From assembly GCA_963714015.1 (NCBI GenBank), contig OY970223.1, positions 1,792,001 to 1,856,000 of the forward strand: DNA of 64,000 bases, read 5' to 3'. Source of the stretch: Vulcanimicrobiota bacterium. GTDB lineage: Bacteria; Vulcanimicrobiota; Vulcanimicrobiia; Vulcanimicrobiales; Vulcanimicrobiaceae. Position 1 is the stretch's first letter. Each line of letters begins with the position of its first letter. The notes beneath the pieces were generated by a model that was given only the letters and a program-made list of their open reading frames with translations, did not search any database and had not been told where the DNA came from. Both the position numbers and the translations under genes were made by a program. Of this stretch, positions 1 to 64,000 are shown piece by piece.

Positions 1-537
1 CGTGAAATGCGCGATCACGTGAAAGAGGGTGACGCGGTGGTCGCGCTAAGTGCCAGCGGAGGCGCAGCTTACGTTGCGGCAGCCCTGGCCGCGGCGCGCG
101 AATGCGGGGCGTACACCTTAAGCGTAACGAACGTTCCGGGATCGCCGCTTGAATCGGCGGCGCACTGCGCAATCGTGCTGATGACGGGTCCCGAAGCGCT
201 CGCCGGATCGACGCGGCTCAAAGCCGGAACCGCGCAAAAGATTCTGCTCAACACGCTCTCCACGGCGGTCATGGTGCGTCTGGAGAAAGCCTACGGAAAC
301 CTCATGGTCGACGTAGCGGCGACCAACAAGAAGCTGCGCGATCGCGCGACGCGCCTGGTATCGCATATCGCCCGGATTAGCGAAGAACAAGCGGCGGATC
401 TGCTCCAAGCGGTGAACTGGAACGTCAAAGTCGCCGTGATCGTGGCGCGCACCTCGCTCGATGCGGTCAGCGCGGCTGCTTTGCTCGCGCAAAACAAGGG
501 CTCGCTTCGTCGCAGCCTGTCGCACTTGCCTGGGTAA
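1..537 (+). CDS. murQ: N-acetylmuramic acid 6-phosphate etherase (5'-truncated by window edge)
   Basis: SIS-domain protein with GPEALAGSTRLKAGTAQK and YGNLMVDV-ATNKKL motifs; frame open from base 1. Confidence 0.9.
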   Translation, partial: REMRDHVKEGDAVVALSASGGAAYVAAALAAARECGAYTLSVTNVPGSPLESAAHCAIVLMTGPEALAGSTRLKAGTAQKILLNTLSTAVMVRLEKAYGNLMVDVAATNKKLRDRATRLVSHIARISEEQAADLLQAVNWNVKVAVIVARTSLDAVSAAALLAQNKGSLRRSLSHLPG

Positions 538-581
538 GATGCTGATCGAGCATCCTATCACTAGCGCAAAGGAGGAACGAC

Positions 582-749
582 ATGGCTGCACTAGCCGGAA
601 TCTTGTGGACTATCATCGTTATCCTGTTCGCAGTCTGGATCGCGGGGCTTATCCTGCACTTCCTGGCCGGCTGGATCTGGTTGTTGTTCGTGGTCGCCGT
701 TGTGTTGCTGTTCATCAACCTGCTCAGCGGACGAGGCGCGACGGTCTAA
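582..749 (+). CDS. 55-aa small membrane protein (lmo0937/DUF5670-like), absent from the ORF track
   Basis: AGGAGG at 570-575, ATG 582, TAA 747-749; MAALAGILWTIIVILFAVWIAGLILHFLAGWIWLLFVVAVVLLFINLLSGRGATV, two hydrophobic helices. Confidence 0.8.
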   Translation: MAALAGILWTIIVILFAVWIAGLILHFLAGWIWLLFVVAVVLLFINLLSGRGATV

Positions 750-772
750 CGACTCGAAAAGCGCCGTGACGA

Positions 773-2296
773 ATGATAGTCGCGGCGCTTTTTGCATTGT
801 GGTCGATCGCGTTCGTCCCGCTCGACGATCGACCGGTGACGCGGCAGCTTCCCCAGATGCTCGGCCGAATTGCCGGCGCGGACGTAATGGAACCGCCGCG
901 CGGGCTGCTCGGCAACTACCTCGATTTCGGTCAACCGGACGCGGTCGTGGCTTGGCTCAACGGTGCTCAAGCCCGCAGCGCGCAGAGCTTCGTCATTTCG
1001 ACGGACATGCTCGCCTACGGCGGTCTGGTCGCCTCTCGCGTACCGGGGCCGAGTTATCAGGATGCTTATTTTCGGCTGCGCGAGCTGGCGCATTTGCGCG
1101 CCGAGCACCCGCACGCGTGGATCGGCGCGTTCGGCACCGTAATGCGCTTGGCGCCGACCGGCGTCCCTGCGGTTGGCCCTGCGCAGAACTTTTTCGCTGC
1201 GTATCCGCAATGGACGTATCTGCAGCAGTACGCCAATCTGCACGATCCGCCGCTGCCGGCGCAAGCCGCAACGGCCGCGCACTTGCAAGCGATGATGGCT
1301 CCCGGGCTGCTGCAGGCGTATTTGAACGCGCGCGAGCGCGATTATGGCGTCGACGTGCTCGCATTGAAATCCGCAAGCGAGGGCGACGTAGACCGGCTGG
1401 TGCTTGGACAGGACGATGCCGGACCCGTCGGGCTGCACGTCAAAGAGGTGCACGCACTCCAGAATTATGTGCTGCAATACGGCTTGAGCGATAAAGTCTC
1501 GATCGAGCCGGGAGCGGACGAACTCGGAATGGCGCTTGTCGCGCATGCGCTTGCTCAGCATGCGGGATGGCAGCCCCGCATCGGCGTGCGCTATTCTCGC
1601 CCCGACGGCGCCGCCTATCACGATCCGCTCGAATACGCTCCGATCGACACGGCGATAACGTCGCTGATTGCACTTTGCGGCGGCGTTCGAAACGACGCTT
1701 CACCCGAAATCGTGCTGTACGTTCGAGTGTCCGGCGATACGGCGCAACAGGACGACGATCTCGAGCAAGCGATGCGAACCGACGAAGCCGCCGGCAGATC
1801 GGTGGCGTTTGCCGACGAGACATTTCTTGCCGGAACGTACGAACCGCAAGCGAGCTTCGCGGAACGTCTCTTGCGCGACGGGGTCGCTCGATTTCTCGAC
1901 GCCTATTCGTCATGGAACACCAACGCCAATACGGCCGGCACGGCTTTAGCCGAGGCCGTCGCCGCCGGAGCAGGCCGCCGCGCGGGAACGTATGACGCAC
2001 TCGCGCATCGCGAATTCACGTTCGATCGCATCCTGGACGATTATGCGTTTCACGACTACGTCCGGGGGGAGTTAAACGCGATGCTGACCACCGAGGGCGT
2101 GCAAGATCACACCTATTTGCTGCCGAGCGTCGCAGCGCCGGTTGCCGCGTTCAACAATGCCGCGTTATGGAACCGTGCCGGACCGATTCTCGCCCGGCTC
2201 GCTCCAGGCTACCACATTGCCGCGATGCACATTACGCTGCCCTGGAACCGCACGTTCGAGACGGAGATCGACACTTCTCTGGCGCCGGATCTTTAG
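773..2296 (+). CDS. DUF4127 family protein
   Basis: FVPLDDRP, STDMLAYGGLVASR, GQDD, PGADE and YSSWNT-AN-GT motifs. Confidence 0.75.
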   Translation: MIVAALFALWSIAFVPLDDRPVTRQLPQMLGRIAGADVMEPPRGLLGNYLDFGQPDAVVAWLNGAQARSAQSFVISTDMLAYGGLVASRVPGPSYQDAYFRLRELAHLRAEHPHAWIGAFGTVMRLAPTGVPAVGPAQNFFAAYPQWTYLQQYANLHDPPLPAQAATAAHLQAMMAPGLLQAYLNARERDYGVDVLALKSASEGDVDRLVLGQDDAGPVGLHVKEVHALQNYVLQYGLSDKVSIEPGADELGMALVAHALAQHAGWQPRIGVRYSRPDGAAYHDPLEYAPIDTAITSLIALCGGVRNDASPEIVLYVRVSGDTAQQDDDLEQAMRTDEAAGRSVAFADETFLAGTYEPQASFAERLLRDGVARFLDAYSSWNTNANTAGTALAEAVAAGAGRRAGTYDALAHREFTFDRILDDYAFHDYVRGELNAMLTTEGVQDHTYLLPSVAAPVAAFNNAALWNRAGPILARLAPGYHIAAMHITLPWNRTFETEIDTSLAPDL

Positions 2297-2335
2297 CGTA
2301 AAACGTCCGCGCGCTGCCGGTGTCGTCACGGGAAC

Positions 2336-3256
2336 CTATTGAACGAGATCTTGGGCCAGCACGAACTGCACGCCTTCTTGTTCGATTTTCGGATACATCA
2401 AACGCAAAGCGTCCAGGGTAGTGGGCTTGGGGTGGCCGATGGCGATTGCGCTCCCCTTCTGCTGCGCGATCGCGGCGGCGTGCTGGAGCATTGTTTCGGT
2501 GGCGATGAGATCGGCCCGGTTGTCGAGGAAAACGTCGCGCGATGCGGTTGGAACGCCGTCCAATTGCGCTTCGCGCGCGGCGACGGTCAATGCGCTGGTG
2601 CGGGAATCGATGAAGAAGAGGCCATGCGATTTTGCGACGGCGATGACGTCCTTCATTATGCGGGCATTTGCGCTTGCGGAGCTTCCTTCGTGATTGTTCA
2701 TCCCTTTGGCGAGCGGCACTTGCGCAACGTCGTCCTCCGTTTGCGCAGTCACCTGGGCGTCGGACATGCCGGTCGTGATCTCGCCGGCGCCGGCTTTGAT
2801 TCCGGAGATTGCTTCCATCGGAAGGTGCAGCATGATGCCCTTGCCGGCGGCGGCAGCCGTCTGCGCGATCTGCGCGGTGTAGCGTACGTGCGGCATGATT
2901 GCCAGAGTCAGCGGGATCGGCAATTCCGTATAACCGCGTTCGATTTCCGGCCACTGCCCGCAATCGTCGATGATAATCGCCAGCTTCGGCGCGTTAGCGG
3001 GCGGCGAGACGAGCGGCGCGGCTGACGCGGGAGAAGCAGTTGCGAGGGGTGCCTGCGGGGACGTTGCCGGTGCTGCGGCGTTCGTCGTAGTCACTGCCGG
3101 CGTCGGCGCGGTCGCTGAAACCAGCCGGCGATGGTGCGGCTGGCGCCGGGAGTGTGGAAGCAGCGCCCATATGACGAAAGCAGCAAGCGCGGCGGCGAGC
3201 AGAATCGGCAACGGATTTAAGCGTCGCGCTTTTTTGCGTTTTCGCGGCATCCGCAT
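2336..3256 (-). CDS. divergent polysaccharide deacetylase family protein (YibQ-like), N-terminal membrane anchor
   Basis: AIIIDD, MLHLPME, NNHEGS, FFIDSRT, RDVFLD and AIGHP motifs. Confidence 0.85.
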   Translation of the reverse strand: MRMPRKRKKARRLNPLPILLAAALAAFVIWALLPHSRRQPHHRRLVSATAPTPAVTTTNAAAPATSPQAPLATASPASAAPLVSPPANAPKLAIIIDDCGQWPEIERGYTELPIPLTLAIMPHVRYTAQIAQTAAAAGKGIMLHLPMEAISGIKAGAGEITTGMSDAQVTAQTEDDVAQVPLAKGMNNHEGSSASANARIMKDVIAVAKSHGLFFIDSRTSALTVAAREAQLDGVPTASRDVFLDNRADLIATETMLQHAAAIAQQKGSAIAIGHPKPTTLDALRLMYPKIEQEGVQFVLAQDLVQ

Positions 3257-3288
3257 AACTCTTGTGCGGCGCGGGTACGCTTGCCTTC

Positions 3289-4206
3289 ATGCCCGAGATC
3301 TATGACGCCGCCATTGTGGGCGGTGGCGCGGCCGGATTGAGCGCGGCGCTGGTGCTCGGCCGTTCGTGCCGCAGCGTACTTGTATTGGACGATGGTCGTC
3401 CGCGAAATGCCGTCGTGGACCGCATGCACGGCTTCTTGAGTCGCGACGGTACGCCCCCCGGAGAACTGCTTACGCTGGCGAGAGGGCAGCTCGAACGCTA
3501 TCGCAACGTCGAATCCGTAGCAGCCCATGTCGACGCAATCGAAGGCGCTAACGAGGCCTTTTTCGTCCAGACGAGCAGACAGGAGCGTTTCACCGCACGC
3601 CGGTTGCTGCTTGCAACGGGCGTCTACGACGAGCTTCCGGCGATCGAAGGCATCGATGGGTACTGGGGCCGCTTCGTGTTTTCATGTCCGTACTGCGACG
3701 GCTGGGAGATGCGCGGCAAACGGCTCGCCGTCGCCGGCAAAGGAAATAAGGCCGTCGATCTTGCGCAAGAACTGCGTCAATGGACGGACGATCTTATTGT
3801 CTGCACGCAGGGTGAGGAATTGAGCAGCGATAGTGCGCGGTGGCTGCGCGCCGCCGGAGCAAAATTGTACCTCTCTCCCATCGCTCGCCTGGCAAAGGAT
3901 GGACGCTTGCGAATCGAGTTTTCCGACAGTTCCGCAGATGCGTGTGACGGGTTGTTCGTGACCGCGCCGCTGCGCCAGCGTTACCCGCTCGTGGAGATGC
4001 TGCGCTGCCGCGTGAGGCCCAACGGCGAGATCGATACCGACGAGCAGGGACGAACGTCGGTGAAAGGGGTCTACGCGGCCGGCGATGCCGTCACTTCGGT
4101 GCACCAAGTGATGCTTGCGTGCGCGAGCGGAATCTGCGCCGCCATGGCGATTAATGAAGATCTCCTCGAGGAAGAGGTTCGGGCAGTGCTGCGCACAGCC
4201 GATTAG
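3289..4206 (+). CDS. NAD(P)/FAD-dependent oxidoreductase, thioredoxin-reductase-like
   Basis: GGGAAGLSAA Rossmann motif, CPYCDG, TSVKGVYAAGD; start set at ATG 3289. Confidence 0.85.
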   Translation: MPEIYDAAIVGGGAAGLSAALVLGRSCRSVLVLDDGRPRNAVVDRMHGFLSRDGTPPGELLTLARGQLERYRNVESVAAHVDAIEGANEAFFVQTSRQERFTARRLLLATGVYDELPAIEGIDGYWGRFVFSCPYCDGWEMRGKRLAVAGKGNKAVDLAQELRQWTDDLIVCTQGEELSSDSARWLRAAGAKLYLSPIARLAKDGRLRIEFSDSSADACDGLFVTAPLRQRYPLVEMLRCRVRPNGEIDTDEQGRTSVKGVYAAGDAVTSVHQVMLACASGICAAMAINEDLLEEEVRAVLRTAD

Positions 4207-4241
4207 CGCGGCCGCGCATAGCCTCATGGTGAGGGCTGCGG

Positions 4242-4640
4242 CTAGTTATCAGCCTGGCACAGTTCGATCAGTACGCCGCCGGTGCTCTTAGGATGCAGAA
4301 ACGCGATGCGGTTGCCGTGCGCGCCTTTCCGGGGCGCCTCGTCGATGAGCCGAACGCCGGCGGCTTTCAGCCGCGCGAGTTCCGCTTCGAGGTTTTGCAC
4401 GCGGTAAGCCGTGTGGTGCAGCTTTGATTCGGCCTCCCCTCGATAGCGCGCGATCGTGCTTCGTTCGTCCAGCGGGCGAAGCAACTCGATGACCGAGTCG
4501 CCGGCTCTCAGTCCCACCGCCTCAATGCCCTGATCGGCGACGGTTTCGCGATACACCTGCTCGAAGCCCAGCACTTTGGTGTAAAGCTCGAGCGTCGCAT
4601 CGAGGTCCTTGACGACGATCGCAACATGATCGATACGCAT
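4242..4640 (-). CDS. mce: methylmalonyl-CoA epimerase
   Basis: VOC fold IDHVAIVV...LHHTAYRV...GAHG-IAFLHPKSTGGVLIEL; start overlaps the mutase stop (TGATG). Confidence 0.9.
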   Translation of the reverse strand: MRIDHVAIVVKDLDATLELYTKVLGFEQVYRETVADQGIEAVGLRAGDSVIELLRPLDERSTIARYRGEAESKLHHTAYRVQNLEAELARLKAAGVRLIDEAPRKGAHGNRIAFLHPKSTGGVLIELCQADN

Positions 4641-6220
4641 CACGCAACCGCCTCCGGCGCGCGATAAACGCCGAAGACGTCGCGCAGCACGTTGCAAATC
4701 TCACCGAGCGTTGCACCGCCATCGACTGCGTCGACGAAACACGGCATTAAATTGGTTTTTGCGGCGGCCGCCTCGCGCACTGCCTGCAGCCGTTCCCGAA
4801 CGATTTCGGCGTTGCGCCGTTCTCGAAACGCCTGGATTCGGCGGCATTGCTCGCCTTCTACGGCATCGTCCACGCGCTGCAGCGGGATAGTGACCGCCTC
4901 GCTGCCGGGCTCTGCGAAACGGTTCACGCCCACGACCACCTGTTCGCCGCTCTCGATCGCTTGTTGCGCCAGATAGGCGGAATCGGCGACGCGCGACTGC
5001 ATCCAACCGCTTTCGATCGCGGCGATGCTTCCGCCCAGCGCATCGACCTCCGCGATGAGCGCCGCAGCGCGGTCGATCAACTCGTTCGTCAGCGACTCGA
5101 CGTAATACGATCCGCCCATCGGATCGACGACGTCCGCCACGCCGCTCTCATAGCCGATGATCTGCTGCGTCCGCAACGCAACCTTTGCAGCTTCGGCGGT
5201 TGGAAGCGCCAGCGCTTCGTCTTTGCCGTTGGTGTGCAGCGATTGGGTTCCGCCCAGCACGGCTGCGAGCGCCTGCAGCGTCACGCGCACCACGTTGTTG
5301 TCTGGTTCCTGCGCCGTCAGCGTCGATCCGGCAGTCTGACTGTGGAACCGCAACATCTGCGAGCGGGGATCTTTGCATCCGAACTCCTCGCGCGTGATGT
5401 GGGCCCACAAATAGCGGGCCGCGCGGAATTTGGCGATCTCTTCGAAGAAATCGTTGTGCGCGTTCCAAAAGAACGATAGGCGTGGAGCGATCGCATCGAG
5501 ATCGATTCCTGCATCCCGCGCGGCGCGCAGATACGCCTTGCCGTTGGAAAGCGTGAACGCGATCTCTTCGAGCGCCGTCGATCCCGCTTCACGGATGTGG
5601 TAGCCGGAAATCGAGATCGTGTTCCACTGCGGAACTTCCCTCGCGCAGTACGACATGACGTCCGTGACCAGGCGCATCGACGGCGCGGGCGGATAGATGT
5701 ACGTCCCGCGCGCAACGTACTCTTTGAGAACGTCGTTTTGCACCGTGCCGCCCAAGCGATCGAAAGGAATGCCGCGCCGCCGCGCCACGGCGAGCAGCAT
5801 GGACAATATAATCGAAGCCGGCGCGTTGATCGTCATCGAAACGGTGACTTGGTCGAGCGGTATTCCTTCGAAGAGCATCTCGACGTCTTCGACCGAGTCG
5901 ATCGCTACGCCGACTTTGCCCACCTCGCCGCGGGCCTGTGGCGCATCGGAATCGTAACCCAGCTGCGTCGGAAGATCGAACGCCACGGAGAGTCCGGTCG
6001 TGCCGCGTTCGAGCAGATACCGGTACCGGGCATTCGACTCTGCCGCTGTTGCAAATCCGGCGTATTGGCGCATCGTCCACAGCCGGCCGCGGTACATGTC
6101 GGCGCGCACGCCGCGCATGAACGGGAAAGCGCCGGGCTCGCCGGCTTTGTGCGTGCTGCCCTCGGCGCGATCGTACGCAGCTTTCAGCGGGATGCCGCTG
6201 GCATTTTCGGTTCTAGCCAC
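4640..6220 (-). CDS. methylmalonyl-CoA mutase, substrate-binding large subunit (no B12-binding domain)
   Basis: [56 protein letters not shown]; ends without a DxHxxG domain. Confidence 0.9.
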
Positions 6221-6268
6221 GGGCGGCCATATTCGTCGCTCGCGCCGGTTTTGCTACCGGCGGCCGGT

Positions 6269-6604
6269 TTAGGGACGGTCGGAAAGGGCGGAAAGGCGAC
6301 TTGCCTGCGCGATGAGCCGCTCGCCGGCGTAGAAGGCGCCGTCGTATTCCTGAGGCCACAGCAGCCGGAACAGCAAAGCGTTCTTTTTCATTACGGAAGC
6401 ATTGCGCGCGGCGGAATGGATCTGCGCTTCAACGTATTGGACGTTTGGATAGACGCGCGCGGCGGCAATCGCAACCTCGGCCTCGAGCAACGCCTGAGTG
6501 CGCACTTCATACAGGCGGCGCAAATGAAGCATCTGCGCGCGTAGGACGAACGCACAAGCGGCAAAGGCGAGGATGCAGAGCGCGGCGGCGCTATCGAGGA
6601 TCAT
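6269..6604 (-). CDS. hypothetical protein with N-terminal hydrophobic helix
   Basis: 111-aa ORF filling the gap between co-oriented genes; no recognised motif. Confidence 0.45.
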   Translation of the reverse strand: MILDSAAALCILAFAACAFVLRAQMLHLRRLYEVRTQALLEAEVAIAAARVYPNVQYVEAQIHSAARNASVMKKNALLFRLLWPQEYDGAFYAGERLIAQASRLSALSDRP

Positions 6605-6636
6605 GCATTCAATGTCGGGCGGCGGCGGGGGAAATC

Positions 6637-8385
6637 TTAAGTAATAGTTATGAGGGGGGATTGCGCTTCGACCGTCTCGCCCTTTTCGACGTGAACGGCC
6701 GTGACGGCTCCCGCCTTGTGGGCCCGGATTTCATTCATCATCTTCATTGCCTCGACCACCACGACAACCTGCCCCTGGGCGACCTCGTCGCCTTCTCGAA
6801 CGGAGACCTCGACCACGACGCCGTGCAGCGGCGAAGGGACGTCGTTGCCGGTAGACGTTACGGCGCGCCTTTTGTGCGCAATGCGTGGTGCGGCTTTCCC
6901 CCGGCCGGAGGTGACGGCAGCGCGCGGCTGATCCAGCAGCTTGACGCGATAGAGCTTGTCATTGATCTCCACGCGCACCGTTATCGCGGCCGACTCCTGA
7001 GCCGCCGGCGGCGAGGGCGCTTCAACCGGCCCGTTCGGGGCGTAGTGCTCGGCGGCGAACGTTTCCAGCGTTGCCGTTCCGTAGCTTGCGTCGAGGACGG
7101 GCGGATGATCGCACAGCGCGCGCAGCACCGGCAGCGTCGTCGGAACGCCGGCAATTTCGTATTCGTCGATTGCGCGCCGAAGGCGCGCGATCGCTTGCGG
7201 CCGCGTCGGAGCCCAGACGATGAGCTTGGCGATCATCGAATCGTAATCAGGGGCGATCGTGAAGCCTTCGTACGCCGCCGAGTCGATCCGAACGCCCGGA
7301 CCGGCCGGTTCGCGATATGAGGTGACGACGCCCGGGGCCGGACGGAAGTTTTGCCTAACGTCTTCGGCGTTGACGCGCCCTTCGATTGCGTGGCCCCGAA
7401 ATTCGATCGCGTCCTGACCGTAGCCGAGCTTTTCGCCTGCGGCGACCCGAATCTGCTCGCGGACGAGGTCCAAGCCGCTGACCATTTCGCTGACTGTGTG
7501 CTCGACTTGAATGCGCGTGTTCATCTCGAGAAAGTAGAAGCGATCTCCGCTTACGAGACACTCTATCGTGCCGACGCTGTCGTAGCCGATCGCTTGCGCG
7601 GCTCGAATGCCTGCATCGCGCAAGCCTGATCGCACGCTCTCGGAGATCGACGCCGGCGTCTCTTCCCAAAGTTTTTGATGGCGCCGCTGCAGCGAGCAGT
7701 CCCGCTCGCCGACGTGCAGCACCGTCCCGTGCTTGTCCGCAAGAATTTGGAGTTCGACGTGCTTGGGATTCTCGAGATAGCGCTCCGCGTAGATCGTTCC
7801 GTTCTTGAAATACGCCTCGGCTTCGCGCTGAGCGGTAGCAAGCGCGGAGGAAACTTCCTCGATCGTGTGCGCGACTTTGAGCCCTTTACCGCCGCCGCCG
7901 CCCGAAGCTTTGAGCGCCAGCGGCAAACCGTAACGCTGCGCCGCGGCAATTGCGGCGTTCACATCAGCGATCGGCTCCGTTCCGCCCGGCACGACCGGGA
8001 CACCGGCTTTGACCATCGCTTGACGCGCGCGGACCTTGTCTCCCATGGCGTCAATTGCATCCGGATGCGGTCCGATCCAGACCAGACCCGCGGCGATAAT
8101 CTCGCGCGCGAATTGCGCGTTTTCGGCCAGAAAACCATATCCTGGATGTATCGCCTGCGCGCCGCATTGCTCCGCCGCTTCGAGCAGCCGGCGCACGTTC
8201 AAATAACTTTGGCCCGGCGAGGCCGGACCAAGAAGATAGGCTTCGTCGGCCATGCGCACGTGCAGCCCGTCGCGATCGATCTCGGAATACACGGCAACCG
8301 TTGCGAGGCCCATTTCCTTGGCGGTGCGGATAACTCGGACGGCGATCTCTCCGCGGTTTGCGATTAGAATCTTGGAGAACGTCAT
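6637..8385 (-). CDS. acetyl/propionyl-CoA carboxylase alpha subunit (biotin carboxylase + biotin carrier fusion)
   Basis: ILIANRGEIA, HPGYGFLAEN, ERDCSLQRRHQK, FLEMNTRIQVEH; C-terminal EAMKM biotinylation motif. Confidence 0.93.
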   Translation of the reverse strand: MTFSKILIANRGEIAVRVIRTAKEMGLATVAVYSEIDRDGLHVRMADEAYLLGPASPGQSYLNVRRLLEAAEQCGAQAIHPGYGFLAENAQFAREIIAAGLVWIGPHPDAIDAMGDKVRARQAMVKAGVPVVPGGTEPIADVNAAIAAAQRYGLPLALKASGGGGGKGLKVAHTIEEVSSALATAQREAEAYFKNGTIYAERYLENPKHVELQILADKHGTVLHVGERDCSLQRRHQKLWEETPASISESVRSGLRDAGIRAAQAIGYDSVGTIECLVSGDRFYFLEMNTRIQVEHTVSEMVSGLDLVREQIRVAAGEKLGYGQDAIEFRGHAIEGRVNAEDVRQNFRPAPGVVTSYREPAGPGVRIDSAAYEGFTIAPDYDSMIAKLIVWAPTRPQAIARLRRAIDEYEIAGVPTTLPVLRALCDHPPVLDASYGTATLETFAAEHYAPNGPVEAPSPPAAQESAAITVRVEINDKLYRVKLLDQPRAAVTSGRGKAAPRIAHKRRAVTSTGNDVPSPLHGVVVEVSVREGDEVAQGQVVVVVEAMKMMNEIRAHKAGAVTAVHVEKGETVEAQSPLITIT

Positions 8386-8510
8386 TCGCTGCCCACGGAT
8401 TCACGGCGCATTGCGCGGCGCCAGGCAGGCATCACTTCGGGCGCGGGTTCTTCGCTTTGCTCCGCTGCGGTGAGCGCCGCTACGAGTGCGGCGAGCTCCT
8501 CATCCGTCAC
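8382..8510 (-). CDS. probable acyl-CoA carboxylase epsilon subunit (AccE/PccE-like), 42 aa, absent from the ORF track
   Basis: GTG start overlaps the fabI stop and TGA overlaps the carboxylase ATG; MTDEELAALVAALTAAEQSEEPAPEVMPAWRRAMRRESVGSE has the EELAAL helix and downstream Trp pattern. Confidence 0.7.
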   Translation of the reverse strand: MTDEELAALVAALTAAEQSEEPAPEVMPAWRRAMRRESVGSE

Positions 8511-9298
8511 TTGGTTTGAAATTCGGACGGATACATGCCGACCGCGTGGTAGCCGGCATCGACGAAATGCACGTCGGCGGTGATGGCTGCGGAGAGATCC
8601 GAGGCCAGATAAACTGCAGTGTTCCCCACATCGTCGGCGGTTATATTTCGGCGCAGCGGTGCGACTTGCGGAACGACGTCCAGCATCTTCGTCGCGCCGG
8701 CGACCTGCCGCATGCTCGCCGTTTTGATCGGTCCCGCGGAGATCGCGTTCACGCGGATTCCGCGTCCGCCCAAATCGTAAGCCAGGTAACGCACGGACGA
8801 CTCCAGCGCCGCTTTAGCGATTCCCATCAGGTTGTAGTTGGGCACGATCGCGGTCGATCCAAGATACGTCAACGCCATGACCGACGCATTGTCGTTGAAC
8901 GAGTCCCGCAGCGTGGAAACGAGCGCGATCAGCGAGAATGCCGAGACGTCCAGAGAGAGCGCGAAGCCGGCTCGCGACGTGTCGAACACCGTGCCGCGCA
9001 GATCGTTTTTATCCGCAAAGGCAATCGAGTGGACCAGTGCGTCGATTTTACCGAAACGGCTGCCCAGTTCCGAGCACATTCGCCGCAGCGATTCGTCCGA
9101 GGCCACATCGCACTCCAGGACGGGGCCCCCTCCGAATTCCTCGGCGATTTTTTCGACTTGGTCCTTGACGCGCTCGCCCTGGTAGGTGAATGCCAGGTCG
9201 GCTCCGTGCGCGCGAAACTGCCGCGCTATGCCGGTGGCTATAGACCATTGGTTGGCCACGCCGGTGACGAGCGCTCTTTTTCCCTCCAGTAATTTCAC
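8507..9298 (-). CDS. fabI: enoyl-ACP reductase (NADH)
   Basis: GVANQWSIATGIA, VHSIAFA, YLGS...NYNLMGIAKAALE, VNAISAGPIKT. Confidence 0.92.
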   Translation of the reverse strand: MKLLEGKRALVTGVANQWSIATGIARQFRAHGADLAFTYQGERVKDQVEKIAEEFGGGPVLECDVASDESLRRMCSELGSRFGKIDALVHSIAFADKNDLRGTVFDTSRAGFALSLDVSAFSLIALVSTLRDSFNDNASVMALTYLGSTAIVPNYNLMGIAKAALESSVRYLAYDLGGRGIRVNAISAGPIKTASMRQVAGATKMLDVVPQVAPLRRNITADDVGNTAVYLASDLSAAITADVHFVDAGYHAVGMYPSEFQTK

Positions 9299-9436
9299 GT
9301 CAGGTACATACCAAAGCCGACTGCGGCGTCCTTTCGAGTCTATGCGTCAACGGCGCCGAGTCGAGCGAAAATCCGGTTTCCCGACGCGATTTGACGCCGG
9401 CCCCCAAGGATGCGCGGTCGAACCATGGCCGAGCGA

Positions 9437-10124
9437 TCAGGATGACGCGATGTACGTGAAGTGCGCCTCCTGGCAGGCGTTGATCGCCATGACCCCTGCC
9501 GGAACGACGAGGGCTCCGGGAACGATGCCGTTCATGATCGCGGTATAGACGCGAGCGTACGGCTTCTTGAGCGAATGACTGATCGCGCCCGTCAAGCCGG
9601 CAATGGCGTTGTGACACACGAAAAATGAGCAGCCGCGTCCGACCATGGCTTCGATGGAACTATCGTCCTCGGGATCGCTTTTTTCCGCATGCAAATATAG
9701 ATTGCCCTTTCCTAGCGTCTCGTCTTTCAACTGATCGCGAATAGATTGCGGACCGGACTTGGCGAGCGATGCGATGTAATCGTTCCAAATCGAGTCGTTC
9801 ATCGCAAGGGCAATGGACGACCCGTGATAGAGTACCGCCGCGGCATGCATTGAGCCCGGCTTGTCGTGCAGGTAGTCTTCGTACGCGCGGATAGAGTTGA
9901 GCATGGCGTCGAGCACGTCACCGCCGGCAATGTTCGTCGCGCCGAAACACTGCCGATGCACTGCCGGTTTGGCCAAAATTGCGTTAAACTGCCCGCGTCA
10001 AAATCGAACGGCGGAGGCGTATGTTTGGGTAATGCAGCCGGCTTGGGACTAGTTGCGGCCATCCGCATGCCGGAGCGCCGGCAAATAGTGCCGCGGCGCC
10101 CAGGAAATCTTTGCGATTCGGCAT
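9437..10124 (-). CDS. putative Tat-exported DsrE/F-like protein; 5' part appears frameshifted (error or pseudogene)
   Basis: AAAGGA then ATG 10124 gives MPNRKDFLGAAALFAG; the C-terminal 179-aa ORF has FFVCHNA and VPAGVMAINACQE; segments lie in different frames near 10065 and 9990. Confidence 0.55.
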
Positions 10125-10219
10125 TTTTACATTATCCTTTTCTTATGAATTTGTTATCGGAATATAGTCATAAGACCACTCAAGACTTATCGACGACGTC
10201 GAAGAAGATGCTTGCCCGT

Positions 10220-11803
10220 CTAGAGTGGGATGTTGCCGTGTTTGCGTTTGGGGCGATCGACACGTTTGTCGGCAAGCATCTCCAGCGATTTGGCGATCAC
10301 GCGGCGGGTCATGCGCGCCTCGATGACGTCGTCCACGTATCCGCGCTGCGCTGCGATGAACGGGTTGGCGAAGCGCTCCGTGTACGACTCGATAAGCTCG
10401 CGGGTTTTCGCGTCGGGGTCGGGAGCGGCGGCGATTTCACGGCGGAAGATCGTCTTGACCGCGCCCTCGGCGCCCATGACGGCAATCTCGGCAGTGGGCC
10501 ATGCGACGTTGACGTCCGCGCGGATATGCTTGCTGGCCATGACGTCGTAGGCTCCGCCGTACGCCTTGCGCGTGATGATCGTGATCTTCGGGACGGTTGC
10601 TTCGGCAAAAGCGTACAGCAGCTTTGCGCCGTGCGCGATGATTCCGCCGTACTCCTGATCGGTTCCCGGCAGAAATCCGGGAACGTCGACGAACGTCACG
10701 ATCGGGATGTTGAACGCGTCGCAAAAGCGCACGAACCGCGCCGCTTTGATCGAACTTTTGATGTCGAGCACGCCGGCCAGAACGTTCGGCTGATTGGCGA
10801 CGACCGCAATGGACCGGCCGTTCACGCGCCCGAATCCGGTGATGATGTTCTGGGCGTAGAGCGGCTGAATTTCGAAGAAGTCGTCCTCGTCCATCACCGG
10901 AACGATCACGTCATGCATGTCGTAAGGTTTGTTCGGTGAGTCCGGGACCACATGATCGAGCTCCGTTACCAAGCGCGCCGGGTCGTCGCTGCACGCGAAA
11001 CTGGGCGGATCTTCCAGATTGTTCTGCGGAATGTACGAGAGGAGCGTCTTCGTCATTTCCGTCATTTCGTCTTCGTCCACTGCGGTAAGATGCGCGACGC
11101 CGCTCTTGGTGGCGTGCGTGATTGCGCCGCCAAGCTCTTCGAACGAGACGTCCTCGCCCGTGACCGTTTTGATGATCTCCGGTCCGGTGATGAACATCTG
11201 CGCGATCTTTTCGGTCATGATGACGAAGTCGGTGATCGCCGGCGAGTACACCGCGCCGCCGGCGCAAGGCCCGGCGATAAGACTGATCTGCGGCACGACG
11301 CCGCTGGCTTGAACGTTGCGCCAAAAGATTTCGGCGTAACCGCCCAGGCTGACCACTCCTTCCTGAATGCGTGCCCCGCCGGAGTCGTTGATGCCGATGA
11401 GGGGCGATCCCGTGCGAACCGCGAGATCCATCACCTTGCAGATTTTCTCTGCAAAGACTTCGCCCAGCGAGCCGCCGAGCACGGTGAAGTCCTGAGAAAA
11501 AAGAAACACCTGACGTCCGTCAACGGTGGCTCGGCCGCTGACGACGCCGTCGCCGAGAAACTCGCGCTCCCCTAGTCCGAACGCAGTCGTGCGGTGAACT
11601 GCGAACTGATCGAGTTCGATAAACGAATCAGGGTCGACGAGGGCATCGATGCGCTCGCGAGCCGTGCGCTTTCCCCGGGCATGCTGCCGTTCGATGGACT
11701 CTTCGCCCGCAGGCGCCTGTGCGGACTGCCGCTTTTGCAGGAGCTCGGCATACTTCTCTTCGTGCGTCTTCACCCCGCGCTTATTTACGGAACCTGCGAC
11801 CAA
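10220..11803 (-). CDS. pccB: acyl-CoA carboxylase carboxyltransferase (beta) subunit
   Basis: [51 protein letters not shown]-terminal KRKHGNIPL. Confidence 0.92.
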
Positions 11804-11864
11804 GTCCCCGAGGCGCCCCTATGATCCGCGCACGGTCGCGCCGATACCGTAAGGGAGCACCTCC

Positions 11865-13055
11865 GTGATAGAACTCAACAGCGGGCAACTGCTCCAACTG
11901 ACGCTGACGGTAGAATGCGCCGCGATGACTCTAGTCGCCGGCGTCTTCTTCTTAGTGCTGCGCGCCACGCACCGGACCCGCGGACGCGGATGGCTCTGCG
12001 GCTTTGCCTTATTCGCGGCGGCTCTTGCGTGCGAAGCCTCCGGGCGCGCCTTCCCCTCGACGGCGATACTCGTGGGCTATTCAGCCAGCCTGTTCGCAAT
12101 CGTCGGCGCCGTCGTCACGGTAAAGTCGTCCTTCGCCTTCGTGCAGGTAGAACGCATTCCGCAGTGGGCGCTCGGAGTATTGGCCGGAGCGGCCGCCGCT
12201 TCGCTTGCCATTGCGGCCAGGGGCTATTTGGACCCCTCACTGCTCGCGTCCGAAGCGGCACTTGCCTCGGGAACCGGCATTAGCGCAATCGTGCTCTTCC
12301 CCGCGGCGCGGCAATCACGGCGGCCGGGCGTTCTCACCGCTTGCTTCACATCTGGGCTCCTGAGCCTGATGATGCTGCGGACGCTGTTGTGCGCCGCAGT
12401 CCTGGGCGTTCAACACGAACAACTCAACGATCTGTATTGGGTATTCGAGACCATCGGCGGCGTAATTCTGGCGTTCGTCTTGGCAATGGGCGAACTCGTC
12501 GCAATTCTGGACGAAGTGCGCTCCGATCTGGAAGACTCGAACGCGGCGCTTGCCGGCGCGCTAGAAAATCTAGAGATCGCCGCGCGCATGGACCCTCTGA
12601 CCGGTCTTTACAACCGCTACGCTTTCTACGCCGTCGTCGCGGAATTGCGGCGTAACCGTACCCTCGACGGCTCGATCGTCGCGATCGATCTGAACGGACT
12701 CAAACGCATCAACGACACTTTCGGGCACTATGCCGGCGATCGCGCGCTTCGCAATGTGGCGCTGCGGCTGCAAGAGATGGTGCGCTCGACCGACTACGTC
12801 TTCCGCTGGGGCGGGGACGAATTCGTCATGCTGCTCTTCGACGTCGAGCCCGACGTAGCGCGCGATAGGCTCGCGCGTATGCGGCCGCCCGACCAGCTGC
12901 AACTGCGCGATCGTCTGCCGGTCGATTTGAGCGTCTCCTGGGGCGTGGCTCCGCTCGCCTATGACGTCGAAGCCGCGCTGCGTCAGGCGGACGAGCAACT
13001 GTACAGCCAGCGCCGGCTGATCCGCAACGCGGCGCAGCCCGTTCCCCGCGCATGA
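11865..13055 (+). CDS. membrane-bound diguanylate cyclase (multi-TM + GGDEF)
   Basis: about 7 hydrophobic segments, then DPLTGLYNR, IDLNGLKRINDTFGH-AGD, FRWGGDEF. Confidence 0.88.
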   Translation: MIELNSGQLLQLTLTVECAAMTLVAGVFFLVLRATHRTRGRGWLCGFALFAAALACEASGRAFPSTAILVGYSASLFAIVGAVVTVKSSFAFVQVERIPQWALGVLAGAAAASLAIAARGYLDPSLLASEAALASGTGISAIVLFPAARQSRRPGVLTACFTSGLLSLMMLRTLLCAAVLGVQHEQLNDLYWVFETIGGVILAFVLAMGELVAILDEVRSDLEDSNAALAGALENLEIAARMDPLTGLYNRYAFYAVVAELRRNRTLDGSIVAIDLNGLKRINDTFGHYAGDRALRNVALRLQEMVRSTDYVFRWGGDEFVMLLFDVEPDVARDRLARMRPPDQLQLRDRLPVDLSVSWGVAPLAYDVEAALRQADEQLYSQRRLIRNAAQPVPRA

Positions 13056-13357
13056 TCGCTCCGGTTTTATGCCTGCTCGTGCCTGCGCTTCCGGGGTGCA
13101 CGAGCGTCGTCGACTATATGGCGACTCCGCAGCGCATTGCGGCGGCACGATCCTACTACGACGGAAAGAACGTCTACGTTACGGGAATCGTCCGTAGGAA
13201 AAACGCGAAGTACTTCGTTTGCGCTGAGCGCGGCTGCATCCGCGTGGTGGTTCCGGCGCAAGAACCGCTGCGCGCCGGGCAAATGGCCTCGGTGAGGGGG
13301 CCGTACCTCCGGCGCAGCGATGCGATCCGCGCAACGGAGGTCCTCGCGCGAGGGTAG
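13052..13357 (+). CDS. hypothetical lipoprotein, possible OB fold
   Basis: lipobox-like LPGC; YDGKNVYVTG...VRG pattern; 4-bp overlap with upstream stop. Confidence 0.45.
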   Translation: MIAPVLCLLVPALPGCTSVVDYMATPQRIAAARSYYDGKNVYVTGIVRRKNAKYFVCAERGCIRVVVPAQEPLRAGQMASVRGPYLRRSDAIRATEVLARG

Positions 13358-13368
13358 AAGGCTGCCGC

Positions 13369-14790
13369 ATGCGACGGGTACTTTGGTCGCTTGCGTTACT
13401 TTGCGTTCTGCCGTTTTCGGTCGTGGCCGCCGCTCCTGCGGCGCCCGTCGTCATCACTGCGCAGCAGATAGCGCTTTACAGTGACCGCGGCGTCATGATC
13501 TGCGACGGCGGCGTGGATCTGCGCATGCCGGGGCTGAAGATCGACGCAACTCGCGCGGCCTACGATTTGCGCGCCAACCGGCTCACGGCCGCGGGCGACG
13601 TCCACGTTACGACGGTAAACGGAACGCAGAGCGGCACGGCTTACGTCTACGATTTCGCAACCGCGCGCGGCTCCTTCAGTCAAACCGCCGCCGTTCCGGA
13701 ATTCTCGACCAACGACGCCGTCGTCATTGCTCAGCAGGCGGAACTTCATCCCGCGCAGTCCATCGGCTTTACCAACGGTCAAGTGCGCACCGGGACCGTG
13801 CTTACGCCCGTCGCTTCGTACACATACGGCATTCCAAGTCCCACCGCCAAGGACTTCGGCTATTCGCCGGTACCGTCCGCAGCGTTGGAGTGGCCGTTTC
13901 TGCTCTCCGACTCGCGCAACCAATACACGTTTGCGAAGGTGCGATTCGACCGGTACAACGGCGGCCCCGGAACGGGAATGGAAGAACACTATGCTCGCAC
14001 CGATCGGGGGTACGTCGCGCTCGGCCAAACAATCGACGTGGACGGCGGCCGTATGGACCTGGCCGCCTACGAACGGATCAACGACACGCTCTCGCAGTCG
14101 CTCACCGGTTCGACGCTCTTCGGCGTGCGTTCGTTCCGGTACGCGCTCACGTCGAGCGGCAAGGACGGATACATGTCGTTGTCGTCCTCGCAGTACAACG
14201 ATCAGCGCAGCGACGATCTGCTGGTTCAAGGAAATCAACGGCCCATTGGGCGGATTGCTTCATTCCGTTTTCAGGCCGACCTCGGCCACGACGTTCATCC
14301 GGGCGATTGGAACGTCGCGCAGGATCTGCGTCTGACGCCCGGCATGCATATCGACACGTCATCGCTGCGGGCGGGGCTCGGAACGATCTCCGGTTCTTTC
14401 GATCTCGGCGAAAGTTTTTATGATTACGGCCGGGCGACGCTTGCAAGCACGGCGGCATTCTGGGCCAACGAGCCGGTGAATCAGCATCTGCTTTGGAACG
14501 CGGGACTGACGTTCTCGCACGACGCGCCGCCGTATCCGTCGACATATCGCACGTACGTGCTCGGCTCGACCTGGAAGGCGAGTGACGCGTTCAACCTCGT
14601 CTCGTCGCTGCAGTACACGCACGACTACGGTCAGTACTTCGGTTACGGCCGTCCGGAATTTAGCGCCGCGTTCGACGTGCGCATCAAGCGCAAGAACGGC
14701 GGCGGTTATGAAGTCGGAACGATCGTTCCCTTCGGCGGCGTGGGCGATCTCTCGCGTCAAACCGTCTTGAACGTGCGTTTTTTCCGCTAG
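13369..14790 (+). CDS. exported protein, LptD/OstA-like (N-terminal beta-jellyroll + probable beta-barrel)
   Basis: signal peptide; ITAQQIALY...IDATRAAYD...LTAAGDV OstA-like strands; alternating aromatic strands ending VRFFR. Confidence 0.55.
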   Translation: MRRVLWSLALLCVLPFSVVAAAPAAPVVITAQQIALYSDRGVMICDGGVDLRMPGLKIDATRAAYDLRANRLTAAGDVHVTTVNGTQSGTAYVYDFATARGSFSQTAAVPEFSTNDAVVIAQQAELHPAQSIGFTNGQVRTGTVLTPVASYTYGIPSPTAKDFGYSPVPSAALEWPFLLSDSRNQYTFAKVRFDRYNGGPGTGMEEHYARTDRGYVALGQTIDVDGGRMDLAAYERINDTLSQSLTGSTLFGVRSFRYALTSSGKDGYMSLSSSQYNDQRSDDLLVQGNQRPIGRIASFRFQADLGHDVHPGDWNVAQDLRLTPGMHIDTSSLRAGLGTISGSFDLGESFYDYGRATLASTAAFWANEPVNQHLLWNAGLTFSHDAPPYPSTYRTYVLGSTWKASDAFNLVSSLQYTHDYGQYFGYGRPEFSAAFDVRIKRKNGGGYEVGTIVPFGGVGDLSRQTVLNVRFFR

Positions 14791-14798
14791 CCGCTCGG

Positions 14799-16334
14799 CT
14801 ATTCCAGCGCGGGTGCGGCTTGCTGCGGCGCGGCGCTCTTGGGTGAGGTCAAAAAGATCACAAACGGCGTCAGCAAGATCGTGACGAGCGCGAGGAACGA
14901 GAACGCGTCGGCGAAGGCTAAGGTCGTCGCCTGCTGCACCACCAAATTATAAATGGAAGCGATGGGCGCGTGATGCGCGAGGGCATCGTTCAACGCCGGA
15001 TTGCGCAAGGTCATCCGCGCGGCGATATCCGACTGATGCAGCGCGCTGCGGCGATCCAAGAGGGTGACCAGGCACGCCGTCGAGATGGAGCCGCCCAGCT
15101 GCTGGCACAAGCTGATGAGTGAGGTCGCCTTTTGCGTGTCGGCCCCTCGCACGCTGCTGAGTACGGCGATCGAAAGCGGGAGGAAGAGCATGCCGAATCC
15201 GGCGCCGCCGACGACCAGTGCCCACCCGAAGGTCCAAAACGTCGAGTCGGTCGTCGTCACATTGGCCTGCATCAGATTGGCGATCGCTACGATGATGAAG
15301 CCGAGCGCGAGCATGACTCGAGGCTGCACGTGAAAGCGGCTGAGGAGGATCAGCGTGATGGGCGTGAATACCGCGATTGCGAGGGCGCGCAGCAGAATCG
15401 ACTCGCCGCTGAGGGTAGCGGTGAAGCTCAAGAGCTCCTGCTGAAACTGCGGCGAAAGTATGACGCCGCCGAAAAGCGTGAACCCGATGGTCATCGCGAG
15501 CAGCGTACCGCCCGCGACGGTCCGGTTCTTGAGAATCCGCAGATCGACGATCGGATTCTTCGTTCCGTAGATTTCCCAAAAGGCGAAGAGCGTTAATCCG
15601 ACTATTGCGACGATGCCCAGGATCAGTATACGGTGGTCCGCCAGCCAGTCATTACGTTCGCCTTCGTCCAGAACGTACTGTAGGGACCCCAGCCCCGCCG
15701 CGAGCAGCGCCAGACCGATCCCATCGAACGTTCCGCTCCGCCGGTGATAATTCGGATTGCGAAGCGTCGTCGCAATCAGGATCGCCGCTACGATGCCGGG
15801 CACGATGTTGATGTAGAAGATCCAGTTCCACGAGAGCGCGTCGGTGAGGATTCCTCCGAGCGTAGGGCCGATGCTGGGGCCCACGATGGCTCCGAGCGAA
15901 ACCAGTGCTTGACTTTTGCCGAGTTCTCGCGCCGGGAACGTGTCGCGTAAAATCGCTTGGCCGGTCGCGATGAGACCGCCGCCGCACAGCCCTTGCAGAA
16001 TACGGAAGAAGACCAGTTCAGTGAGCGAGGTCGACAGGCCGCAAAGCGCCGACGTCAGCGTAAAACCAACGATAGCGGCGACGTAATACTGTTTTCTGCC
16101 GAACGTCTGTTGCAGCCATGGGGTGAGCGGAATGACGATGACGGCGGCGATGATGTAGCCGGTGACGACCCATGCGGCCTCGTCGAAGTTCGCGCCGAGG
16201 TTCCCTTGGATCGTCGGCAGCGCGACGTTGACGATCGTTGCGTCGAGCACTTGCAAAAGCGTTGCGGACATTACGCCGATGACGACGATCCAGCGTCTCG
16301 TGCCGTATTCGACCAGCGATTCGTCGTGTATCAT
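14799..16334 (-). CDS. DHA2 family MFS efflux permease (EmrB/QacA)
   Basis: LDATIVNVALP, FRILQGLCGG, GPSIGPTLGG-LTD-LSWNWIFYIN; 14-TM pattern. Confidence 0.9.
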   Translation of the reverse strand: MIHDESLVEYGTRRWIVVIGVMSATLLQVLDATIVNVALPTIQGNLGANFDEAAWVVTGYIIAAVIVIPLTPWLQQTFGRKQYYVAAIVGFTLTSALCGLSTSLTELVFFRILQGLCGGGLIATGQAILRDTFPARELGKSQALVSLGAIVGPSIGPTLGGILTDALSWNWIFYINIVPGIVAAILIATTLRNPNYHRRSGTFDGIGLALLAAGLGSLQYVLDEGERNDWLADHRILILGIVAIVGLTLFAFWEIYGTKNPIVDLRILKNRTVAGGTLLAMTIGFTLFGGVILSPQFQQELLSFTATLSGESILLRALAIAVFTPITLILLSRFHVQPRVMLALGFIIVAIANLMQANVTTTDSTFWTFGWALVVGGAGFGMLFLPLSIAVLSSVRGADTQKATSLISLCQQLGGSISTACLVTLLDRRSALHQSDIAARMTLRNPALNDALAHHAPIASIYNLVVQQATTLAFADAFSFLALVTILLTPFVIFLTSPKSAAPQQAAPALE

Positions 16335-16340
16335 AGCCGC

Positions 16341-16844
16341 ATGCCAACCTTAAACGTCGACTACGCCGATCCCGGGCCAATCCGCCGCAGCTGGACGCAA
16401 TTGAGCGGACGCGAATTTCTTGAACTTATCGGCGAAGGCCGGATCGCACTGCCGCCCATTCTTGCAGTGCTGGACATCACGGCCGGCGCGGTAGGCGACG
16501 GCGTCATCGAATTCGCGATGCGTCCGCACGACTACATGATGAACTTGGCGGGAACGATTCACGGCGGCGTGCTCGCAACGCTGGTCGACTCGGCGCTCAC
16601 GTGCGCGCTGGTCACGAAGCTGCCCCAAGGCATGGGTTGCGTCTCGATCGATTTGCAGATGCGGTTCTTCCGGCCGGCGCGGATGTCGTCGGAGCTGCTT
16701 ACCGCTCGCGCGGAAGTGCTGAACGCGGGCAAGACGCTTGGCGCGACGCAGGGTGAAATTCGGGACGCTAACGGACGTTTGATCGTGCACGCGACCTCGT
16801 CGCTCGCCATTGCCGCCACCGATTCGCTCATAACCGAAAGATAA
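16341..16844 (+). CDS. PaaI family thioesterase (hotdog fold)
   Basis: MNLAGTIHGGVLATLVDSA motif; start set at ATG 16341. Confidence 0.85.
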   Translation: MPTLNVDYADPGPIRRSWTQLSGREFLELIGEGRIALPPILAVLDITAGAVGDGVIEFAMRPHDYMMNLAGTIHGGVLATLVDSALTCALVTKLPQGMGCVSIDLQMRFFRPARMSSELLTARAEVLNAGKTLGATQGEIRDANGRLIVHATSSLAIAATDSLITER

Positions 16845-16847
16845 GAA

Positions 16848-17159
16848 CTACCAGATCCCCAGCATGACTTTGACGTCTTCCGTTGCCATTTCGCGCGGAT
16901 CCCACGGCGGCGAAAACGTGATGTCCACGGTCACGCTTTTCACGCCCTCGATCGCTTTGATGTTGTCTTCGACGGATTGTTTGAAGAGCGGACCCACCGG
17001 ACACATCGGTGAGGTGAGCGTCATAATCACGGTAACGTGCTCGCCGCTGACCCCCTCCGCAACGATGTCGTAAACCAAACCCAGATCGAGGATCGGGATG
17101 TTCAGTTCCGGATCGTTGACGTTCTTCAGTGACTCGCGAACTTGTTCGATTGTCGGCAT
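16848..17159 (-). CDS. metal-sulfur cluster assembly factor (SufT/DUF59)
   Basis: DPELNIPILDLGLVY, TLTSPMCP, PPWD motifs. Confidence 0.9.
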   Translation of the reverse strand: MPTIEQVRESLKNVNDPELNIPILDLGLVYDIVAEGVSGEHVTVIMTLTSPMCPVGPLFKQSVEDNIKAIEGVKSVTVDITFSPPWDPREMATEDVKVMLGIW

Positions 17160-17215
17160 ATGTTTTGTATTAGTGCGTAGAGGCGCATGCGCCCCGCTTG
17201 CGAACCCTGGCGGTC

Positions 17216-17668
17216 ATGCGTTTCTTTCGCACGTCTCTCCTTGCAACACTCGTCGGGCTTGCCGCGTTGCCGGCGCCGGCTCTGGCGGGCATTTCGGTAG
17301 CCGGCGGGGGCTACTTTCAGAGCAAGCCGTCGGTTACCGGTGCGGCCGGTATCCTGAGTACCGGCACGTCGGTCCCAAACCTGCCGCTGGCGCTGCAAGG
17401 CTCGCTGCTCGTCCCCTTAACCGGGAGCGGTGGCTACGCGGCAACCTTTGAAATCCGCGGTTTGACCGGCGGCGGATACGGCGGCGCATACGTGGGAGCC
17501 GGCGCCGGGGTGGGGGATCTGAGCGCCAACCGAAGCGCGGGGACCGTTTTCACGTTTTTCGCCGGAAAGTCGATTGCCCCGATGACGTCAATCGAGCTGC
17601 GGCTTTATACCCAGACCCAGGACCAGGGCGCGGCCGCCGGTTTTGTCGGCCTACGGTTTAGTTTTTGA
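17216..17668 (+). CDS. small exported protein, probable outer-membrane beta-barrel
   Basis: signal peptide ending PALA; Gly/aromatic strands (YVGAGAG); C-terminal GLRFSF. Confidence 0.55.
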   Translation: MRFFRTSLLATLVGLAALPAPALAGISVAGGGYFQSKPSVTGAAGILSTGTSVPNLPLALQGSLLVPLTGSGGYAATFEIRGLTGGGYGGAYVGAGAGVGDLSANRSAGTVFTFFAGKSIAPMTSIELRLYTQTQDQGAAAGFVGLRFSF

Positions 17669-17805
17669 GCAAGGCAGGCGCAACGCTAATTATCGAGACC
17701 GGGTTAGACGTTCTTACCGATAGAGACGATACTTAAGTAGCAAGCTTCAAGCGGGTATAGTCAGGGCGCCGGGTGTGGATTGGAACGAAGGAGTTAGAGC
17801 AGACC

Positions 17806-20304
17806 ATGTCAATGTGGGAACCGTTCACCGAGCGAGCGCGCCGGAGCATCGTTCTGGCGCAAGAAGAGGCGCAGCGTCTCGGTAACAACTACATCGGGAC
17901 CGAGCACATTCTGCTCGGAATCATCTCCGAAGGCGAAAGCCTTGCGGCCAAAGTCCTCGAGACGCTGGGCGTGAATCTCGCGAAGGTTCGCCAAGAGGTC
18001 GAGGCCATCGTCGGACGCGGCGGACAAACGGTTCAGCAAGAGATGGTATTCACTCCCCGCGCAAAACGCGTCATCGAACTGGCTTTCGAAGAAGCACGCC
18101 AGCTGAATCACAACTACATCGGTACGGAACATCTGCTCCTCGGACTAATTCGTGAAGGGGAAGGCGTCGCGGCGCGCGTTCTGACCAATCTGGGCGTCGA
18201 CCCGGCGAAGGTGCGCGTTCAAACCACGTCGCTCTTAGGCGCCGAAGGTCAGCCGCCGGCTCCCAAAGGCAAGAGCAAGACGCCGACCCTTGACGCGTAT
18301 GGCCGCGATCTCACGCAGCTCGCGCGGGAGGCCAAACTCGACCCCGTCATCGGCCGCAGCAGCGAAATAGAGCGCGTCATTCAAATTCTCTCGCGGCGCA
18401 CCAAGAACAATCCGGCGCTCATCGGCGAACCGGGCGTGGGAAAGACGGCGATAGCCGAAGGTTTGGCGCAGCGCGTCATCAAGGGCGACATCCCCGAGCC
18501 GCTGCGCGACAAGCGGGTCATCACGCTCGACTTGGCCGGACTTGTCGCGGGCACCAAGTATCGCGGCGAGTTTGAGGAGCGCATGAAGCGCGTCATGGAC
18601 GAGATCCGCGGCGCTGCCGGCGAGATTATTCTGTTCATCGACGAATTGCACACACTCGTGGGAGCCGGTGCCGCCGAAGGCGCGATCGACGCCAGCAACA
18701 TCATCAAACCGGCGCTCGCACGCGGCGAACTGCAATGCATCGGCGCGACGACGCTCAACGAGTTCCGCAAGCATATCGAAAAAGACTCGGCGCTCGAGCG
18801 GCGCTTCCAGCCAGTCATGGTGGGAGAGCCCAGCGTCGAGGAGACGATCGAGATCCTCAAGGGTCTGCGCGACCGCTACGAAGCGCACCACAAAGTGCAG
18901 ATAACCGATGCCGCGCTGGCGGCAGCCGCCAAACTCGGCGACCGGTATATCACGGATCGCTTCCTGCCCGACAAGGCCGTCGATCTGATCGACGAAGCAG
19001 CTTCGCGCGTTCGTCTGCAAGCAACACTGCCGCCTCCGGAGATTCGGGAGATCGACTCGCAACTGCGGAAGATCATCGCAGAAAAAGAAGCCGTCGTGAA
19101 GGCTCAGGAGTTCGATAAGGCCGCTTCGCTGCGCGACCGCGAGGAGAAGATTCGCCTGGAGAAGGCCCGCCTGGAAAACGAGTGGCAAGAGAAGCGCGCG
19201 CAGAGCGACAAGATCGTCAAAGTCACCGAAGAGGACGTTGCGTACATCGTTTCTTCCTGGACGAAGATTCCGGTCAGCCGGCTTGCCCAAGCGGAGACGG
19301 AGAAGCTGCTCAACATGGCCGACTCGCTGCACAAGCGCGTGGTTGGGCAGGAGGAAGCGGTCAACGTCATCGTCCGCGCCATCCGGCGCTCCCGCGCCGG
19401 TCTGAAAAATCCGAGCCGTCCCATCGGTTCGTTCATGTTCCTCGGGCCGACCGGCGTCGGAAAGACCGAAGTCGCGCGCAGCGTTGCAGAGTTCCTGTTC
19501 GATGATTCGGATTCGATGATTCGCATCGACATGTCGGAGTACATGGAAAAGTACGCCGTTTCACGTTTGGTCGGCGCGCCTCCGGGATACGTCGGTTACG
19601 AGGAAGGCGGTCAGCTCACCGAGGCGGTGCGGCGCCGTCCGTATTCGGTCGTGCTGCTGGACGAAGTCGAGAAAGCGCATCCGGACGTCTTCAACCTGCT
19701 GCTCCAGGTGCTCGACGATGGGCGATTGACCGATTCCCAAGGGCGCCAGGTCGACTTCAAAAACACCGTGATCGTCATGACGTCGAACGTCGGCGCCACC
19801 GGTATGACGACGACTACGGACATCGGTTTCCGCACGAGCAAGACCGAAAACGAAGACGAGTCGCGCCAGTACGAGCGCATGAAGAACAAAGTGCTGGAGG
19901 AAGTCAAGCACACGTTCCGGCCGGAGTTCGTCAACCGCTTGGACGAGATTGTGGTCTTCCATCAGCTGACGCGTCCGCAGATCGAGCAGATCGTCGGACT
20001 GGAACTCGAGAAAGTCATGCGCGAAGTGAAAGCGCAGGAGATGAGCCTCGAGGTAACTGACGAGGCCAAGGCGCTTCTGGCGAAAAAGGGCTGGGATCCG
20101 CAGTACGGCGCGCGTCCGCTGCGCCGCGCTATACAGCGCGAAGTCGAAGACGAGCTGGCCGAGGAGATGCTTCGCGGTACGTTCGGTGCCGGCGATCGCA
20201 TCTTGGGCGAAATCGACCCGGACAATCCGGAGAAACTGCGCTACAGCAAGGTTCCCAACGTGGAACCGCCGCCGCAGCGGGAAGCCGAACACGCCACTTC
20301 GTAG
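17806..20304 (+). CDS. clpC: ATP-dependent Clp protease ATP-binding subunit ClpC
   Basis: two Clp-N repeats, Walker A GEPGVGKT and [11 protein letters not shown]-like middle domain, IGF ClpP-binding loop; AAGGAG upstream. Confidence 0.93.
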
Positions 20305-20324
20305 TTCATGCAGTAGTCACGACC

Positions 20325-20355
20325 AAACAGCACGCCGTTCCGGCGTGCTGTTTTC
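20325..20355 (+). terminator. intrinsic terminator after clpC
   Basis: AAACAGCACGCCG-TTC-CGGCGTGCTGTTT perfect 13-bp stem with T run, 20 nt after the stop. Confidence 0.75.
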
Positions 20356-20416
20356 ATACTCGCGTGGATGTCACCGGTTTCCAGAGTTGGACAGCGCCAT
20401 TGCGCGATGCGTTCGC

Positions 20417-20668
20417 TCAGGTCGATACGAGTCTGAATCCCCGGACGATGGGGTGGCTCGCGAAAGCGAACTCCTGATCGCCGGCGTTTTCGGCCGAGTA
20501 TGCCGCGGCCCACGGTTCGAAGCCGTTACGCACGCGCCGATCGAAATCGAATCCGTTCCTCTTAGCGGTCTGTTCGGCCGCCTTTTGTTCGCCTTCGATG
20601 ACGCGCGCTTCGCCGATCAGGTCCGGACGGGTGTGAACGTAGTCGCCCCAAACGTGCCACATGCTCAT
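20417..20668 (-). CDS. hypothetical protein (83 aa)
   Basis: ATG 5 nt after the upstream stop; fills the gap before the clpC terminator. Confidence 0.4.
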   Translation of the reverse strand: MSMWHVWGDYVHTRPDLIGEARVIEGEQKAAEQTAKRNGFDFDRRVRNGFEPWAAAYSAENAGDQEFAFASHPIVRGFRLVST

Positions 20669-20673
20669 GTCTT

Positions 20674-21060
20674 TTAAGTCTTCCCAAAACAACGTGAAGC
20701 CGGGCCGCCGAACGCCACCGTAAGATACGATATTTTGCCGTTCCGAAGGTCGATTACGAAGCAGCCGCCCGTTGCCTCGGGAATGTCGTGCCACCGAAAT
20801 TCCGCCATGATCCGATCGCCGGCGATCTTGGACCGCACGACGGTGATCTGGTCGTCGGGCGGGTCGTCGCGGTAGCGCTCGGCAATCGCGGCTTTTCCGT
20901 AGAGAGCCGGATCCGGAACGCCGTCGAATTCCAAAACCGCATCCTGGGCAAAAGACGCCAAATACTCGGAGAAATCATGGTGACGGACGCCCGCGTTGAA
21001 TAGCCCGACGAAACGGTCTAGGAATGCCTCCGTAGCTTGCGCGATAGGCGATTCGGTCAT
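20674..21060 (-). CDS. NTF2/SnoaL-like domain protein
   Basis: F-FN...FAQDAVLEF...GKAAI...GKIS pattern; TAGACT 7 nt before ATG 21060. Confidence 0.7.
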   Translation of the reverse strand: MTESPIAQATEAFLDRFVGLFNAGVRHHDFSEYLASFAQDAVLEFDGVPDPALYGKAAIAERYRDDPPDDQITVVRSKIAGDRIMAEFRWHDIPEATGGCFVIDLRNGKISYLTVAFGGPASRCFGKT

Positions 21061-21122
21061 CACTTTAAGTCTATCAGCTGCTCGCAGGCCCGCAAGGTCC
21101 CGTCTGCGTACGAAGTGCTGCG

Positions 21123-22856
21123 ATGTTTGCCGCTCTTGCACTTGCCGCGATGCTTCAGGTAACGCCGGCGCCCTCGCCCACCGCACCGCCGCCGCCGCCC
21201 ACGCCGGCTGCCTCGCCGCTCGTTTCGCCTGGGCCAACCCCGGCCGCAAGCCCGAGCGTTTCACCCCCTCCGCCGGCTGCCATTGCGGCGCAACCTGCGG
21301 CCGTCGCGCTCCATCCCTCGCAGGCCGTGACAGTGCAAATATCCGGCGGCACCGGTGCGATCAGTGCGGCTCTCGATCAACCGCTGGCAACGGCCGCAGT
21401 CGATGAAACCTCGCGTACGGTAACGGTAACAGCCGGCGCGCAAACCGGCCGGGGAACGTTGACGGTAAACGATTCCGCAGGCGGAAGCGTGCAGATTCCG
21501 GTGCGGGTTGCCTACGATGCGGGCGTCGTGCCTGCGCAGGTCAACGTGCAAGTCACCGGCGATGCGCTCGATCCGCAGTGGCTGCAATCGCAGATCCAAA
21601 AAGCGATCTTGAAAGCGGTTCAGACCCAGCCGGGCATCGCCGCGCAGATCGGCGCTTTCGCGCTGCCGGCGCTGCTTTCGCCCGGCGCCGGCTCCGACAT
21701 CCCGGTGCAGATTCAGATTCCCGGCGGAACGCAGTACTTCGACGTGAACGCACAGACGACGGTCGCGTTGCAAAACGTCGATGCCGGGCCGTTCGCTTCC
21801 GAGCTGCTCTTCTACGATGACGATCCCGAGAAAGTCGTCGCCGACGGAACGCTTTATCAGAACGAAGTGCAGCCCAACGCACCGGCGCGGCTCTATTACT
21901 ACCATCAGAACGCGAACGATCCCCGGCGGATCCTCGTCGTCATCAGCAACGCCGTTCCGAACGATCCGAGCACCGTGCAGCTGATCGACGCGTCCGCCGG
22001 GCCGAACATCGACGTCATGAGCGTTGGACACGCGGTTTCGCGCGATTTTTTGACTTGGAAATCGCACAATCAGGGAATCGTCGCACAAATAGGCCCGAGC
22101 GCGCCGTTTATTGCCGACGAGTTCACCATGCAGCCGCAAGACGGCGCGGCAGGAAGCATCGGCGTGCATGTGTTGAGCGGCGGAGCCGTACAGCTCACGG
22201 TTCTAGCAGTTCCGCCGACCGTCACCGACGCGCAGATCGCGCAGTATTTGAATCAACCGCGGCTGCCGGGAGACGGGCATCACCGCACCGGCGCATTCAC
22301 AGTAAATGATTACGGCACACAGACGCTCTCATACACCGTCGGCGGCGACGATGCAGTGACGCAATACGGCGCCACGACCCCGCCATCCCTCGACGGGAAC
22401 GGTCGCGACTACGGCGATTACGGCGTCCTGCGAACGATGACGTTTGCGGTTCAAAATACCGGCACGCAGCCGGCTACTGTATACTTGTTCGAGCAGCCGA
22501 TGGGCGGAGTTGTGCGCAGCAGCTTCCTGGTAGACGGAACGCTCTATCAAGTCGGATGTGCGCGCGTCTCACAGCGTTACCAAATCGGAAACGCGATTAC
22601 GGTAAACCCAGGGATCTCCAATGTGGTCGTCCAGACGATGACCGACGGAGGCTCGAACTATCCGCTGGAAGTCGGTATGACTGTCACGCCGCCGCTTCCG
22701 GCCACGCCGCCGATCTCGGCGCCCGATGGCTGCTTCCCAAAACCGCAACAGGCCGCTCCGCCGGTTCCTGCTCCATCACCCTCGGCAACGCCGGGCGCAA
22801 CACCGCCCGCGACACCCGCGGAATCACCCTCGCCGCAGCCGGAGCCAACCGGCTAA
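21123..22856 (+). CDS. exported hypothetical protein with Pro-rich termini and Ig-like N-terminal region
   Basis: short signal peptide, P/S/A/T-rich linkers, beta-rich body with DDPE and GDYGV motifs. Confidence 0.7.
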   Translation: MFAALALAAMLQVTPAPSPTAPPPPPTPAASPLVSPGPTPAASPSVSPPPPAAIAAQPAAVALHPSQAVTVQISGGTGAISAALDQPLATAAVDETSRTVTVTAGAQTGRGTLTVNDSAGGSVQIPVRVAYDAGVVPAQVNVQVTGDALDPQWLQSQIQKAILKAVQTQPGIAAQIGAFALPALLSPGAGSDIPVQIQIPGGTQYFDVNAQTTVALQNVDAGPFASELLFYDDDPEKVVADGTLYQNEVQPNAPARLYYYHQNANDPRRILVVISNAVPNDPSTVQLIDASAGPNIDVMSVGHAVSRDFLTWKSHNQGIVAQIGPSAPFIADEFTMQPQDGAAGSIGVHVLSGGAVQLTVLAVPPTVTDAQIAQYLNQPRLPGDGHHRTGAFTVNDYGTQTLSYTVGGDDAVTQYGATTPPSLDGNGRDYGDYGVLRTMTFAVQNTGTQPATVYLFEQPMGGVVRSSFLVDGTLYQVGCARVSQRYQIGNAITVNPGISNVVVQTMTDGGSNYPLEVGMTVTPPLPATPPISAPDGCFPKPQQAAPPVPAPSPSATPGATPPATPAESPSPQPEPTG

Positions 22857-22857
22857 T

Positions 22858-23202
22858 TCACCGGCGCTGGAGCGTGAAGATGGAAGTGCCGGCAGCGGTC
22901 TCGATGAGAACCTCGACGCGGTCGGAATCGGCAAAGTCAGCCGTGTAGTCGGCACGTCCGATCTTCGCAGCCTGAATCGGGCCGCCCGAGGCCGGTTTGA
23001 CTTCGACCGACATTGCGTGGAGCGGCGCGCCGGTCCGGGCGTTCACCAGATGGAGCGAGAGCCGCCGGCGATCGGGCGAGAGGAGGTTCTGACTAACGGA
23101 GCCCTGGACGCGTACGTTGCCCGCGACCTCTGAAAAATTTTGAGCGCAGCCGGCCAGCAAGGGGAGGGCCAGAGCCGCCGCTATTGCTCTTGATTTGCGC
23201 AC
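22858..23202 (-). CDS. hypothetical lipoprotein
   Basis: lipobox LLAGC; GTG 23202 preceded by TATGCT at 6 nt. Confidence 0.55.
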   Translation of the reverse strand: MRKSRAIAAALALPLLAGCAQNFSEVAGNVRVQGSVSQNLLSPDRRRLSLHLVNARTGAPLHAMSVEVKPASGGPIQAAKIGRADYTADFADSDRVEVLIETAAGTSIFTLQRR

Positions 23203-23317
23203 CCGTCCAGCATAAGCGGCTCTGCTGAGCGGCAACTTAGAACAAAATTAGACTTCGCGGCACTATTTGAGGCCATTTTGATGGCAGCCAAGTCACCCGA
23301 GTGGCACAATATTGGTA

Positions 23318-24313
23318 ATGGAACGCACGAATGAACCCAAAATCGTCCTGCTCGTACGGCTTCTGAACGCCATCGACGAGGGGCGCTTCTCTTTCGAGCA
23401 ACTCAAGGATCGCATCTCCGAAGGCGAGCATCGGCCGAGCACGCGAAGCCTCCGGCGGTATTTGGCGGTCCTCGCCGATGCCGGCTTCCCGTGGTACTTC
23501 GATCGGGCGACGAACACGTACCGGTTCTCCGGCGGGTACAGCCTCAAGAGGCTGGAGTCGAGCAACAGCGAGCTGTTCGGGCTTGTGGCGCTGCGCGCCA
23601 TCAGCGCGAGCCTCGGCGGCGCCATCGGTACCTACGTCGATGAGGTAACGGATAAGATGGTCGGCTCGGCCGGCCGCGGCGTAAAGGAGCGCTTGAACAC
23701 CGCTCCATCGGTAGCATTCCGCCTGAGCGAGATTCGTCTGGACGAACAAGGCGAGCGCGTTTTCAGCCAACTGTCGGCAGCCGAGCGCAGTTCCCGGAGC
23801 GTAGCCTTCAGCTATGAGGACAAGGAAGGTCACCGCAGCAAGCGAGTCGCCGATCCGTACGGGTTCATCCTGAGCGGCGGGCGCGTGTACTGCGTTGCAT
23901 TCGACCACGACCGGCGCGACAAACGCACGTTTGCCGTCGACAGCATGAGCGACCTCAACGTGCTCGCGCAGACGTTCACGAAACCAAGCAGTTTCAGCAT
24001 CGAGGACTTTGCCTCCAGTTCGATCAGCGGCGTGCTGCACAGCGAGAAGATGCAAGAGGTTCGGGTGCGGTTTTTGCCTCGCGTCGCCAAAGCCGCTGCC
24101 GCCGCAAATGTCGTCGCCGATCGCAGCGTGCAACGATTGCAGGACGGCTCGGTCGAGATTACCTATCACGTTGCGGACCTCGACGAACTTTGCCGCTGGA
24201 TCCTGAGTTGGGGTCCGCAAGCGGAGATCGTCTCCCCTGCGGCCGCGCGCGATCGCGTGCACATGCTGATCGCCCAAATCGCCGCGAAGTACGAGTTGCC
24301 CGTCTCGAAGTAG
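23318..24313 (+). CDS. WYL-domain transcriptional regulator (wHTH-WYL-WCX; PafBC/DriD-like)
   Basis: N-terminal HTH (STRSLRRYLAVL); WYL core R-ADPYGF...YCVAFD...RTFAVDSM; WCX tail WILSWGPQAEIVSP. Confidence 0.9.
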   Translation: MERTNEPKIVLLVRLLNAIDEGRFSFEQLKDRISEGEHRPSTRSLRRYLAVLADAGFPWYFDRATNTYRFSGGYSLKRLESSNSELFGLVALRAISASLGGAIGTYVDEVTDKMVGSAGRGVKERLNTAPSVAFRLSEIRLDEQGERVFSQLSAAERSSRSVAFSYEDKEGHRSKRVADPYGFILSGGRVYCVAFDHDRRDKRTFAVDSMSDLNVLAQTFTKPSSFSIEDFASSSISGVLHSEKMQEVRVRFLPRVAKAAAAANVVADRSVQRLQDGSVEITYHVADLDELCRWILSWGPQAEIVSPAAARDRVHMLIAQIAAKYELPVSK

Positions 24314-24348
24314 CGTCGGCCCGCGCTTCATGGTTTGATCGGGCGCCC

Positions 24349-24389
24349 GAAAACGAAAACCCCGGGGAGTATTTCGTCCCCGGGGTTTC
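24349..24389 (-). terminator. intrinsic terminator of ncRNA copy 1
   Basis: minus strand GAAACCCCGGGGA-CGAAATAC-TCCCCGGGGTTTT-CGTTTTC. Confidence 0.8.
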
Positions 24390-24557
24390 GACGTTTGCTC
24401 GGCAGTTTTGGTTCGTGCCTGTTTGGCTCCGGGTGAGAAGCCCTACTGACACGACTGCCGGTTAAGATCTCGCACTCCGGAAACCGACTCTCATCTGCTC
24501 CATCTGCGTGCTCGATCGCGGCTCCACGTCGCCGCGCTTCAACTTTTGCTTGAAGTG
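24349..24557 (-). ncRNA. candidate structured ncRNA, copy 1 of a tandem pair (family not recognised)
   Basis: own promoter; 5' hairpin CUUCAA/UUGAAG; core GUC-AGUAG-GGCUUC-N6-GGAGCC-AAACA-GGC (24417-24450) closed by GGCAGU/ACUGCC; terminator at the 3' end. Confidence 0.7.
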
Positions 24558-24562
24558 TTTGC

Positions 24563-24591
24563 ATGGTAGCAAATGCAGATTGCCATCGCAA
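24563..24591 (-). promoter_or_regulatory. sigma70-type promoter of ncRNA copy 1
   Basis: TTGCGA (24591-24586), 17 bp, TACCAT (24568-24563), with extended -10 TG. Confidence 0.7.
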
Positions 24592-24604
24592 GACCATAAG
24601 CGGC

Positions 24605-24689
24605 TCATTCACAAGCTATTCGCAAGAAACCGGACTTATTCACGTTTTATTCGAAGTTCGCGTAATGTGAATGCGGGGCGTGTGGAAAA
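24605..24689. promoter_or_regulatory. cluster of DnaA-box-like 9-mers upstream of ncRNA copy 1
   Basis: against TTWTNCACA: TCATTCACA 24605 (1 mismatch), CTATTCGCA 24616 (2), TTATTCACG 24636 (1), TTATTCGAA 24647 (2), inverted TTTTCCACA 24681-24689 (0). Confidence 0.5.
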
Positions 24690-24719
24690 CGAAAATCCCG
24701 GACGAAGTCCGGGATTCTC
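24685..24719 (-). terminator. intrinsic terminator of ncRNA copy 2
   Basis: minus strand GAGAATCCCGGAC-TTC-GTCCGGGATTTTC-GTTTTC. Confidence 0.8.
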
Positions 24720-24884
24720 GACGTATTCACTCATCTTGTTTCGCCTGTTTGGCTTCCGTGAAGAAGCCCTACTGACGCTACGGACGGTTCGACCGTTCCA
24801 CTCGGATCGCCGACGTGCGACTGCATCGTCAACATGGTCCGGTCACGACGATACGCTCATCGCACTTCGCTGTTATACGAAGTG
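24685..24884 (-). ncRNA. candidate structured ncRNA, copy 2 of a tandem pair (family not recognised)
   Basis: own promoter; 5' hairpin CACUUCG/CGAAGUG; core GUC-AGUAG-GGCUUC-N6-GAAGCC-AAACA-GGC (24743-24776, 29/34 identical to copy 1); terminator at the 3' end. Confidence 0.7.
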
Positions 24885-24889
24885 TTTGC

Positions 24890-24918
24890 ATGGTATCACC
24901 GGGCAAAAGTCGTAGCAA
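24890..24918 (-). promoter_or_regulatory. sigma70-type promoter of ncRNA copy 2
   Basis: TTGCTA (24918-24913), 17 bp, TACCAT (24895-24890), with extended -10 TG; exactly 327 bp from promoter 1. Confidence 0.7.
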
Positions 24919-24931
24919 GGGGAGGCCGCGT

Positions 24932-25001
24932 GTATGCACAGCGTTTCCACAAGAATCTGCGGTTATACACAGTGGTCCAATCGTTATGCTCATTTTCCAC
25001 C
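24932..25001 (+). promoter_or_regulatory. cluster of five co-oriented DnaA-box-like 9-mers
   Basis: GTATGCACA 24932 (1 mismatch), GTTTCCACA 24943 (1), TTATACACA 24963 (0), TTATGCTCA 24984 (1), TTTTCCACC 24993 (1). Confidence 0.6.
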
Positions 25002-25003
25002 GA

Positions 25004-25492
25004 ATGAACGGGGTGAATGTGAACCTACTTTTTGCCGCCGTGCTGCTCGCGCAAAGCATGTTTTCCGGCTTGCCGATCGACGGAATCCGCTGCGATGCCT
25101 CGGAAGGAGTGGCCGAGCATGTCCACACGCATTTACAGCTTTTCAATCGGGGTCATGCCGTCACCGTGCCGGCCGACATCGGCATTCCGCTCGGCGCCGG
25201 CTGCCTGTATTGGCTCCATACGCACGCGACCGACGGGCTGATCCACATCGAAGCGCCGGTCAGCAAACCGTTCACACTCGGTCAGTTCTTCGACGTGTGG
25301 GGCGATACGCTCAGCCGTACTCAGGCCAGCAGCGTGCGCGCTTCAAAAGGGCGCACTCTGCGCGTCACCGTCAACGGCAAAATATGGAGCGGCAACCCCC
25401 GCTCCATTCCGCTGCGCGATCGGGAAGAGATCGTAATTCAAAACGGTCCGCCGTATTCTTTGGGCCACGCAGCGGACTGGTCCAAGATGTAA
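25004..25492 (+). CDS. exported hypothetical protein with His-rich motifs
   Basis: short signal peptide; EHVHTHL, CLYWLHTHATDGLIHIEAP, FTLGQFFDVWG; start could also be GTG 25013 or 25019. Confidence 0.75.
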   Translation: MNGVNVNLLFAAVLLAQSMFSGLPIDGIRCDASEGVAEHVHTHLQLFNRGHAVTVPADIGIPLGAGCLYWLHTHATDGLIHIEAPVSKPFTLGQFFDVWGDTLSRTQASSVRASKGRTLRVTVNGKIWSGNPRSIPLRDREEIVIQNGPPYSLGHAADWSKM

Positions 25493-25540
25493 CTCGCGCC
25501 GAAGGCGCCGCGGCGGCGCCCGTTAAACCCCAAGTAGGTT

Positions 25541-27101
25541 ATGACTATCGCCGCCCTGCCTACAATCGATCTCGACGGAAGACGCCTGTCCTTGGAAGCC
25601 ATCCGCGACATCGCCGAAGAGGGGGCGCCGGTACGGATCACGAGCGATGCCCGGGCTCGGGTCGCCTCGGCGCGCCGGCTCGTCGACGAGAAATTCGGGA
25701 TCGGCGATGCCATCTACGGTGTAACGACCGGATTCGGCCGCCTTGCGAATGTGCAGATAGACCCAAAAGACGCGGCTCAGCTGCAACTGAACCTCGTGCG
25801 CAGTCATGCCGCCGGCACCGGCGAGCCGTTGCCCAGAGATTTCGTTCGCGCCGCCGGCGTGCTGCGAGCCAGTTCGCTTGCTGCCGGACATTCCGGAATC
25901 AAGGAGTCGACGCTCGACCTGCTCGTCGAGCTGCTCAATCGCGGCGTCACTCCGGTCGTTCCGCGGCAAGGATCGGTCGGCGCCAGCGGTGACCTTGCTC
26001 CGCTCGCCCACATGACGCTCACGCTCATCGGTGAAGGCGAAGCGACGTTCCGCGGCGAGCGGATGCCGAGCGCTCGCGCGCTGCATCTGGCGGGACTGCA
26101 GCCGATCGAACTGGGCGCGAAGGAAGGTTTGGCGCTCGTCAACGGCACCGAAGTCATGACCGGAATCGCCGCGCTCTGCGTCCTTCGTGCGGAGCGGTTG
26201 ATGGCCGCCGCGGACGTCATCGGGGCAATGGCACTCGAAGCGTTCTTGGGAACCGATCGCGTCTTCGATCGGCGCATCAACGCGCTCCGTCCGCACCCGG
26301 GGCAAGCTCGAGTTGCCGACAATTTGCGCGTGCTGCTCGAAGGTTCCGAGATCATGGAATCTCATCGCGAGTGCGGCCGCGTTCAAGATCCGTATTCGTA
26401 CCGGTGCATCCCGGTGGTACACGGCACCGTGCGTGACGCGGCGCAGCATTCGCGCAAAGTCGTCGAAATCGAAGCCGTCTCCGTGACCGACAACCCGCTG
26501 GTCTTTCCCGAGGACGGCGAATTCCTGACGGGCGGAAACTTTCACGGACAACCGGTCGCGCTCGCAAGCGATCTGTTGAAGATCGCGATGGCGGAACTTG
26601 CGGCGATAAGCGAGCGCCGTTTGTATCTGCTGCTCAACGCCGAAGAGCGCGGGCTGCCGCTTTTTTTGACAGGGCGTTCCGGGTTGCAGTCGGGATTGAT
26701 GATCGTGCAGTACACGTCGGCTGCGATGGTGTCGGAGAATAAAGGTTTAGCGTGGCCGAACAGCGTCGATTCGATTCCGACGTCGGCCGGACAAGAGGAC
26801 CACGTCAGCATGGGAATGACGGCGGCGATCAATTTGGATCGCGTGCTGCAGAATGTCGAAGGATCGCTCGCCTGCGAACTGCTCGGCGCCTTGACCGCAA
26901 CGGACATTCGCCGGCCGCTGAAGTCCGGCCGCGGGACGCAGGCCGCTCACGCCGTTGCGCGCCGGCGCATCGCGCCGTGGACCGAAGACCGGGTTCCGGC
27001 TCCCGACATCGAGGCTGCGCGAGAACTGATACGCAGCGGGGAGCTCGGTGCGCGCGGCGGAAGATGCGATAGGAATTTCATTGATTGGGAGTGCTGCCTA
27101 A
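25541..27101 (+). CDS. hutH: histidine ammonia-lyase (probable +1 indel near 27047 in the last ~20 codons)
   Basis: [11 protein letters not shown] motif [34 protein letters not shown]; removing one G gives [23 protein letters not shown] just before hutU. Confidence 0.93.
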
Positions 27102-27102
27102 G

Positions 27103-28770
27103 ATGAGTTCGAGTACGGTTGCAAGCGGTCCGCGCCTCGTTCGCGCGCCTAGAGGAACGCAGCTGAGCTGTCAAGGCTGGCCGCAAGAAGCGGCGCTGCG
27201 TATGCTGATGAACAACTTGGATCCTGCCGTTGCGGAAAAGCCGGACGATCTGGTCGTTTACGGCGGCAACGGCCGCGCGGCGCGTTCGTGGGAAGCCTTC
27301 GATGCTATTGTTCGAACGCTCCGGCGGTTGAAAAACAACGAGACGCTGATCGTGCAGAGCGGCAAGCCCGTAGCCGTATGGAAGACGCACGAGCGCGCAC
27401 CGCGCGTGCTGATCGCGAATTCCAACTTGGTGCCGAAGTGGGGGGATTGGAAAATCTTCCGCGCTTTGGAAGCGCAAGGGCTGACGATGTACGGGCAGAT
27501 GACGGCCGGATCGTGGATATACATCGGCACGCAAGGCATCGTTCAAGGCACGTACGAGACGTTTGCCGAGCTTGCGCGCCGGCACTTCGGCGGGACGCTG
27601 AAAGGCCGCGTCTGCCTGACGGCAGGCATCGGCGGCATGGGCGGCGCGCAGCCGCTGGCCATCACGATGAACGAGGGAATCGCGATCGTCGTCGACGTCG
27701 ATCGCGCGCGCTTGGAACGGCGTAAGGAACTGCGCTATTTGGACGTGGTTGCCGATTCGCGCGACGACGCATTGGCATTGGCCGAGGAATCTCGCCGCGC
27801 CGGAAAAGCGCTCTCGGTCGGCTATGAAGGCAACGCCGCGCAGGAGTTTCCGGCACTGTACGACATCGGATTTCGGCCGGATGCCGTGACCGATCAGACG
27901 TCGGCGCACGATATGATCGACGGGTACGTGCCGCTGGGTCTTACGCTCGAAGAAGCGGAGTTGCTGCGCCGCACCGATCCCGAGGATTACGAGAAGCGCG
28001 GTCTTGCGAGCGTGGCCAAGCACGTGCAAGCGATGCTCGACTTTCAGCGCGCCGGCGCAGTGGTTTTTGATTACGGCAATAACATCCGCGCGCAAGCGCA
28101 GCGCGCCGGAGTGAACGACGCATTCGACTTTCCCGGATTCGTACCGGCCTTCATCCGGCCGCTGTTCTGCAAAGGCAGCGGACCATTCCGGTTTGCCGCG
28201 CTCTCGGGTGAGGAAGCCGATATCGCGCGATGCGACGACGAGCTGCTCGCCCTCTTCCCTCATGACGAACATCTGCGCCGCTGGATCACGCTCGCGAGGG
28301 AACGGGTGGCATTTCAAGGTTTGCCTGCGCGCATATGCTGGCTCGGATTCGGCGATCGCGCAAAAGCGGGGCTGCGTTTCAACGAACTCGTGCGCAGAGG
28401 AGAGCTGCGCGCGCCCATCGTCATCGGGCGCGATCACTTGGATACGGGGAGCGTTGCTTCGCCATACCGTGAAACCGAAGCAATGAAAGACGGCAGCGAC
28501 GCTATCGCCGATTGGCCGATCTTGAATGCGCTGCTGAACACGGCCGCCGGCGCACACTGGGTCTCGGTTCACCACGGAGGAGGCGTCGGCATCGGCTACA
28601 GTATCCATGCCGGCATGGTGGTAGTCGCCGACGGCAGCCAGGACGCACGGGAGCGGCTCGAGTGCGTCCTTACGACGGATTGCGGAATGGGCGTCGTTCG
28701 CCACGCCGATGCGGGATACGAGCTCGCAGCCGAAACGGCGGACGAAAAAGGCATCGATTGGCGTCTCTAA
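27103..28770 (+). CDS. hutU: urocanate hydratase
   Basis: [51 protein letters not shown]. Confidence 0.96.
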
Positions 28771-29978
28771 TCCGGGCGAAGACGCTCGTTACCAATACCG
28801 GAAGCCTAAAGCAAAACGGCCTGACGTTCGCCGATCTCGGAACGTTCGAAGACGGGGCACTGCTCGTGGACGGCGGCAAAGTCGTACGGGCGGGGACTCG
28901 TCACGGGGTTGAAGCGGGCCTGAGAGCGACGGGCGATCCGGATATTCTGGATTTCCAGGATTGCGTCGTCGTTCCGGGATTCGTCGATGCGCACTCGCAC
29001 CCACTGTTTGCCGGAGATCGCGAGCCCGATTTCGCCGCGCGTCAGCGCGGCGAGCCGCCGCCGCTCGGCATGCTCTACACCGTGGAGCAGACGCGCAAAG
29101 CACTCGAGCACGAAAACCGTTTTTGGGACAAAGTACGCGCGCGGCTGATGCTTATCGCGGCGCACGGCACTACGACGCTCGAAACCAAAACCGGGTACGC
29201 GCTGCACGGTCCCGGCGAGGCGCAGTTGCTGCGCATGATCGACGCGAACAAGGACGCTCCGCAGTTGCCGCGTCTGGTTGCGACGTTCTTGGGCGCGCAC
29301 GCGCTTCCGCCGGAATTTCGCAACGAAGTCGACTACGTCGACTACTTGATCGACCAATGCCTGCCGGTCGCTAAAGCCGACGGTGCGGTGTATGCCGACG
29401 CGTTTTGCGAGCCCGGCTTCTTTTCGCCGGAACAGACGAAACGCTATCTCGAAGCAGCGCGCGCGGCTGGACTGCGCCTTCGCGTGCATTGTGATGAGAT
29501 GGCCTTCGGTGGGGCGGCCGAGATGGCGGCAGCCGTTGGAGTCGATGCTGCCGACCATTGCAATTGCATCCGCCCCCAGGACGTTGCCGCAATCGTCGCG
29601 CGCGGAATCGTTACGGTCGCATGTCCGGCGACCATCGCATACTTGGATCTGCAGCGGCGGGCGCCGGTTCGCGCGCTGCTGGAGTCAGGCGGCGACGTTG
29701 CGCTCGCGAGCGATTACAATCCCGGAACATCGCCCTGCTTCAACCTTCAAACGGTAGCGTACTTTGGAAGGCGCTTGTTCGGGCTTTCTGCCGCTGAGGC
29801 GCTTTACGGCGTGACCGTTGCAGCGGCAAGGTCGCTCCGCGTCGATGCAGGATCGCTTCGAGTCGGGGCGAGCGCGGACTTTGCCGTTCTGGAGATCGAG
29901 TCTCCGGACGAGTTCGGCTGGCAATTCGGCGGCAATTTGGCGCGCGCGGTTTTTCGTAAAGGCGTGCGCGCTGCGTGA
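28758..29978 (+). CDS. hutI: imidazolonepropionase
   Basis: [44 protein letters not shown] start overlapping the hutU end. Confidence 0.9.
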
Positions 29979-31261
29979 AGGTTATCGTCGAGTGCGCTCG
30001 AGCACTGGTCCAAGGAGAAGAACGGCGCGATTTCGCCTTCGCGATCGACGGCGATCGCATCGCGGCAATCGATTCGCCTGAGGCGCTCAAAAAGCGGTAT
30101 ACCGATGCTGAGTTGCGCGCGTACGGCGAGCGCGTCGCCGTCCTCCCCGGATTCGTCAACGGCCATAGCCATGCGTACCAAATTCTGATGCGGGGATGGG
30201 CCGACGATCTTGCGTTCGACCGGTGGCGCAGCGATGCGCTGTACAAAGTCGTCCCGCAACTCACGCCCGAGCAGATCTATTGGACCTTCCGGCTCGCTTT
30301 CGACGAAATGCTGGCGGCCGGCATTACGACCGTTGCCGAGTTTTTCTATTTGAACGGAGCCGGAAATGCGCACGCGCGCGAAGCGATACGGGCGGCCGGC
30401 GACAGCGGCATTCGCCTGGTTTTTGCGCGCGCATGGATGGATGCCGGCTATGCCCCGGCGGCATTCCGCGAAACGATCGACCAAGCGCGCGAGCGCACGG
30501 AAGAGCTGATCGCGGAATTTCCGGGCGTGCATGTGTGCGTCGCGCCGCACTCGCTGCATGCCGCGTCGCCTGAAATGATCCGTGAAGCGTCCGCGTTTGC
30601 AGCGGCGCACGATTGCATGATGCACGTTCACGTTGCGGAGGCGGCGTACGAAGGCGAGGAGACCGTGCGGCGGTTCGGCCTGAGCCCTATCCGGCTGCTG
30701 CAAGATCTGGATGCGCTGAACGAGCGCACGATCGCGATCCACGCGATCTACGTCGACGGCGATGAGAAGCAGTTGCTTGCGCAATCCGGCGCTCGCGTCA
30801 TTCACAATCCGATGACGAATCAGTATTTGGGCGACGGGATCTGCGACGTTATCGCGTTGCGCGCCCTTGGGGTGCCCGTCGGCCTGGGCACCGACGCGGA
30901 TGTTAGTCCGTCCGTGATCGACGAGATGCGCGCCGCATCGCTGCTGCAGAAGATTGCGCGGCTGGACGGCAGCGCGCTCGGTGCGCATGCTGCATTCAAC
31001 CTGGGAACGTCGGATGGGGCTCGCGCCCTGCGCGCCGGCGCCGGAGACTTTTGCGTCGGGGCTTTTGCCGACTACGTCGCAATCGATCTGGTCGCTGCCG
31101 ATCCCTGGGTCCCGCTCTGCAATCAAATCGTATACCGCTCGCAAAGCCGTGACGTGCGCGAAACCTACGTGGGAGGCAAACTCGCGTGGTCCCGCGATTG
31201 CGAGCAACCACCCGAAGCGCTGGAAGCCGTTCGCGCACTCTTACCGCTGCTGACGCTCTGA
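29975..31261 (+). CDS. amidohydrolase family protein (formimidoylglutamate deiminase HutF-like by context)
   Basis: PGFVNGHSHAYQ, GITTVAEF, APHSLHA, HVHVAE, LGTD; coupled to hutI. Confidence 0.75.
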   Translation: MKVIVECARALVQGEERRDFAFAIDGDRIAAIDSPEALKKRYTDAELRAYGERVAVLPGFVNGHSHAYQILMRGWADDLAFDRWRSDALYKVVPQLTPEQIYWTFRLAFDEMLAAGITTVAEFFYLNGAGNAHAREAIRAAGDSGIRLVFARAWMDAGYAPAAFRETIDQARERTEELIAEFPGVHVCVAPHSLHAASPEMIREASAFAAAHDCMMHVHVAEAAYEGEETVRRFGLSPIRLLQDLDALNERTIAIHAIYVDGDEKQLLAQSGARVIHNPMTNQYLGDGICDVIALRALGVPVGLGTDADVSPSVIDEMRAASLLQKIARLDGSALGAHAAFNLGTSDGARALRAGAGDFCVGAFADYVAIDLVAADPWVPLCNQIVYRSQSRDVRETYVGGKLAWSRDCEQPPEALEAVRALLPLLTL

Positions 31262-31265
31262 ACCG

Positions 31266-31306
31266 GAAAATAAAGAGCGCCGCGCATCCTGCCCGGCACT
31301 CTTTTT
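31266..31306. terminator. probable bidirectional intrinsic terminator after the hut operon
   Basis: AAAGAG-C-GCCG-C-GCA/TGC-C-CGGC-A-CTCTTT hairpin with T run on + and TTTATTTT on -. Confidence 0.55.
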
Positions 31307-31441
31307 CTGCCCACTGGCGCCAAGTATACCCGGCAATGCGGTCGTCTAACGTAAAAATGTTCGCAAGAAAACCATAAATTCGCGGAACTTGGCACTGTTC
31401 GCATCCGATGACGCCGGTCCGGTGTAAGCCACAATAATGTA

Positions 31442-31623
31442 AGCTTCGCCGTTCCCCCGGTTCGGAGGATACCGCCGTCGTGCGTTACTTCGTCGGTGTC
31501 TCCCGTTTTGTGCGCGAACACGTCGCCCGAAGCAGACGGGGCGAGAGTTTCGTGTTCCATTGCTGTCCCGCCCGGTCGATAACACGAAGGACAGGAGCCA
31601 GAGTCCAACTCCTCTGGCGAAGT
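31442..31623. ncRNA. candidate ~180-nt structured RNA element in a ~480-bp intergenic region
   Basis: nested pairings CTTCGCC/GGCGAAG, GGAGGA/TCCTCT, CTTCGT/ACGAAG, GAACACG/CGTGTTC, TCGCCC/GGGCGA; strand unresolved. Confidence 0.35.
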
Positions 31624-31672
31624 CGATTACCTCGGCGGCCGAGAGAGCAAGCGTCAAACTCCTGCCGGTTGC

Positions 31673-31736
31673 GCAAGTAAGTACTTGCACTCACCAAACA
31701 AGTATGCTATTCTGTGCGTGCAAGTACGTACTTGCA
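31673..31736 (+). promoter_or_regulatory. sigma70 promoter flanked by two palindromic operators (probably for the TetR at 32685)
   Basis: GCAAGTA-AG-TACTTGC 31673-31688; TTGCAC-17-TATTCT (31685-31713); perfect TGCAAGTACGTACTTGCA 31719-31736. Confidence 0.75.
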
Positions 31737-31747
31737 GAGAAAGCGAC

Positions 31748-32026
31748 ATGGAAACCAAGATTTTCAGCTATATAGATGCAGCCCCCTCGGCAGTCGAAGC
31801 GCTCCGCAGCCGGGTGCTCGCGGCCTTCAGGCGCGGGTACCGCGTCATCCTAGACCTTGACGAGCTGCCCGAGCTGGACAACCCGGCGCTCCGGGGTCTC
31901 ATTTTGGTCGTGCGCGGAGCGCGCGCCGCGGGCGGCAGCCTAGCGCTGTTCGTCACGCGTCCGGAGCATCGGCAGATGCTGCAACTGACCGCACTCGATC
32001 GCATCGTCGAGGTTGCGGCATGCTGA
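31748..32026 (+). CDS. STAS-domain protein (anti-sigma-factor antagonist-like)
   Basis: VILDLDELPELDNPALRGL...GGSLAL...LQLTALDRI; ATG 31748. Confidence 0.7.
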   Translation: METKIFSYIDAAPSAVEALRSRVLAAFRRGYRVILDLDELPELDNPALRGLILVVRGARAAGGSLALFVTRPEHRQMLQLTALDRIVEVAAC

Positions 32027-32688
32027 GCCGCCGGATTGCCGGGCTTTTCGTCGGGTTGACGCTCCTCGCCGGCGGAGCCGCTGCCGCAAGTATGTCGCCG
32101 CCTCCGGTGCCGATGAACGCGGATGCCATCATGAATCGCATGGAAGCGCGAAACCCGTCGCTCCAGTCGTTCCAGGCGCGCGTGCACGTGAACACGCACA
32201 TGCAAACGTTTCCGTGGCTCTCTCCGGCGCTCGATGGTACCGCGTACTTCAAGCGGCCGGACAATTACGAAGTCGTCTTCGATCGCGTGCCCTCTTATGC
32301 GCACGGCATCAACAAACTCTTCGGAGACATCGGCGATCCCGTCGCGTGGAAGCGCGACTCCGACGTTTCGTACGAAGGCGTTACGAACCTCGGCGGGCGG
32401 CCGGAATTGACGCTGCGGCTCATAAAGAAAATTCATAGCGATCAGGTCCTCGACACGGTAGCATACGTCGACCCGGGGACGTATCAGGTTGCGCGCATGG
32501 ATTTCCATTACACCAACGGGGGCGTCATCTCAATGACGCAAACGTACAAGGACGAGGGGCCGTACAGCGTAATCGCTTCGCAGCATGCCGACATTCAGAT
32601 TCCGCACGTCCATGCGCTCGCCGATGCCACTTTCGGAACGTATCAAACCAACGTTGCGGTCAGCGACGCGGTGTTCAGCAGCAAATGA
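32020..32688 (+). CDS. exported LolA-like protein
   Basis: signal peptide; LQSFQARV...GTAYFKRPD...YVDP-TY...AVSDAVF pattern of LolA-fold proteins. Confidence 0.6.
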   Translation: MLSRRIAGLFVGLTLLAGGAAAASMSPPPVPMNADAIMNRMEARNPSLQSFQARVHVNTHMQTFPWLSPALDGTAYFKRPDNYEVVFDRVPSYAHGINKLFGDIGDPVAWKRDSDVSYEGVTNLGGRPELTLRLIKKIHSDQVLDTVAYVDPGTYQVARMDFHYTNGGVISMTQTYKDEGPYSVIASQHADIQIPHVHALADATFGTYQTNVAVSDAVFSSK

Positions 32689-33296
32689 TGCTTCCCGAAA
32701 CGCACCCGCCGCGAACTCCCGAAGAGACCCGCAATCGCATCCTCGCCGCAACCCGGCAGCTCTTTGCGAAGAAGGGCCGGCGTGGGACCACCACGCGTGA
32801 GATCGCCGAAGTCGCAGGCGTCAACGAAGCCACGCTTTTTCGTCATTTCGGCAACAAGGACGCGCTGATCGAGGCGTGCGCCGAACATTACTGTGCTGCA
32901 GTCCAGCTTCAGGAGACCCTCGGGAGCCTTGACGGCGATTTGGAGCAAGACTTGCACATCATCGCCGTCGTTTTGGCGGAGCGGATGGAACAGGTTCGCG
33001 ATTTGATCGTCATGTCGCTCTCCGACGAGGAAACCGAGAGCGCAATCGGTTCGGCAGCTTGGCGCGGCCCTGCAGCGATCCGGCAGCTGCTCACGGAGTA
33101 CATGGCAAAACGCGTTGCGAGCGGCGAGCTTGCGGGCGATCCGCTGCTGCTGGCCCGATTTTTTATGGGGATGATCTTCGCACACGTCATCGGACGAAAG
33201 AAAATGCCGGAACTCTCGTACACAATAGACCAAATTATAGATTTTCAAGTAAGCGTTTTTTTGAACGGCGTTAGAAAGCAGAAAGAAGCACGATGA
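32685..33296 (+). CDS. TetR/AcrR family transcriptional regulator
   Basis: [39 protein letters not shown]. Confidence 0.92.
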   Translation: [203 protein letters not shown]

Positions 33297-34558
33297 ACAC
33301 GCGCGAGCGCGAACAAGAGCAGGCCAACGGCGCGGCAACGCCCGCTAAGAACGTGAACGTGGAGACGATGGAAACGCAGACCAGTTCCAAACGCAACCTT
33401 CGTCCGGTCTTTCTGGTGGTCGGGGTAATCGTCGCGATCCTCATCGTTATCTGGGCTGTGCGCTACTTCATGTACGCAAGCGTGCATCAAACGACCGATG
33501 ACGCCCGAGTGGACGCGAATACGGTCGCGGTCACGAGCAAGATTCAGGAACGCGTCGATCGGATTCTGGTCGACACAGATCAGCCCGTACGCAAAGGCCA
33601 GTTGCTGATCGTGCTGGACAATGCCGACGAACGCACGAAGCTCGCGCAGGCCCAAGCGAATTTGCAACTCGCGCAGCAGAATCAGCAGGCCGGCGTGACG
33701 CAAGGTTCCGGCGGCGTCTCTCAAGCCCAAGCCGACGTGCAAAATGCGCAGGCCAACGTTCCGGTTGCGCAAGCCGGCGTGGCGGAAGCGCAGGCGCAAG
33801 TTCAGGCGGCGATGGCCGCGCTTCCCGGAGCGCGCCAGTCGATGGCGGAGGCTGCGGCAAATCTTCAGCGCACGCAGTCGCTCGTCAAATCGGGGGACTT
33901 GGCAAAGGAACAGCTTGACGCAGCGCAAGCACAGTACGCGCAAGCGCAGTCGCAATACCGGGCAGCGCAGGACAACGTCAACGTCGCCCAGGCTAACCTG
34001 AGTGCGGCGCAGCAGAAAGTCGGCGCAGCGCAGGCGGGTGTCGGTGCGGCGCAAGGCGGCGCCCAGGCCGCGCAAGGCAAACTGAGTCAGGCCCAGGCTC
34101 CCGCCCAGATCTCGACGCAAGTCGAGGCCGTTGCCCTGGCCAAGCAAAACTTGGGCTACACGAAAATTTATTCGCCCATCGACGGATTCGTGGGCGAGAA
34201 GAGCGTCGAAATCGGTCAGGTCGTCAGCGCCGGCATGACGCTGCTCACACTGGTTCCGAACAACGTCTTCATCACTGCGAACTTCAAGGAAACGCAGGTC
34301 GGAAACATGCATCCCGGCCAGCCCGTCGACATCCACGTCGACGCCTATAAAGGGACGACGTTTCAAGGTAAGGTCGATTCAATCAATCCGGCCTCGCAGA
34401 ACACCTATGCACTCGTTCCGTCGCAAAACTCGACCGGAAACTTCGTGAAAGTCACGCAGCGGATTCCGGTGAAGATCGTCTTCGACTCCGGAACGGACTT
34501 GAATCGGTACCCGATGCGCCCCGGCATGTCGGTCGAGACTTCGGTTCTCGTGAAGTAA
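33293..34558 (+). CDS. HlyD/EmrA-family membrane fusion protein
   Basis: single TM, TDDARV, long A/Q coiled coil, ANFKETQ, NSTGNFVKVTQRIPV, RPGMSV. Confidence 0.9.
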   Translation: MNTREREQEQANGAATPAKNVNVETMETQTSSKRNLRPVFLVVGVIVAILIVIWAVRYFMYASVHQTTDDARVDANTVAVTSKIQERVDRILVDTDQPVRKGQLLIVLDNADERTKLAQAQANLQLAQQNQQAGVTQGSGGVSQAQADVQNAQANVPVAQAGVAEAQAQVQAAMAALPGARQSMAEAAANLQRTQSLVKSGDLAKEQLDAAQAQYAQAQSQYRAAQDNVNVAQANLSAAQQKVGAAQAGVGAAQGGAQAAQGKLSQAQAPAQISTQVEAVALAKQNLGYTKIYSPIDGFVGEKSVEIGQVVSAGMTLLTLVPNNVFITANFKETQVGNMHPGQPVDIHVDAYKGTTFQGKVDSINPASQNTYALVPSQNSTGNFVKVTQRIPVKIVFDSGTDLNRYPMRPGMSVETSVLVK

Positions 34559-34560
34559 AC

Positions 34561-36171
34561 ATGGAAGCGGTTCACAAAGCGCGGCAGGTGGCTAAGCACA
34601 GCCACCTAGCGGCGCAGCGCCCAAAAAGCGCCGTTCCCGCCTACGAGCCGGTCATCGAATACGGCTGGCGCCGGGCAATAGTAACGCTCGCGGTGATCAC
34701 CGCAACCATGCTCGAGATTATCGACACCACTATAGTCAACGTCGCGCTGCCGAACATCCAAGGAAACTTCGGCGTTGCAGTGGACCAAGGCGCGTGGGTC
34801 GTTACCGGTTACATCATCGCGAACGTCATCGTGATTCCGATCACGCCATGGCTGCAGGCGCGATTCGGCCGCCGCCGATACTATATGGCATCCATTCTGA
34901 TCTTCACGTTTTCGTCGATCATGTGCGGATTGGCCGGAAGTTTCAATCAGCTCGTGTTTTGGCGGCTCGTACAAGGATTGGGCGGCGGCGGTCTGATCTC
35001 GACGTCGCAGGCAATATTGCGCGAGACCTACCCGCAGCGCGAACAAGGTAAGGCTCAGGGAATCTTCTCTATGGGCGTTATCGTCGGGCCCGCGCTCGGT
35101 CCTTTGCTCGGCGGCATCATCACCGACAATCTGACGTGGCGCTGGGCGTTCTTCATCAACATCCCGATCGGTTTGCTGGCGGCTGCGGCCGTATTCTTCG
35201 TGCTGCGCAATCCAGCGCCGCCGCAGCATGGCAAGCGGTTGGATTGGACGGCCTTGGGGCTGCTCGCGATGGGTCTTGGTTCATTGCAATACGTACTCGA
35301 TCAAGGTCAGCAGTACGACTGGTTCGCCGACCCAAACATTCGGATTTTCAGCGTGGCGGCGGCTGTTTGTCTCGTCGGGTTCGTGATCTGGACGCTTCGC
35401 TCGCGCATTCCCATCGTCGATTTGCACGTGCTGCGCTATCGCGAAGTCGCGGCCGGAAGCCTTTTGGGCGCGGTGCTGGGCATCAGCATTTACGGCTCGG
35501 TGCTGATTCTGCCGCAATACGTGCAGAATTCGCTCGGATTTACTGCAACGCTGTCGGGCGAGACGATTTTGATCCGCGCTCTGGCCATTGCGGCTCTTAC
35601 GCCGGTTGCCGCGATTCTGGCAAGCGGCGGGCGGGTCGATTCGCGCTGGATGATCTTCAGCGGCTTCGTCCTATTGGGGATTTCGAATTGGATGCTGGCG
35701 AGCGTGACGACGCCGCAGTCGTCGTTTTGGACGTTCGGTGCATCACTCATAGTCAGCGGTCTCGGCCTCTCGCAAATCTTCGTACCGCTCTCTATCGCGG
35801 TGCTGGGTGCCGTGCCGCCCAAGGATGTTCCATCGGCGTCCGCATTCTTCAATCTCGCTCGACAAGTCGGAGGCAGCATAGCGACCGCGGTGCTCGTTAC
35901 GGTCCTCGTTCGTGGAGTAACGGACCATCAAGCTGCGCTTAGCGCCGGCGTCACGCTTCATGCGGGCGCCGTGCAGCAGTATCTGCAGTCAAACGGCGGC
36001 GATCGCTCCGTTTCGGCATTACAGGGTCTGGCGAATCTGGTCACGCAGCAGGCGTATGTCTTGTCGTACGCCGACACCTCGCGATTGACCGCACTCATTA
36101 CGCTCGTGCTCGCGCCCTTGGTCGTGCTGATGCGCCGGCCGCGCCCGCACGTCGCGGCTACAGTTGAATAG
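34561..36171 (+). CDS. DHA2 family MFS efflux permease (EmrB-like)
   Basis: IDTTIVNVALP, GPALGPLLGG-ITDN-TWRWAFFIN. Confidence 0.9.
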   Translation: MEAVHKARQVAKHSHLAAQRPKSAVPAYEPVIEYGWRRAIVTLAVITATMLEIIDTTIVNVALPNIQGNFGVAVDQGAWVVTGYIIANVIVIPITPWLQARFGRRRYYMASILIFTFSSIMCGLAGSFNQLVFWRLVQGLGGGGLISTSQAILRETYPQREQGKAQGIFSMGVIVGPALGPLLGGIITDNLTWRWAFFINIPIGLLAAAAVFFVLRNPAPPQHGKRLDWTALGLLAMGLGSLQYVLDQGQQYDWFADPNIRIFSVAAAVCLVGFVIWTLRSRIPIVDLHVLRYREVAAGSLLGAVLGISIYGSVLILPQYVQNSLGFTATLSGETILIRALAIAALTPVAAILASGGRVDSRWMIFSGFVLLGISNWMLASVTTPQSSFWTFGASLIVSGLGLSQIFVPLSIAVLGAVPPKDVPSASAFFNLARQVGGSIATAVLVTVLVRGVTDHQAALSAGVTLHAGAVQQYLQSNGGDRSVSALQGLANLVTQQAYVLSYADTSRLTALITLVLAPLVVLMRRPRPHVAATVE

Positions 36172-36180
36172 GAGTTTTTC

Positions 36181-37944
36181 GTGAATTTGATCGCAACGGT
36201 CGTGCTCTTGGCGCAGGCGGCGGTTCCTTCGCCGGCGCCCTCGCCGCAGCTTCCCGCTGTGCCGAACGTCGCGCCGGGCTATGCAGCCCCGGGCGTTACG
36301 CCGCCGCGGCCGGGAATCGTCGGCGTAACGCAAGCACCGTTCGTCGGCATCACACTGCAAAACGCGGTGGCCATGGCGCTCTCCAAAAATCCGGATCTTG
36401 CGGTGGCTCAAGCGAACCGGCGAATCGCGCAATACCAGATTGCGGCCGCGAAGGGCGCGTACGACATCCGTTTCTCCGTACAGCCGCAATATCAAGACAT
36501 CACGCAGCCTCCCGAGAACGAGTTTTTCGCGGGGCCGAACTTTACGCCGATTTCGCAGCAGGTTACGAGCCTTGGCGCGTCGGCCTCGGGCATGTTGCCG
36601 GGCGGTCAGCAATACTCGTTCAGCGCTTCCGCCAAGCAGTACTGGGACAACACGCAGATTAATACGTTCGATCCGTATTATCCGAGCGTTTTTTCGGTAA
36701 CCTTCTCACAGCCGCTCGGGAAGAACGGCCGAATCAATGACGTGACGCATCAAATTCAACTGGCCGCGATCAACGGTCAGGCGTCGAATGCGCAAACGAT
36801 GGTGACGGTGTCGTCGACGATATCGCAGGTCGAGGACACTTATTGGGACCTGGTGGCGGCCTGGCGCAATGTGGCCATCCAAGAGGAAGCGCTCAAGGAC
36901 ACGATCACCCAGCAGCACAGCAACGTGCGGCTCGCGCGCCAAGGCGCCAGCGCACCGATCGACGTGGTGCAGGCGGATACGCAGGTTGCGGTGTTTGAGG
37001 AGAACGTCTTTTCCGCATTGCAGAGCGTCGCTATGCTTCAGAATCAGCTCAAGTCCGAGCTGCTCAGTAATCCTAACGACGCGATTTGGAGCGCAAACCT
37101 TGTTCCGACTTCGCCGGCGCTGCAACTGCCCGCGCAGCCGTCGCTGACCGACCTGGTGACGCAGGCGCTGCGCAATCGTCCGGAGATCGCCCAGATTCGC
37201 GCGCTGCGCGCAACGGCCGACCAGAATCTGGCGTACGCGGAGAACCAGACCAAGCCTCAGTTCGATTTTCAGCTCGGGTACTCGAGCAACGGCTTCTCGG
37301 GAACGCCCGTCAACCCCGCGACGAGTCCTTTTCTGGCGAGCAGCGCGGATCAACTCATTGCGATCAATCAGTTGATCGCGGCGGTAAACAAAACATTGCC
37401 GCCGGCGCAGCAGATTCCGGCCGTTCCGAATTCCAACGTTCCGGTTCCCGCGTACCTGCAGGGCGGCCTGAGCCAGTCCATCAAGAATCTGCTTTCGAAT
37501 AAATTCCCCGTGTATTCGGCCGGTTTTCTAGTAACGTTTCCAGTCGGAAATACGACCGCTCGCGCCAACGTGGGCATCGCGGAGGAGCAAGAGCGCAGCG
37601 CCCTGATACAGCAGGCTTCGACGATTCAGCGCGTGACGATGGACGTTCGCAATGCCCTGCAATCCTATCAAAGCGCCCAGGCCCGGCTTATTGCGGCGCG
37701 GACGGCGCGTGAGGCTTCGGAACAAGTTCTGTCGAGTGAGGAGCGGCGTTTTCGCGCGGGGGCGTCGACGACGTTCTTGGTGCTGCAGCGCGAGATCGAG
37801 CTCGCGGACAATCGCGGCCTGGAACTGCAAGCGCAAACCGATCTGAACAAAGCTGTGGTAGAATTACAGCGGGCCAGCGGAACTATCGCGAGCGGGAATG
37901 ACGTTGATATTACGAATGTGGGAGAAGGAGCGCTGAAACCATGA
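36181..37944 (+). CDS. TolC family outer-membrane efflux protein
   Basis: ITLQNAVAMALSKNPDL, ALRNRPEI, EERRFRAGASTTFLVLQ. Confidence 0.88.
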   Translation: MNLIATVVLLAQAAVPSPAPSPQLPAVPNVAPGYAAPGVTPPRPGIVGVTQAPFVGITLQNAVAMALSKNPDLAVAQANRRIAQYQIAAAKGAYDIRFSVQPQYQDITQPPENEFFAGPNFTPISQQVTSLGASASGMLPGGQQYSFSASAKQYWDNTQINTFDPYYPSVFSVTFSQPLGKNGRINDVTHQIQLAAINGQASNAQTMVTVSSTISQVEDTYWDLVAAWRNVAIQEEALKDTITQQHSNVRLARQGASAPIDVVQADTQVAVFEENVFSALQSVAMLQNQLKSELLSNPNDAIWSANLVPTSPALQLPAQPSLTDLVTQALRNRPEIAQIRALRATADQNLAYAENQTKPQFDFQLGYSSNGFSGTPVNPATSPFLASSADQLIAINQLIAAVNKTLPPAQQIPAVPNSNVPVPAYLQGGLSQSIKNLLSNKFPVYSAGFLVTFPVGNTTARANVGIAEEQERSALIQQASTIQRVTMDVRNALQSYQSAQARLIAARTAREASEQVLSSEERRFRAGASTTFLVLQREIELADNRGLELQAQTDLNKAVVELQRASGTIASGNDVDITNVGEGALKP

Positions 37945-38097
37945 AAAACAAAGCCGCCTCGGCGCGAATGCGCGTGACCAAACGCATGGAGCGTAAACTG
38001 CAAGAGCGCAGCGCCGTCCTGTACACCCGCGAGCTGGAGCGTTGGAACACCCGGCCGCTTGGCCGGTAACGCGGTCGCTCAGGGGTATAGAGTTCCC

Positions 38098-38313
38098 ATG
38101 AGTGACGAGCTGAACAAAATCGTAAAGAATGCCGGCGACGCCATAAAAGAGGGCGTCCACCGCGGCGAAGCCGCCTCCGAGCGTGAGACGCGTGCCGAGT
38201 TCGGCGACGTGATGACTCCCGGAGAGAAGGGGGAATCGGTCGTCCGCGAAGTGTCGGGCGATCTGAAAGCGGAAGGCGATCGCCTCAAACGCGACGTGCG
38301 CAACGCAACGTAG
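38098..38313 (+). CDS. small hydrophilic hypothetical protein (71 aa)
   Basis: MSDELNKIVKNAGDAIKEGVHRGEA...MTPGEK...KRDVRNAT; charged and helical; GGGTAT 9 nt upstream. Confidence 0.65.
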   Translation: MSDELNKIVKNAGDAIKEGVHRGEAASERETRAEFGDVMTPGEKGESVVREVSGDLKAEGDRLKRDVRNAT

Positions 38314-38345
38314 GCGGTGAACGAAGGCCGGCCGCAAGCCGTTTC

Positions 38346-39143
38346 TCACTCGAGGTCCAGCAGCATCTCGTATTGGCGCAGCGGTTCCGACCAGCCGCCG
38401 GCGCGAGCGAGGGGCGTGATCGTGCTCTCGGCCGGTTCGTTCAAAATGAGCACGTTGCGCGATCGCGATCCGGAAACGGCATCCGCGAGCAGCGTCAGTT
38501 CGGTGAAGTTGTTCGCCCGCACTTTGAGCACTTGCGCCAGCTCCGCATTGTAGCGGAAGAGCGCGTAATTTCCGCGCATATCGCTCACGGCAGATGATAC
38601 GGCGCCGTTGCGCAGCGTTCCGCGTTCGCGCTGCCAGCAGGGCCGCACCGGATCCGGTTCGTCGATCAGTTCGTCCGGCTTCGAGGTCGTAAAGCCGAGC
38701 GGCGTGGCGCGTGCTTCGCCGGTACGCCGGAACGAGTAGAGCTCGCGGACCGTCTCAAATCCAGCGCTTCGGTATGTGGCGATTGCGGGCGCATTGTCGG
38801 TCAGGACTTCGAGCGCCAGACTCTTCATATCGCGCTCCCGCGCTGCTTCAACGAGCGATCGCAGCAATTGGGACGCGTAACCTTGGCCGCGGTACTCCGG
38901 CGCCACACCGAAACCGCCGATCCAGCCGCGTTTCCCGCGAATCGCGAGCAACGCGGCAGCCAGCACTTTTCCGGCCTCGTCGTACCAGAGCGGCGATGCC
39001 GCCGCGACCACGTCGTTGTACGACATGTGCAGGTGCAGCTGCTCGGAGCTGAACGTCACGGGCACCAAATACTCCTGAAAAACCCGGTTCAGCGCATTAG
39101 CGCCGTCTCCCACGGCTGCCTGCGCGAACGTCGAGCACCGCAT
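38346..39143 (-). CDS. GNAT family N-acetyltransferase
   Basis: FGVAPEYRGQGYA acetyl-CoA motif, LEVLTDNAPAIATYRSAGF. Confidence 0.85.
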   Translation of the reverse strand: MRCSTFAQAAVGDGANALNRVFQEYLVPVTFSSEQLHLHMSYNDVVAAASPLWYDEAGKVLAAALLAIRGKRGWIGGFGVAPEYRGQGYASQLLRSLVEAARERDMKSLALEVLTDNAPAIATYRSAGFETVRELYSFRRTGEARATPLGFTTSKPDELIDEPDPVRPCWQRERGTLRNGAVSSAVSDMRGNYALFRYNAELAQVLKVRANNFTELTLLADAVSGSRSRNVLILNEPAESTITPLARAGGWSEPLRQYEMLLDLE

Positions 39144-39193
39144 GAGGTACTTAGTTCGGTGTTACTTTTTGGACTCCGGGCATCGGCTCGGCG

Positions 39194-39936
39194 TCATCGC
39201 GCAGTCAGTTCGGCGGCCGCAGCCTCGTCGACGTACCACATCAGGCGTCCGTCGCGCGGCGCCACGATCTGAACCGGGTGAATTTGCGGATCGTACGGAC
39301 CTTCGCGAACGGCATAGAGCACCGGAGCCTTCGGAAGTCCTTCGACGGCAATGAGCACGCTGCGCGCGTTGTTGATGACGCGAGGAGTAAGCGTAATGCG
39401 ATGGACGCTCAGCTTCTGGACGAACACGGCCCGAACCAGACGATCGTCGTCGGTTAGCGGATCGCTTCCGGGAAACAGCGAGGCGGTATGGCCGTCGGGA
39501 CCCATACCGAGCATGATCAGATCGAAGCGCGGCTCGTCCCCCATCGTTTCTATCAGGAGGCCGGCGTAGTCTCGGGCTGCCTGAGCCGGATCGTCTTCCC
39601 CGGTCATGCGATGCACGTTTTTGGACGGAATCCCCACCGCGTCCAGGAACGCATCCTTGGCCATACGATAGTTGGAATCCGCATGATCCGGCGGCACGCA
39701 GCGCTCGTCACCGAAGTAGACAAAGACGTGATTCCAATCGACCGCGCTGCGGCTGGGCTCTTGCGCCAGAGCTGATACGCCGCTTTGGGCGTCGTGCCGC
39801 CGGCAAGCCCGACGAAAAATGCGCCCCGTTCGCGAATCGCTTCGGCCGCTTGCTCAACGAACGCGTCCGCAACGCCCTGCGCGAGCCGATCCGGAGTATC
39901 GAAGATGCGCAGCTCGCCTTGCTCGCGGCGAATCAT
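39194..39936 (-). CDS. pgl: 6-phosphogluconolactonase (one-base frameshift near 39769)
   Basis: LAGGTTP in one frame, then FGDERCVPP...SNY and LGMGPDGHTASLFP in the next. Confidence 0.88.
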
Positions 39937-40904
39937 CGCGCGTGCTCCAGCAAGCGTTCGACCATGACGAGCGTTTGCGAGTAGATCTCGCGTTTGGGCG
40001 GCTCGAATATGGCCCGCTCTACGAGCGAGAGCATGTCGACGTCGTGCAGCGGACGGCAGCGTCGCGGCCGCGCGTTGCGTCCTTCCACGGTGAGGCAAAC
40101 AATGTCGTCGCCCGTTCTGTCGATCGCCGCCGTAAAGACGTTGTGTTTGCTCTTCAAGCAGGCGCTTTGGATACGCCGCGGGGGCCCGGCTTGCGTGAGC
40201 TCGACGCGGATCTTTCCACCCTCCGAATTACAGAATTCGTTCTCTCCGCACACTTCCCAGTGCAGCCGGCTCGCGAGCCAGCCCGCTAAATAGTATGCCT
40301 CAGGGAGCGATCCGGCCGTAACGCGCACGGCCGTGAGGGAAGGGAGTTCGGCGGCAAGTTCGGGATCGTCGAAAAATTGTGCGATCAGATCCTGCCATGC
40401 GTACAAACGCAGGTACGAGAGATCGCGCAGTTTAGGCGCGGCGCGGTGATCGCTTTGCTCCAAACCAATCAACTCGCGCAAGGCCTCCAATCCGGCTTGA
40501 CGGGCGGAGCTGACGATTACGATCGGATCCGCTAGTTCCGAAAGACCGGTGAAACGCTCGTCCGTCAGGTGCACCCCGCCCCACAACAGCACGGTGCGAA
40601 CGCCCGGCACGAGCAAATCGTGAGTAACGGATCGCAGTTCCGCAGCGCTCAGATCTCGCGCGCCGAGCTCGATCTGATCCCCTTTGATGCTGTGGTCTGC
40701 GGGATCGCGGGACGCCGAGAGAACGACCGATCGGCACGCATACTTTCCGCCCAGCTCCTCGATACGCTGTTGCAGGCGAACGAGCAGCACCTCGTCTTCC
40801 TCGACGAATCCGACGATGTTGAGGGAGGTCGTCGCGACGTCGGCGCCGCTCGATCGGGATTGCGCGAGTGCGCCGAGCAGCTCGTCGACGTTTACCGCAT
40901 GCAT
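39933..40904 (-). CDS. opcA: glucose-6-phosphate dehydrogenase assembly/regulatory protein OpcA
   Basis: between zwf and pgl; LLVPG-TVLLW, RDLSYLRLYAWQDLIAQFFD, YLAGWLASRL-W. Confidence 0.8.
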   Translation of the reverse strand: MHAVNVDELLGALAQSRSSGADVATTSLNIVGFVEEDEVLLVRLQQRIEELGGKYACRSVVLSASRDPADHSIKGDQIELGARDLSAAELRSVTHDLLVPGVRTVLLWGGVHLTDERFTGLSELADPIVIVSSARQAGLEALRELIGLEQSDHRAAPKLRDLSYLRLYAWQDLIAQFFDDPELAAELPSLTAVRVTAGSLPEAYYLAGWLASRLHWEVCGENEFCNSEGGKIRVELTQAGPPRRIQSACLKSKHNVFTAAIDRTGDDIVCLTVEGRNARPRRCRPLHDVDMLSLVERAIFEPPKREIYSQTLVMVERLLEHAR

Positions 40905-40908
40905 GGCG

Positions 40909-42471
40909 CTACAGCGGCCGCCATGACGGGTTGATCGCTTTGGCGGCATCCGGTCCGTCGCTGCCGGCGGGATAGTTCGGGAACGACCGATCGCGAATCG
41001 ACTGCCATACCTCCAGGATCGGCATGACGATTTCCCAGGCGCGCTCGACTGCGTCCCACCGCGTGAACAGCGTTGCGTCGCCGCGCATTGCATCGGCAAT
41101 GAGCCGTTCGTACGCCGGAGCGGATTGCACGCCGAACCCGGTGCCGTAGTTGAAGTCCATGGTCACACTGCGAATGTGATTTTTCTGGCCGGGAACCTTG
41201 GCGTTGAAGCGCATCGAGATGCCTTCGTCGGGCTGAATCTTTATAACGAGGACGTTCTGTTCGATCGTATCGCTCTTCTCGCCGAACAAGCGGTGCGGAA
41301 TCGGATTGAACTGTATCGCAATCTCCGAAACCTTTCGCGCTAGCCGCTTACCGCTGCGAAGATAAAATGGAACCCCTGCCCAGCGCCAGTTATTGATCTC
41401 CAGGCGCAACGCCGCGTACGTTTCGGTGTTGGAGTCCGGGCGAACGTCGGGTTCCTTTCGGTAAGCGGGAACCTCTTGTCCGCCGGCGACGCCGCGGTCG
41501 TATTGACCTCGAACGCTCATGTGAAAAACTTCTTCGGGATTCGGGGGCGCTATCGCGGAGAACACTTTGTACTTTTCGTTGCGGATGGCGTCCGCATCGG
41601 CACTCGCGGGCGGCTCCATCGCGACGAGTGCCAGCAGATTCAGCACGTGGTTCTGAATCATGTCGCGCAGGGCCCCCGCGTTGTCGTAGTATCCGCCGCG
41701 CTGTTCGACGCCGAGCGTCTCCCCCGCCGTAATCTGCACGGATTGGATGTAATTCCGCGTCCAGATCGGCTCGAAAATCGTGTTGGCGAACCGCAGCGCC
41801 ATGATGTCCTGAACGGTCTCTTTGCCCAAGTAATGATCGATACGGTAGACCTGCGCCTCGTTGAAGACCTTCTCGACCTCGGTTTGCAGAGCTCGTGCGG
41901 AATCGAGATCGGTTCCGAACGGCTTCTCCACGATGATCCGGCTCCATCCCTTGGAATTGCTGCCGGGATCCAATCCCGCGTTCTTCAATTGATCGATGAT
42001 CTTGGGAAAGACCGAGGGCGGCGTCGCGAGGTAGAAGAGACGGTTGTCGCCGGCTCCGAAACGCTCTTCGTAGTCTTCGAGTTTTTTCTTCAGATCCCCG
42101 AAGTGCGCGGTGTTGTCGAAGTCGGCGGAGATATAGCCGATGTGCTCGGCGAGGTCGTTCCAAAGCGAGTCCTTGACCGAGCCGGAACGTGAAAACTCGT
42201 TGACGCACTGCTTGCAGTAGTCGCGAAATTGTTCGTCCGTGTACTCCGTGCGCGCAAATCCGATCAGGCCGAAGTTTGCGGGCAGAATATCGTCGAGCCG
42301 AAGATTGTAGATCGCCGGCATCAACATGCGCTTGAACAAGTCGCCGCTCGCCCCGAAGAAGACGATCGTGCACGGCTCGCTGATGCGGGTGCTCTCGATG
42401 CCTGCACGCAGCGGGTTCACCGAGACCTGCGCCATGCCGTTGCCGGTCGATGGGGGGGTGGTAGTACTCAT
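40909..42471 (-). CDS. zwf: glucose-6-phosphate 1-dehydrogenase
   Basis: FGASGDL, IVEKPFG, YRIDHYLGKETVQ, WAGVPFYLRSGKRL. Confidence 0.96.
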   Translation of the reverse strand: MSTTTPPSTGNGMAQVSVNPLRAGIESTRISEPCTIVFFGASGDLFKRMLMPAIYNLRLDDILPANFGLIGFARTEYTDEQFRDYCKQCVNEFSRSGSVKDSLWNDLAEHIGYISADFDNTAHFGDLKKKLEDYEERFGAGDNRLFYLATPPSVFPKIIDQLKNAGLDPGSNSKGWSRIIVEKPFGTDLDSARALQTEVEKVFNEAQVYRIDHYLGKETVQDIMALRFANTIFEPIWTRNYIQSVQITAGETLGVEQRGGYYDNAGALRDMIQNHVLNLLALVAMEPPASADADAIRNEKYKVFSAIAPPNPEEVFHMSVRGQYDRGVAGGQEVPAYRKEPDVRPDSNTETYAALRLEINNWRWAGVPFYLRSGKRLARKVSEIAIQFNPIPHRLFGEKSDTIEQNVLVIKIQPDEGISMRFNAKVPGQKNHIRSVTMDFNYGTGFGVQSAPAYERLIADAMRGDATLFTRWDAVERAWEIVMPILEVWQSIRDRSFPNYPAGSDGPDAAKAINPSWRPL

Positions 42472-43379
42472 TACGGTGAGTGCTCTGCTTTCACGGCGTG
42501 ACCGCCGAATTGATTGCGCAGCGCGGAAACGACTTTAGCGCTGTACGACTCGTCCTGCCGTGAGACGAATCGCGAGAGAAGCGCGAGCGTGATCGCCGGC
42601 GCCGGGACGCTTTCGTCGATAGCGGCTTGCACGGTCCAGCGCCCCTCGCCGGTGTCGTCGACCCAGCCGCGAATGCCTTCGAGATCGGGATCCTGCTCGA
42701 ACGCGCGAACCGCTAAATCGAGCAGCCACGATCGTATCACGCTGCCGTAGCGCCAAATCGACGCGACTTGCTGCAGATCGTATTTGAATTGTGAAGCGCG
42801 CAGTATCTCGAACCCCTCTCCGTACGCCTGCATCAACCCGTACTCGATCCCGTTGTGCACCATCTTGGAGAAGTGCCCGGCGCCCGGCGGTCCGACATGC
42901 GCGTATCCGCCTTTCGGCGCCAGCGTCAAAAAGATCGGCTCACACGCTCTGACGGCGTCGGCTTCGCCACCCACCATCAAGCAGTAGCCTTCGGTCAAAC
43001 CCCAAACGCCGCCGCTCGTTCCGGCATCGACGAGAGAAACGCCCTTGGCTTTGCACCGTTCGTAAGCCGCTAGGCCTTCCTTCCAATTCGTGTTGCCGCC
43101 GTCGATAATTACGTCGCCCGCGCCGAGCAGCGCCGCAAGCGCATCGATCGTCTCGTCCGTGGGCTTTCCCGACGGTACCATAATCCACACGACTTTCGGC
43201 TTGCCCGTCAACTTCGAGACGAGTTCTTGCAGCGACCCCGCGCCGGTCGCGCCCTCGCCCGCAGACTTTGCCACCGCCGACGCGTCGCGATCGTACACCA
43301 CCAGGCCGTGTTTATCGCGCAGCAGCCGCGTCGTCATGTTGGCTCCCATCTTACCTAAGCCAACCATCCCTAATTGCAT
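42471..43379 (-). CDS. gnd: 6-phosphogluconate dehydrogenase, decarboxylating (short type)
   Basis: GLGKMG, IDGGN, DAGTSGGVWG, KMVHNGIEYG, ALRNQFGGH. Confidence 0.93.
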   Translation of the reverse strand: MQLGMVGLGKMGANMTTRLLRDKHGLVVYDRDASAVAKSAGEGATGAGSLQELVSKLTGKPKVVWIMVPSGKPTDETIDALAALLGAGDVIIDGGNTNWKEGLAAYERCKAKGVSLVDAGTSGGVWGLTEGYCLMVGGEADAVRACEPIFLTLAPKGGYAHVGPPGAGHFSKMVHNGIEYGLMQAYGEGFEILRASQFKYDLQQVASIWRYGSVIRSWLLDLAVRAFEQDPDLEGIRGWVDDTGEGRWTVQAAIDESVPAPAITLALLSRFVSRQDESYSAKVVSALRNQFGGHAVKAEHSP

Positions 43380-43466
43380 CGCCGTCTCTCTTCCGGAATA
43401 AATCCTTATCACGTTTGCATTGATGCTTGGCCGCAGCGCCGCTGCAGCTTAACGCCCAAGCATCGA

Positions 43467-46306
43467 TCACGTCTTTGCCATTAAAGCCTCATCGATCAGC
43501 CCGGACAGCGTCTCCAAGCCGCGGTCGAGATCGCCTTTAATATGGACCCGCACGCCGCGGCGGTTGCGTTTGTCGAGTGATTGCAGATCGCCGAGTGCTT
43601 GCGCCGCAATGAGCGTCCGGAAACCGACCCCCATGCCCGGGATTGCGAGATCGAACGGTGCGTCGGCGACTATTTGGATGAAGATGCCGGTGTCCGGGCC
43701 TCCTTTGTGTTCTTGACCGGTCGAGTGCAGGAACCGCGGGCCGAAGCCCAGCGTCGTCGCCGATTTGCGCGCATCGCGAACTCTCGTGCGCATCTCGCTG
43801 AGCGTTTGCGTGTGGGCGCGGTTGCGCGCGATGTAAGCGCAAAACGCCACATAGTCGCCGGGGTTGACTTCATTGAAGATCTGCGCGAGCGCTTGTGCGG
43901 GCTCCGACGCCGAGATTGACGAGCTGCCGGAGAGGAAGGAGAGCTCGAGAGCCTCACCGGTAACGGCGGGGGACGGTTCGTCGAAGGCGCCTTTCTGTGC
44001 GAACTCCTTGAGCAGCGCTTTCGTGTTGTCTTTGGACTCCTGAACGTTTGGTTGATCGAACGCGTCGATCTCCAGCAGAGATCCGGCTGCAGCTGTGGCA
44101 ATTTCCCACAGATAGAATTGCTCGCCCACGTCGTAAGGGTCGTTCATCGCAAGACGAATGACGGGATGCCCCGCGGACTGAAGCGCTCGAAGTTGTTCTT
44201 CGGTTTTTGCGTCGGCGTTCGGTAAGTTGCCGCCGACGTAAACGAAGACGCGATCGCTGCCGTAGACGCCGGGCGCGCCGAGCGGCTCGCCCTCGACCGG
44301 GAGTATGCCTTTGCCGTTTTTGCCGGTCGATTCCGCTATCAGTTGTTCCGCCCACGCGCCGAAGGCTGCGACCGATGGGTGGGTTACGATCGTGAGCTTG
44401 TCACGTCCCGCTTGCGCGAGTCCGCCGATCGCCGCCCCGAACTTGACGCCGGGCGCGGAATCCGGAGCCACGGTCTTGTCGTTTGCCGCCATCGCGCCCA
44501 GGCCCCGATCGAGCAGGCAGCTGATGTCGTATCCGGCGAGCGCCGCGGGAACGATGCCGAAGAAGGAGAGCGCCGAATAGCGGCCGCCGATGTTGGGATC
44601 GTTGACGAAGCATGCGCGGAAGCCTTGAGCCTTCGCTTCGTTTTCGAGCTCCGTGCCGGGATCGGTGATCGCGATGAAATGCCGTCCGCACTTGCTGGCG
44701 CCCACAATTTTCGAGACGCGATCGCAGAAATACCGGTAGAACGCGTCCGGCTCGGTCGTAGTGCCGCTCTTGCTGGCGACGATGAACAGCGAGCGCTCCA
44801 CGTCGATCGCTTCTTCGAGTTCCCGAATCTGCGGCGGATCGGTCGAGTCCAGTACGTGCAGGCGCGGAAAACCTTCGACTCGTCCGAACGTCTCGCGCAT
44901 GATATCCGGCGCCAGCGAACTTCCGCCCATTCCGAGCACGACGACGTGTTCGAATTCCGCGGCAACTTCTTGGGCGAACGTACGAAGATTCGCGACCGAG
45001 TCGAGCATGCGCTGCGGGATGTCCAGCCACCCGAGCGCGCGTTTGATAATCTCGGCGTGCGCCGGGTCGTTCGACCAGAGTTCGGCGTCCTTGCTCCACA
45101 GCCGCTTCAAAAAGTCGCGCTCGGTCAGGGCACCCAGTGCCGATTGGTAGTTCGGATTGTAGGAGCCGAGCTCCAATCTGACTCTTTCGCTTCCGGAGCT
45201 GAGTTGTTTCTGTTTGTAGACGATTGCCCCGAGCAGCGCGCCCCAGGAGTCACTGAAGAGCTTGACGCCTTCCACCTGAAGCTGATGCGTCACATCGTAA
45301 AGCGATATTTGACTATCGCCGAGCTGCTTCATGACGGCGCGGGCATCGTCGACGTCCTGGAGCACTGTGTCGGACTCGACCGTGCCGTGATCGAGCAGTG
45401 CGTCCAGTGTCTGCGGAGGCATGGTGTTGACCGTTTCCTTGCCGACGACGGGCTCGACGTACATCAGATCGTAGTATTGCGGGTTTTTCGTCGACGTGGA
45501 AGCCCACAGCGGTCGCTGACGATGCCCGCCTTTCTCGCGCAGCGCAAGCCACTGGGGCGAGGTGAAGATCTCCAGAAACTTTTGATAGGTCAATTTGAGG
45601 TTCGCAACGCCGGCTTTGCCTAAGAGCTGCTGGAGCTGCTTCTCGCCTTTGTCGATCCGCGCTTGGAGCAGCTTGTCGATCGCCGTGTCGATGCGGCTGA
45701 CGAAGACGCTGTTGACCGACCGGATGCGATCGATCGGCAACCCCTGTGCCGCGCGGCGTTCGAGTCCCCGGATGTACGCCATCGCGGTCTTCTCGTAATA
45801 TTCGACGGCAAACACGAGCGTCACGTTGATGTTGATCCCTTCGGCGATGCACTCCTCGATTGCGGGAATGCCCGCGTTCGTGCCCGGGATCTTGACCATG
45901 AGGTTGGGCCGGGCGACGCGCTGCCAAAGTTCTTTAGCCATCTGAATCGTGCCGGCGCTGTCGTTTGCCAGAAGCGGTGAGACTTCCAGCTGACGAATCC
46001 GTCGCCGCCTTGCGAACTATCGTATACGTCCCGGAAGAGGTCGCACGCGCTTTGAATGTCCTTGACTGCGATGTCCCAGAAAAGGCTGCTAGCGTCGGTT
46101 TCGCGGCCGACGAGCGAGCGCAGCTGTTCGTCGTAATCGTTTCCGGCGCCGATCGCCTTCTCGAAGATCGTCGGGTTGGAAGTCATTCCCCGAAGGCCTT
46201 TGTCGATCAGCGCCTGCAGTTCGCCGGAGCCAAACATTCCGCGCCGCAGGTTGTCGAGCCAGACGCTCTGCCCGGCTTGCAGCAATTGTTCGAGTTGGTT
46301 GCTCAT
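43467..46306 (-). CDS. bifunctional transaldolase / phosphoglucose isomerase (one-base frameshift near 45988)
   Basis: QSVWLD, GMTSNPTIF, NLMVKIP, RPLWAST (Tal) then LGMGGSSL, SKSGTTTE, IGGRYSALS, FDQPNVQESK (Pgi). Confidence 0.9.
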
Positions 46307-46330
46307 GCTTTCTCCTGTAACGCGACGTAA

Positions 46331-48328
46331 CTAGCGGCTAACTGTAGCAAATCGTTCCAGCGCAACTTGCGCGATGTGTTCGGGCGTAAAACCGTATTCT
46401 TGCGCGATGGCCGCTGCAGGCGCGGACGTACCGAAATGATCGATTCCGTACGCATATCCTTGCAAGCCGATCCAGCGTTCCCACCCGAAGGTTGCGGCGG
46501 CTTCGATCGACATGCGCGCGGTAACCTGCGGCGGGAGCACTTCGTCCCGATACTCTTGCGGCTGAGCGGCAAAGAGCTCCCAGCAAGGCATCGAAACGAC
46601 GCGAGCCTGCGTACCTCGCTGCGAAAGCAGCGATGCGGCTTGCGCGGCCAGCGAAACTTCGGAACCGGTTGCAATCAGAATCACATCCGGCGTTCCGGAG
46701 ACGTCTACCAGCGTATACGCTCCCCGGCTGACCGCGGCCTTACGTTGCCCCAAGAACGGCAGTTTCTGACGGGAGAGCACTAGCGCCCATGGCCCTTCCG
46801 TCGCCTGAAGCATCACCTTCCAGGCTTCAAGCGTTTCCAATGCGTCGGCCGGCCGCACGACCATCAGATTCGGCGTCGCGCGCATGTGCGCCAGGTGCTC
46901 TATCGGCTGATGCGTCGGCCCGTCTTCGCCCAGGAACACGGAATCGTGCGTGAAGACGTAATATTCGCGGACCTTATTGATCGCAGCTAAGCGTACCGCG
47001 CCTTTCATGTAGTCCAGAAAGTTCAGGAACGTCGCGCTGAACGGCAGCAGCGCGCCGTGCAACGCAATGCCGTTGCTGATGCCTCCCATTGCGTGCTCGC
47101 GCACGCCGTAATGAATGTTGCGGCCCGCGAAGTTTCCAGGCTGGAAATCGCCGGCGTCCTTCAAATACGTCTTCGTGGACGGATCCAGGTCCGCCGACCC
47201 GCCGACCAGCTCGGGCACCTCAGCGGCGATCGCATTCATGACCGTTCCGCCGGCCTCACGCGTCGCAATCTCGCCGTTCTCTTTGGTAAATGCCGGCCAC
47301 GGAAGATTCTCCGGAAGCTTCTTTGCAAGCGCGCGTTCCAGATTCGCCGCCAGCTCGCCGTTCGCGTTCTTCCAGGCCTCGAATTCGCGCTGCCAAGTTT
47401 GCTGCAGCTGCGCGCCGCGCATACCAAGCTCGCGGTACCAGGCCAGCACGCCGTCCGGAACGTAGAAGTCCGGCTCGAGCGGCCAACCCAATTTTTCTTT
47501 CGTCAGTTTGACGTCTTCTGGTCCGAGCGGCTCTCCGTGTGCCTTGAACGAATCTTGCTTCGGCGAGCCGTATCCGATGTGCGTGCGCACCAGAATCAGC
47601 GAAGGTCTATCGGTTTCATTCTTTGCCTGGCTTATGGCGCGATCGATCGTCTCGACGTCGTTGCCGTCTTCGATACGGATCATCTGAGTATGCCAGCCGT
47701 ACGCGGCGAATCGCGCCGTCACGTCTTCGGTGAACGTTACGTCGGTCTTGGCGGCAAGCGAGACTTTGTTGTCGTCGTAGATCGCAACGAGCTTGCCCAA
47801 GCGCAAATGTCCGGCCATCGAGGCTGCCTCGGAACTGATGCCTTCCATGAGATCGCCGTCGCTGCACATGACGTACGTGAAATGATCGACGACGCGCCGT
47901 TCGCGATTGTATACGGCGGCCAGATGCGCTTCCGCTATAGCAAAGCCGACGGCATTGGAGAACCCCTGTCCAAGGGGCCCCGTCGTCACCTCGACGCCCG
48001 GCGTATGATGCGCCTCGGGATGACCCGGCGTTTTGCTGCCGAGCTGGCGGAATGATTTGAGGTCGTCGAGCGTGAGGTCGTAGCCGGTCAAATACAGCAG
48101 CGAATAAAGCAGCATCGAAGCATGACCGGCGCTCAAAATGAAGCGGTCGCGGTTGAACCAGCCCGGATCCTTCGCGTTGAAGCGCAGATGCTTGCTCCAC
48201 AGCGTGTAAGCGGTCGCGGCGGCGCCCAGCGGCATCCCGGGATGACCCGATTTCGCTTTTTGCACGGCGTCGACCGAAAGAAAACGAATCGCGTTGATAC
48301 GCTGTTCGTCGTCGCGCGTATTCGGCAC
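46331..48328 (-). CDS. tkt: transketolase
   Basis: SGHPGMPLG, RDRFILSAGH, TTGPLGQG, DGDLMEG, GEDGPTHQP. Confidence 0.96.
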   Translation of the reverse strand: MPNTRDDEQRINAIRFLSVDAVQKAKSGHPGMPLGAAATAYTLWSKHLRFNAKDPGWFNRDRFILSAGHASMLLYSLLYLTGYDLTLDDLKSFRQLGSKTPGHPEAHHTPGVEVTTGPLGQGFSNAVGFAIAEAHLAAVYNRERRVVDHFTYVMCSDGDLMEGISSEAASMAGHLRLGKLVAIYDDNKVSLAAKTDVTFTEDVTARFAAYGWHTQMIRIEDGNDVETIDRAISQAKNETDRPSLILVRTHIGYGSPKQDSFKAHGEPLGPEDVKLTKEKLGWPLEPDFYVPDGVLAWYRELGMRGAQLQQTWQREFEAWKNANGELAANLERALAKKLPENLPWPAFTKENGEIATREAGGTVMNAIAAEVPELVGGSADLDPSTKTYLKDAGDFQPGNFAGRNIHYGVREHAMGGISNGIALHGALLPFSATFLNFLDYMKGAVRLAAINKVREYYVFTHDSVFLGEDGPTHQPIEHLAHMRATPNLMVVRPADALETLEAWKVMLQATEGPWALVLSRQKLPFLGQRKAAVSRGAYTLVDVSGTPDVILIATGSEVSLAAQAASLLSQRGTQARVVSMPCWELFAAQPQEYRDEVLPPQVTARMSIEAAATFGWERWIGLQGYAYGIDHFGTSAPAAAIAQEYGFTPEHIAQVALERFATVSR

Positions 48329-48521
48329 AGGTTCTCCTTCATTAGCGCCCGGCCGCGAATGGTGAACGAACCGGGCTTCAAGAGCTTTGTACCCACGTCG
48401 GAAGAGGTGGGTTGCCTGCTCCGCAAGGGGTTCCCGCCGGCGGCCTTCAGGCCTACAATGCTACGTGAGCGGGCATACTGCCCCTACAGCATCTTCCTCC
48501 AGGTTAACCTTAAGGAGATCT

Positions 48522-49031
48522 ATGCGATTGAAATCGCTCTCATTGATCCTTGCCGCCGCGGCGGCTTTTTCTCTGGTCGCTTGTTCGGGCGGAAGCAAGA
48601 GTTCCAGCACGACGAGCACCACGACCAGCCAGGGATCGCCGGCGGCAGGCGCGTCTCCGGCAGCATCTCCGGCAGCAGGCGCTACCGCGGTATCGTCTCC
48701 GGCAGCCGCCGGCGCTTCGCCCGCGGCATCTCCGGCCGCAACGACCGCTGCAATGGCCGGACACCGGCCCGCGCTCAACGGCAAGCCGGCCCCGATCCCG
48801 GCAACCCTGCACTGCGAAGGCGGTCAATCGCCGGTCTGGACCAATCCGAAACGGCACGTGTATCACGTGGCTTCCGATCCGGTCTATGGACGCACAAAGC
48901 AGGGGCAGTACATGTGCCTGCGCGATGCGGTTAACGCCGGTTATCATGCCGCCGGTGCGCGCCACCACGCAGCGGGTGCGGGTTCCATGGGCGGCGCGGC
49001 AACTGCCCCGCCGTCGCCGGCCGCGACGTAG
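48522..49031 (+). CDS. lipoprotein with SPAA-repeat linker and small Cys-containing C-terminal domain
   Basis: AAGGAG RBS; lipobox LVAC; repeated SPAA(G); C..VWTN...VYH...YG-TK-GQYMC. Confidence 0.7.
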   Translation: MRLKSLSLILAAAAAFSLVACSGGSKSSSTTSTTTSQGSPAAGASPAASPAAGATAVSSPAAAGASPAASPAATTAAMAGHRPALNGKPAPIPATLHCEGGQSPVWTNPKRHVYHVASDPVYGRTKQGQYMCLRDAVNAGYHAAGARHHAAGAGSMGGAATAPPSPAAT

Positions 49032-49085
49032 CCTGATTTCGCTTTCCGCGGGAAGCGAGCCGTCGCGCGCCGTACCGTCCGCGCG

Positions 49086-49871
49086 ATGAACGACGAGCTC
49101 GAACGCAGGGTTAGCGAACGCGAGGAATCGGCCGTCGACGAGGTGATCGCTCGCCTTGACGACGGCCGTTTACGCGTCTGCGAATGCGTGGACGGCGAAT
49201 GGGTGACGCACTCCTGGATCAAACAAGCGATACTGCTCTACTTTGCCCAGCAGAAAATTCGGCCGATGGGTGGTCCGGACGTCACCTATTACGACAAGAT
49301 TCCGCTCAAGTCAAATTATGCGCAGCTCGGTGCGCGCTGCGTTCCGCCGGGCGTTGCCCGGTACGGAAGTTATCTGGGACGCGGCAGTATCCTCATGCCG
49401 GGCTATGTGAACGTCGGCGCATACGTCGGCGACGGATCGATGGTCGACACGTGGGCCACCGTCGGATCGTGCGCGCAAATCGGCAAGAACGTGCACCTCT
49501 CGGGGGGAGTCGGGATCGGCGGCGTTTTGGAGCCGCCGCAGGCAACTCCCGTGATCGTCGAGGACGGCGCATTTCTCGGTTCGCGCTGCATCGTCGTCGA
49601 GGGCGTGCGCGTGGGGCGCGAAGCGGTGCTGGGGGCGGGGGTCGTGCTTACCGCAAGCACCCCGATCGTCGACGTGCGTTCGAGTGAAGCCGTCACGACG
49701 AAAGGGCGGATCCCCGACCGCGCGGTGGTCATCCCCGGAACCACGCCGAAAGTGTTTCCCGCCGGTACCTACGGCGTTCCGTGCGCCCTGATCGTCGGTG
49801 CGCGTTCGGAGTCCACCGACCGCAAGACTTCGCTCAACGCCGCCTTGCGCGATTACGACGTCGCGGTTTAA
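49086..49871 (+). CDS. dapD: tetrahydrodipicolinate N-succinyltransferase
   Basis: [47 protein letters not shown]. Confidence 0.93.
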   Translation: [261 protein letters not shown]

Positions 49872-51017
49872 GTGATGAATCCGAGCGTCGCGCGAATTTC
49901 GGGATCGCTGATCCGCGAGATTGCCGCCAAACGCAAGCCAACCTCGGCCGATCTGGGGCTTGGCGAACCCGCGCTTATGCCGAATGCGGTACATCTCGAG
50001 GCGGGCATGTCATACGCGCGCGCGCACGGTCTTCGCTACTCGCCCAATGCGGGAGATGCGCAGCTGCGTGCAGCGATCGCGCACCATTACGGCTATCCGC
50101 ACCTGCGCGATGCCGAAAACGTTTGCATCACCACGGGTTCACAAGAAGCCACGTACGCGGTCATCAAGACTGTGCTGGATCCGGCAAAGGACGAGTTGCT
50201 GGTTGTGGAGCCGGCCTTTCCCTCCTATGCGAAGATGGCGACGCTGGAGGGCGTTTCCGCGCGAAGCGTAGCGATGAGCGAAGCGGATGATTTTGCATTC
50301 GATCCGGAGCGCATTATCGCCGCCGTGACAGCGCAAACGCGCATGATCGTGATCTGCTCGCCGTGCAATCCGACCGCGCGGGTTATGGATCGCACGGCGG
50401 TCGAGACGCTGAGTGAAGCATTGCTGCGCCGGGGCGGCGAGCCGGTGTACGTTCTGCACGATGAAATCTATCGGGAGCAGACGTTCATTGCGGACGCGGG
50501 TTATTTTGCAGCGCGTTATCCCCACGCGATCGTGACGAACAGCCTGAGCAAGAGCAACGCGCTTACCGGCCTGCGCCTGGGGTGGGCGCTCACGCCTTCC
50601 GAACTTTCCTCGGGCCTCGTAAAAGTGCACGCGTGGCTGACCTCGTGCGCGGACACCTTCGCGCAGGCGGTTGCCGCAAGCATCTTTTCAACGCCGGGTG
50701 CCATCGCGGAGCATGCAGCTTGGTACCGGGAGCAGCATCGCGGCGTTCTGGAGATTTTACGCGCGAGCGGACTGCGTTACATCGCGCCGGAAGGAAGTTT
50801 CTACGCCTGCATACGACTGCCGGAGGGCCGAAGTTCGCTCGAGGCCGCGCATGCGTTGGCGGACGAGCACGACGTCATCGCGATTCCCGGAAGCGCGTTC
50901 GGCGCTTCTTTCCGGAACTGGCTGCGATTGAGCTGGGTCGCGCCGCTCGAGAACGTCCGCACGGGCGTCGACCGGATCGCCCAATACTGTCGACGTTTTG
51001 CCGCAGAACCTGACTAA
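49872..51017 (+). CDS. PLP-dependent class I/II aminotransferase (DapC-like by context)
   Basis: LGLGEP, SPCNPT, HDEIY, NSLSKS-ALTGLRLGW. Confidence 0.85.
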   Translation: MMNPSVARISGSLIREIAAKRKPTSADLGLGEPALMPNAVHLEAGMSYARAHGLRYSPNAGDAQLRAAIAHHYGYPHLRDAENVCITTGSQEATYAVIKTVLDPAKDELLVVEPAFPSYAKMATLEGVSARSVAMSEADDFAFDPERIIAAVTAQTRMIVICSPCNPTARVMDRTAVETLSEALLRRGGEPVYVLHDEIYREQTFIADAGYFAARYPHAIVTNSLSKSNALTGLRLGWALTPSELSSGLVKVHAWLTSCADTFAQAVAASIFSTPGAIAEHAAWYREQHRGVLEILRASGLRYIAPEGSFYACIRLPEGRSSLEAAHALADEHDVIAIPGSAFGASFRNWLRLSWVAPLENVRTGVDRIAQYCRRFAAEPD

Positions 51018-51469
51018 CCAGCCGCGGAGCGCTGCGCTCTCCGCGAAGCCTTTACTCCGGCAGCATCGGGTGCTTTGCCGCACCTCTCACAGGTGACGGC
51101 GACGCCGATATTTCCGCCGCATCCCTCGTGCACGATCTCGCTGCGATCGGCGCCTTTCGTCCAACGCCGGCCCCACGAACGCAGCGCCAGCACGACGGGT
51201 GCGAGCGCGCGTCCTTTCTCAGTCAAAACGTACTCATAACGATCCGGCGAGCTTTGATAAAGGGTTCGCTTGAGAATGCCTTCGCCGGTCAATCGCTTCA
51301 ATCGAGTCGCGAGAATGTTTTCGGATATTCCGGAACGCTTGAATTCGTCGAACCGGCGCGCTCCCAGCAGTGCGTCCCGGACGATAATAAGGGACCACCA
51401 CTCCCCCACGATGTCGAGCGAACGCGCGATGGGACAGGGCACGGCCGCGGCCAGGCTCGCATGTCGCAT
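51014..51469 (-). CDS. HxlR family winged-helix transcriptional regulator
   Basis: CPIARSLDIVGEWWSLIIVRD...RYEY-LTEKG. Confidence 0.9.
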   Translation of the reverse strand: MRHASLAAAVPCPIARSLDIVGEWWSLIIVRDALLGARRFDEFKRSGISENILATRLKRLTGEGILKRTLYQSSPDRYEYVLTEKGRALAPVVLALRSWGRRWTKGADRSEIVHEGCGGNIGVAVTCERCGKAPDAAGVKASRRAQRSAAG

Positions 51470-51475
51470 ATCCCC

Positions 51476-51536
51476 AGCATAGTTACTTGCATCATGGAAG
51501 TCAATGGCGTATACTCACTTCTATAATGCAAGTAAC
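51476..51536. promoter_or_regulatory. overlapping divergent promoters with two ACTT-N9-AAGT operator-like palindromes
   Basis: + TTGCAT-17-TATACT (51487-51515); - TTGACT-17-TATGCT (51503-51476); palindromes at 51485-51501 and 51517-51533. Confidence 0.65.
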
Positions 51537-51548
51537 AGGAGGAATATC

Positions 51549-52283
51549 GTGCTCCAATCGCTCGGCTTCATCCTCATCTTCGGGACGGTCGCTGCCGTCG
51601 TCGTAACGATCTCCATAACGCTCTTCTTGCGCCGCAGCAGGCAGGTTGCGGCGGCTTTAGCTTTGGGCGCGTGGATCGGGCTTCTCGTCGATGCGACGCT
51701 CAGCCACGCCATCGAGCAGCTCGCCGTCCTTTTCACCCTGTTCGTCGCGCCGCTTCTCGTGACGGCGATCGGAGCGGTAACGATTTCGGAATTTCGAGAG
51801 CGCCTCTTGAACGTTCCGAGCCGGCTGATCGCGGGCCTCAACGTTTTACGATCGATTGGCTTCCTTTTTGTCTGGTTGGGCTTTGCCGGTGCGCTTGGCG
51901 GACCGTTTCCGTTCTTGGCCGGATATGGAGACGTTGCAACCGGTTTGCTGGCTATTCCGCTGGCCCTTCGGCCGCCGGGTCCGGGCAAAGGCGATCGGCG
52001 ACTGTTGCTTTGGAACACATTTGGCGCGCTGGACCTGATCGTAGCGGTCGCGCTCGGCGTCCTCTCCAGCAATGGATCTCCGATTCAACTGATCCATGCC
52101 GGCGCAGGGTCGGCTGCAATCACGCAATTGCCGTGGGCGCTGATTCCGATCTTCCTGGTTCCGTGTTTCCTGATCGGTCACGGGGTTATTTACGCGCAAT
52201 TACTCGCCCGCCGCCATCTGCCGGCTATACAGGTGCCGCCCGAGGTCGCTGCGGCGCATCTTTCGAGAACCTGGAGCGGTTGA
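51549..52283 (+). CDS. integral membrane hypothetical protein
   Basis: AGGAGG RBS, GTG start; about 7 TM segments; AGYGDVATG, WNTFGALDL, LPWALIP-F-VP. Confidence 0.75.
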   Translation: MLQSLGFILIFGTVAAVVVTISITLFLRRSRQVAAALALGAWIGLLVDATLSHAIEQLAVLFTLFVAPLLVTAIGAVTISEFRERLLNVPSRLIAGLNVLRSIGFLFVWLGFAGALGGPFPFLAGYGDVATGLLAIPLALRPPGPGKGDRRLLLWNTFGALDLIVAVALGVLSSNGSPIQLIHAGAGSAAITQLPWALIPIFLVPCFLIGHGVIYAQLLARRHLPAIQVPPEVAAAHLSRTWSG

Positions 52284-52307
52284 GCGGGTGGTGGGAGGAA
52301 ACATGAC

Positions 52308-52949
52308 GTGAAGGTCGGCGTTCTGGGCAGTGGCGAGGTCGGAAAGCGCCTTGCCGGTGGTTTTGCTTCGCGCGGTCACGAGGTAACGATCGGATCGCGA
52401 AATCCCGAAAAACTCCAAACGTTCGTCGACGAAAGCGGCGGCCGGATACGAGCCGGAACGTTTGAAGAGGCGGCGCGGTTTGGGGAACTTATCGCGATCG
52501 CGACGTTGTTCGCGGGCACCCGAGAGGCGCTGGAACTCGCCGGGCCGCAGAATTTTTCAAGCAAGATCGCCATCGACGCTACCAATCCGCTCAAGTTTGA
52601 AGAGGGCAAGCTGCCGGAGCTTTCCGTCGGCTTGGACGACTCCGCCGGGGAGCAGATTCAACGGCAGCTGCCGGACGCGAAGGTCGTCAAGGCGTTCAAC
52701 ATCATCGGGAACGCCCACATGATCGATCCGCATTTCGCCGGCGGTCTGCCGACGATGTTCATCGCGGGAAATGACGAGAGCGCCAAGAAAACCGTCGCGG
52801 GCATCGTGGAGTCATTCGGCTGGAAAAACGAAGTGATCGACATGGGCGGAATCGAAGAATCGCGCGGGTTGGAGGCGATGGCCGTCGTCTGGATACATTA
52901 CGGTATCCGGTCGGGTTCCTGGAACCACGCTTTTAAATTACTTCGATAG
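52308..52949 (+). CDS. NADPH-dependent F420 reductase-like oxidoreductase
   Basis: GVLGSGEVG, IGSR, IDATNP, SAGE, VVKAFN. Confidence 0.85.
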   Translation: MKVGVLGSGEVGKRLAGGFASRGHEVTIGSRNPEKLQTFVDESGGRIRAGTFEEAARFGELIAIATLFAGTREALELAGPQNFSSKIAIDATNPLKFEEGKLPELSVGLDDSAGEQIQRQLPDAKVVKAFNIIGNAHMIDPHFAGGLPTMFIAGNDESAKKTVAGIVESFGWKNEVIDMGGIEESRGLEAMAVVWIHYGIRSGSWNHAFKLLR

Positions 52950-52969
52950 CGCTGAGGGGTGCATCCGAA

Positions 52970-53440
52970 TTGAAGACGCAAGGAATCGCTTTAGCGCTGC
53001 TCCTGGCCGGCACGATCGGTGCCGGCGCCAAGCCGGTCGATCCGCTTGGGTCGTTCGCTTTCATGATCGGATCGTGGAACTGCAGCTACACGCTCGGAGC
53101 GCAAACCGCGTCGTACAACGCGACGATGAGCTGGGCGATCGGCGGCAAATGGATTCGCGAGCGCGACTCTTGGGCCGGCGGCGCCGGCGACGAGGGGCTC
53201 TTTACGTACGATCGCACCAAGCGGCAATGGACCGAGGTCGTAATCGAGAGCCAGGGGCCTCCGACCTTGTTCGTGGCCGGCAACAGCGGCAGCGGGCGTA
53301 TCGCTTACCGCAGCGTGTATCCGGACGCCTCGATGACCGACACGATCGACCGCATCTCGCCCGTCAAATACACGATCCATTTTACGCAAACCGCCGCCGG
53401 CAAAACGACGCACTCGGTCGACGTCTGCACCAAACGGTAA
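52970..53440 (+). CDS. exported hypothetical protein (DUF1579/lipocalin-like)
   Basis: signal peptide; FMIGSWNC, FTYD...W, C-terminal CTKR. Confidence 0.55.
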   Translation: MKTQGIALALLLAGTIGAGAKPVDPLGSFAFMIGSWNCSYTLGAQTASYNATMSWAIGGKWIRERDSWAGGAGDEGLFTYDRTKRQWTEVVIESQGPPTLFVAGNSGSGRIAYRSVYPDASMTDTIDRISPVKYTIHFTQTAAGKTTHSVDVCTKR

Positions 53441-53472
53441 CCCTGCCTGCGACGCTGCTCTATCACGCAGAT

Positions 53473-54246
53473 TTACGAATCGTTGGCGACTATCACCAGG
53501 GTACGAGGCGTCTGGTCGGACGAAGCAAAGTCCGAATCGGGGACGCTGGCCGGGAATTTGTAGTCCCACATCATCGCGACGTCAGGCGTGCACGCCGGGA
53601 CGGCAAGCGCGGTGTAGGTAATCGGTACCGCATCGCAGGTCTGGCGAAGGTACCACATGTCCGCGACTGGGCCAAAGCCGTAGACGAGCACGCGATTCGG
53701 GTTCTGCGGTTCGGCGTAGATCATTTTCCAGACGCGATACGTCGTTGCGTCGACGACGAGTTCGCGCATGCGGAAGCGCAGCGGGTCCATCTTCGGTTCG
53801 AGCTTCAGGTCGTAGACCGGCGTGCCGTCGAAATCCATATACTGCACGCCCGCTACGTTATAAGGTAGCCAGAAGCTGTGGACCGAGGCAATCGTCCGCA
53901 GGCCGCTCGGGCCGGCGCCGCCTCCGAACGGGTCGGCACCAAGCACTCCGGTGCAGTGCAAATCGCTCACGCAAAATCCCAGCTGCGAATGGCCCGGGCC
54001 TTCGAGCGTCACACCGGGGTACTGAATCGGTTTTGCATTGTGCGAGGCGGGGATCGTTTCGACGTAGGCTTTTCCGTCGCTCGTGCGGATGATCACGCGC
54101 ACGGGATCGTTGGAGACCTGCTCGCTGAACGTCGTGAATTCAATGTACGGGGGAAGGCTTTGAATGTGCCAGGCACTCGCAGCGCGCTGAAGTATCGTCG
54201 TTCCCGTCGGCATTCCGGGCGGCGGCGTAGCAGGGACAAAAGGCAA
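53473..54246 (-). CDS. hypothetical protein, paralog of the adjacent gene
   Basis: GGAGG then TTG 54246; shares QSLPPYIEFTTF, VQYMDFDGTPVYDLKLE, YGFGPV and WYLRQTC with 54300-55076. Confidence 0.75.
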   Translation of the reverse strand: MPFVPATPPPGMPTGTTILQRAASAWHIQSLPPYIEFTTFSEQVSNDPVRVIIRTSDGKAYVETIPASHNAKPIQYPGVTLEGPGHSQLGFCVSDLHCTGVLGADPFGGGAGPSGLRTIASVHSFWLPYNVAGVQYMDFDGTPVYDLKLEPKMDPLRFRMRELVVDATTYRVWKMIYAEPQNPNRVLVYGFGPVADMWYLRQTCDAVPITYTALAVPACTPDVAMMWDYKFPASVPDSDFASSDQTPRTLVIVANDS

Positions 54247-54299
54247 TGCGGTCCTCCCGATAAATCCGAGCGGCTGGGAGGCCGTTTTTCGCCGCGAGG

Positions 54300-55076
54300 T
54301 TAGTGCGGCGCCTGCATTTGCATTGCGTGCTGCAGATACTGGTCCTTGTCGAAGTAGAAGTTCGGAAGCTGCTGGGGGAAGTCGTAATCCCAAATCATCT
54401 CACTATCAGGCATGCAGGCAGGAACCGCCAATCCCGATAGCCGCGTGGGGACCGAATAGCACGTTTGCCGCAGATACCAGATGTTCATCACCGGTCCGAA
54501 GCCGTAGGTGAGCAAGCGGTTCGGAAGCTGCGGCTGTGCGTACATCATCTTCCAGACGTGATAATTTCCGGCATCTACGATGATCTCTCGCATGCGGTAA
54601 CGGTCGGGGTCGGCCGACGCTTCCAGCTTCAGATCGTATACCGGCGTACCGTCGAAGTCCATGTACTGCACGCTGACGACGTCGTACGGGTTCTCGAACA
54701 CGTGCTCGCGGGCGATCGTCGGCAGCGGCGCTTGGCCCGCAGGCATCTGCTCGCCGAACGGATCTTGGCCGACCACGCCGATGCAGTGGCCCATGCTCAC
54801 GCATATTCCGAGCGGCGAATAGTCCGGCCCGAGCAGGCGAACGCCGGGATAGGCTATCGGCAGCTCGCCGGGGGAGGCAGGCATGGTTTGAACGTACGCG
54901 TGTCCGTCGGAAGTCCTGACCGCAACGCGAACCGGCTGGTCCGATATTTGCGCGATAAAGGTCGTGAACTCGATATAGGGCGGAAGGCTTTGTGAGTGCC
55001 ACACTGACTCGGCGCGCTCGAAGATGAGGTTTCCGGGCGGCATGTTCGTTGGTGGCGGCGCAGGCAAGAACGGCAT
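54300..55076 (-). CDS. hypothetical protein, paralog of the adjacent gene
   Basis: same motifs as 53473-54246; starts 4 nt after the aldehyde dehydrogenase stop. Confidence 0.75.
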   Translation of the reverse strand: MPFLPAPPPTNMPPGNLIFERAESVWHSQSLPPYIEFTTFIAQISDQPVRVAVRTSDGHAYVQTMPASPGELPIAYPGVRLLGPDYSPLGICVSMGHCIGVVGQDPFGEQMPAGQAPLPTIAREHVFENPYDVVSVQYMDFDGTPVYDLKLEASADPDRYRMREIIVDAGNYHVWKMMYAQPQLPNRLLTYGFGPVMNIWYLRQTCYSVPTRLSGLAVPACMPDSEMIWDYDFPQQLPNFYFDKDQYLQHAMQMQAPH

Positions 55077-55080
55077 AGCG

Positions 55081-56517
55081 TCACTCCGCTGGGCTTGCCG
55101 TTTTACTTTCGGCGTTCTCGGGGCCGATCCATACCGTCTGAACGTTCACGAATTCATGAATTCCGAAGGAAGAGAGTTCCCGTCCGTAACCGCTGCGCTT
55201 GACCCCGCCGAACGGCAAGCGCGGATCGCTCGCGACCATACCGTTTATGAAGACCAACCCGGACTCGATCTGCGCCGCCATTCGCGCAGCGTGGCCGGTG
55301 TCGCGGGTCCAAATGTTCGCACCCAATCCAAACGTGGAGTCGTTCGCCAGCGTGACGGCATGATCGTCGTTTTCGGCGCGGATGAGGGCGGCGGCCGGTC
55401 CGAAGGTCTCCTGCGCGTACATCGGCGACCCCGGAGCAACGTCGGCCACGACGGTTGGTTCAAAGAAGAAGCCCTCCCCGTCCATCGGCCGTCCGCCGGC
55501 AACGATGCGGCCGCCATCCACGACGGTCGCGGTAACTTGTTGGTACAGCGCATCGCGCAAGTCGCCGCGCGCGCAAGGGCCGATCTGCGTTTGTTCGTTC
55601 GCGGGGTCGCCCACGCGCTGTGCGCGAACCGCCTCGGCGAAGTGCGATACGAAGCGATCGTATGCGCGATCCTCGACGATAAACCGCTTGGCCGCGATGC
55701 AGCTCTGCCCGTTGTTCTGAAAACGCGACTTTACGGCGAACTCGACCGCCAGATCGAGGTCCGCGTCGGCGAGCACGATGAACGGGTCCGAACCGCCGAG
55801 TTCGAGCACGCACTTTTTGATCGCAGCGCCGGCGGCGGAACCGACCGCGACGCCCGCCCGTTCGCTTCCGGTCAAGGTGACTGCCGCAATGCGCGGATCG
55901 GCAATGCGCGCGTCCGCGTCGCCGTGATCGATCAGCAGCGTGCGAAAAAGTCCGTCGGGGGCGCCGGCTTGCGCGAATATTCGTTCGATCTCGAGCGCGC
56001 AGCGAGTCGTGCTGTCGGCGTGCTTGAGCACAATGGTATTGCCTGCCATGATGGCCGGAGCGGCGGCGCGGAAGACTTGCCAGTACGGAAAGTTCCACGG
56101 CATGATCGCAAAAAGCACGCCCAACGGACGAAACGCGACGAAGCTCTTCGTTCCGTTAGACTCCACGTCGCGATCGCTCAGCATCCGGGCGCCCTGTTCG
56201 GCGAAGAAGTCGCAGCACCAGGCGCATTTCTCGATCTCGGCGCGCGCCTGAACGATTGGCTTGCCCATCTCGCGCACGGCCGTCTGCGCGAGGTTCTCCA
56301 GATCCTCACGCAGTGCGGAAGCAACCGCGTGGAGCTGTGCGGTGCGCGTTTCGAACGGCTCGCGGCGCCAGTGGAAGAATGTTTCTCGCGCCGCGTCGAG
56401 ATGAGCGTCGATCTCTTCGGGAGTCATGTAGGAGAAGCGCTCGATGTCCCCACCCGTGGCGGGGTTCACCGTCGTAAAATCCGGCGTTTGTTCTCTGTTT
56501 CCGGCAAGCACTTTCAT
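55081..56517 (-). CDS. NAD(P)-dependent succinate-semialdehyde dehydrogenase-like aldehyde dehydrogenase
   Basis: [59 protein letters not shown]. Confidence 0.9.
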
Positions 56518-59207
56518 AATGCGTGGATAGACCAGGGACCTGACGGTCCCGAAAAAACCTCGATGAGGCGGTCCGGCTCCAAGTACTCCTTTGCGACGCG
56601 CTGGATGTCCGCGGGTGTAATGTCCGCGTAACGCTTGGCCAGCGTTTGATAGTAGTTCGTACCCAGGTCGTCCTGGGCAATCTCCAGTACCTCGTCGAGT
56701 TGGCCTTCCGCCGACCCCTCGTCGAGCAACGCTTGGGAGACGAGACGAACCTTGGCTTGCGCGAGCTCCTCCCCAGAGACCGGATGCGTGCGCAAGCGTT
56801 CGAGTGAGTCTCGCACCAAGTCGATGGCTGCCGGAACGTTTGACGGAGCTGCGCTCAGCTGAATTTCAAAGTCGCCGCGATCGGCGTCGCTGTGCACGCG
56901 AGTGCCGACGCTGTAAACGAGTCCGCGCTTTTGACGCAACTCTTGGAAGAGTCGCGATTGGAAGTAGCCGGGACCACCGAGCAACTCCGCCAGCAGATTG
57001 AACGTGTCGTAGTCTCGGCTCTTACGGGAAACGGCCGGTTGACCGAGTTGAATATACACTTGATTTGCGGCGGTGCCGATGTAGGCGTGGGCGGTATGCG
57101 CAGCGGGAAGCGCAAGCTCGTTGCCGCTGGGGGTCGGCCCCGGCGACTTCCACGATCCGAACGCGGCCTCGACTGCGCTGCGCGCCTGCTCGGGCGTTAC
57201 GTCACCGACAATCGCAATCGACGTAAGGTCGGGGCGCCAGTAATGCTGCGTGTAGGAAACCAAATCGTCGCGCGTGATCGAGCTGATGGAATCCTGCGAT
57301 GCGTAGCGCAGTTCCGGATCGTCCGGAGCGAGCAGCCGCTCCAAGTACGCGCGATCGATCATCACGCCGGAGATCGTTTGTTCGCTGTTGACCGAGTTTG
57401 CCAGCTGCGAACGCTGCAAGTCCAACCAGCGTTCCGGGAAGTCGGGATGTTCTTCGCCGTCGCTCAGAATCGCGAGCAGGGTTCCGAAGTCGCGCGCAAG
57501 TCCGTGCGCCGAGAACGTTTGGCCGAGATTCACGTCGGCGCCGATATCATCGGTGACTTTGCGCAGCTGATTGAAATCGTAGTGCTCGCTGCCGAAGTTT
57601 GCCATCGCCGACGCAAGACGCACGATGCCTTCTTTTCCGGAAGGTATGAAAGCGGCGGACGAGTCAATCGATCCTTCGACGTACACGGTTGGCCGATCGG
57701 GTTTCGTTTGAACCACGAGGTGCAGGCCGTTGGGGAGCGTGAACTCGGTGGGAGACAGTTTGCTGCGCGCCGTGGTCGGCTTGCGCAACGCTGCGCGGAT
57801 CGATGCCGGTTCCACTATCGGTCCGTTGGGAACGCGGCTGCTGAAGTTGTCCGACGCGCCCGCATCGCTCTTCTGCGATTGGCTGTTTTCCGGGCGATCG
57901 TTCGGCGTGAGGTGGCCGACGACGTTCGGCTTCGAGAGATATTTGCGCGCCGCGTCAAGCAGTGTCTGCGGCGTGAGCGCCGCAAGGCGGGAGTCTTCGC
58001 CGGCGTTGCGCTCTTCGACGATTCCGTACGTATAGCCGACGAGGTCGCCGTATCCGCCGATGGAGTCCGCGCTGTAGATGCGATCTGCAAGCGTCGACCG
58101 TTTTGCCGCTTCGACCAAGCTCGGATCGAAGCCGGTCTCGAGCACCTGATTCATCGTGGATTGAAAGATCTGTTGTGCTTCTGCGCCCGTGTGTCCGGGG
58201 TTGAGCACGATGAAGACGTGCATCAGACCGCCGCGCAGCTGCGTATCGGCATTGGCTTCGAGCGTAAGCGCAACGTTGGATTCCACGAGCGCTTGGAAGA
58301 AGGGTCCGCGCTGATTCGGAATAAGCGATGCGAGCGTGCTGATTGCCGGCTCGCCCGGTTCGGTATCGCCGGGGACCGCGTACGCGAGATCCAGCACCTC
58401 GAACGAAAACGGAAATTCGGCTTCGACAACCTTACCGGTGGCGGCTTTGGGATGCAGCGGCTTGAAAGCGGGCAGCTTCTTGGCCGGAATCGATCCGAAG
58501 TCCCGCGCGGCCAGCGCGAAGACGGCGGTGTGGTCGACGTCGCCCGCCACGACCAGCGCGGCATTGTTGGGCGCGTACCATTCATTGTAATACTTGCGCA
58601 GATCTTGAACCGTTGCGGAAGCAACGTCCGAACGCACTCCCGTAGGCGTGCGGCCTGCCGGAAGGCCCGGATAGGCTGCGGCCCGCACGCGCGAAAGTAA
58701 ATTGAAGAACGGCGAACTGTCGTCGCCGTCGATTTCGCTCAGTACCGCGCGACGTTCGATATTCCATTCGGCAGCCGTGAGCGAGATGTGGCGCATGCGG
58801 TCCGCTTCGATTTGCAGCGCGATCGCAACGCGGTCCGCCGGCATGTCGAACAAGAAGTTGGTGTAATCGTAGTCCGTCGTGCCGTTCATCTGCGCACCGA
58901 GACGAGCGACGATATCGTCGAGTCCGCCGGCCGAAATGTCGGGTGTGCCCCGGAACATCATGTGTTCGAGCGCGTGTGCCAGGCCGGTTTTTCCGGGCGC
59001 TTCGTACAGCGAACCGAACTTGTACCAGACGGCGGTGTGCACGACCGGCGCAGCGCGATCTTCGACGACGATCACCTTGAGGCCATTGCCGAGTGTGGTC
59101 GAGTACACACCTCGATCGCCGACCCCGGCGTCCTGCTGCGCTCGAACGGAACCCGGGAGCAGCGCAGTAAGGAGCGCTAAAAATAGAGCCGGCACCAACA
59201 ATTTCAT
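56514..59207 (-). CDS. exported M16 family zinc protease (pitrilysin-like, two fused halves)
   Basis: signal peptide; GLAHALEHMMFRG inverted HxxEH motif; LRQKRGLVY in the C-terminal half. Confidence 0.88.
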   Translation of the reverse strand: MKLLVPALFLALLTALLPGSVRAQQDAGVGDRGVYSTTLGNGLKVIVVEDRAAPVVHTAVWYKFGSLYEAPGKTGLAHALEHMMFRGTPDISAGGLDDIVARLGAQMNGTTDYDYTNFLFDMPADRVAIALQIEADRMRHISLTAAEWNIERRAVLSEIDGDDSSPFFNLLSRVRAAAYPGLPAGRTPTGVRSDVASATVQDLRKYYNEWYAPNNAALVVAGDVDHTAVFALAARDFGSIPAKKLPAFKPLHPKAATGKVVEAEFPFSFEVLDLAYAVPGDTEPGEPAISTLASLIPNQRGPFFQALVESNVALTLEANADTQLRGGLMHVFIVLNPGHTGAEAQQIFQSTMNQVLETGFDPSLVEAAKRSTLADRIYSADSIGGYGDLVGYTYGIVEERNAGEDSRLAALTPQTLLDAARKYLSKPNVVGHLTPNDRPENSQSQKSDAGASDNFSSRVPNGPIVEPASIRAALRKPTTARSKLSPTEFTLPNGLHLVVQTKPDRPTVYVEGSIDSSAAFIPSGKEGIVRLASAMANFGSEHYDFNQLRKVTDDIGADVNLGQTFSAHGLARDFGTLLAILSDGEEHPDFPERWLDLQRSQLANSVNSEQTISGVMIDRAYLERLLAPDDPELRYASQDSISSITRDDLVSYTQHYWRPDLTSIAIVGDVTPEQARSAVEAAFGSWKSPGPTPSGNELALPAAHTAHAYIGTAANQVYIQLGQPAVSRKSRDYDTFNLLAELLGGPGYFQSRLFQELRQKRGLVYSVGTRVHSDADRGDFEIQLSAAPSNVPAAIDLVRDSLERLRTHPVSGEELAQAKVRLVSQALLDEGSAEGQLDEVLEIAQDDLGTNYYQTLAKRYADITPADIQRVAKEYLEPDRLIEVFSGPSGPWSIHAL

Positions 59208-59338
59208 CAGGCGATAAGGATACCAACTCGCCTGGTGTTTAGCCTGGCCGCCTCGTGCGGCGAACTTTGCAGCCCGATCCCCCTAGAGCGACCGCTCGCT
59301 TATGTTGCCTGGGGCGCATGTATGACGATCGCACTCGG

Positions 59339-60199
59339 TCAAATTACGGGCCTATTCCGTGAGAGGCCCAAGTAATATTCGGCGCAGTCGAGTACGGCGG
59401 CGTAAGGGATGCAGCCGATAAGCTCCGATCGCACGACCGGAACTCCGGCGTCGCGAGCCATGTCGCGAACGATTTCGACGATGCGATATAACGGCACGGC
59501 GCGATAGTCCGTAACGTTCAGCGAAACCTGGACTAAACTCTCGGAGAGCCGCAAGCCGAGCGCTTTTAGGGTACGCAAGCCTCCGTCACGTTCGCGAAGC
59601 GCGCGCGCAATACGCTTTGCAAAGGCGAGATCGCCGGTACCGAGTTCGATGTTGAATGCGATGAGAACGTCGCGAGCGCCGACGGCAACGGCGCCGGCGC
59701 TGGCATGTTTGGATACGTCGCCGAAGTCGGGGCGCCAATCGGAAAGTTCGAAGCGGGCGTCCAAGCCTTCGAATTGCCCCTGCCGGACGGATGCCAGATT
59801 GCGGCGCAGCACCGTAGTCGCAGCCTGGCCATATAAGAAGGAAGGTACGTGCAAGTCTTGCCAGATCGCCGCCGCCGTCTCTCTGGCCAATTCGACGGCG
59901 TCGCTCATCTTGGCGCCGTTGAGCGGAATGAAGGGGAGCACGTCCAGAGCACCAATGCGCGGATGAACGCCGGCATGTTTGCGCAAATCGATGCATTCTA
60001 CGCTTATCGCGGCGATGGCGAGCGCTGCTTTTCGCAGCGATTCGTAGTTGCCGACCATCGTCAGCACGCTGCGATTATGAACCGGATCGCTGGTGCGGTG
60101 CAGCACGCGCGCACCCTGCAGTTCGCAAGATTCTACGCAGCGATCGATGACGTCCAGATTTCGACCTTCGCTGATGTTGGGAACCGACTCGAAGAGCAT
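59339..60199 (-). CDS. ftcd: glutamate formimidoyltransferase (stand-alone FT domain)
   Basis: ESVPNISEGR, DPVHNRSV, IDLRKHAGVHPRIGALDVLPF, GAR-LIAFN, VQVSLN. Confidence 0.9.
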   Translation of the reverse strand: MLFESVPNISEGRNLDVIDRCVESCELQGARVLHRTSDPVHNRSVLTMVGNYESLRKAALAIAAISVECIDLRKHAGVHPRIGALDVLPFIPLNGAKMSDAVELARETAAAIWQDLHVPSFLYGQAATTVLRRNLASVRQGQFEGLDARFELSDWRPDFGDVSKHASAGAVAVGARDVLIAFNIELGTGDLAFAKRIARALRERDGGLRTLKALGLRLSESLVQVSLNVTDYRAVPLYRIVEIVRDMARDAGVPVVRSELIGCIPYAAVLDCAEYYLGLSRNRPVI

Positions 60200-61518
60200 T
60201 ACGCGAGTGCGGCTTCGATAGCTTGCGCGACGTCGCTTAAATTGTGCGGGCCGTAGACTGTTGCATATCCCAGTTTGTTGGCTTCGGCAATGCGCCGCGC
60301 GGCAGCATTGACGGCGCGGATTTCGCCGGAGAGGCCAAGTTCGCCGAATGCGACCGCATCGGCCGGGAGCGGGCGGTTGCGGAACGACGATGCAATTGCG
60401 AGCGCGATGCCGAGATCCGCAGCGGGTTCGTTTACGCGCAAGCCGCCCGCGACGGACGCATAGATGTCATGAGCACCGAGTTGCATGCCGGCGCGGCGCT
60501 CCAGGACGGCAATGATCATCGCCAGGCGCGCTTGGTCGACGTTGTTGGCAAGACGCCGCGGCGTACCGTAACTGGTCTCGCCGACCAACGCCTGTACTTC
60601 GAGCAGAACCGGACGCGAACCGACGATTCCGGCGACGACGCACGAACCGCTTGGGCGGCCGGTGCGCCCGGACAGAAAGACTTCGGACGGATTGGAAACT
60701 TCGTGCAGGCCATCGGAATGCATCGAAAAGACGCAGATCTCATCGATGCTGCCGAAGCGGTTTTTATACGCTCGCACGATACGATATTCGCCGCTGGCTT
60801 CGCCTTCGAAGTACAATACCGTGTCGACCAGATGCTCGAGCAGCCGGGGACCGGCGATCGTACCTTCTTTCGTGACGTGACCGACGATGAACGTCGGCGA
60901 TTCAGTGCGTTTTGCAAACTCCATGAGGGCTTGCGTACAGTCGCGCACCTGGGTGACGCTGCCCGCATAGGACTCGGATTCGGGCAGCCACACAGTTTGT
61001 ATCGAGTCGACGATCAGCGCAGCCGGCTGCAGTTTTTCGATTTGATCGAGAACGTTGCGCAGGTTCGTCTCGGGAAAGACGAGGAGATGTTCGCTGTTCA
61101 CGAGTCCTAGGCGGTGCGCGCGCAATTTGACTTGCGCGGCGGATTCTTCGCCGCAAACGTAGATGACGGGACCGCTCTCGAGCATTGCGGCGATCTGCAG
61201 AAGCAGCGTCGATTTGCCCGCACCGGGCGGCCCGCCAATCAGTGTAAGGCTGCCGGGAACGATGCCGCCGCCGAGCACCCCATCGAACTCGTGCAGCCCG
61301 GTGCGCATGCGTTCCAAACGCGCATCGTCCACGTCGTTCAGTGAGATGGGGCCGGCGGCCGTGCGAAGCGGCGCAACCGCAGCGGACCTGGCTGCGACCA
61401 CGCGTATCGGACGTTCGTCGAAGGAATTCCACGCCCGGCATTGCGGGCAACGGCCCAGCCAACGCGGCGATTCAAAGCCGCACCCGGAGCAGAAATAGAC
61501 CGAACGCGCCTTGGCCAT
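60199..61518 (-). CDS. radA: DNA repair protein RadA/Sms
   Basis: C4 zinc finger CSGC...CPQC, Walker A GPPGAGKST, KNRFG, Lon-like C-terminus; ATG 61518. Confidence 0.95.
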   Translation of the reverse strand: MAKARSVYFCSGCGFESPRWLGRCPQCRAWNSFDERPIRVVAARSAAVAPLRTAAGPISLNDVDDARLERMRTGLHEFDGVLGGGIVPGSLTLIGGPPGAGKSTLLLQIAAMLESGPVIYVCGEESAAQVKLRAHRLGLVNSEHLLVFPETNLRNVLDQIEKLQPAALIVDSIQTVWLPESESYAGSVTQVRDCTQALMEFAKRTESPTFIVGHVTKEGTIAGPRLLEHLVDTVLYFEGEASGEYRIVRAYKNRFGSIDEICVFSMHSDGLHEVSNPSEVFLSGRTGRPSGSCVVAGIVGSRPVLLEVQALVGETSYGTPRRLANNVDQARLAMIIAVLERRAGMQLGAHDIYASVAGGLRVNEPAADLGIALAIASSFRNRPLPADAVAFGELGLSGEIRAVNAAARRIAEANKLGYATVYGPHNLSDVAQAIEAALA

Positions 61519-61654
61519 AGCCCTGAATTTAGCGAACGCTCGTGAAGAGTCTTTTACCGTGAGCTTGCCGCCCGCGGTTCGACGTTGGCCGCTATGGCGG
61601 TGCGGCCGGCGTTGCCCCGCAGGAAGAGTCGTCTCCCGGAAAAAGGTTCGTGCG

Positions 61655-62338
61655 GTGCAACGCTCGCTGCAGATCGCCATCGACGGCCCGGCTGCTTCAG
61701 GCAAGACGACCGTCGCGCGAGCGCTCGCCGATCGCCTAGGCGTTCTTTATCTGGACACCGGCGCGATGTACCGGGCGTTAGCGTACACAGCGCTGGGCAC
61801 GCAAACGGATTTGGATAACGAAAACGCGCTCGTTCGTTTGTTCGAACAACATCGCATCCGGGTGGAGCTCGATCGCAGTTCACCGTTGGGATTCAGAATT
61901 TTTGCGGCAAGCCGGGAGCTGACGGCGCAGGATTTGGAGTCGCCGCAAGTTACGGCCGTCGTTTCCACGATCGCTTCACATCCGCGCGTCCGTGAAGCGA
62001 TGGTTCGGGAACAGCGCCGTATTGCGCAAGCGGGTCCCGTAGTGATGGCGGGCCGCGACATCGGCACGGTCGTTCTGCCCGATGCGCCCTTCAAGATTTT
62101 CCTTACTGCATCGGTCGAGGCGCGAGTCGCCCGCCGGCGGCAGCAACTGGAGCGCGCGGGCGTCGACGTCGGTGTGCACGAACTGACGAAAGACATCGAA
62201 GAGCGCGATCGGCTGGACGAAAGCCGGAAGACTTCGCCCTTGCGGCAAGCTTCGGACGCGCACCGCATCGATTCCAGCAATTTGAGCGTTCAGGGGGTCG
62301 TCGACCGCATTTGCCGCATCGTCGAAGCTCGTGTGTAA
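61655..62338 (+). CDS. cmk: cytidylate kinase
   Basis: IAIDGPAASGKTT, YLDTGAMYRA, GRDIGTVV, RDRLD; start approximate. Confidence 0.92.
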   Translation: MQRSLQIAIDGPAASGKTTVARALADRLGVLYLDTGAMYRALAYTALGTQTDLDNENALVRLFEQHRIRVELDRSSPLGFRIFAASRELTAQDLESPQVTAVVSTIASHPRVREAMVREQRRIAQAGPVVMAGRDIGTVVLPDAPFKIFLTASVEARVARRRQQLERAGVDVGVHELTKDIEERDRLDESRKTSPLRQASDAHRIDSSNLSVQGVVDRICRIVEARV

Positions 62339-62374
62339 AGCCCTCATGACCCGGCTGAACGCGACGTTTCCAAC

Positions 62375-62974
62375 GTGAACGAACCGCTCTACGATCTTGC
62401 GAAGTATTCGTTTTGGGCGCTCTTCGGATCGATTTGGCGCATGCGCGTGTTCGGCAGCGAAAACGTTCCCAAGGCGGGTCCGCTTATCGTCGCATGCAAT
62501 CACGTCTCGTATTTGGATCCGCCGGTCTTGGGCACGGCGTGTCCGCGTCGGATCGAATACATGGCCAAGCGCCAGCTCTTTGAAATTCCGATCCTGGGGC
62601 CGCTGATCTCGGCGGTCGGTGCGTATCCGGTCGATCGCGAGGGCTCGGCTTCTGCGGCGATAAAGCGCTCGGTCGAAGTGCTGCGGCGCGGCGGCGCAAT
62701 CGGCATTTTTCCGGAAGGCACGCGCAACGCCGCGGGGACCGTTCAGGCCCGTACGGGTGCGGCGCTGCTGGCATCGTTGGCTGGAGCGCCGGTGACTCCC
62801 GCGCGCGTGGTCGGCACGAGCGAAGCCAAACGGCTTTCGGCGATTCGTGTCTACTTCGGGCCCCCGCTCGCGCTTCCGGAGGGGCGGAAAGCGAGCCGCG
62901 AGGAGATGGCGAACTTCACGGACGAGGTGATGCGGGCAATTCGCGCGCTGCCGGAACGCTTTGATCGAACGTAA
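62375..62974 (+). CDS. plsC: 1-acyl-sn-glycerol-3-phosphate acyltransferase
   Basis: NHVSYLD and IFPEGTR motifs; follows cmk. Confidence 0.85.
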   Translation: MNEPLYDLAKYSFWALFGSIWRMRVFGSENVPKAGPLIVACNHVSYLDPPVLGTACPRRIEYMAKRQLFEIPILGPLISAVGAYPVDREGSASAAIKRSVEVLRRGGAIGIFPEGTRNAAGTVQARTGAALLASLAGAPVTPARVVGTSEAKRLSAIRVYFGPPLALPEGRKASREEMANFTDEVMRAIRALPERFDRT

Positions 62975-63938
62975 CGAGATCTTCGAAGAGCACCTGTACG
63001 GGCTGATCCGGGATTACCGCGGTTCGCGGCAAGTTTCGGACATGCTCTTTTACCATTTCGGCTATGGGCAGTACGGACCGGCGCGCAGCGGAAAGCGTTT
63101 GCGGCCACGGCTGCTGCTCAAAGTCGCCGAAGCGGAAGGGGCTCGCGTCGAAGATGCGCTGGATGCTGCCGCGGCGGTCGAGATTCTGCACAATTACTCC
63201 CTCGTTCATGACGACATCGAGGACGGCGACGAACTGCGTCACGGACGCAAAACGCTGTGGCACGTGTACGGCATTCCGCAAGCTCTGAACGCGGGCGACG
63301 CGCTTTGTGCAGTGAGTTTCCTCGTTTTAATGAAGGCCACCGCAAGACATTCGGACGAGCGCGTCCTGCGCATGGTGCGAGCGTTGCATGAAGCGCACGA
63401 AACCATGTGCGACGGTCAGTCGCTCGATCTCGCCTTCGAACGAGCGCAACGCGTGGATCTCCAAGAGTACCATCGCATGATCGGCGCTAAAACGGCGGCG
63501 CTCTTCGGCGCGTCGTCCGAACTCGGCGCCCTCTGCGCGCCGTGTGAGAGCGCAGACGTGCAGCGGTATCGCGATCTCGGCCGCGCGTACGGGCTTGCGT
63601 TCCAAATTCGCGACGACGTCCTGGGCGTGTGGGGCAGTTTGGAAGCGACCGGTAAAGTGCGCTGCAGCGACATCGCCCGGCGAAAATGGACGTTTCCGGT
63701 GGTATGGGCCCTCAGCGGGCAGGCCTCGCCCGCCCGCAGCCGGATCGAACAAGCGTATGCCGAGTCCAACCTGCTTGACGAAGCAGCCGTCTCTTCCGTA
63801 AAGGCTGCGCTGGATGAGGTGGGGGCCAAAGAGGCCGCAAACGCGGCAATTGCCGAACACCTCTCGGTCGTCGAGCGCCACCCGGTGGGCAGCGTTCGCG
63901 ACTTTTTGTTGAGTTCGCTGGAACTGGCGTCCTCGTAA
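62961..63938 (+). CDS. polyprenyl diphosphate synthase
   Basis: GKRLRP, HDDIEDGDELRHG, GQSLD, KTAALF, FQIRDD. Confidence 0.9.
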   Translation: MIERNEIFEEHLYGLIRDYRGSRQVSDMLFYHFGYGQYGPARSGKRLRPRLLLKVAEAEGARVEDALDAAAAVEILHNYSLVHDDIEDGDELRHGRKTLWHVYGIPQALNAGDALCAVSFLVLMKATARHSDERVLRMVRALHEAHETMCDGQSLDLAFERAQRVDLQEYHRMIGAKTAALFGASSELGALCAPCESADVQRYRDLGRAYGLAFQIRDDVLGVWGSLEATGKVRCSDIARRKWTFPVVWALSGQASPARSRIEQAYAESNLLDEAAVSSVKAALDEVGAKEAANAAIAEHLSVVERHPVGSVRDFLLSSLELASS

Positions 63939-63961
63939 GGAGGACGGTCGGGAGAGACAAG

Positions 63962-64000
63962 TTGAGCACGACCAAAGCGGAACTGCAAAGCCCGATTCGC
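63962..64000 (+). CDS. probable start of the next gene (truncated by window edge)
   Basis: GGAG upstream, TTG 63962, frame open to the end; too short to identify. Confidence 0.3.
   Translation, partial: MSTTKAELQSPIR

Follow-up and report, generated by a model that had tools for sequence, protein, structure and literature searches.

The present analysis identified, in a 64-kb stretch of DNA (hereafter the window), two RNA genes of about 200 nt on the minus strand (24345-24925), each equipped with its own promoter and its own hairpin/U-tract terminator. We hold with moderate confidence that they are two paralogous members of an undescribed, lineage-restricted family of abundant non-coding RNAs of ~200 nt that act through their fold, as free RNAs at this locus and as a leader elsewhere. 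The initial annotation had described them as independently transcribed, structured non-coding RNA genes under structural selection, and this description is supported by the covariation and the lack of a conserved reading frame reported below.

The tandem arrangement on the minus strand is real, since promoters of the form TTGCnA, 17-nt spacer, TACCAT are read in both units with their -10 boxes 327 nt apart. RNA 1 (paralogue A; 24686..24883, minus strand, ~198 nt), which is the upstream unit on this strand, comprises P1, P2, a P3 domain, a P4 hairpin, a pseudoknot tail and a terminator; RNA 2 (paralogue B; 24350..24556, minus strand, ~207 nt) shows the same architecture, the ends given for both RNAs being predicted ones. 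The covariance model R1 matches the two loci at 24680-24889 (199.3 bits) and 24344-24562 (140.9 bits), respectively, and the two RNAs share 56% identity across the columns aligned by the model. The promoter of RNA 1 (24890..24918, minus strand) consists of a -35 hexamer TTGCTA (24918-24913), a 17-nt spacer, the TG of an extended -10 (24898-24897) and the -10 hexamer TACCAT (24895-24890), and that of RNA 2 (24563..24591, minus strand) of TTGCGA (24591-24586), a 17-nt spacer and TACCAT (24568-24563). Directly after the -10 box comes the 11-mer GCAAACACTTC (24889-24879 in unit 1), which is identical in unit 2. Among 93 distinct upstream regions of relatives, the best-conserved columns are CTTGC...TG.TACCAT, and each copy has its own promoter, including those found in tandem arrays. 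A simple consensus scan found no promoter-like site at either unit, because the hexamers match at only 8 of 12 positions, and it flagged neither terminator; therefore, both calls rest on conservation in relatives.

The 34-nt core read by the initial annotation (24776-24743 in unit 1) is indeed identical at 29 of its 34 positions between the two copies, and on its 3′ side both units carry ACGTCGA followed by a GC hairpin with the U tract TTTTCGTTTT, again as described. The intrinsic terminator of RNA 1 (24686..24716, minus strand) is a stem at 24716-24694 followed by UUUUCGUUUU, with covariation in 7/7 pairs of the terminator helix. That of RNA 2 (24350..24385, minus strand) is made of CCCCGGGG...CCCCGGGG with UUUUCGUUUU after it; 37 nt separate it from the stop codon of the neighboring WYL gene, and it could be usable from both directions.

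RNA 1 is predicted to fold at -86.7 kcal/mol (z -5.08) and RNA 2 at -92.0 kcal/mol (z -5.74), with none of 200 shuffled sequences doing as well in either case. The fold comprises two hairpins (P1 and P2), the P3 domain and the long P4 hairpin, whose internal loops are conserved; in addition, the P2 loop forms a long-range pseudoknot with the 3′ tail, just ahead of the terminator. In RNA 1, the P4 core (24743..24776, minus strand; GUCAGUAGGG...CCAAACAGGC) is a stem with two conserved internal loops, one of 1x1 and one of 2x2, and the pseudoknot pairs GCGUAU of the P2 loop (24851..24856, minus strand) with AUACGU at 24726-24721, in a tail that abuts the terminator without overlapping it. The pairing-preserving differences that had been pointed out between the two copies, in the 5′ hairpin and in the core stem, are present as claimed.

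Comparison of 93 distinct sequences gave 91.7% of paired cells compared to 82.6% in shuffles, both-sided changes in 34 of 42 pairs compared to a shuffle mean of 21.6, and a covariation score of 0.341 compared to 0.178 when shuffled (reached in 0/500 shuffles) and at most 0.099 with slid partners; these shuffle controls overstate significance because related sequences are not independent, and, since the model structure served to fit the alignment, the pair counts are inflated in all helices other than the pseudoknot and P4a. With this inflation, 99.3% and 94.4% of the cells are paired in helices 6 and 7 of the P4 core, where compensatory changes affect 6/6 upper pairs; P4a is paired in only 68.2% of the cells at fixed columns. 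The pseudoknot, which is outside the model used to fit the alignment, is paired in 84.4% of the cells. Furthermore, among the 50 sequences departing from the consensus, the pseudoknot loop pairs better with its own tail (-4.53 kcal/mol) than with the tails of others (-3.40 kcal/mol), a difference reached in none of 2000 permutations. In the diverged subfamily described below, this position is taken by another pseudoknot pair, GCGAGAA/UUCUCGY, of which GUGAGAA/UUCUCAC is a compensatory variant. No convincing conserved alternative helix was found in a scan of all column pairs. An exchange between P1 and the terminator base, considered as a possible switch, is unsupported because in the diverged subfamily P1 has changed and the terminator base has not.

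The lack of a conserved reading frame, already noted from the two copies, extends to the whole set: all six frames are broken in most of the 93 sequences, each being stop-free in only 9-16 of them, and 576 of the 605 indel runs seen in pairwise comparison have lengths not divisible by three. A coding gene was thus rejected, as no frame is conserved and the overlapping ORFs (24328-24612, minus strand; 24508-24915, plus strand; 24829-25146, minus strand) have no Pfam match.

The initial annotation had also proposed a constant scaffold carrying a variable insert, the layout of guide, decoy or sponge RNAs, from the dissimilar middle of the two units. The middle is indeed dissimilar between the two copies; it is not a free insert, as its length is conserved and its sequence is kept among orthologues. 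In units having both motifs, the 5′ motif and the core are 135-140 nt apart; the middle is kept at 80-87% identity among orthologues of unit 1, and corresponds to the P3 domain, closed by a covarying stem. Orthologues in other genera are 84-86% identical over query positions 1-239, and second copies orthologous to RNA 2 are also present in relatives. The middle being a structured domain under conservation, the guide or variable-insert reading is not supported. The proposed comparison of the middle with the host genome, phage records and plasmid records yielded no matching sequence (next best E 0.5, in the genome). The tree indicates, from the sequences compared, that the two copies are old paralogues rather than one scaffold with swapped inserts.

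The suggested novelty held against Rfam 15 (4227 models, including those of orphan RNAs such as raiA, OLE and ROOL): the search gave no match at gathering score in the 64-kb window. At E up to 10, it gave only five sub-threshold, terminator-like matches in 24100-25200, the best being Guanidine-II on the RNA 2 terminator (18.9 bits for a threshold of 32), and there was no match at E up to 0.1 in seven related loci. Several known RNAs were considered and rejected. The sole RF00013 (6S RNA) match of the genome lies elsewhere (780882-781068; 30.1 bits, sub-threshold) and the consensus fold found here is multi-hairpin; the SRP RNA match (RF00169, 74 bits) is away from the locus, at genome positions 2525463-2525561; no T-box leader was found at E up to 10 in 24100-25200, nor in relatives. 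Sponges of the CsrB/RsmZ type show many GGA motifs in hairpin loops; the RNAs studied here have few GGA triplets, these are in stems, and their loops have no repeated motif.

The proposed covariance-model search of related genomes was carried out and retrieved homologues that covary rather than code. R1 has exactly two matches in the own genome and is positive in 95 of 150 genomes of Baltobacteraceae (Candidatus Eremiobacterota), the family to which the organism of the window belongs, with one to three copies each; in a phylum sample, it is positive in 53 of 71 genomes of this family vs 0 of 79 genomes from 20 other families. At least two old paralogues are kept in most genomes of the family, and two to four copies per genome, often in tandem, are found across subfamilies. 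By BLAST, a diverged subfamily is present in 31 of the 33 genomes of a single additional genus, and a second model, R2, retrieved it in 6/6 genomes of that genus, with three to four tandem copies each. A wider distribution was rejected, as beyond the two genera carrying the diverged form R2 reaches only 24-32 bits and the two matches examined look coding. A viral origin was likewise rejected: the four viral-contig matches of the core pattern cover the model in part, with scores of only 10.9-18.4 bits, and were treated as chance, the hairpin being absent in the one examined and an Rfam match being absent in all four.

The family is apparently abundant in soil RNA libraries. Contigs from three RNA libraries of three studies (90-95% alike) cover only 24709-24869, that is the body of RNA 1; in one soil metatranscriptome, the contig depth on this body is up to 822 and 3570 and the flanks are uncovered. 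As these contigs come from relatives, and are not reads from the organism itself, they are uninformative on habitat, strand and RNA ends; carry-over of DNA is formally possible. RNA 2 has one short 40-nt piece of cover, and, the share of sampled words in this search being small (0.05-0.06), missing cover on RNA 2 and on the flanks should not be taken as evidence of absence.

The gene preceding the RNAs in the window encodes a regulator with WYL and WCX domains (23312..24313, plus strand; Pfam E 5e-17 and 1e-15), and since it is carried by the plus strand, the RNAs are convergent with it. It is a conserved neighbor: at 55 of 80 loci, the RNA and a WYL homologue are no more than 3 kb apart. An obligate link was nevertheless rejected: in 11 loci whose WYL protein is 49-55% identical, the gene called X directly follows the WYL gene with no RNA between them, and 10 genomes carry second copies at loci devoid of a WYL gene. 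The presence of the WYL gene without RNA in these more distant relatives therefore weakens the idea of a functional link. A defence island was also rejected, as PADLOC gives generic WYL matches for the regulator and nothing for its neighbors. On the other side, the small ORF X (25004..25492, plus strand), divergent from RNA 1, has a frame conserved by tblastn and no Pfam match; it is followed by hutH, hutU and an amidohydrolase gene, and its control region overlaps the box array of RNA 1.

Phased direct repeats TGTGnAnAn are found upstream of the promoter of every copy. The array of RNA 1 (24932..24971, minus strand) contains TGTGTATAA (24971-24963), TGTGGAAAC (24951-24943) and TGTGCATAC (24940-24932), with two extra boxes at two mismatches just upstream (24984-25001), and the array of RNA 2 (24605..24644, minus strand) contains CGTGAATAA (24644-24636), TGCGAATAG (24624-24616) and TGTGAATGA (24613-24605). 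A 28-nt weight matrix finds genome-wide only the two RNA promoters (32.2 bits for RNA 2, the top of the genome, and 29.9), the next best site scoring 16.7. Among the 93 upstream regions, the middle box is present in all, the proximal box in 84 and the exact distal box in 55; the latter has a TGTG consensus (T 55/55, G 55/55, T 54/55, G 55/55), a free position 5 and then A (44/55), T (52/55), A (52/55) and A (51/55). The DnaA box consensus is the 9-mer TTATnCACA, or TGTGnATAA when read from the complementary strand, and the repeats fit this 9-mer definition. Furthermore, the region upstream of dnaA in the own genome contains TTATCCACTTATCCACA, ATTTCCACA and TTGTCCACA, i.e., the same 9-mers on the other strand. 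The repeats thus resemble DnaA boxes, and we infer possible DnaA binding from this likeness.

According to the reading that we prefer, the RNA would owe its action to its three-dimensional fold, to which a protein or a small ligand would bind, and not to a variable guide or an exposed seed. Copies A and B would end at strong terminators and be released as free RNAs. In relatives, a third paralogue, C, was found at 12 related loci having a gene of the OPT peptide transporter family (PF03169, E 1e-96 to 2e-99) near the RNA: this gene lies on the same strand 17-42 nt downstream of the RNA in six of the 12 loci and ~1.2-1.3 kb downstream, also on the same strand, in three, and it lies upstream in the three others. 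The U-tracts of paralogue C are short (CUUUG...) and weaker than those of the window copies. The fold of this paralogue is probably a leader that would set the read-through into the OPT gene behind this weaker U-tract, and the free copies would then compete with it for the same partner, as decoys or titrators. Regulated termination at paralogue C is a conjecture, because no conserved antiterminator or alternative structure was found, and the leader reading does not directly apply to the window copies, because copies A and B have no downstream gene on their own strand. Finally, one DNA-binding protein recognizing the repeat array would set the transcription of all copies; DnaA is the best sequence match, and a response regulator of the OmpR/PhoB type or the neighboring WYL protein would be alternatives.

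Rather unlikely is an orphan sensor of the riboswitch type, whose fold would bind, as an aptamer, a small molecule connected with the use of peptides or amino acids. Paralogue C would then control the OPT operon by termination, and A and B would be stand-alone, either trans-acting or driving a ligand-dependent antisense read-through into the WYL gene. This would agree with the pseudoknotted architecture, with conserved nucleotides located outside the stems, in junctions and internal loops, with the short U-tracts of the C copies, with copy A adjoining the histidine utilization genes, and with the place of paralogue C, immediately 5′ of the transporter gene at six of the 12 loci and, at three more, 5′ of a hydrolase-like ORF followed by OPT. 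By position, paralogue C thus lies in a 5′ UTR at these six loci and possibly at the three more. However, neither window copy does, the WYL gene downstream being convergent, nor do most copies overall; even tandem copies have a promoter each, the search for a conserved antiterminator was negative, and Rfam gives no riboswitch match in the window and the seven related loci. Moreover, the P4-core internal loops differ between the two subfamilies, which would be unusual for a ligand pocket. Classical trans-acting RNAs that repress or activate mRNAs by a short base-pairing seed are unlikely. Such RNAs are known as multi-copy families (Qrr, PrrF1/2, AbcR1/2), and the stand-alone genes with promoter and Rho-independent terminator, their two to four often tandem paralogues per genome and the promoter array common to all copies, which suggests co-regulation, speak for them. 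However, nearly the whole RNA is paired, and compensatory changes conserve its structure (P1, P2, P3, P4 and pseudoknot) and not an exposed stretch. A conserved single-stranded seed was rejected, as the conserved positions are paired or in internal loops and the hairpin loops vary; there is also no room for a 5′ single-stranded seed, as transcription probably starts 0-2 nt ahead of P1. BLAST of the own genome gave no complementary site (best E 0.5), at a sensitivity that short seeds would escape.

It seems highly improbable that selection acts mainly at the DNA level, with box arrays that titrate or reactivate DnaA, as the DnaA-binding clusters datA and DARS do, and a promoter and an RNA that only modulate their occupancy. 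The boxes do match TGTGnATAA or TGTGGAnAn and recur upstream of dnaA, the RNA 1 promoter has the densest same-strand cluster of the 3.56-Mb chromosome (four boxes within 60 nt, the next best having three), and the arrays of the diverged subfamily reach four to five boxes spaced by ~11 nt. However, this would leave unexplained both ~200 nt of covarying RNA structure and the high depth in RNA libraries, and the spacing and repeat type equally fit response-regulator sites. An origin of replication at the locus was rejected, as the GC-skew minimum is at ~0.70 Mb and dnaA at 0.712 Mb, that is 1.1 Mb from the locus (1.8166 Mb). A related idea, quite doubtful and drawn from box likeness, is that the box array drives the fold-based regulatory RNA family, the RNAs being the output of a DnaA-sensing promoter. 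If true, there would be an RNA route from the status of the replication initiator to nutrient uptake, one member leading a peptide transporter operon and another sharing its control region with histidine utilization genes. Expression of a non-coding RNA tied to master regulators of replication and cell cycle is reported for CcnA of Caulobacter (PMC8959179). CcnA is a base-pairing sRNA of an alphaproteobacterium, without homology to the RNAs studied here, whose link to DnaA is box likeness only at a locus far from oriC.

Overall, this study provides a well-defined family, with ~200 nt, a pseudoknot, strong covariation and a presence in roughly two thirds or more of the sampled Baltobacteraceae genomes. 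Candidatus Eremiobacterota (WPS-2) is a widespread phylum of soil and peat known almost only from metagenomes; to our knowledge, it has almost no cultured members and no described non-coding RNA biology, and our literature search found nothing on its regulatory RNAs. RNAs with such a profile earlier proved to be riboswitches, ribozymes or protein-regulating RNAs. Two experimental handles are available, namely the dedicated repeats, which may be DnaA boxes, and the location of paralogue C as a leader before the OPT transporter gene, and the models R1 and R2 are usable for metagenome annotation and for submission to Rfam.

Several known systems share features with this family. GlmY and GlmZ of Enterobacteria are two homologous structured sRNAs of ~200 nt, maintained together during evolution, with several sites of one activator before their promoters, one paralogue being a decoy for a factor acting on the other, and GlmZ having a base-pairing site. 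The RNAs found here are likewise paralogous, structured and of ~200 nt, with promoters behind multiple candidate binding sites; unlike GlmY/GlmZ, they have no homology to them, no link to glmS and no visible base-pairing site, and a decoy relation between them is conjecture. SreA/SreB of Listeria and EutX/Rli55 are terminated leader folds released as stable RNAs with a possible second role in trans, which recalls paralogue C located directly before a transporter gene; in contrast, most copies here have no downstream gene, and no antiterminator was found. 6S RNA is abundant, has ~190 nt and works by its shape, as would the present RNAs, which are apparently abundant too and of similar size; however, it forms one long rod with a central bubble and not five separate helices plus a pseudoknot. 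The raiA motif RNA, OLE and ROOL are orphan bacterial non-coding RNAs with complex folds. Like them, the family has ~200 nt or more, its own promoter and terminator, a pseudoknotted multi-helix fold and conserved loop or junction nucleotides, and it is lineage-restricted and abundant with no obvious target in cis. Unlike them, it is a new RNA of Eremiobacterota, kept as two to four diverged and often tandem paralogues and provided with a dedicated direct-repeat array.

Two minus-strand units occupy the gap between the plus-strand gene of a WYL/WCX regulator (23312-24313; Pfam WYL, E 5e-17, and WCX, E 1e-15) and the next plus-strand genes. All the sequence elements listed for them in the initial annotation were recovered on this strand by direct reading. 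Unit 1 (RNA 1, predicted at 24686-24883) is preceded by a -35 TTGCTA (24918-24913), a 17-nt spacer and a -10 TACCAT (24895-24890) with TG just 5' of it, and unit 2 (RNA 2, predicted at 24350-24556) by a -35 TTGCGA (24591-24586), a 17-nt spacer and a -10 TACCAT (24568-24563), both -10 elements being read from the sequence. Thereafter, both units display GCAAACACTTC, a 5' hairpin, a second hairpin, about 60 nt that are less alike, a core GTCAGTAGGG...CCAAACAGGC identical at 29 of 34 positions between the units, ACGTCGA, a GC-rich hairpin and TTTTCGTTTT. A simple consensus scan listed no promoter at the units, since their hexamers match at 8 of 12 positions, and flagged neither terminator; therefore, both calls rest on conservation in relatives. 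The folds have z-scores of -5.08 (unit 1) and -5.74 (unit 2), none of 200 shuffles being as good in either case. As initially proposed, no reading frame is kept: each of the six is stop-free in only 9-16 of 93 sequences, 576 of the 605 indel runs in pairwise comparisons have a length not divisible by three, and the ORFs overlapping the units have no Pfam match.

The initial annotation had recognized no known family, and this held when the whole window was searched with Rfam 15, which gave no match at gathering score; raising E up to 10 yielded five weak matches only, mostly at terminator hairpins, and seven related loci had none at E up to 0.1. The SRP RNA of this genome is located elsewhere, as is its sole 6S-like match, which is sub-threshold. 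The latter, outside the window (G000:C1:780882-781068, plus strand), spans the 6S RNA model in full length at 30.1 bits (E 3.7e-4), below the threshold of 46.4, and may represent this lineage's 6S RNA.

RNAalifold on an alignment of 27 units (A2) revealed helices P1 and P2, a long-range P3 stem, a P4 hairpin and the terminator, with compensatory changes at 18 of 32 pairs. Among 98 model-aligned matches, 93 of them distinct (A3), 91.7% of cells are paired (82.6% in shuffles, 27.7-42.8% with slid partners), 34 of 42 pairs have changed on both sides (21.6 and 15-18) and the covariation score is 0.341 (0.178 in shuffles, 0 of 500 reaching the observed value, and at most 0.099 with slid partners), in agreement with the proposed selection for structure; it should be emphasized that these counts favour P1-P4 and the terminator because A3 was fitted to the model, and that the shuffle controls overstate significance because the sequences are kin. 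By eye, the P2 loop (ACGUA) was further paired with a tail directly 5' of the terminator (UACGU) to give a pseudoknot; this pseudoknot lies outside the fitted model, yet 84.4% of its cells are paired in A3. In the 50 non-consensus sequences, loops pair better with their own tail (-4.53 kcal/mol) than with tails taken from the others (-3.40 kcal/mol; 0 of 2000 permutations), variants including ACGCAU/AUGCGU, CGUGU/ACACG and UGUAG/CUACA. A diverged subfamily has GCGAGAA/UUCUCGY, or the variant GUGAGAA/UUCUCAC, at the same two places, and its P1 is CGUCG/CGACG versus CUUCG/CGAAG elsewhere. An extra helix, P4a, is tentative since only 68.2% of it is paired at fixed columns.

With a 581-nt region as query, BLAST found relatives in 17 of the 36 other genomes searched from the same family, Baltobacteraceae, and in none of 24 genomes from two other families of the class. 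The covariance model R1, built from A2, detects exactly the two copies in the 3.56-Mb source genome (199.3 and 140.9 bits) and one to three copies in each of 95 among 150 genomes sampled from the family. In a phylum-wide sample, searched with stricter filters, R1 matched 53 of 71 genomes of this family and none of the 79 searched from 20 other families. Two weak R1 matches led to the diverged subfamily, which BLAST found in 35 genomes out of 401; a single genus, represented by 33 genomes, accounts for 31 of them. A second model, R2 (from alignment A4, 39 units), retrieved three or four tandem copies in each of six genomes out of six of that genus, and also matched one genome of a second genus; further R2 matches score 24-32 bits, and the two that were read look like coding sequence. 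At loci L199, L200, L202, L205, L207 and others, three or four independently promoted copies of the diverged RNA lie in tandem about 300-550 nt apart. The tallies of both BLAST searches and of R1 (95/150) include the unpublished genomes G021, G030, G158, G144, G023, G067 and G381, and A2 and A3 hold two rows each from G021 and G030; no claim depends solely on unpublished genomes. Overall, these units very probably constitute a real, new family of structured ncRNAs, lineage-restricted, multi-copy and compactly folded.

Among the first 30 loci, a conserved divergent ORF lies upstream of the RNA in all 30 and the WYL gene is convergent downstream in 25. In the window, this ORF, X (about 25004-25492, plus strand; about 160 aa), has a conserved frame and no family match; its hydrophobic N-terminus resembles a signal peptide. 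The histidine utilization genes that follow (25541-29978, plus strand), divergent from RNA 1, are hutH, encoding an aromatic amino-acid lyase (E 5e-190), hutU, encoding urocanase (three domains), and an amidohydrolase gene that is probably hutI. Directly upstream of the WYL gene, and possibly in one operon with it, lies a 577-aa ORF (21123-22856, plus strand) that is kept at most related loci with 28-73% identity and has no match in Pfam, NCBIfam or PADLOC. A ClpC-type AAA+ chaperone (Clp_N, UVR motif, two AAA domains) is encoded at 17773-20304 (plus strand). An R1 match was found at 55 of 80 loci encoding a WYL homologue, nearly always convergent and ending 3' at the WYL stop; of the 25 others, two stop too soon past WYL to judge. 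The WYL gene also exists without the RNA. At 11 loci that encode a WYL protein of 49-55% identity, X comes directly after the WYL gene; the RNA genes probably entered the interval between WYL and X in a single lineage. At another locus (L102, WYL 64% identical), hutH starts about 90 nt after WYL with neither RNA match nor X between them, which looks like a secondary loss inside the RNA-bearing clade.

The two copies of the window are only 56% identical over aligned columns and are therefore old paralogues rather than recent duplicates. In a FastTree of the 93 sequences (short alignment, midpoint-rooted, without support values), unit 1 and its orthologues form clade A, and a second group unites tandem copies of the unit 2 type (B) with copies from a second chromosomal site (C). 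Ten genomes have two dispersed copies; in these, the locus of the second copy lacks WYL, X and hutH, and in eight of the ten an OPT oligopeptide transporter gene (PF03169, E 1e-96 to 2e-99) is close by. OPT is near the RNA at 12 loci overall: on the same strand 17-42 nt past it in six, where the gap has no space for a separate promoter and the U-tracts of the C copies are short; on the same strand 1.2-1.3 kb downstream in three, one with an intervening same-strand ORF that has a tannase/esterase-type match (E 3e-9); and upstream in three. Some C copies do not lead an OPT gene. At L167:4200-4320 (plus strand, genome G174), the C copy is followed by a separate promoter-like TTGACG...GATAAAGT and a gene starting MEVRVAPGESIESAL, which resembles that of ribosomal protein S21.

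A search of public runs returned RNA libraries of three studies, one per study, and in all three the share of sampled words was small. Their contigs (140-163 nt) cover 24709-24869, inside RNA 1, and, being only 90-95% alike, derive from relatives; they resolve neither RNA ends nor strand, and some run at their ends into unrelated sequence that we take to be sequencing adapters. Mean word depths over the three libraries are 10, 6, and 822 plus 3570; RNA 2 is represented by one 40-nt piece and the flanks have no cover. This hints at a very high abundance of RNA 1 relatives in the form of short RNA, DNA carry-over being a possible alternative source.

We tentatively propose that the RNA would act by its fold, binding a protein or a ligand, that copies A and B would be released as free RNAs, and that copy C would be the leader of an OPT operon; the free copies may be competitors for one and the same partner. 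For the statement as a whole, ncRNA family and mechanism together, the balance is even. The position of C copies before OPT would also suit an orphan riboswitch-type metabolite sensor, which we consider unlikely. A classical base-pairing sRNA family appears less likely still. The initial annotation was right in seeing structured ncRNA genes under selection; its guide, decoy or sponge layout with a variable insert did not stand. Indeed, in units with both motifs the middle has a fixed length (135-140 nt from 5' motif to core), has a covarying stem that closes it (helix 4, compensatory changes at 4 of 4 pairs) and is 80-87% identical among unit 1 orthologues; the searches with it that the initial annotation had suggested gave no other match in this genome and none in phages or plasmids. 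Four pattern matches in viral contigs were all partial and weak, and were treated as chance.

Every copy comes with a conserved promoter, a terminator and an array of upstream repeats of its own. The 93 distinct upstream regions, aligned on the -10, keep CTTGC...TG.TACCAT and three direct 9-mers, TGTGnATAA near -83 (an exact match in 55 of 93, with single-mismatch versions, for example CGTG or GGTG, seen by eye in others), TGTGGAnAn near -62 (93 of 93) and TGTGArTnn near -51 (84 of 93), spaced by 21-22 and then 11 nt; such 9-mers number 313 on the RNA strand versus 64 on the opposite one. Genome-wide, a weight matrix of 28 nt made from the proximal pair picks out the two RNA promoters alone (32.2 and 29.9 bits; next best 16.7). 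In the diverged subfamily, each copy has TGTGGACAA-type or TGTGGAnAA boxes, in places four or five at about 11-nt spacing. The DnaA box consensus is TTATnCACA, of which TGTGnATAA is the reverse strand, and the RNA 1 promoter is the chromosome's densest same-strand cluster of such boxes. The locus was ruled out as oriC, being 1.1 Mb away: dnaA (711928-712413) lies at the GC-skew minimum, and its upstream region outside the window (G000:C1:712850-713150), with boxes TTATCCACTTATCCACA, ATTTCCACA, TTGTCCACA and TGTGGAGAG, is the probable oriC/dnaA promoter region. That the locus mainly works at the DNA level, as a DnaA-box cluster, is highly improbable alongside the covarying fold. The 11-nt period of the direct repeats also suits OmpR/PhoB-type regulators; DnaA, such a regulator or the WYL protein are candidates for binding the array.

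A search of the literature on Eremiobacterota with ncRNA terms found nothing relevant, and for DnaA boxes and sRNAs the nearest item was a paper on Caulobacter CcnA (PMC8959179). Orphan bacterial ncRNAs with a complex fold are a kind already known. What is new here is the RNA family itself, together with its system of paralogues and its promoter with a repeat array.
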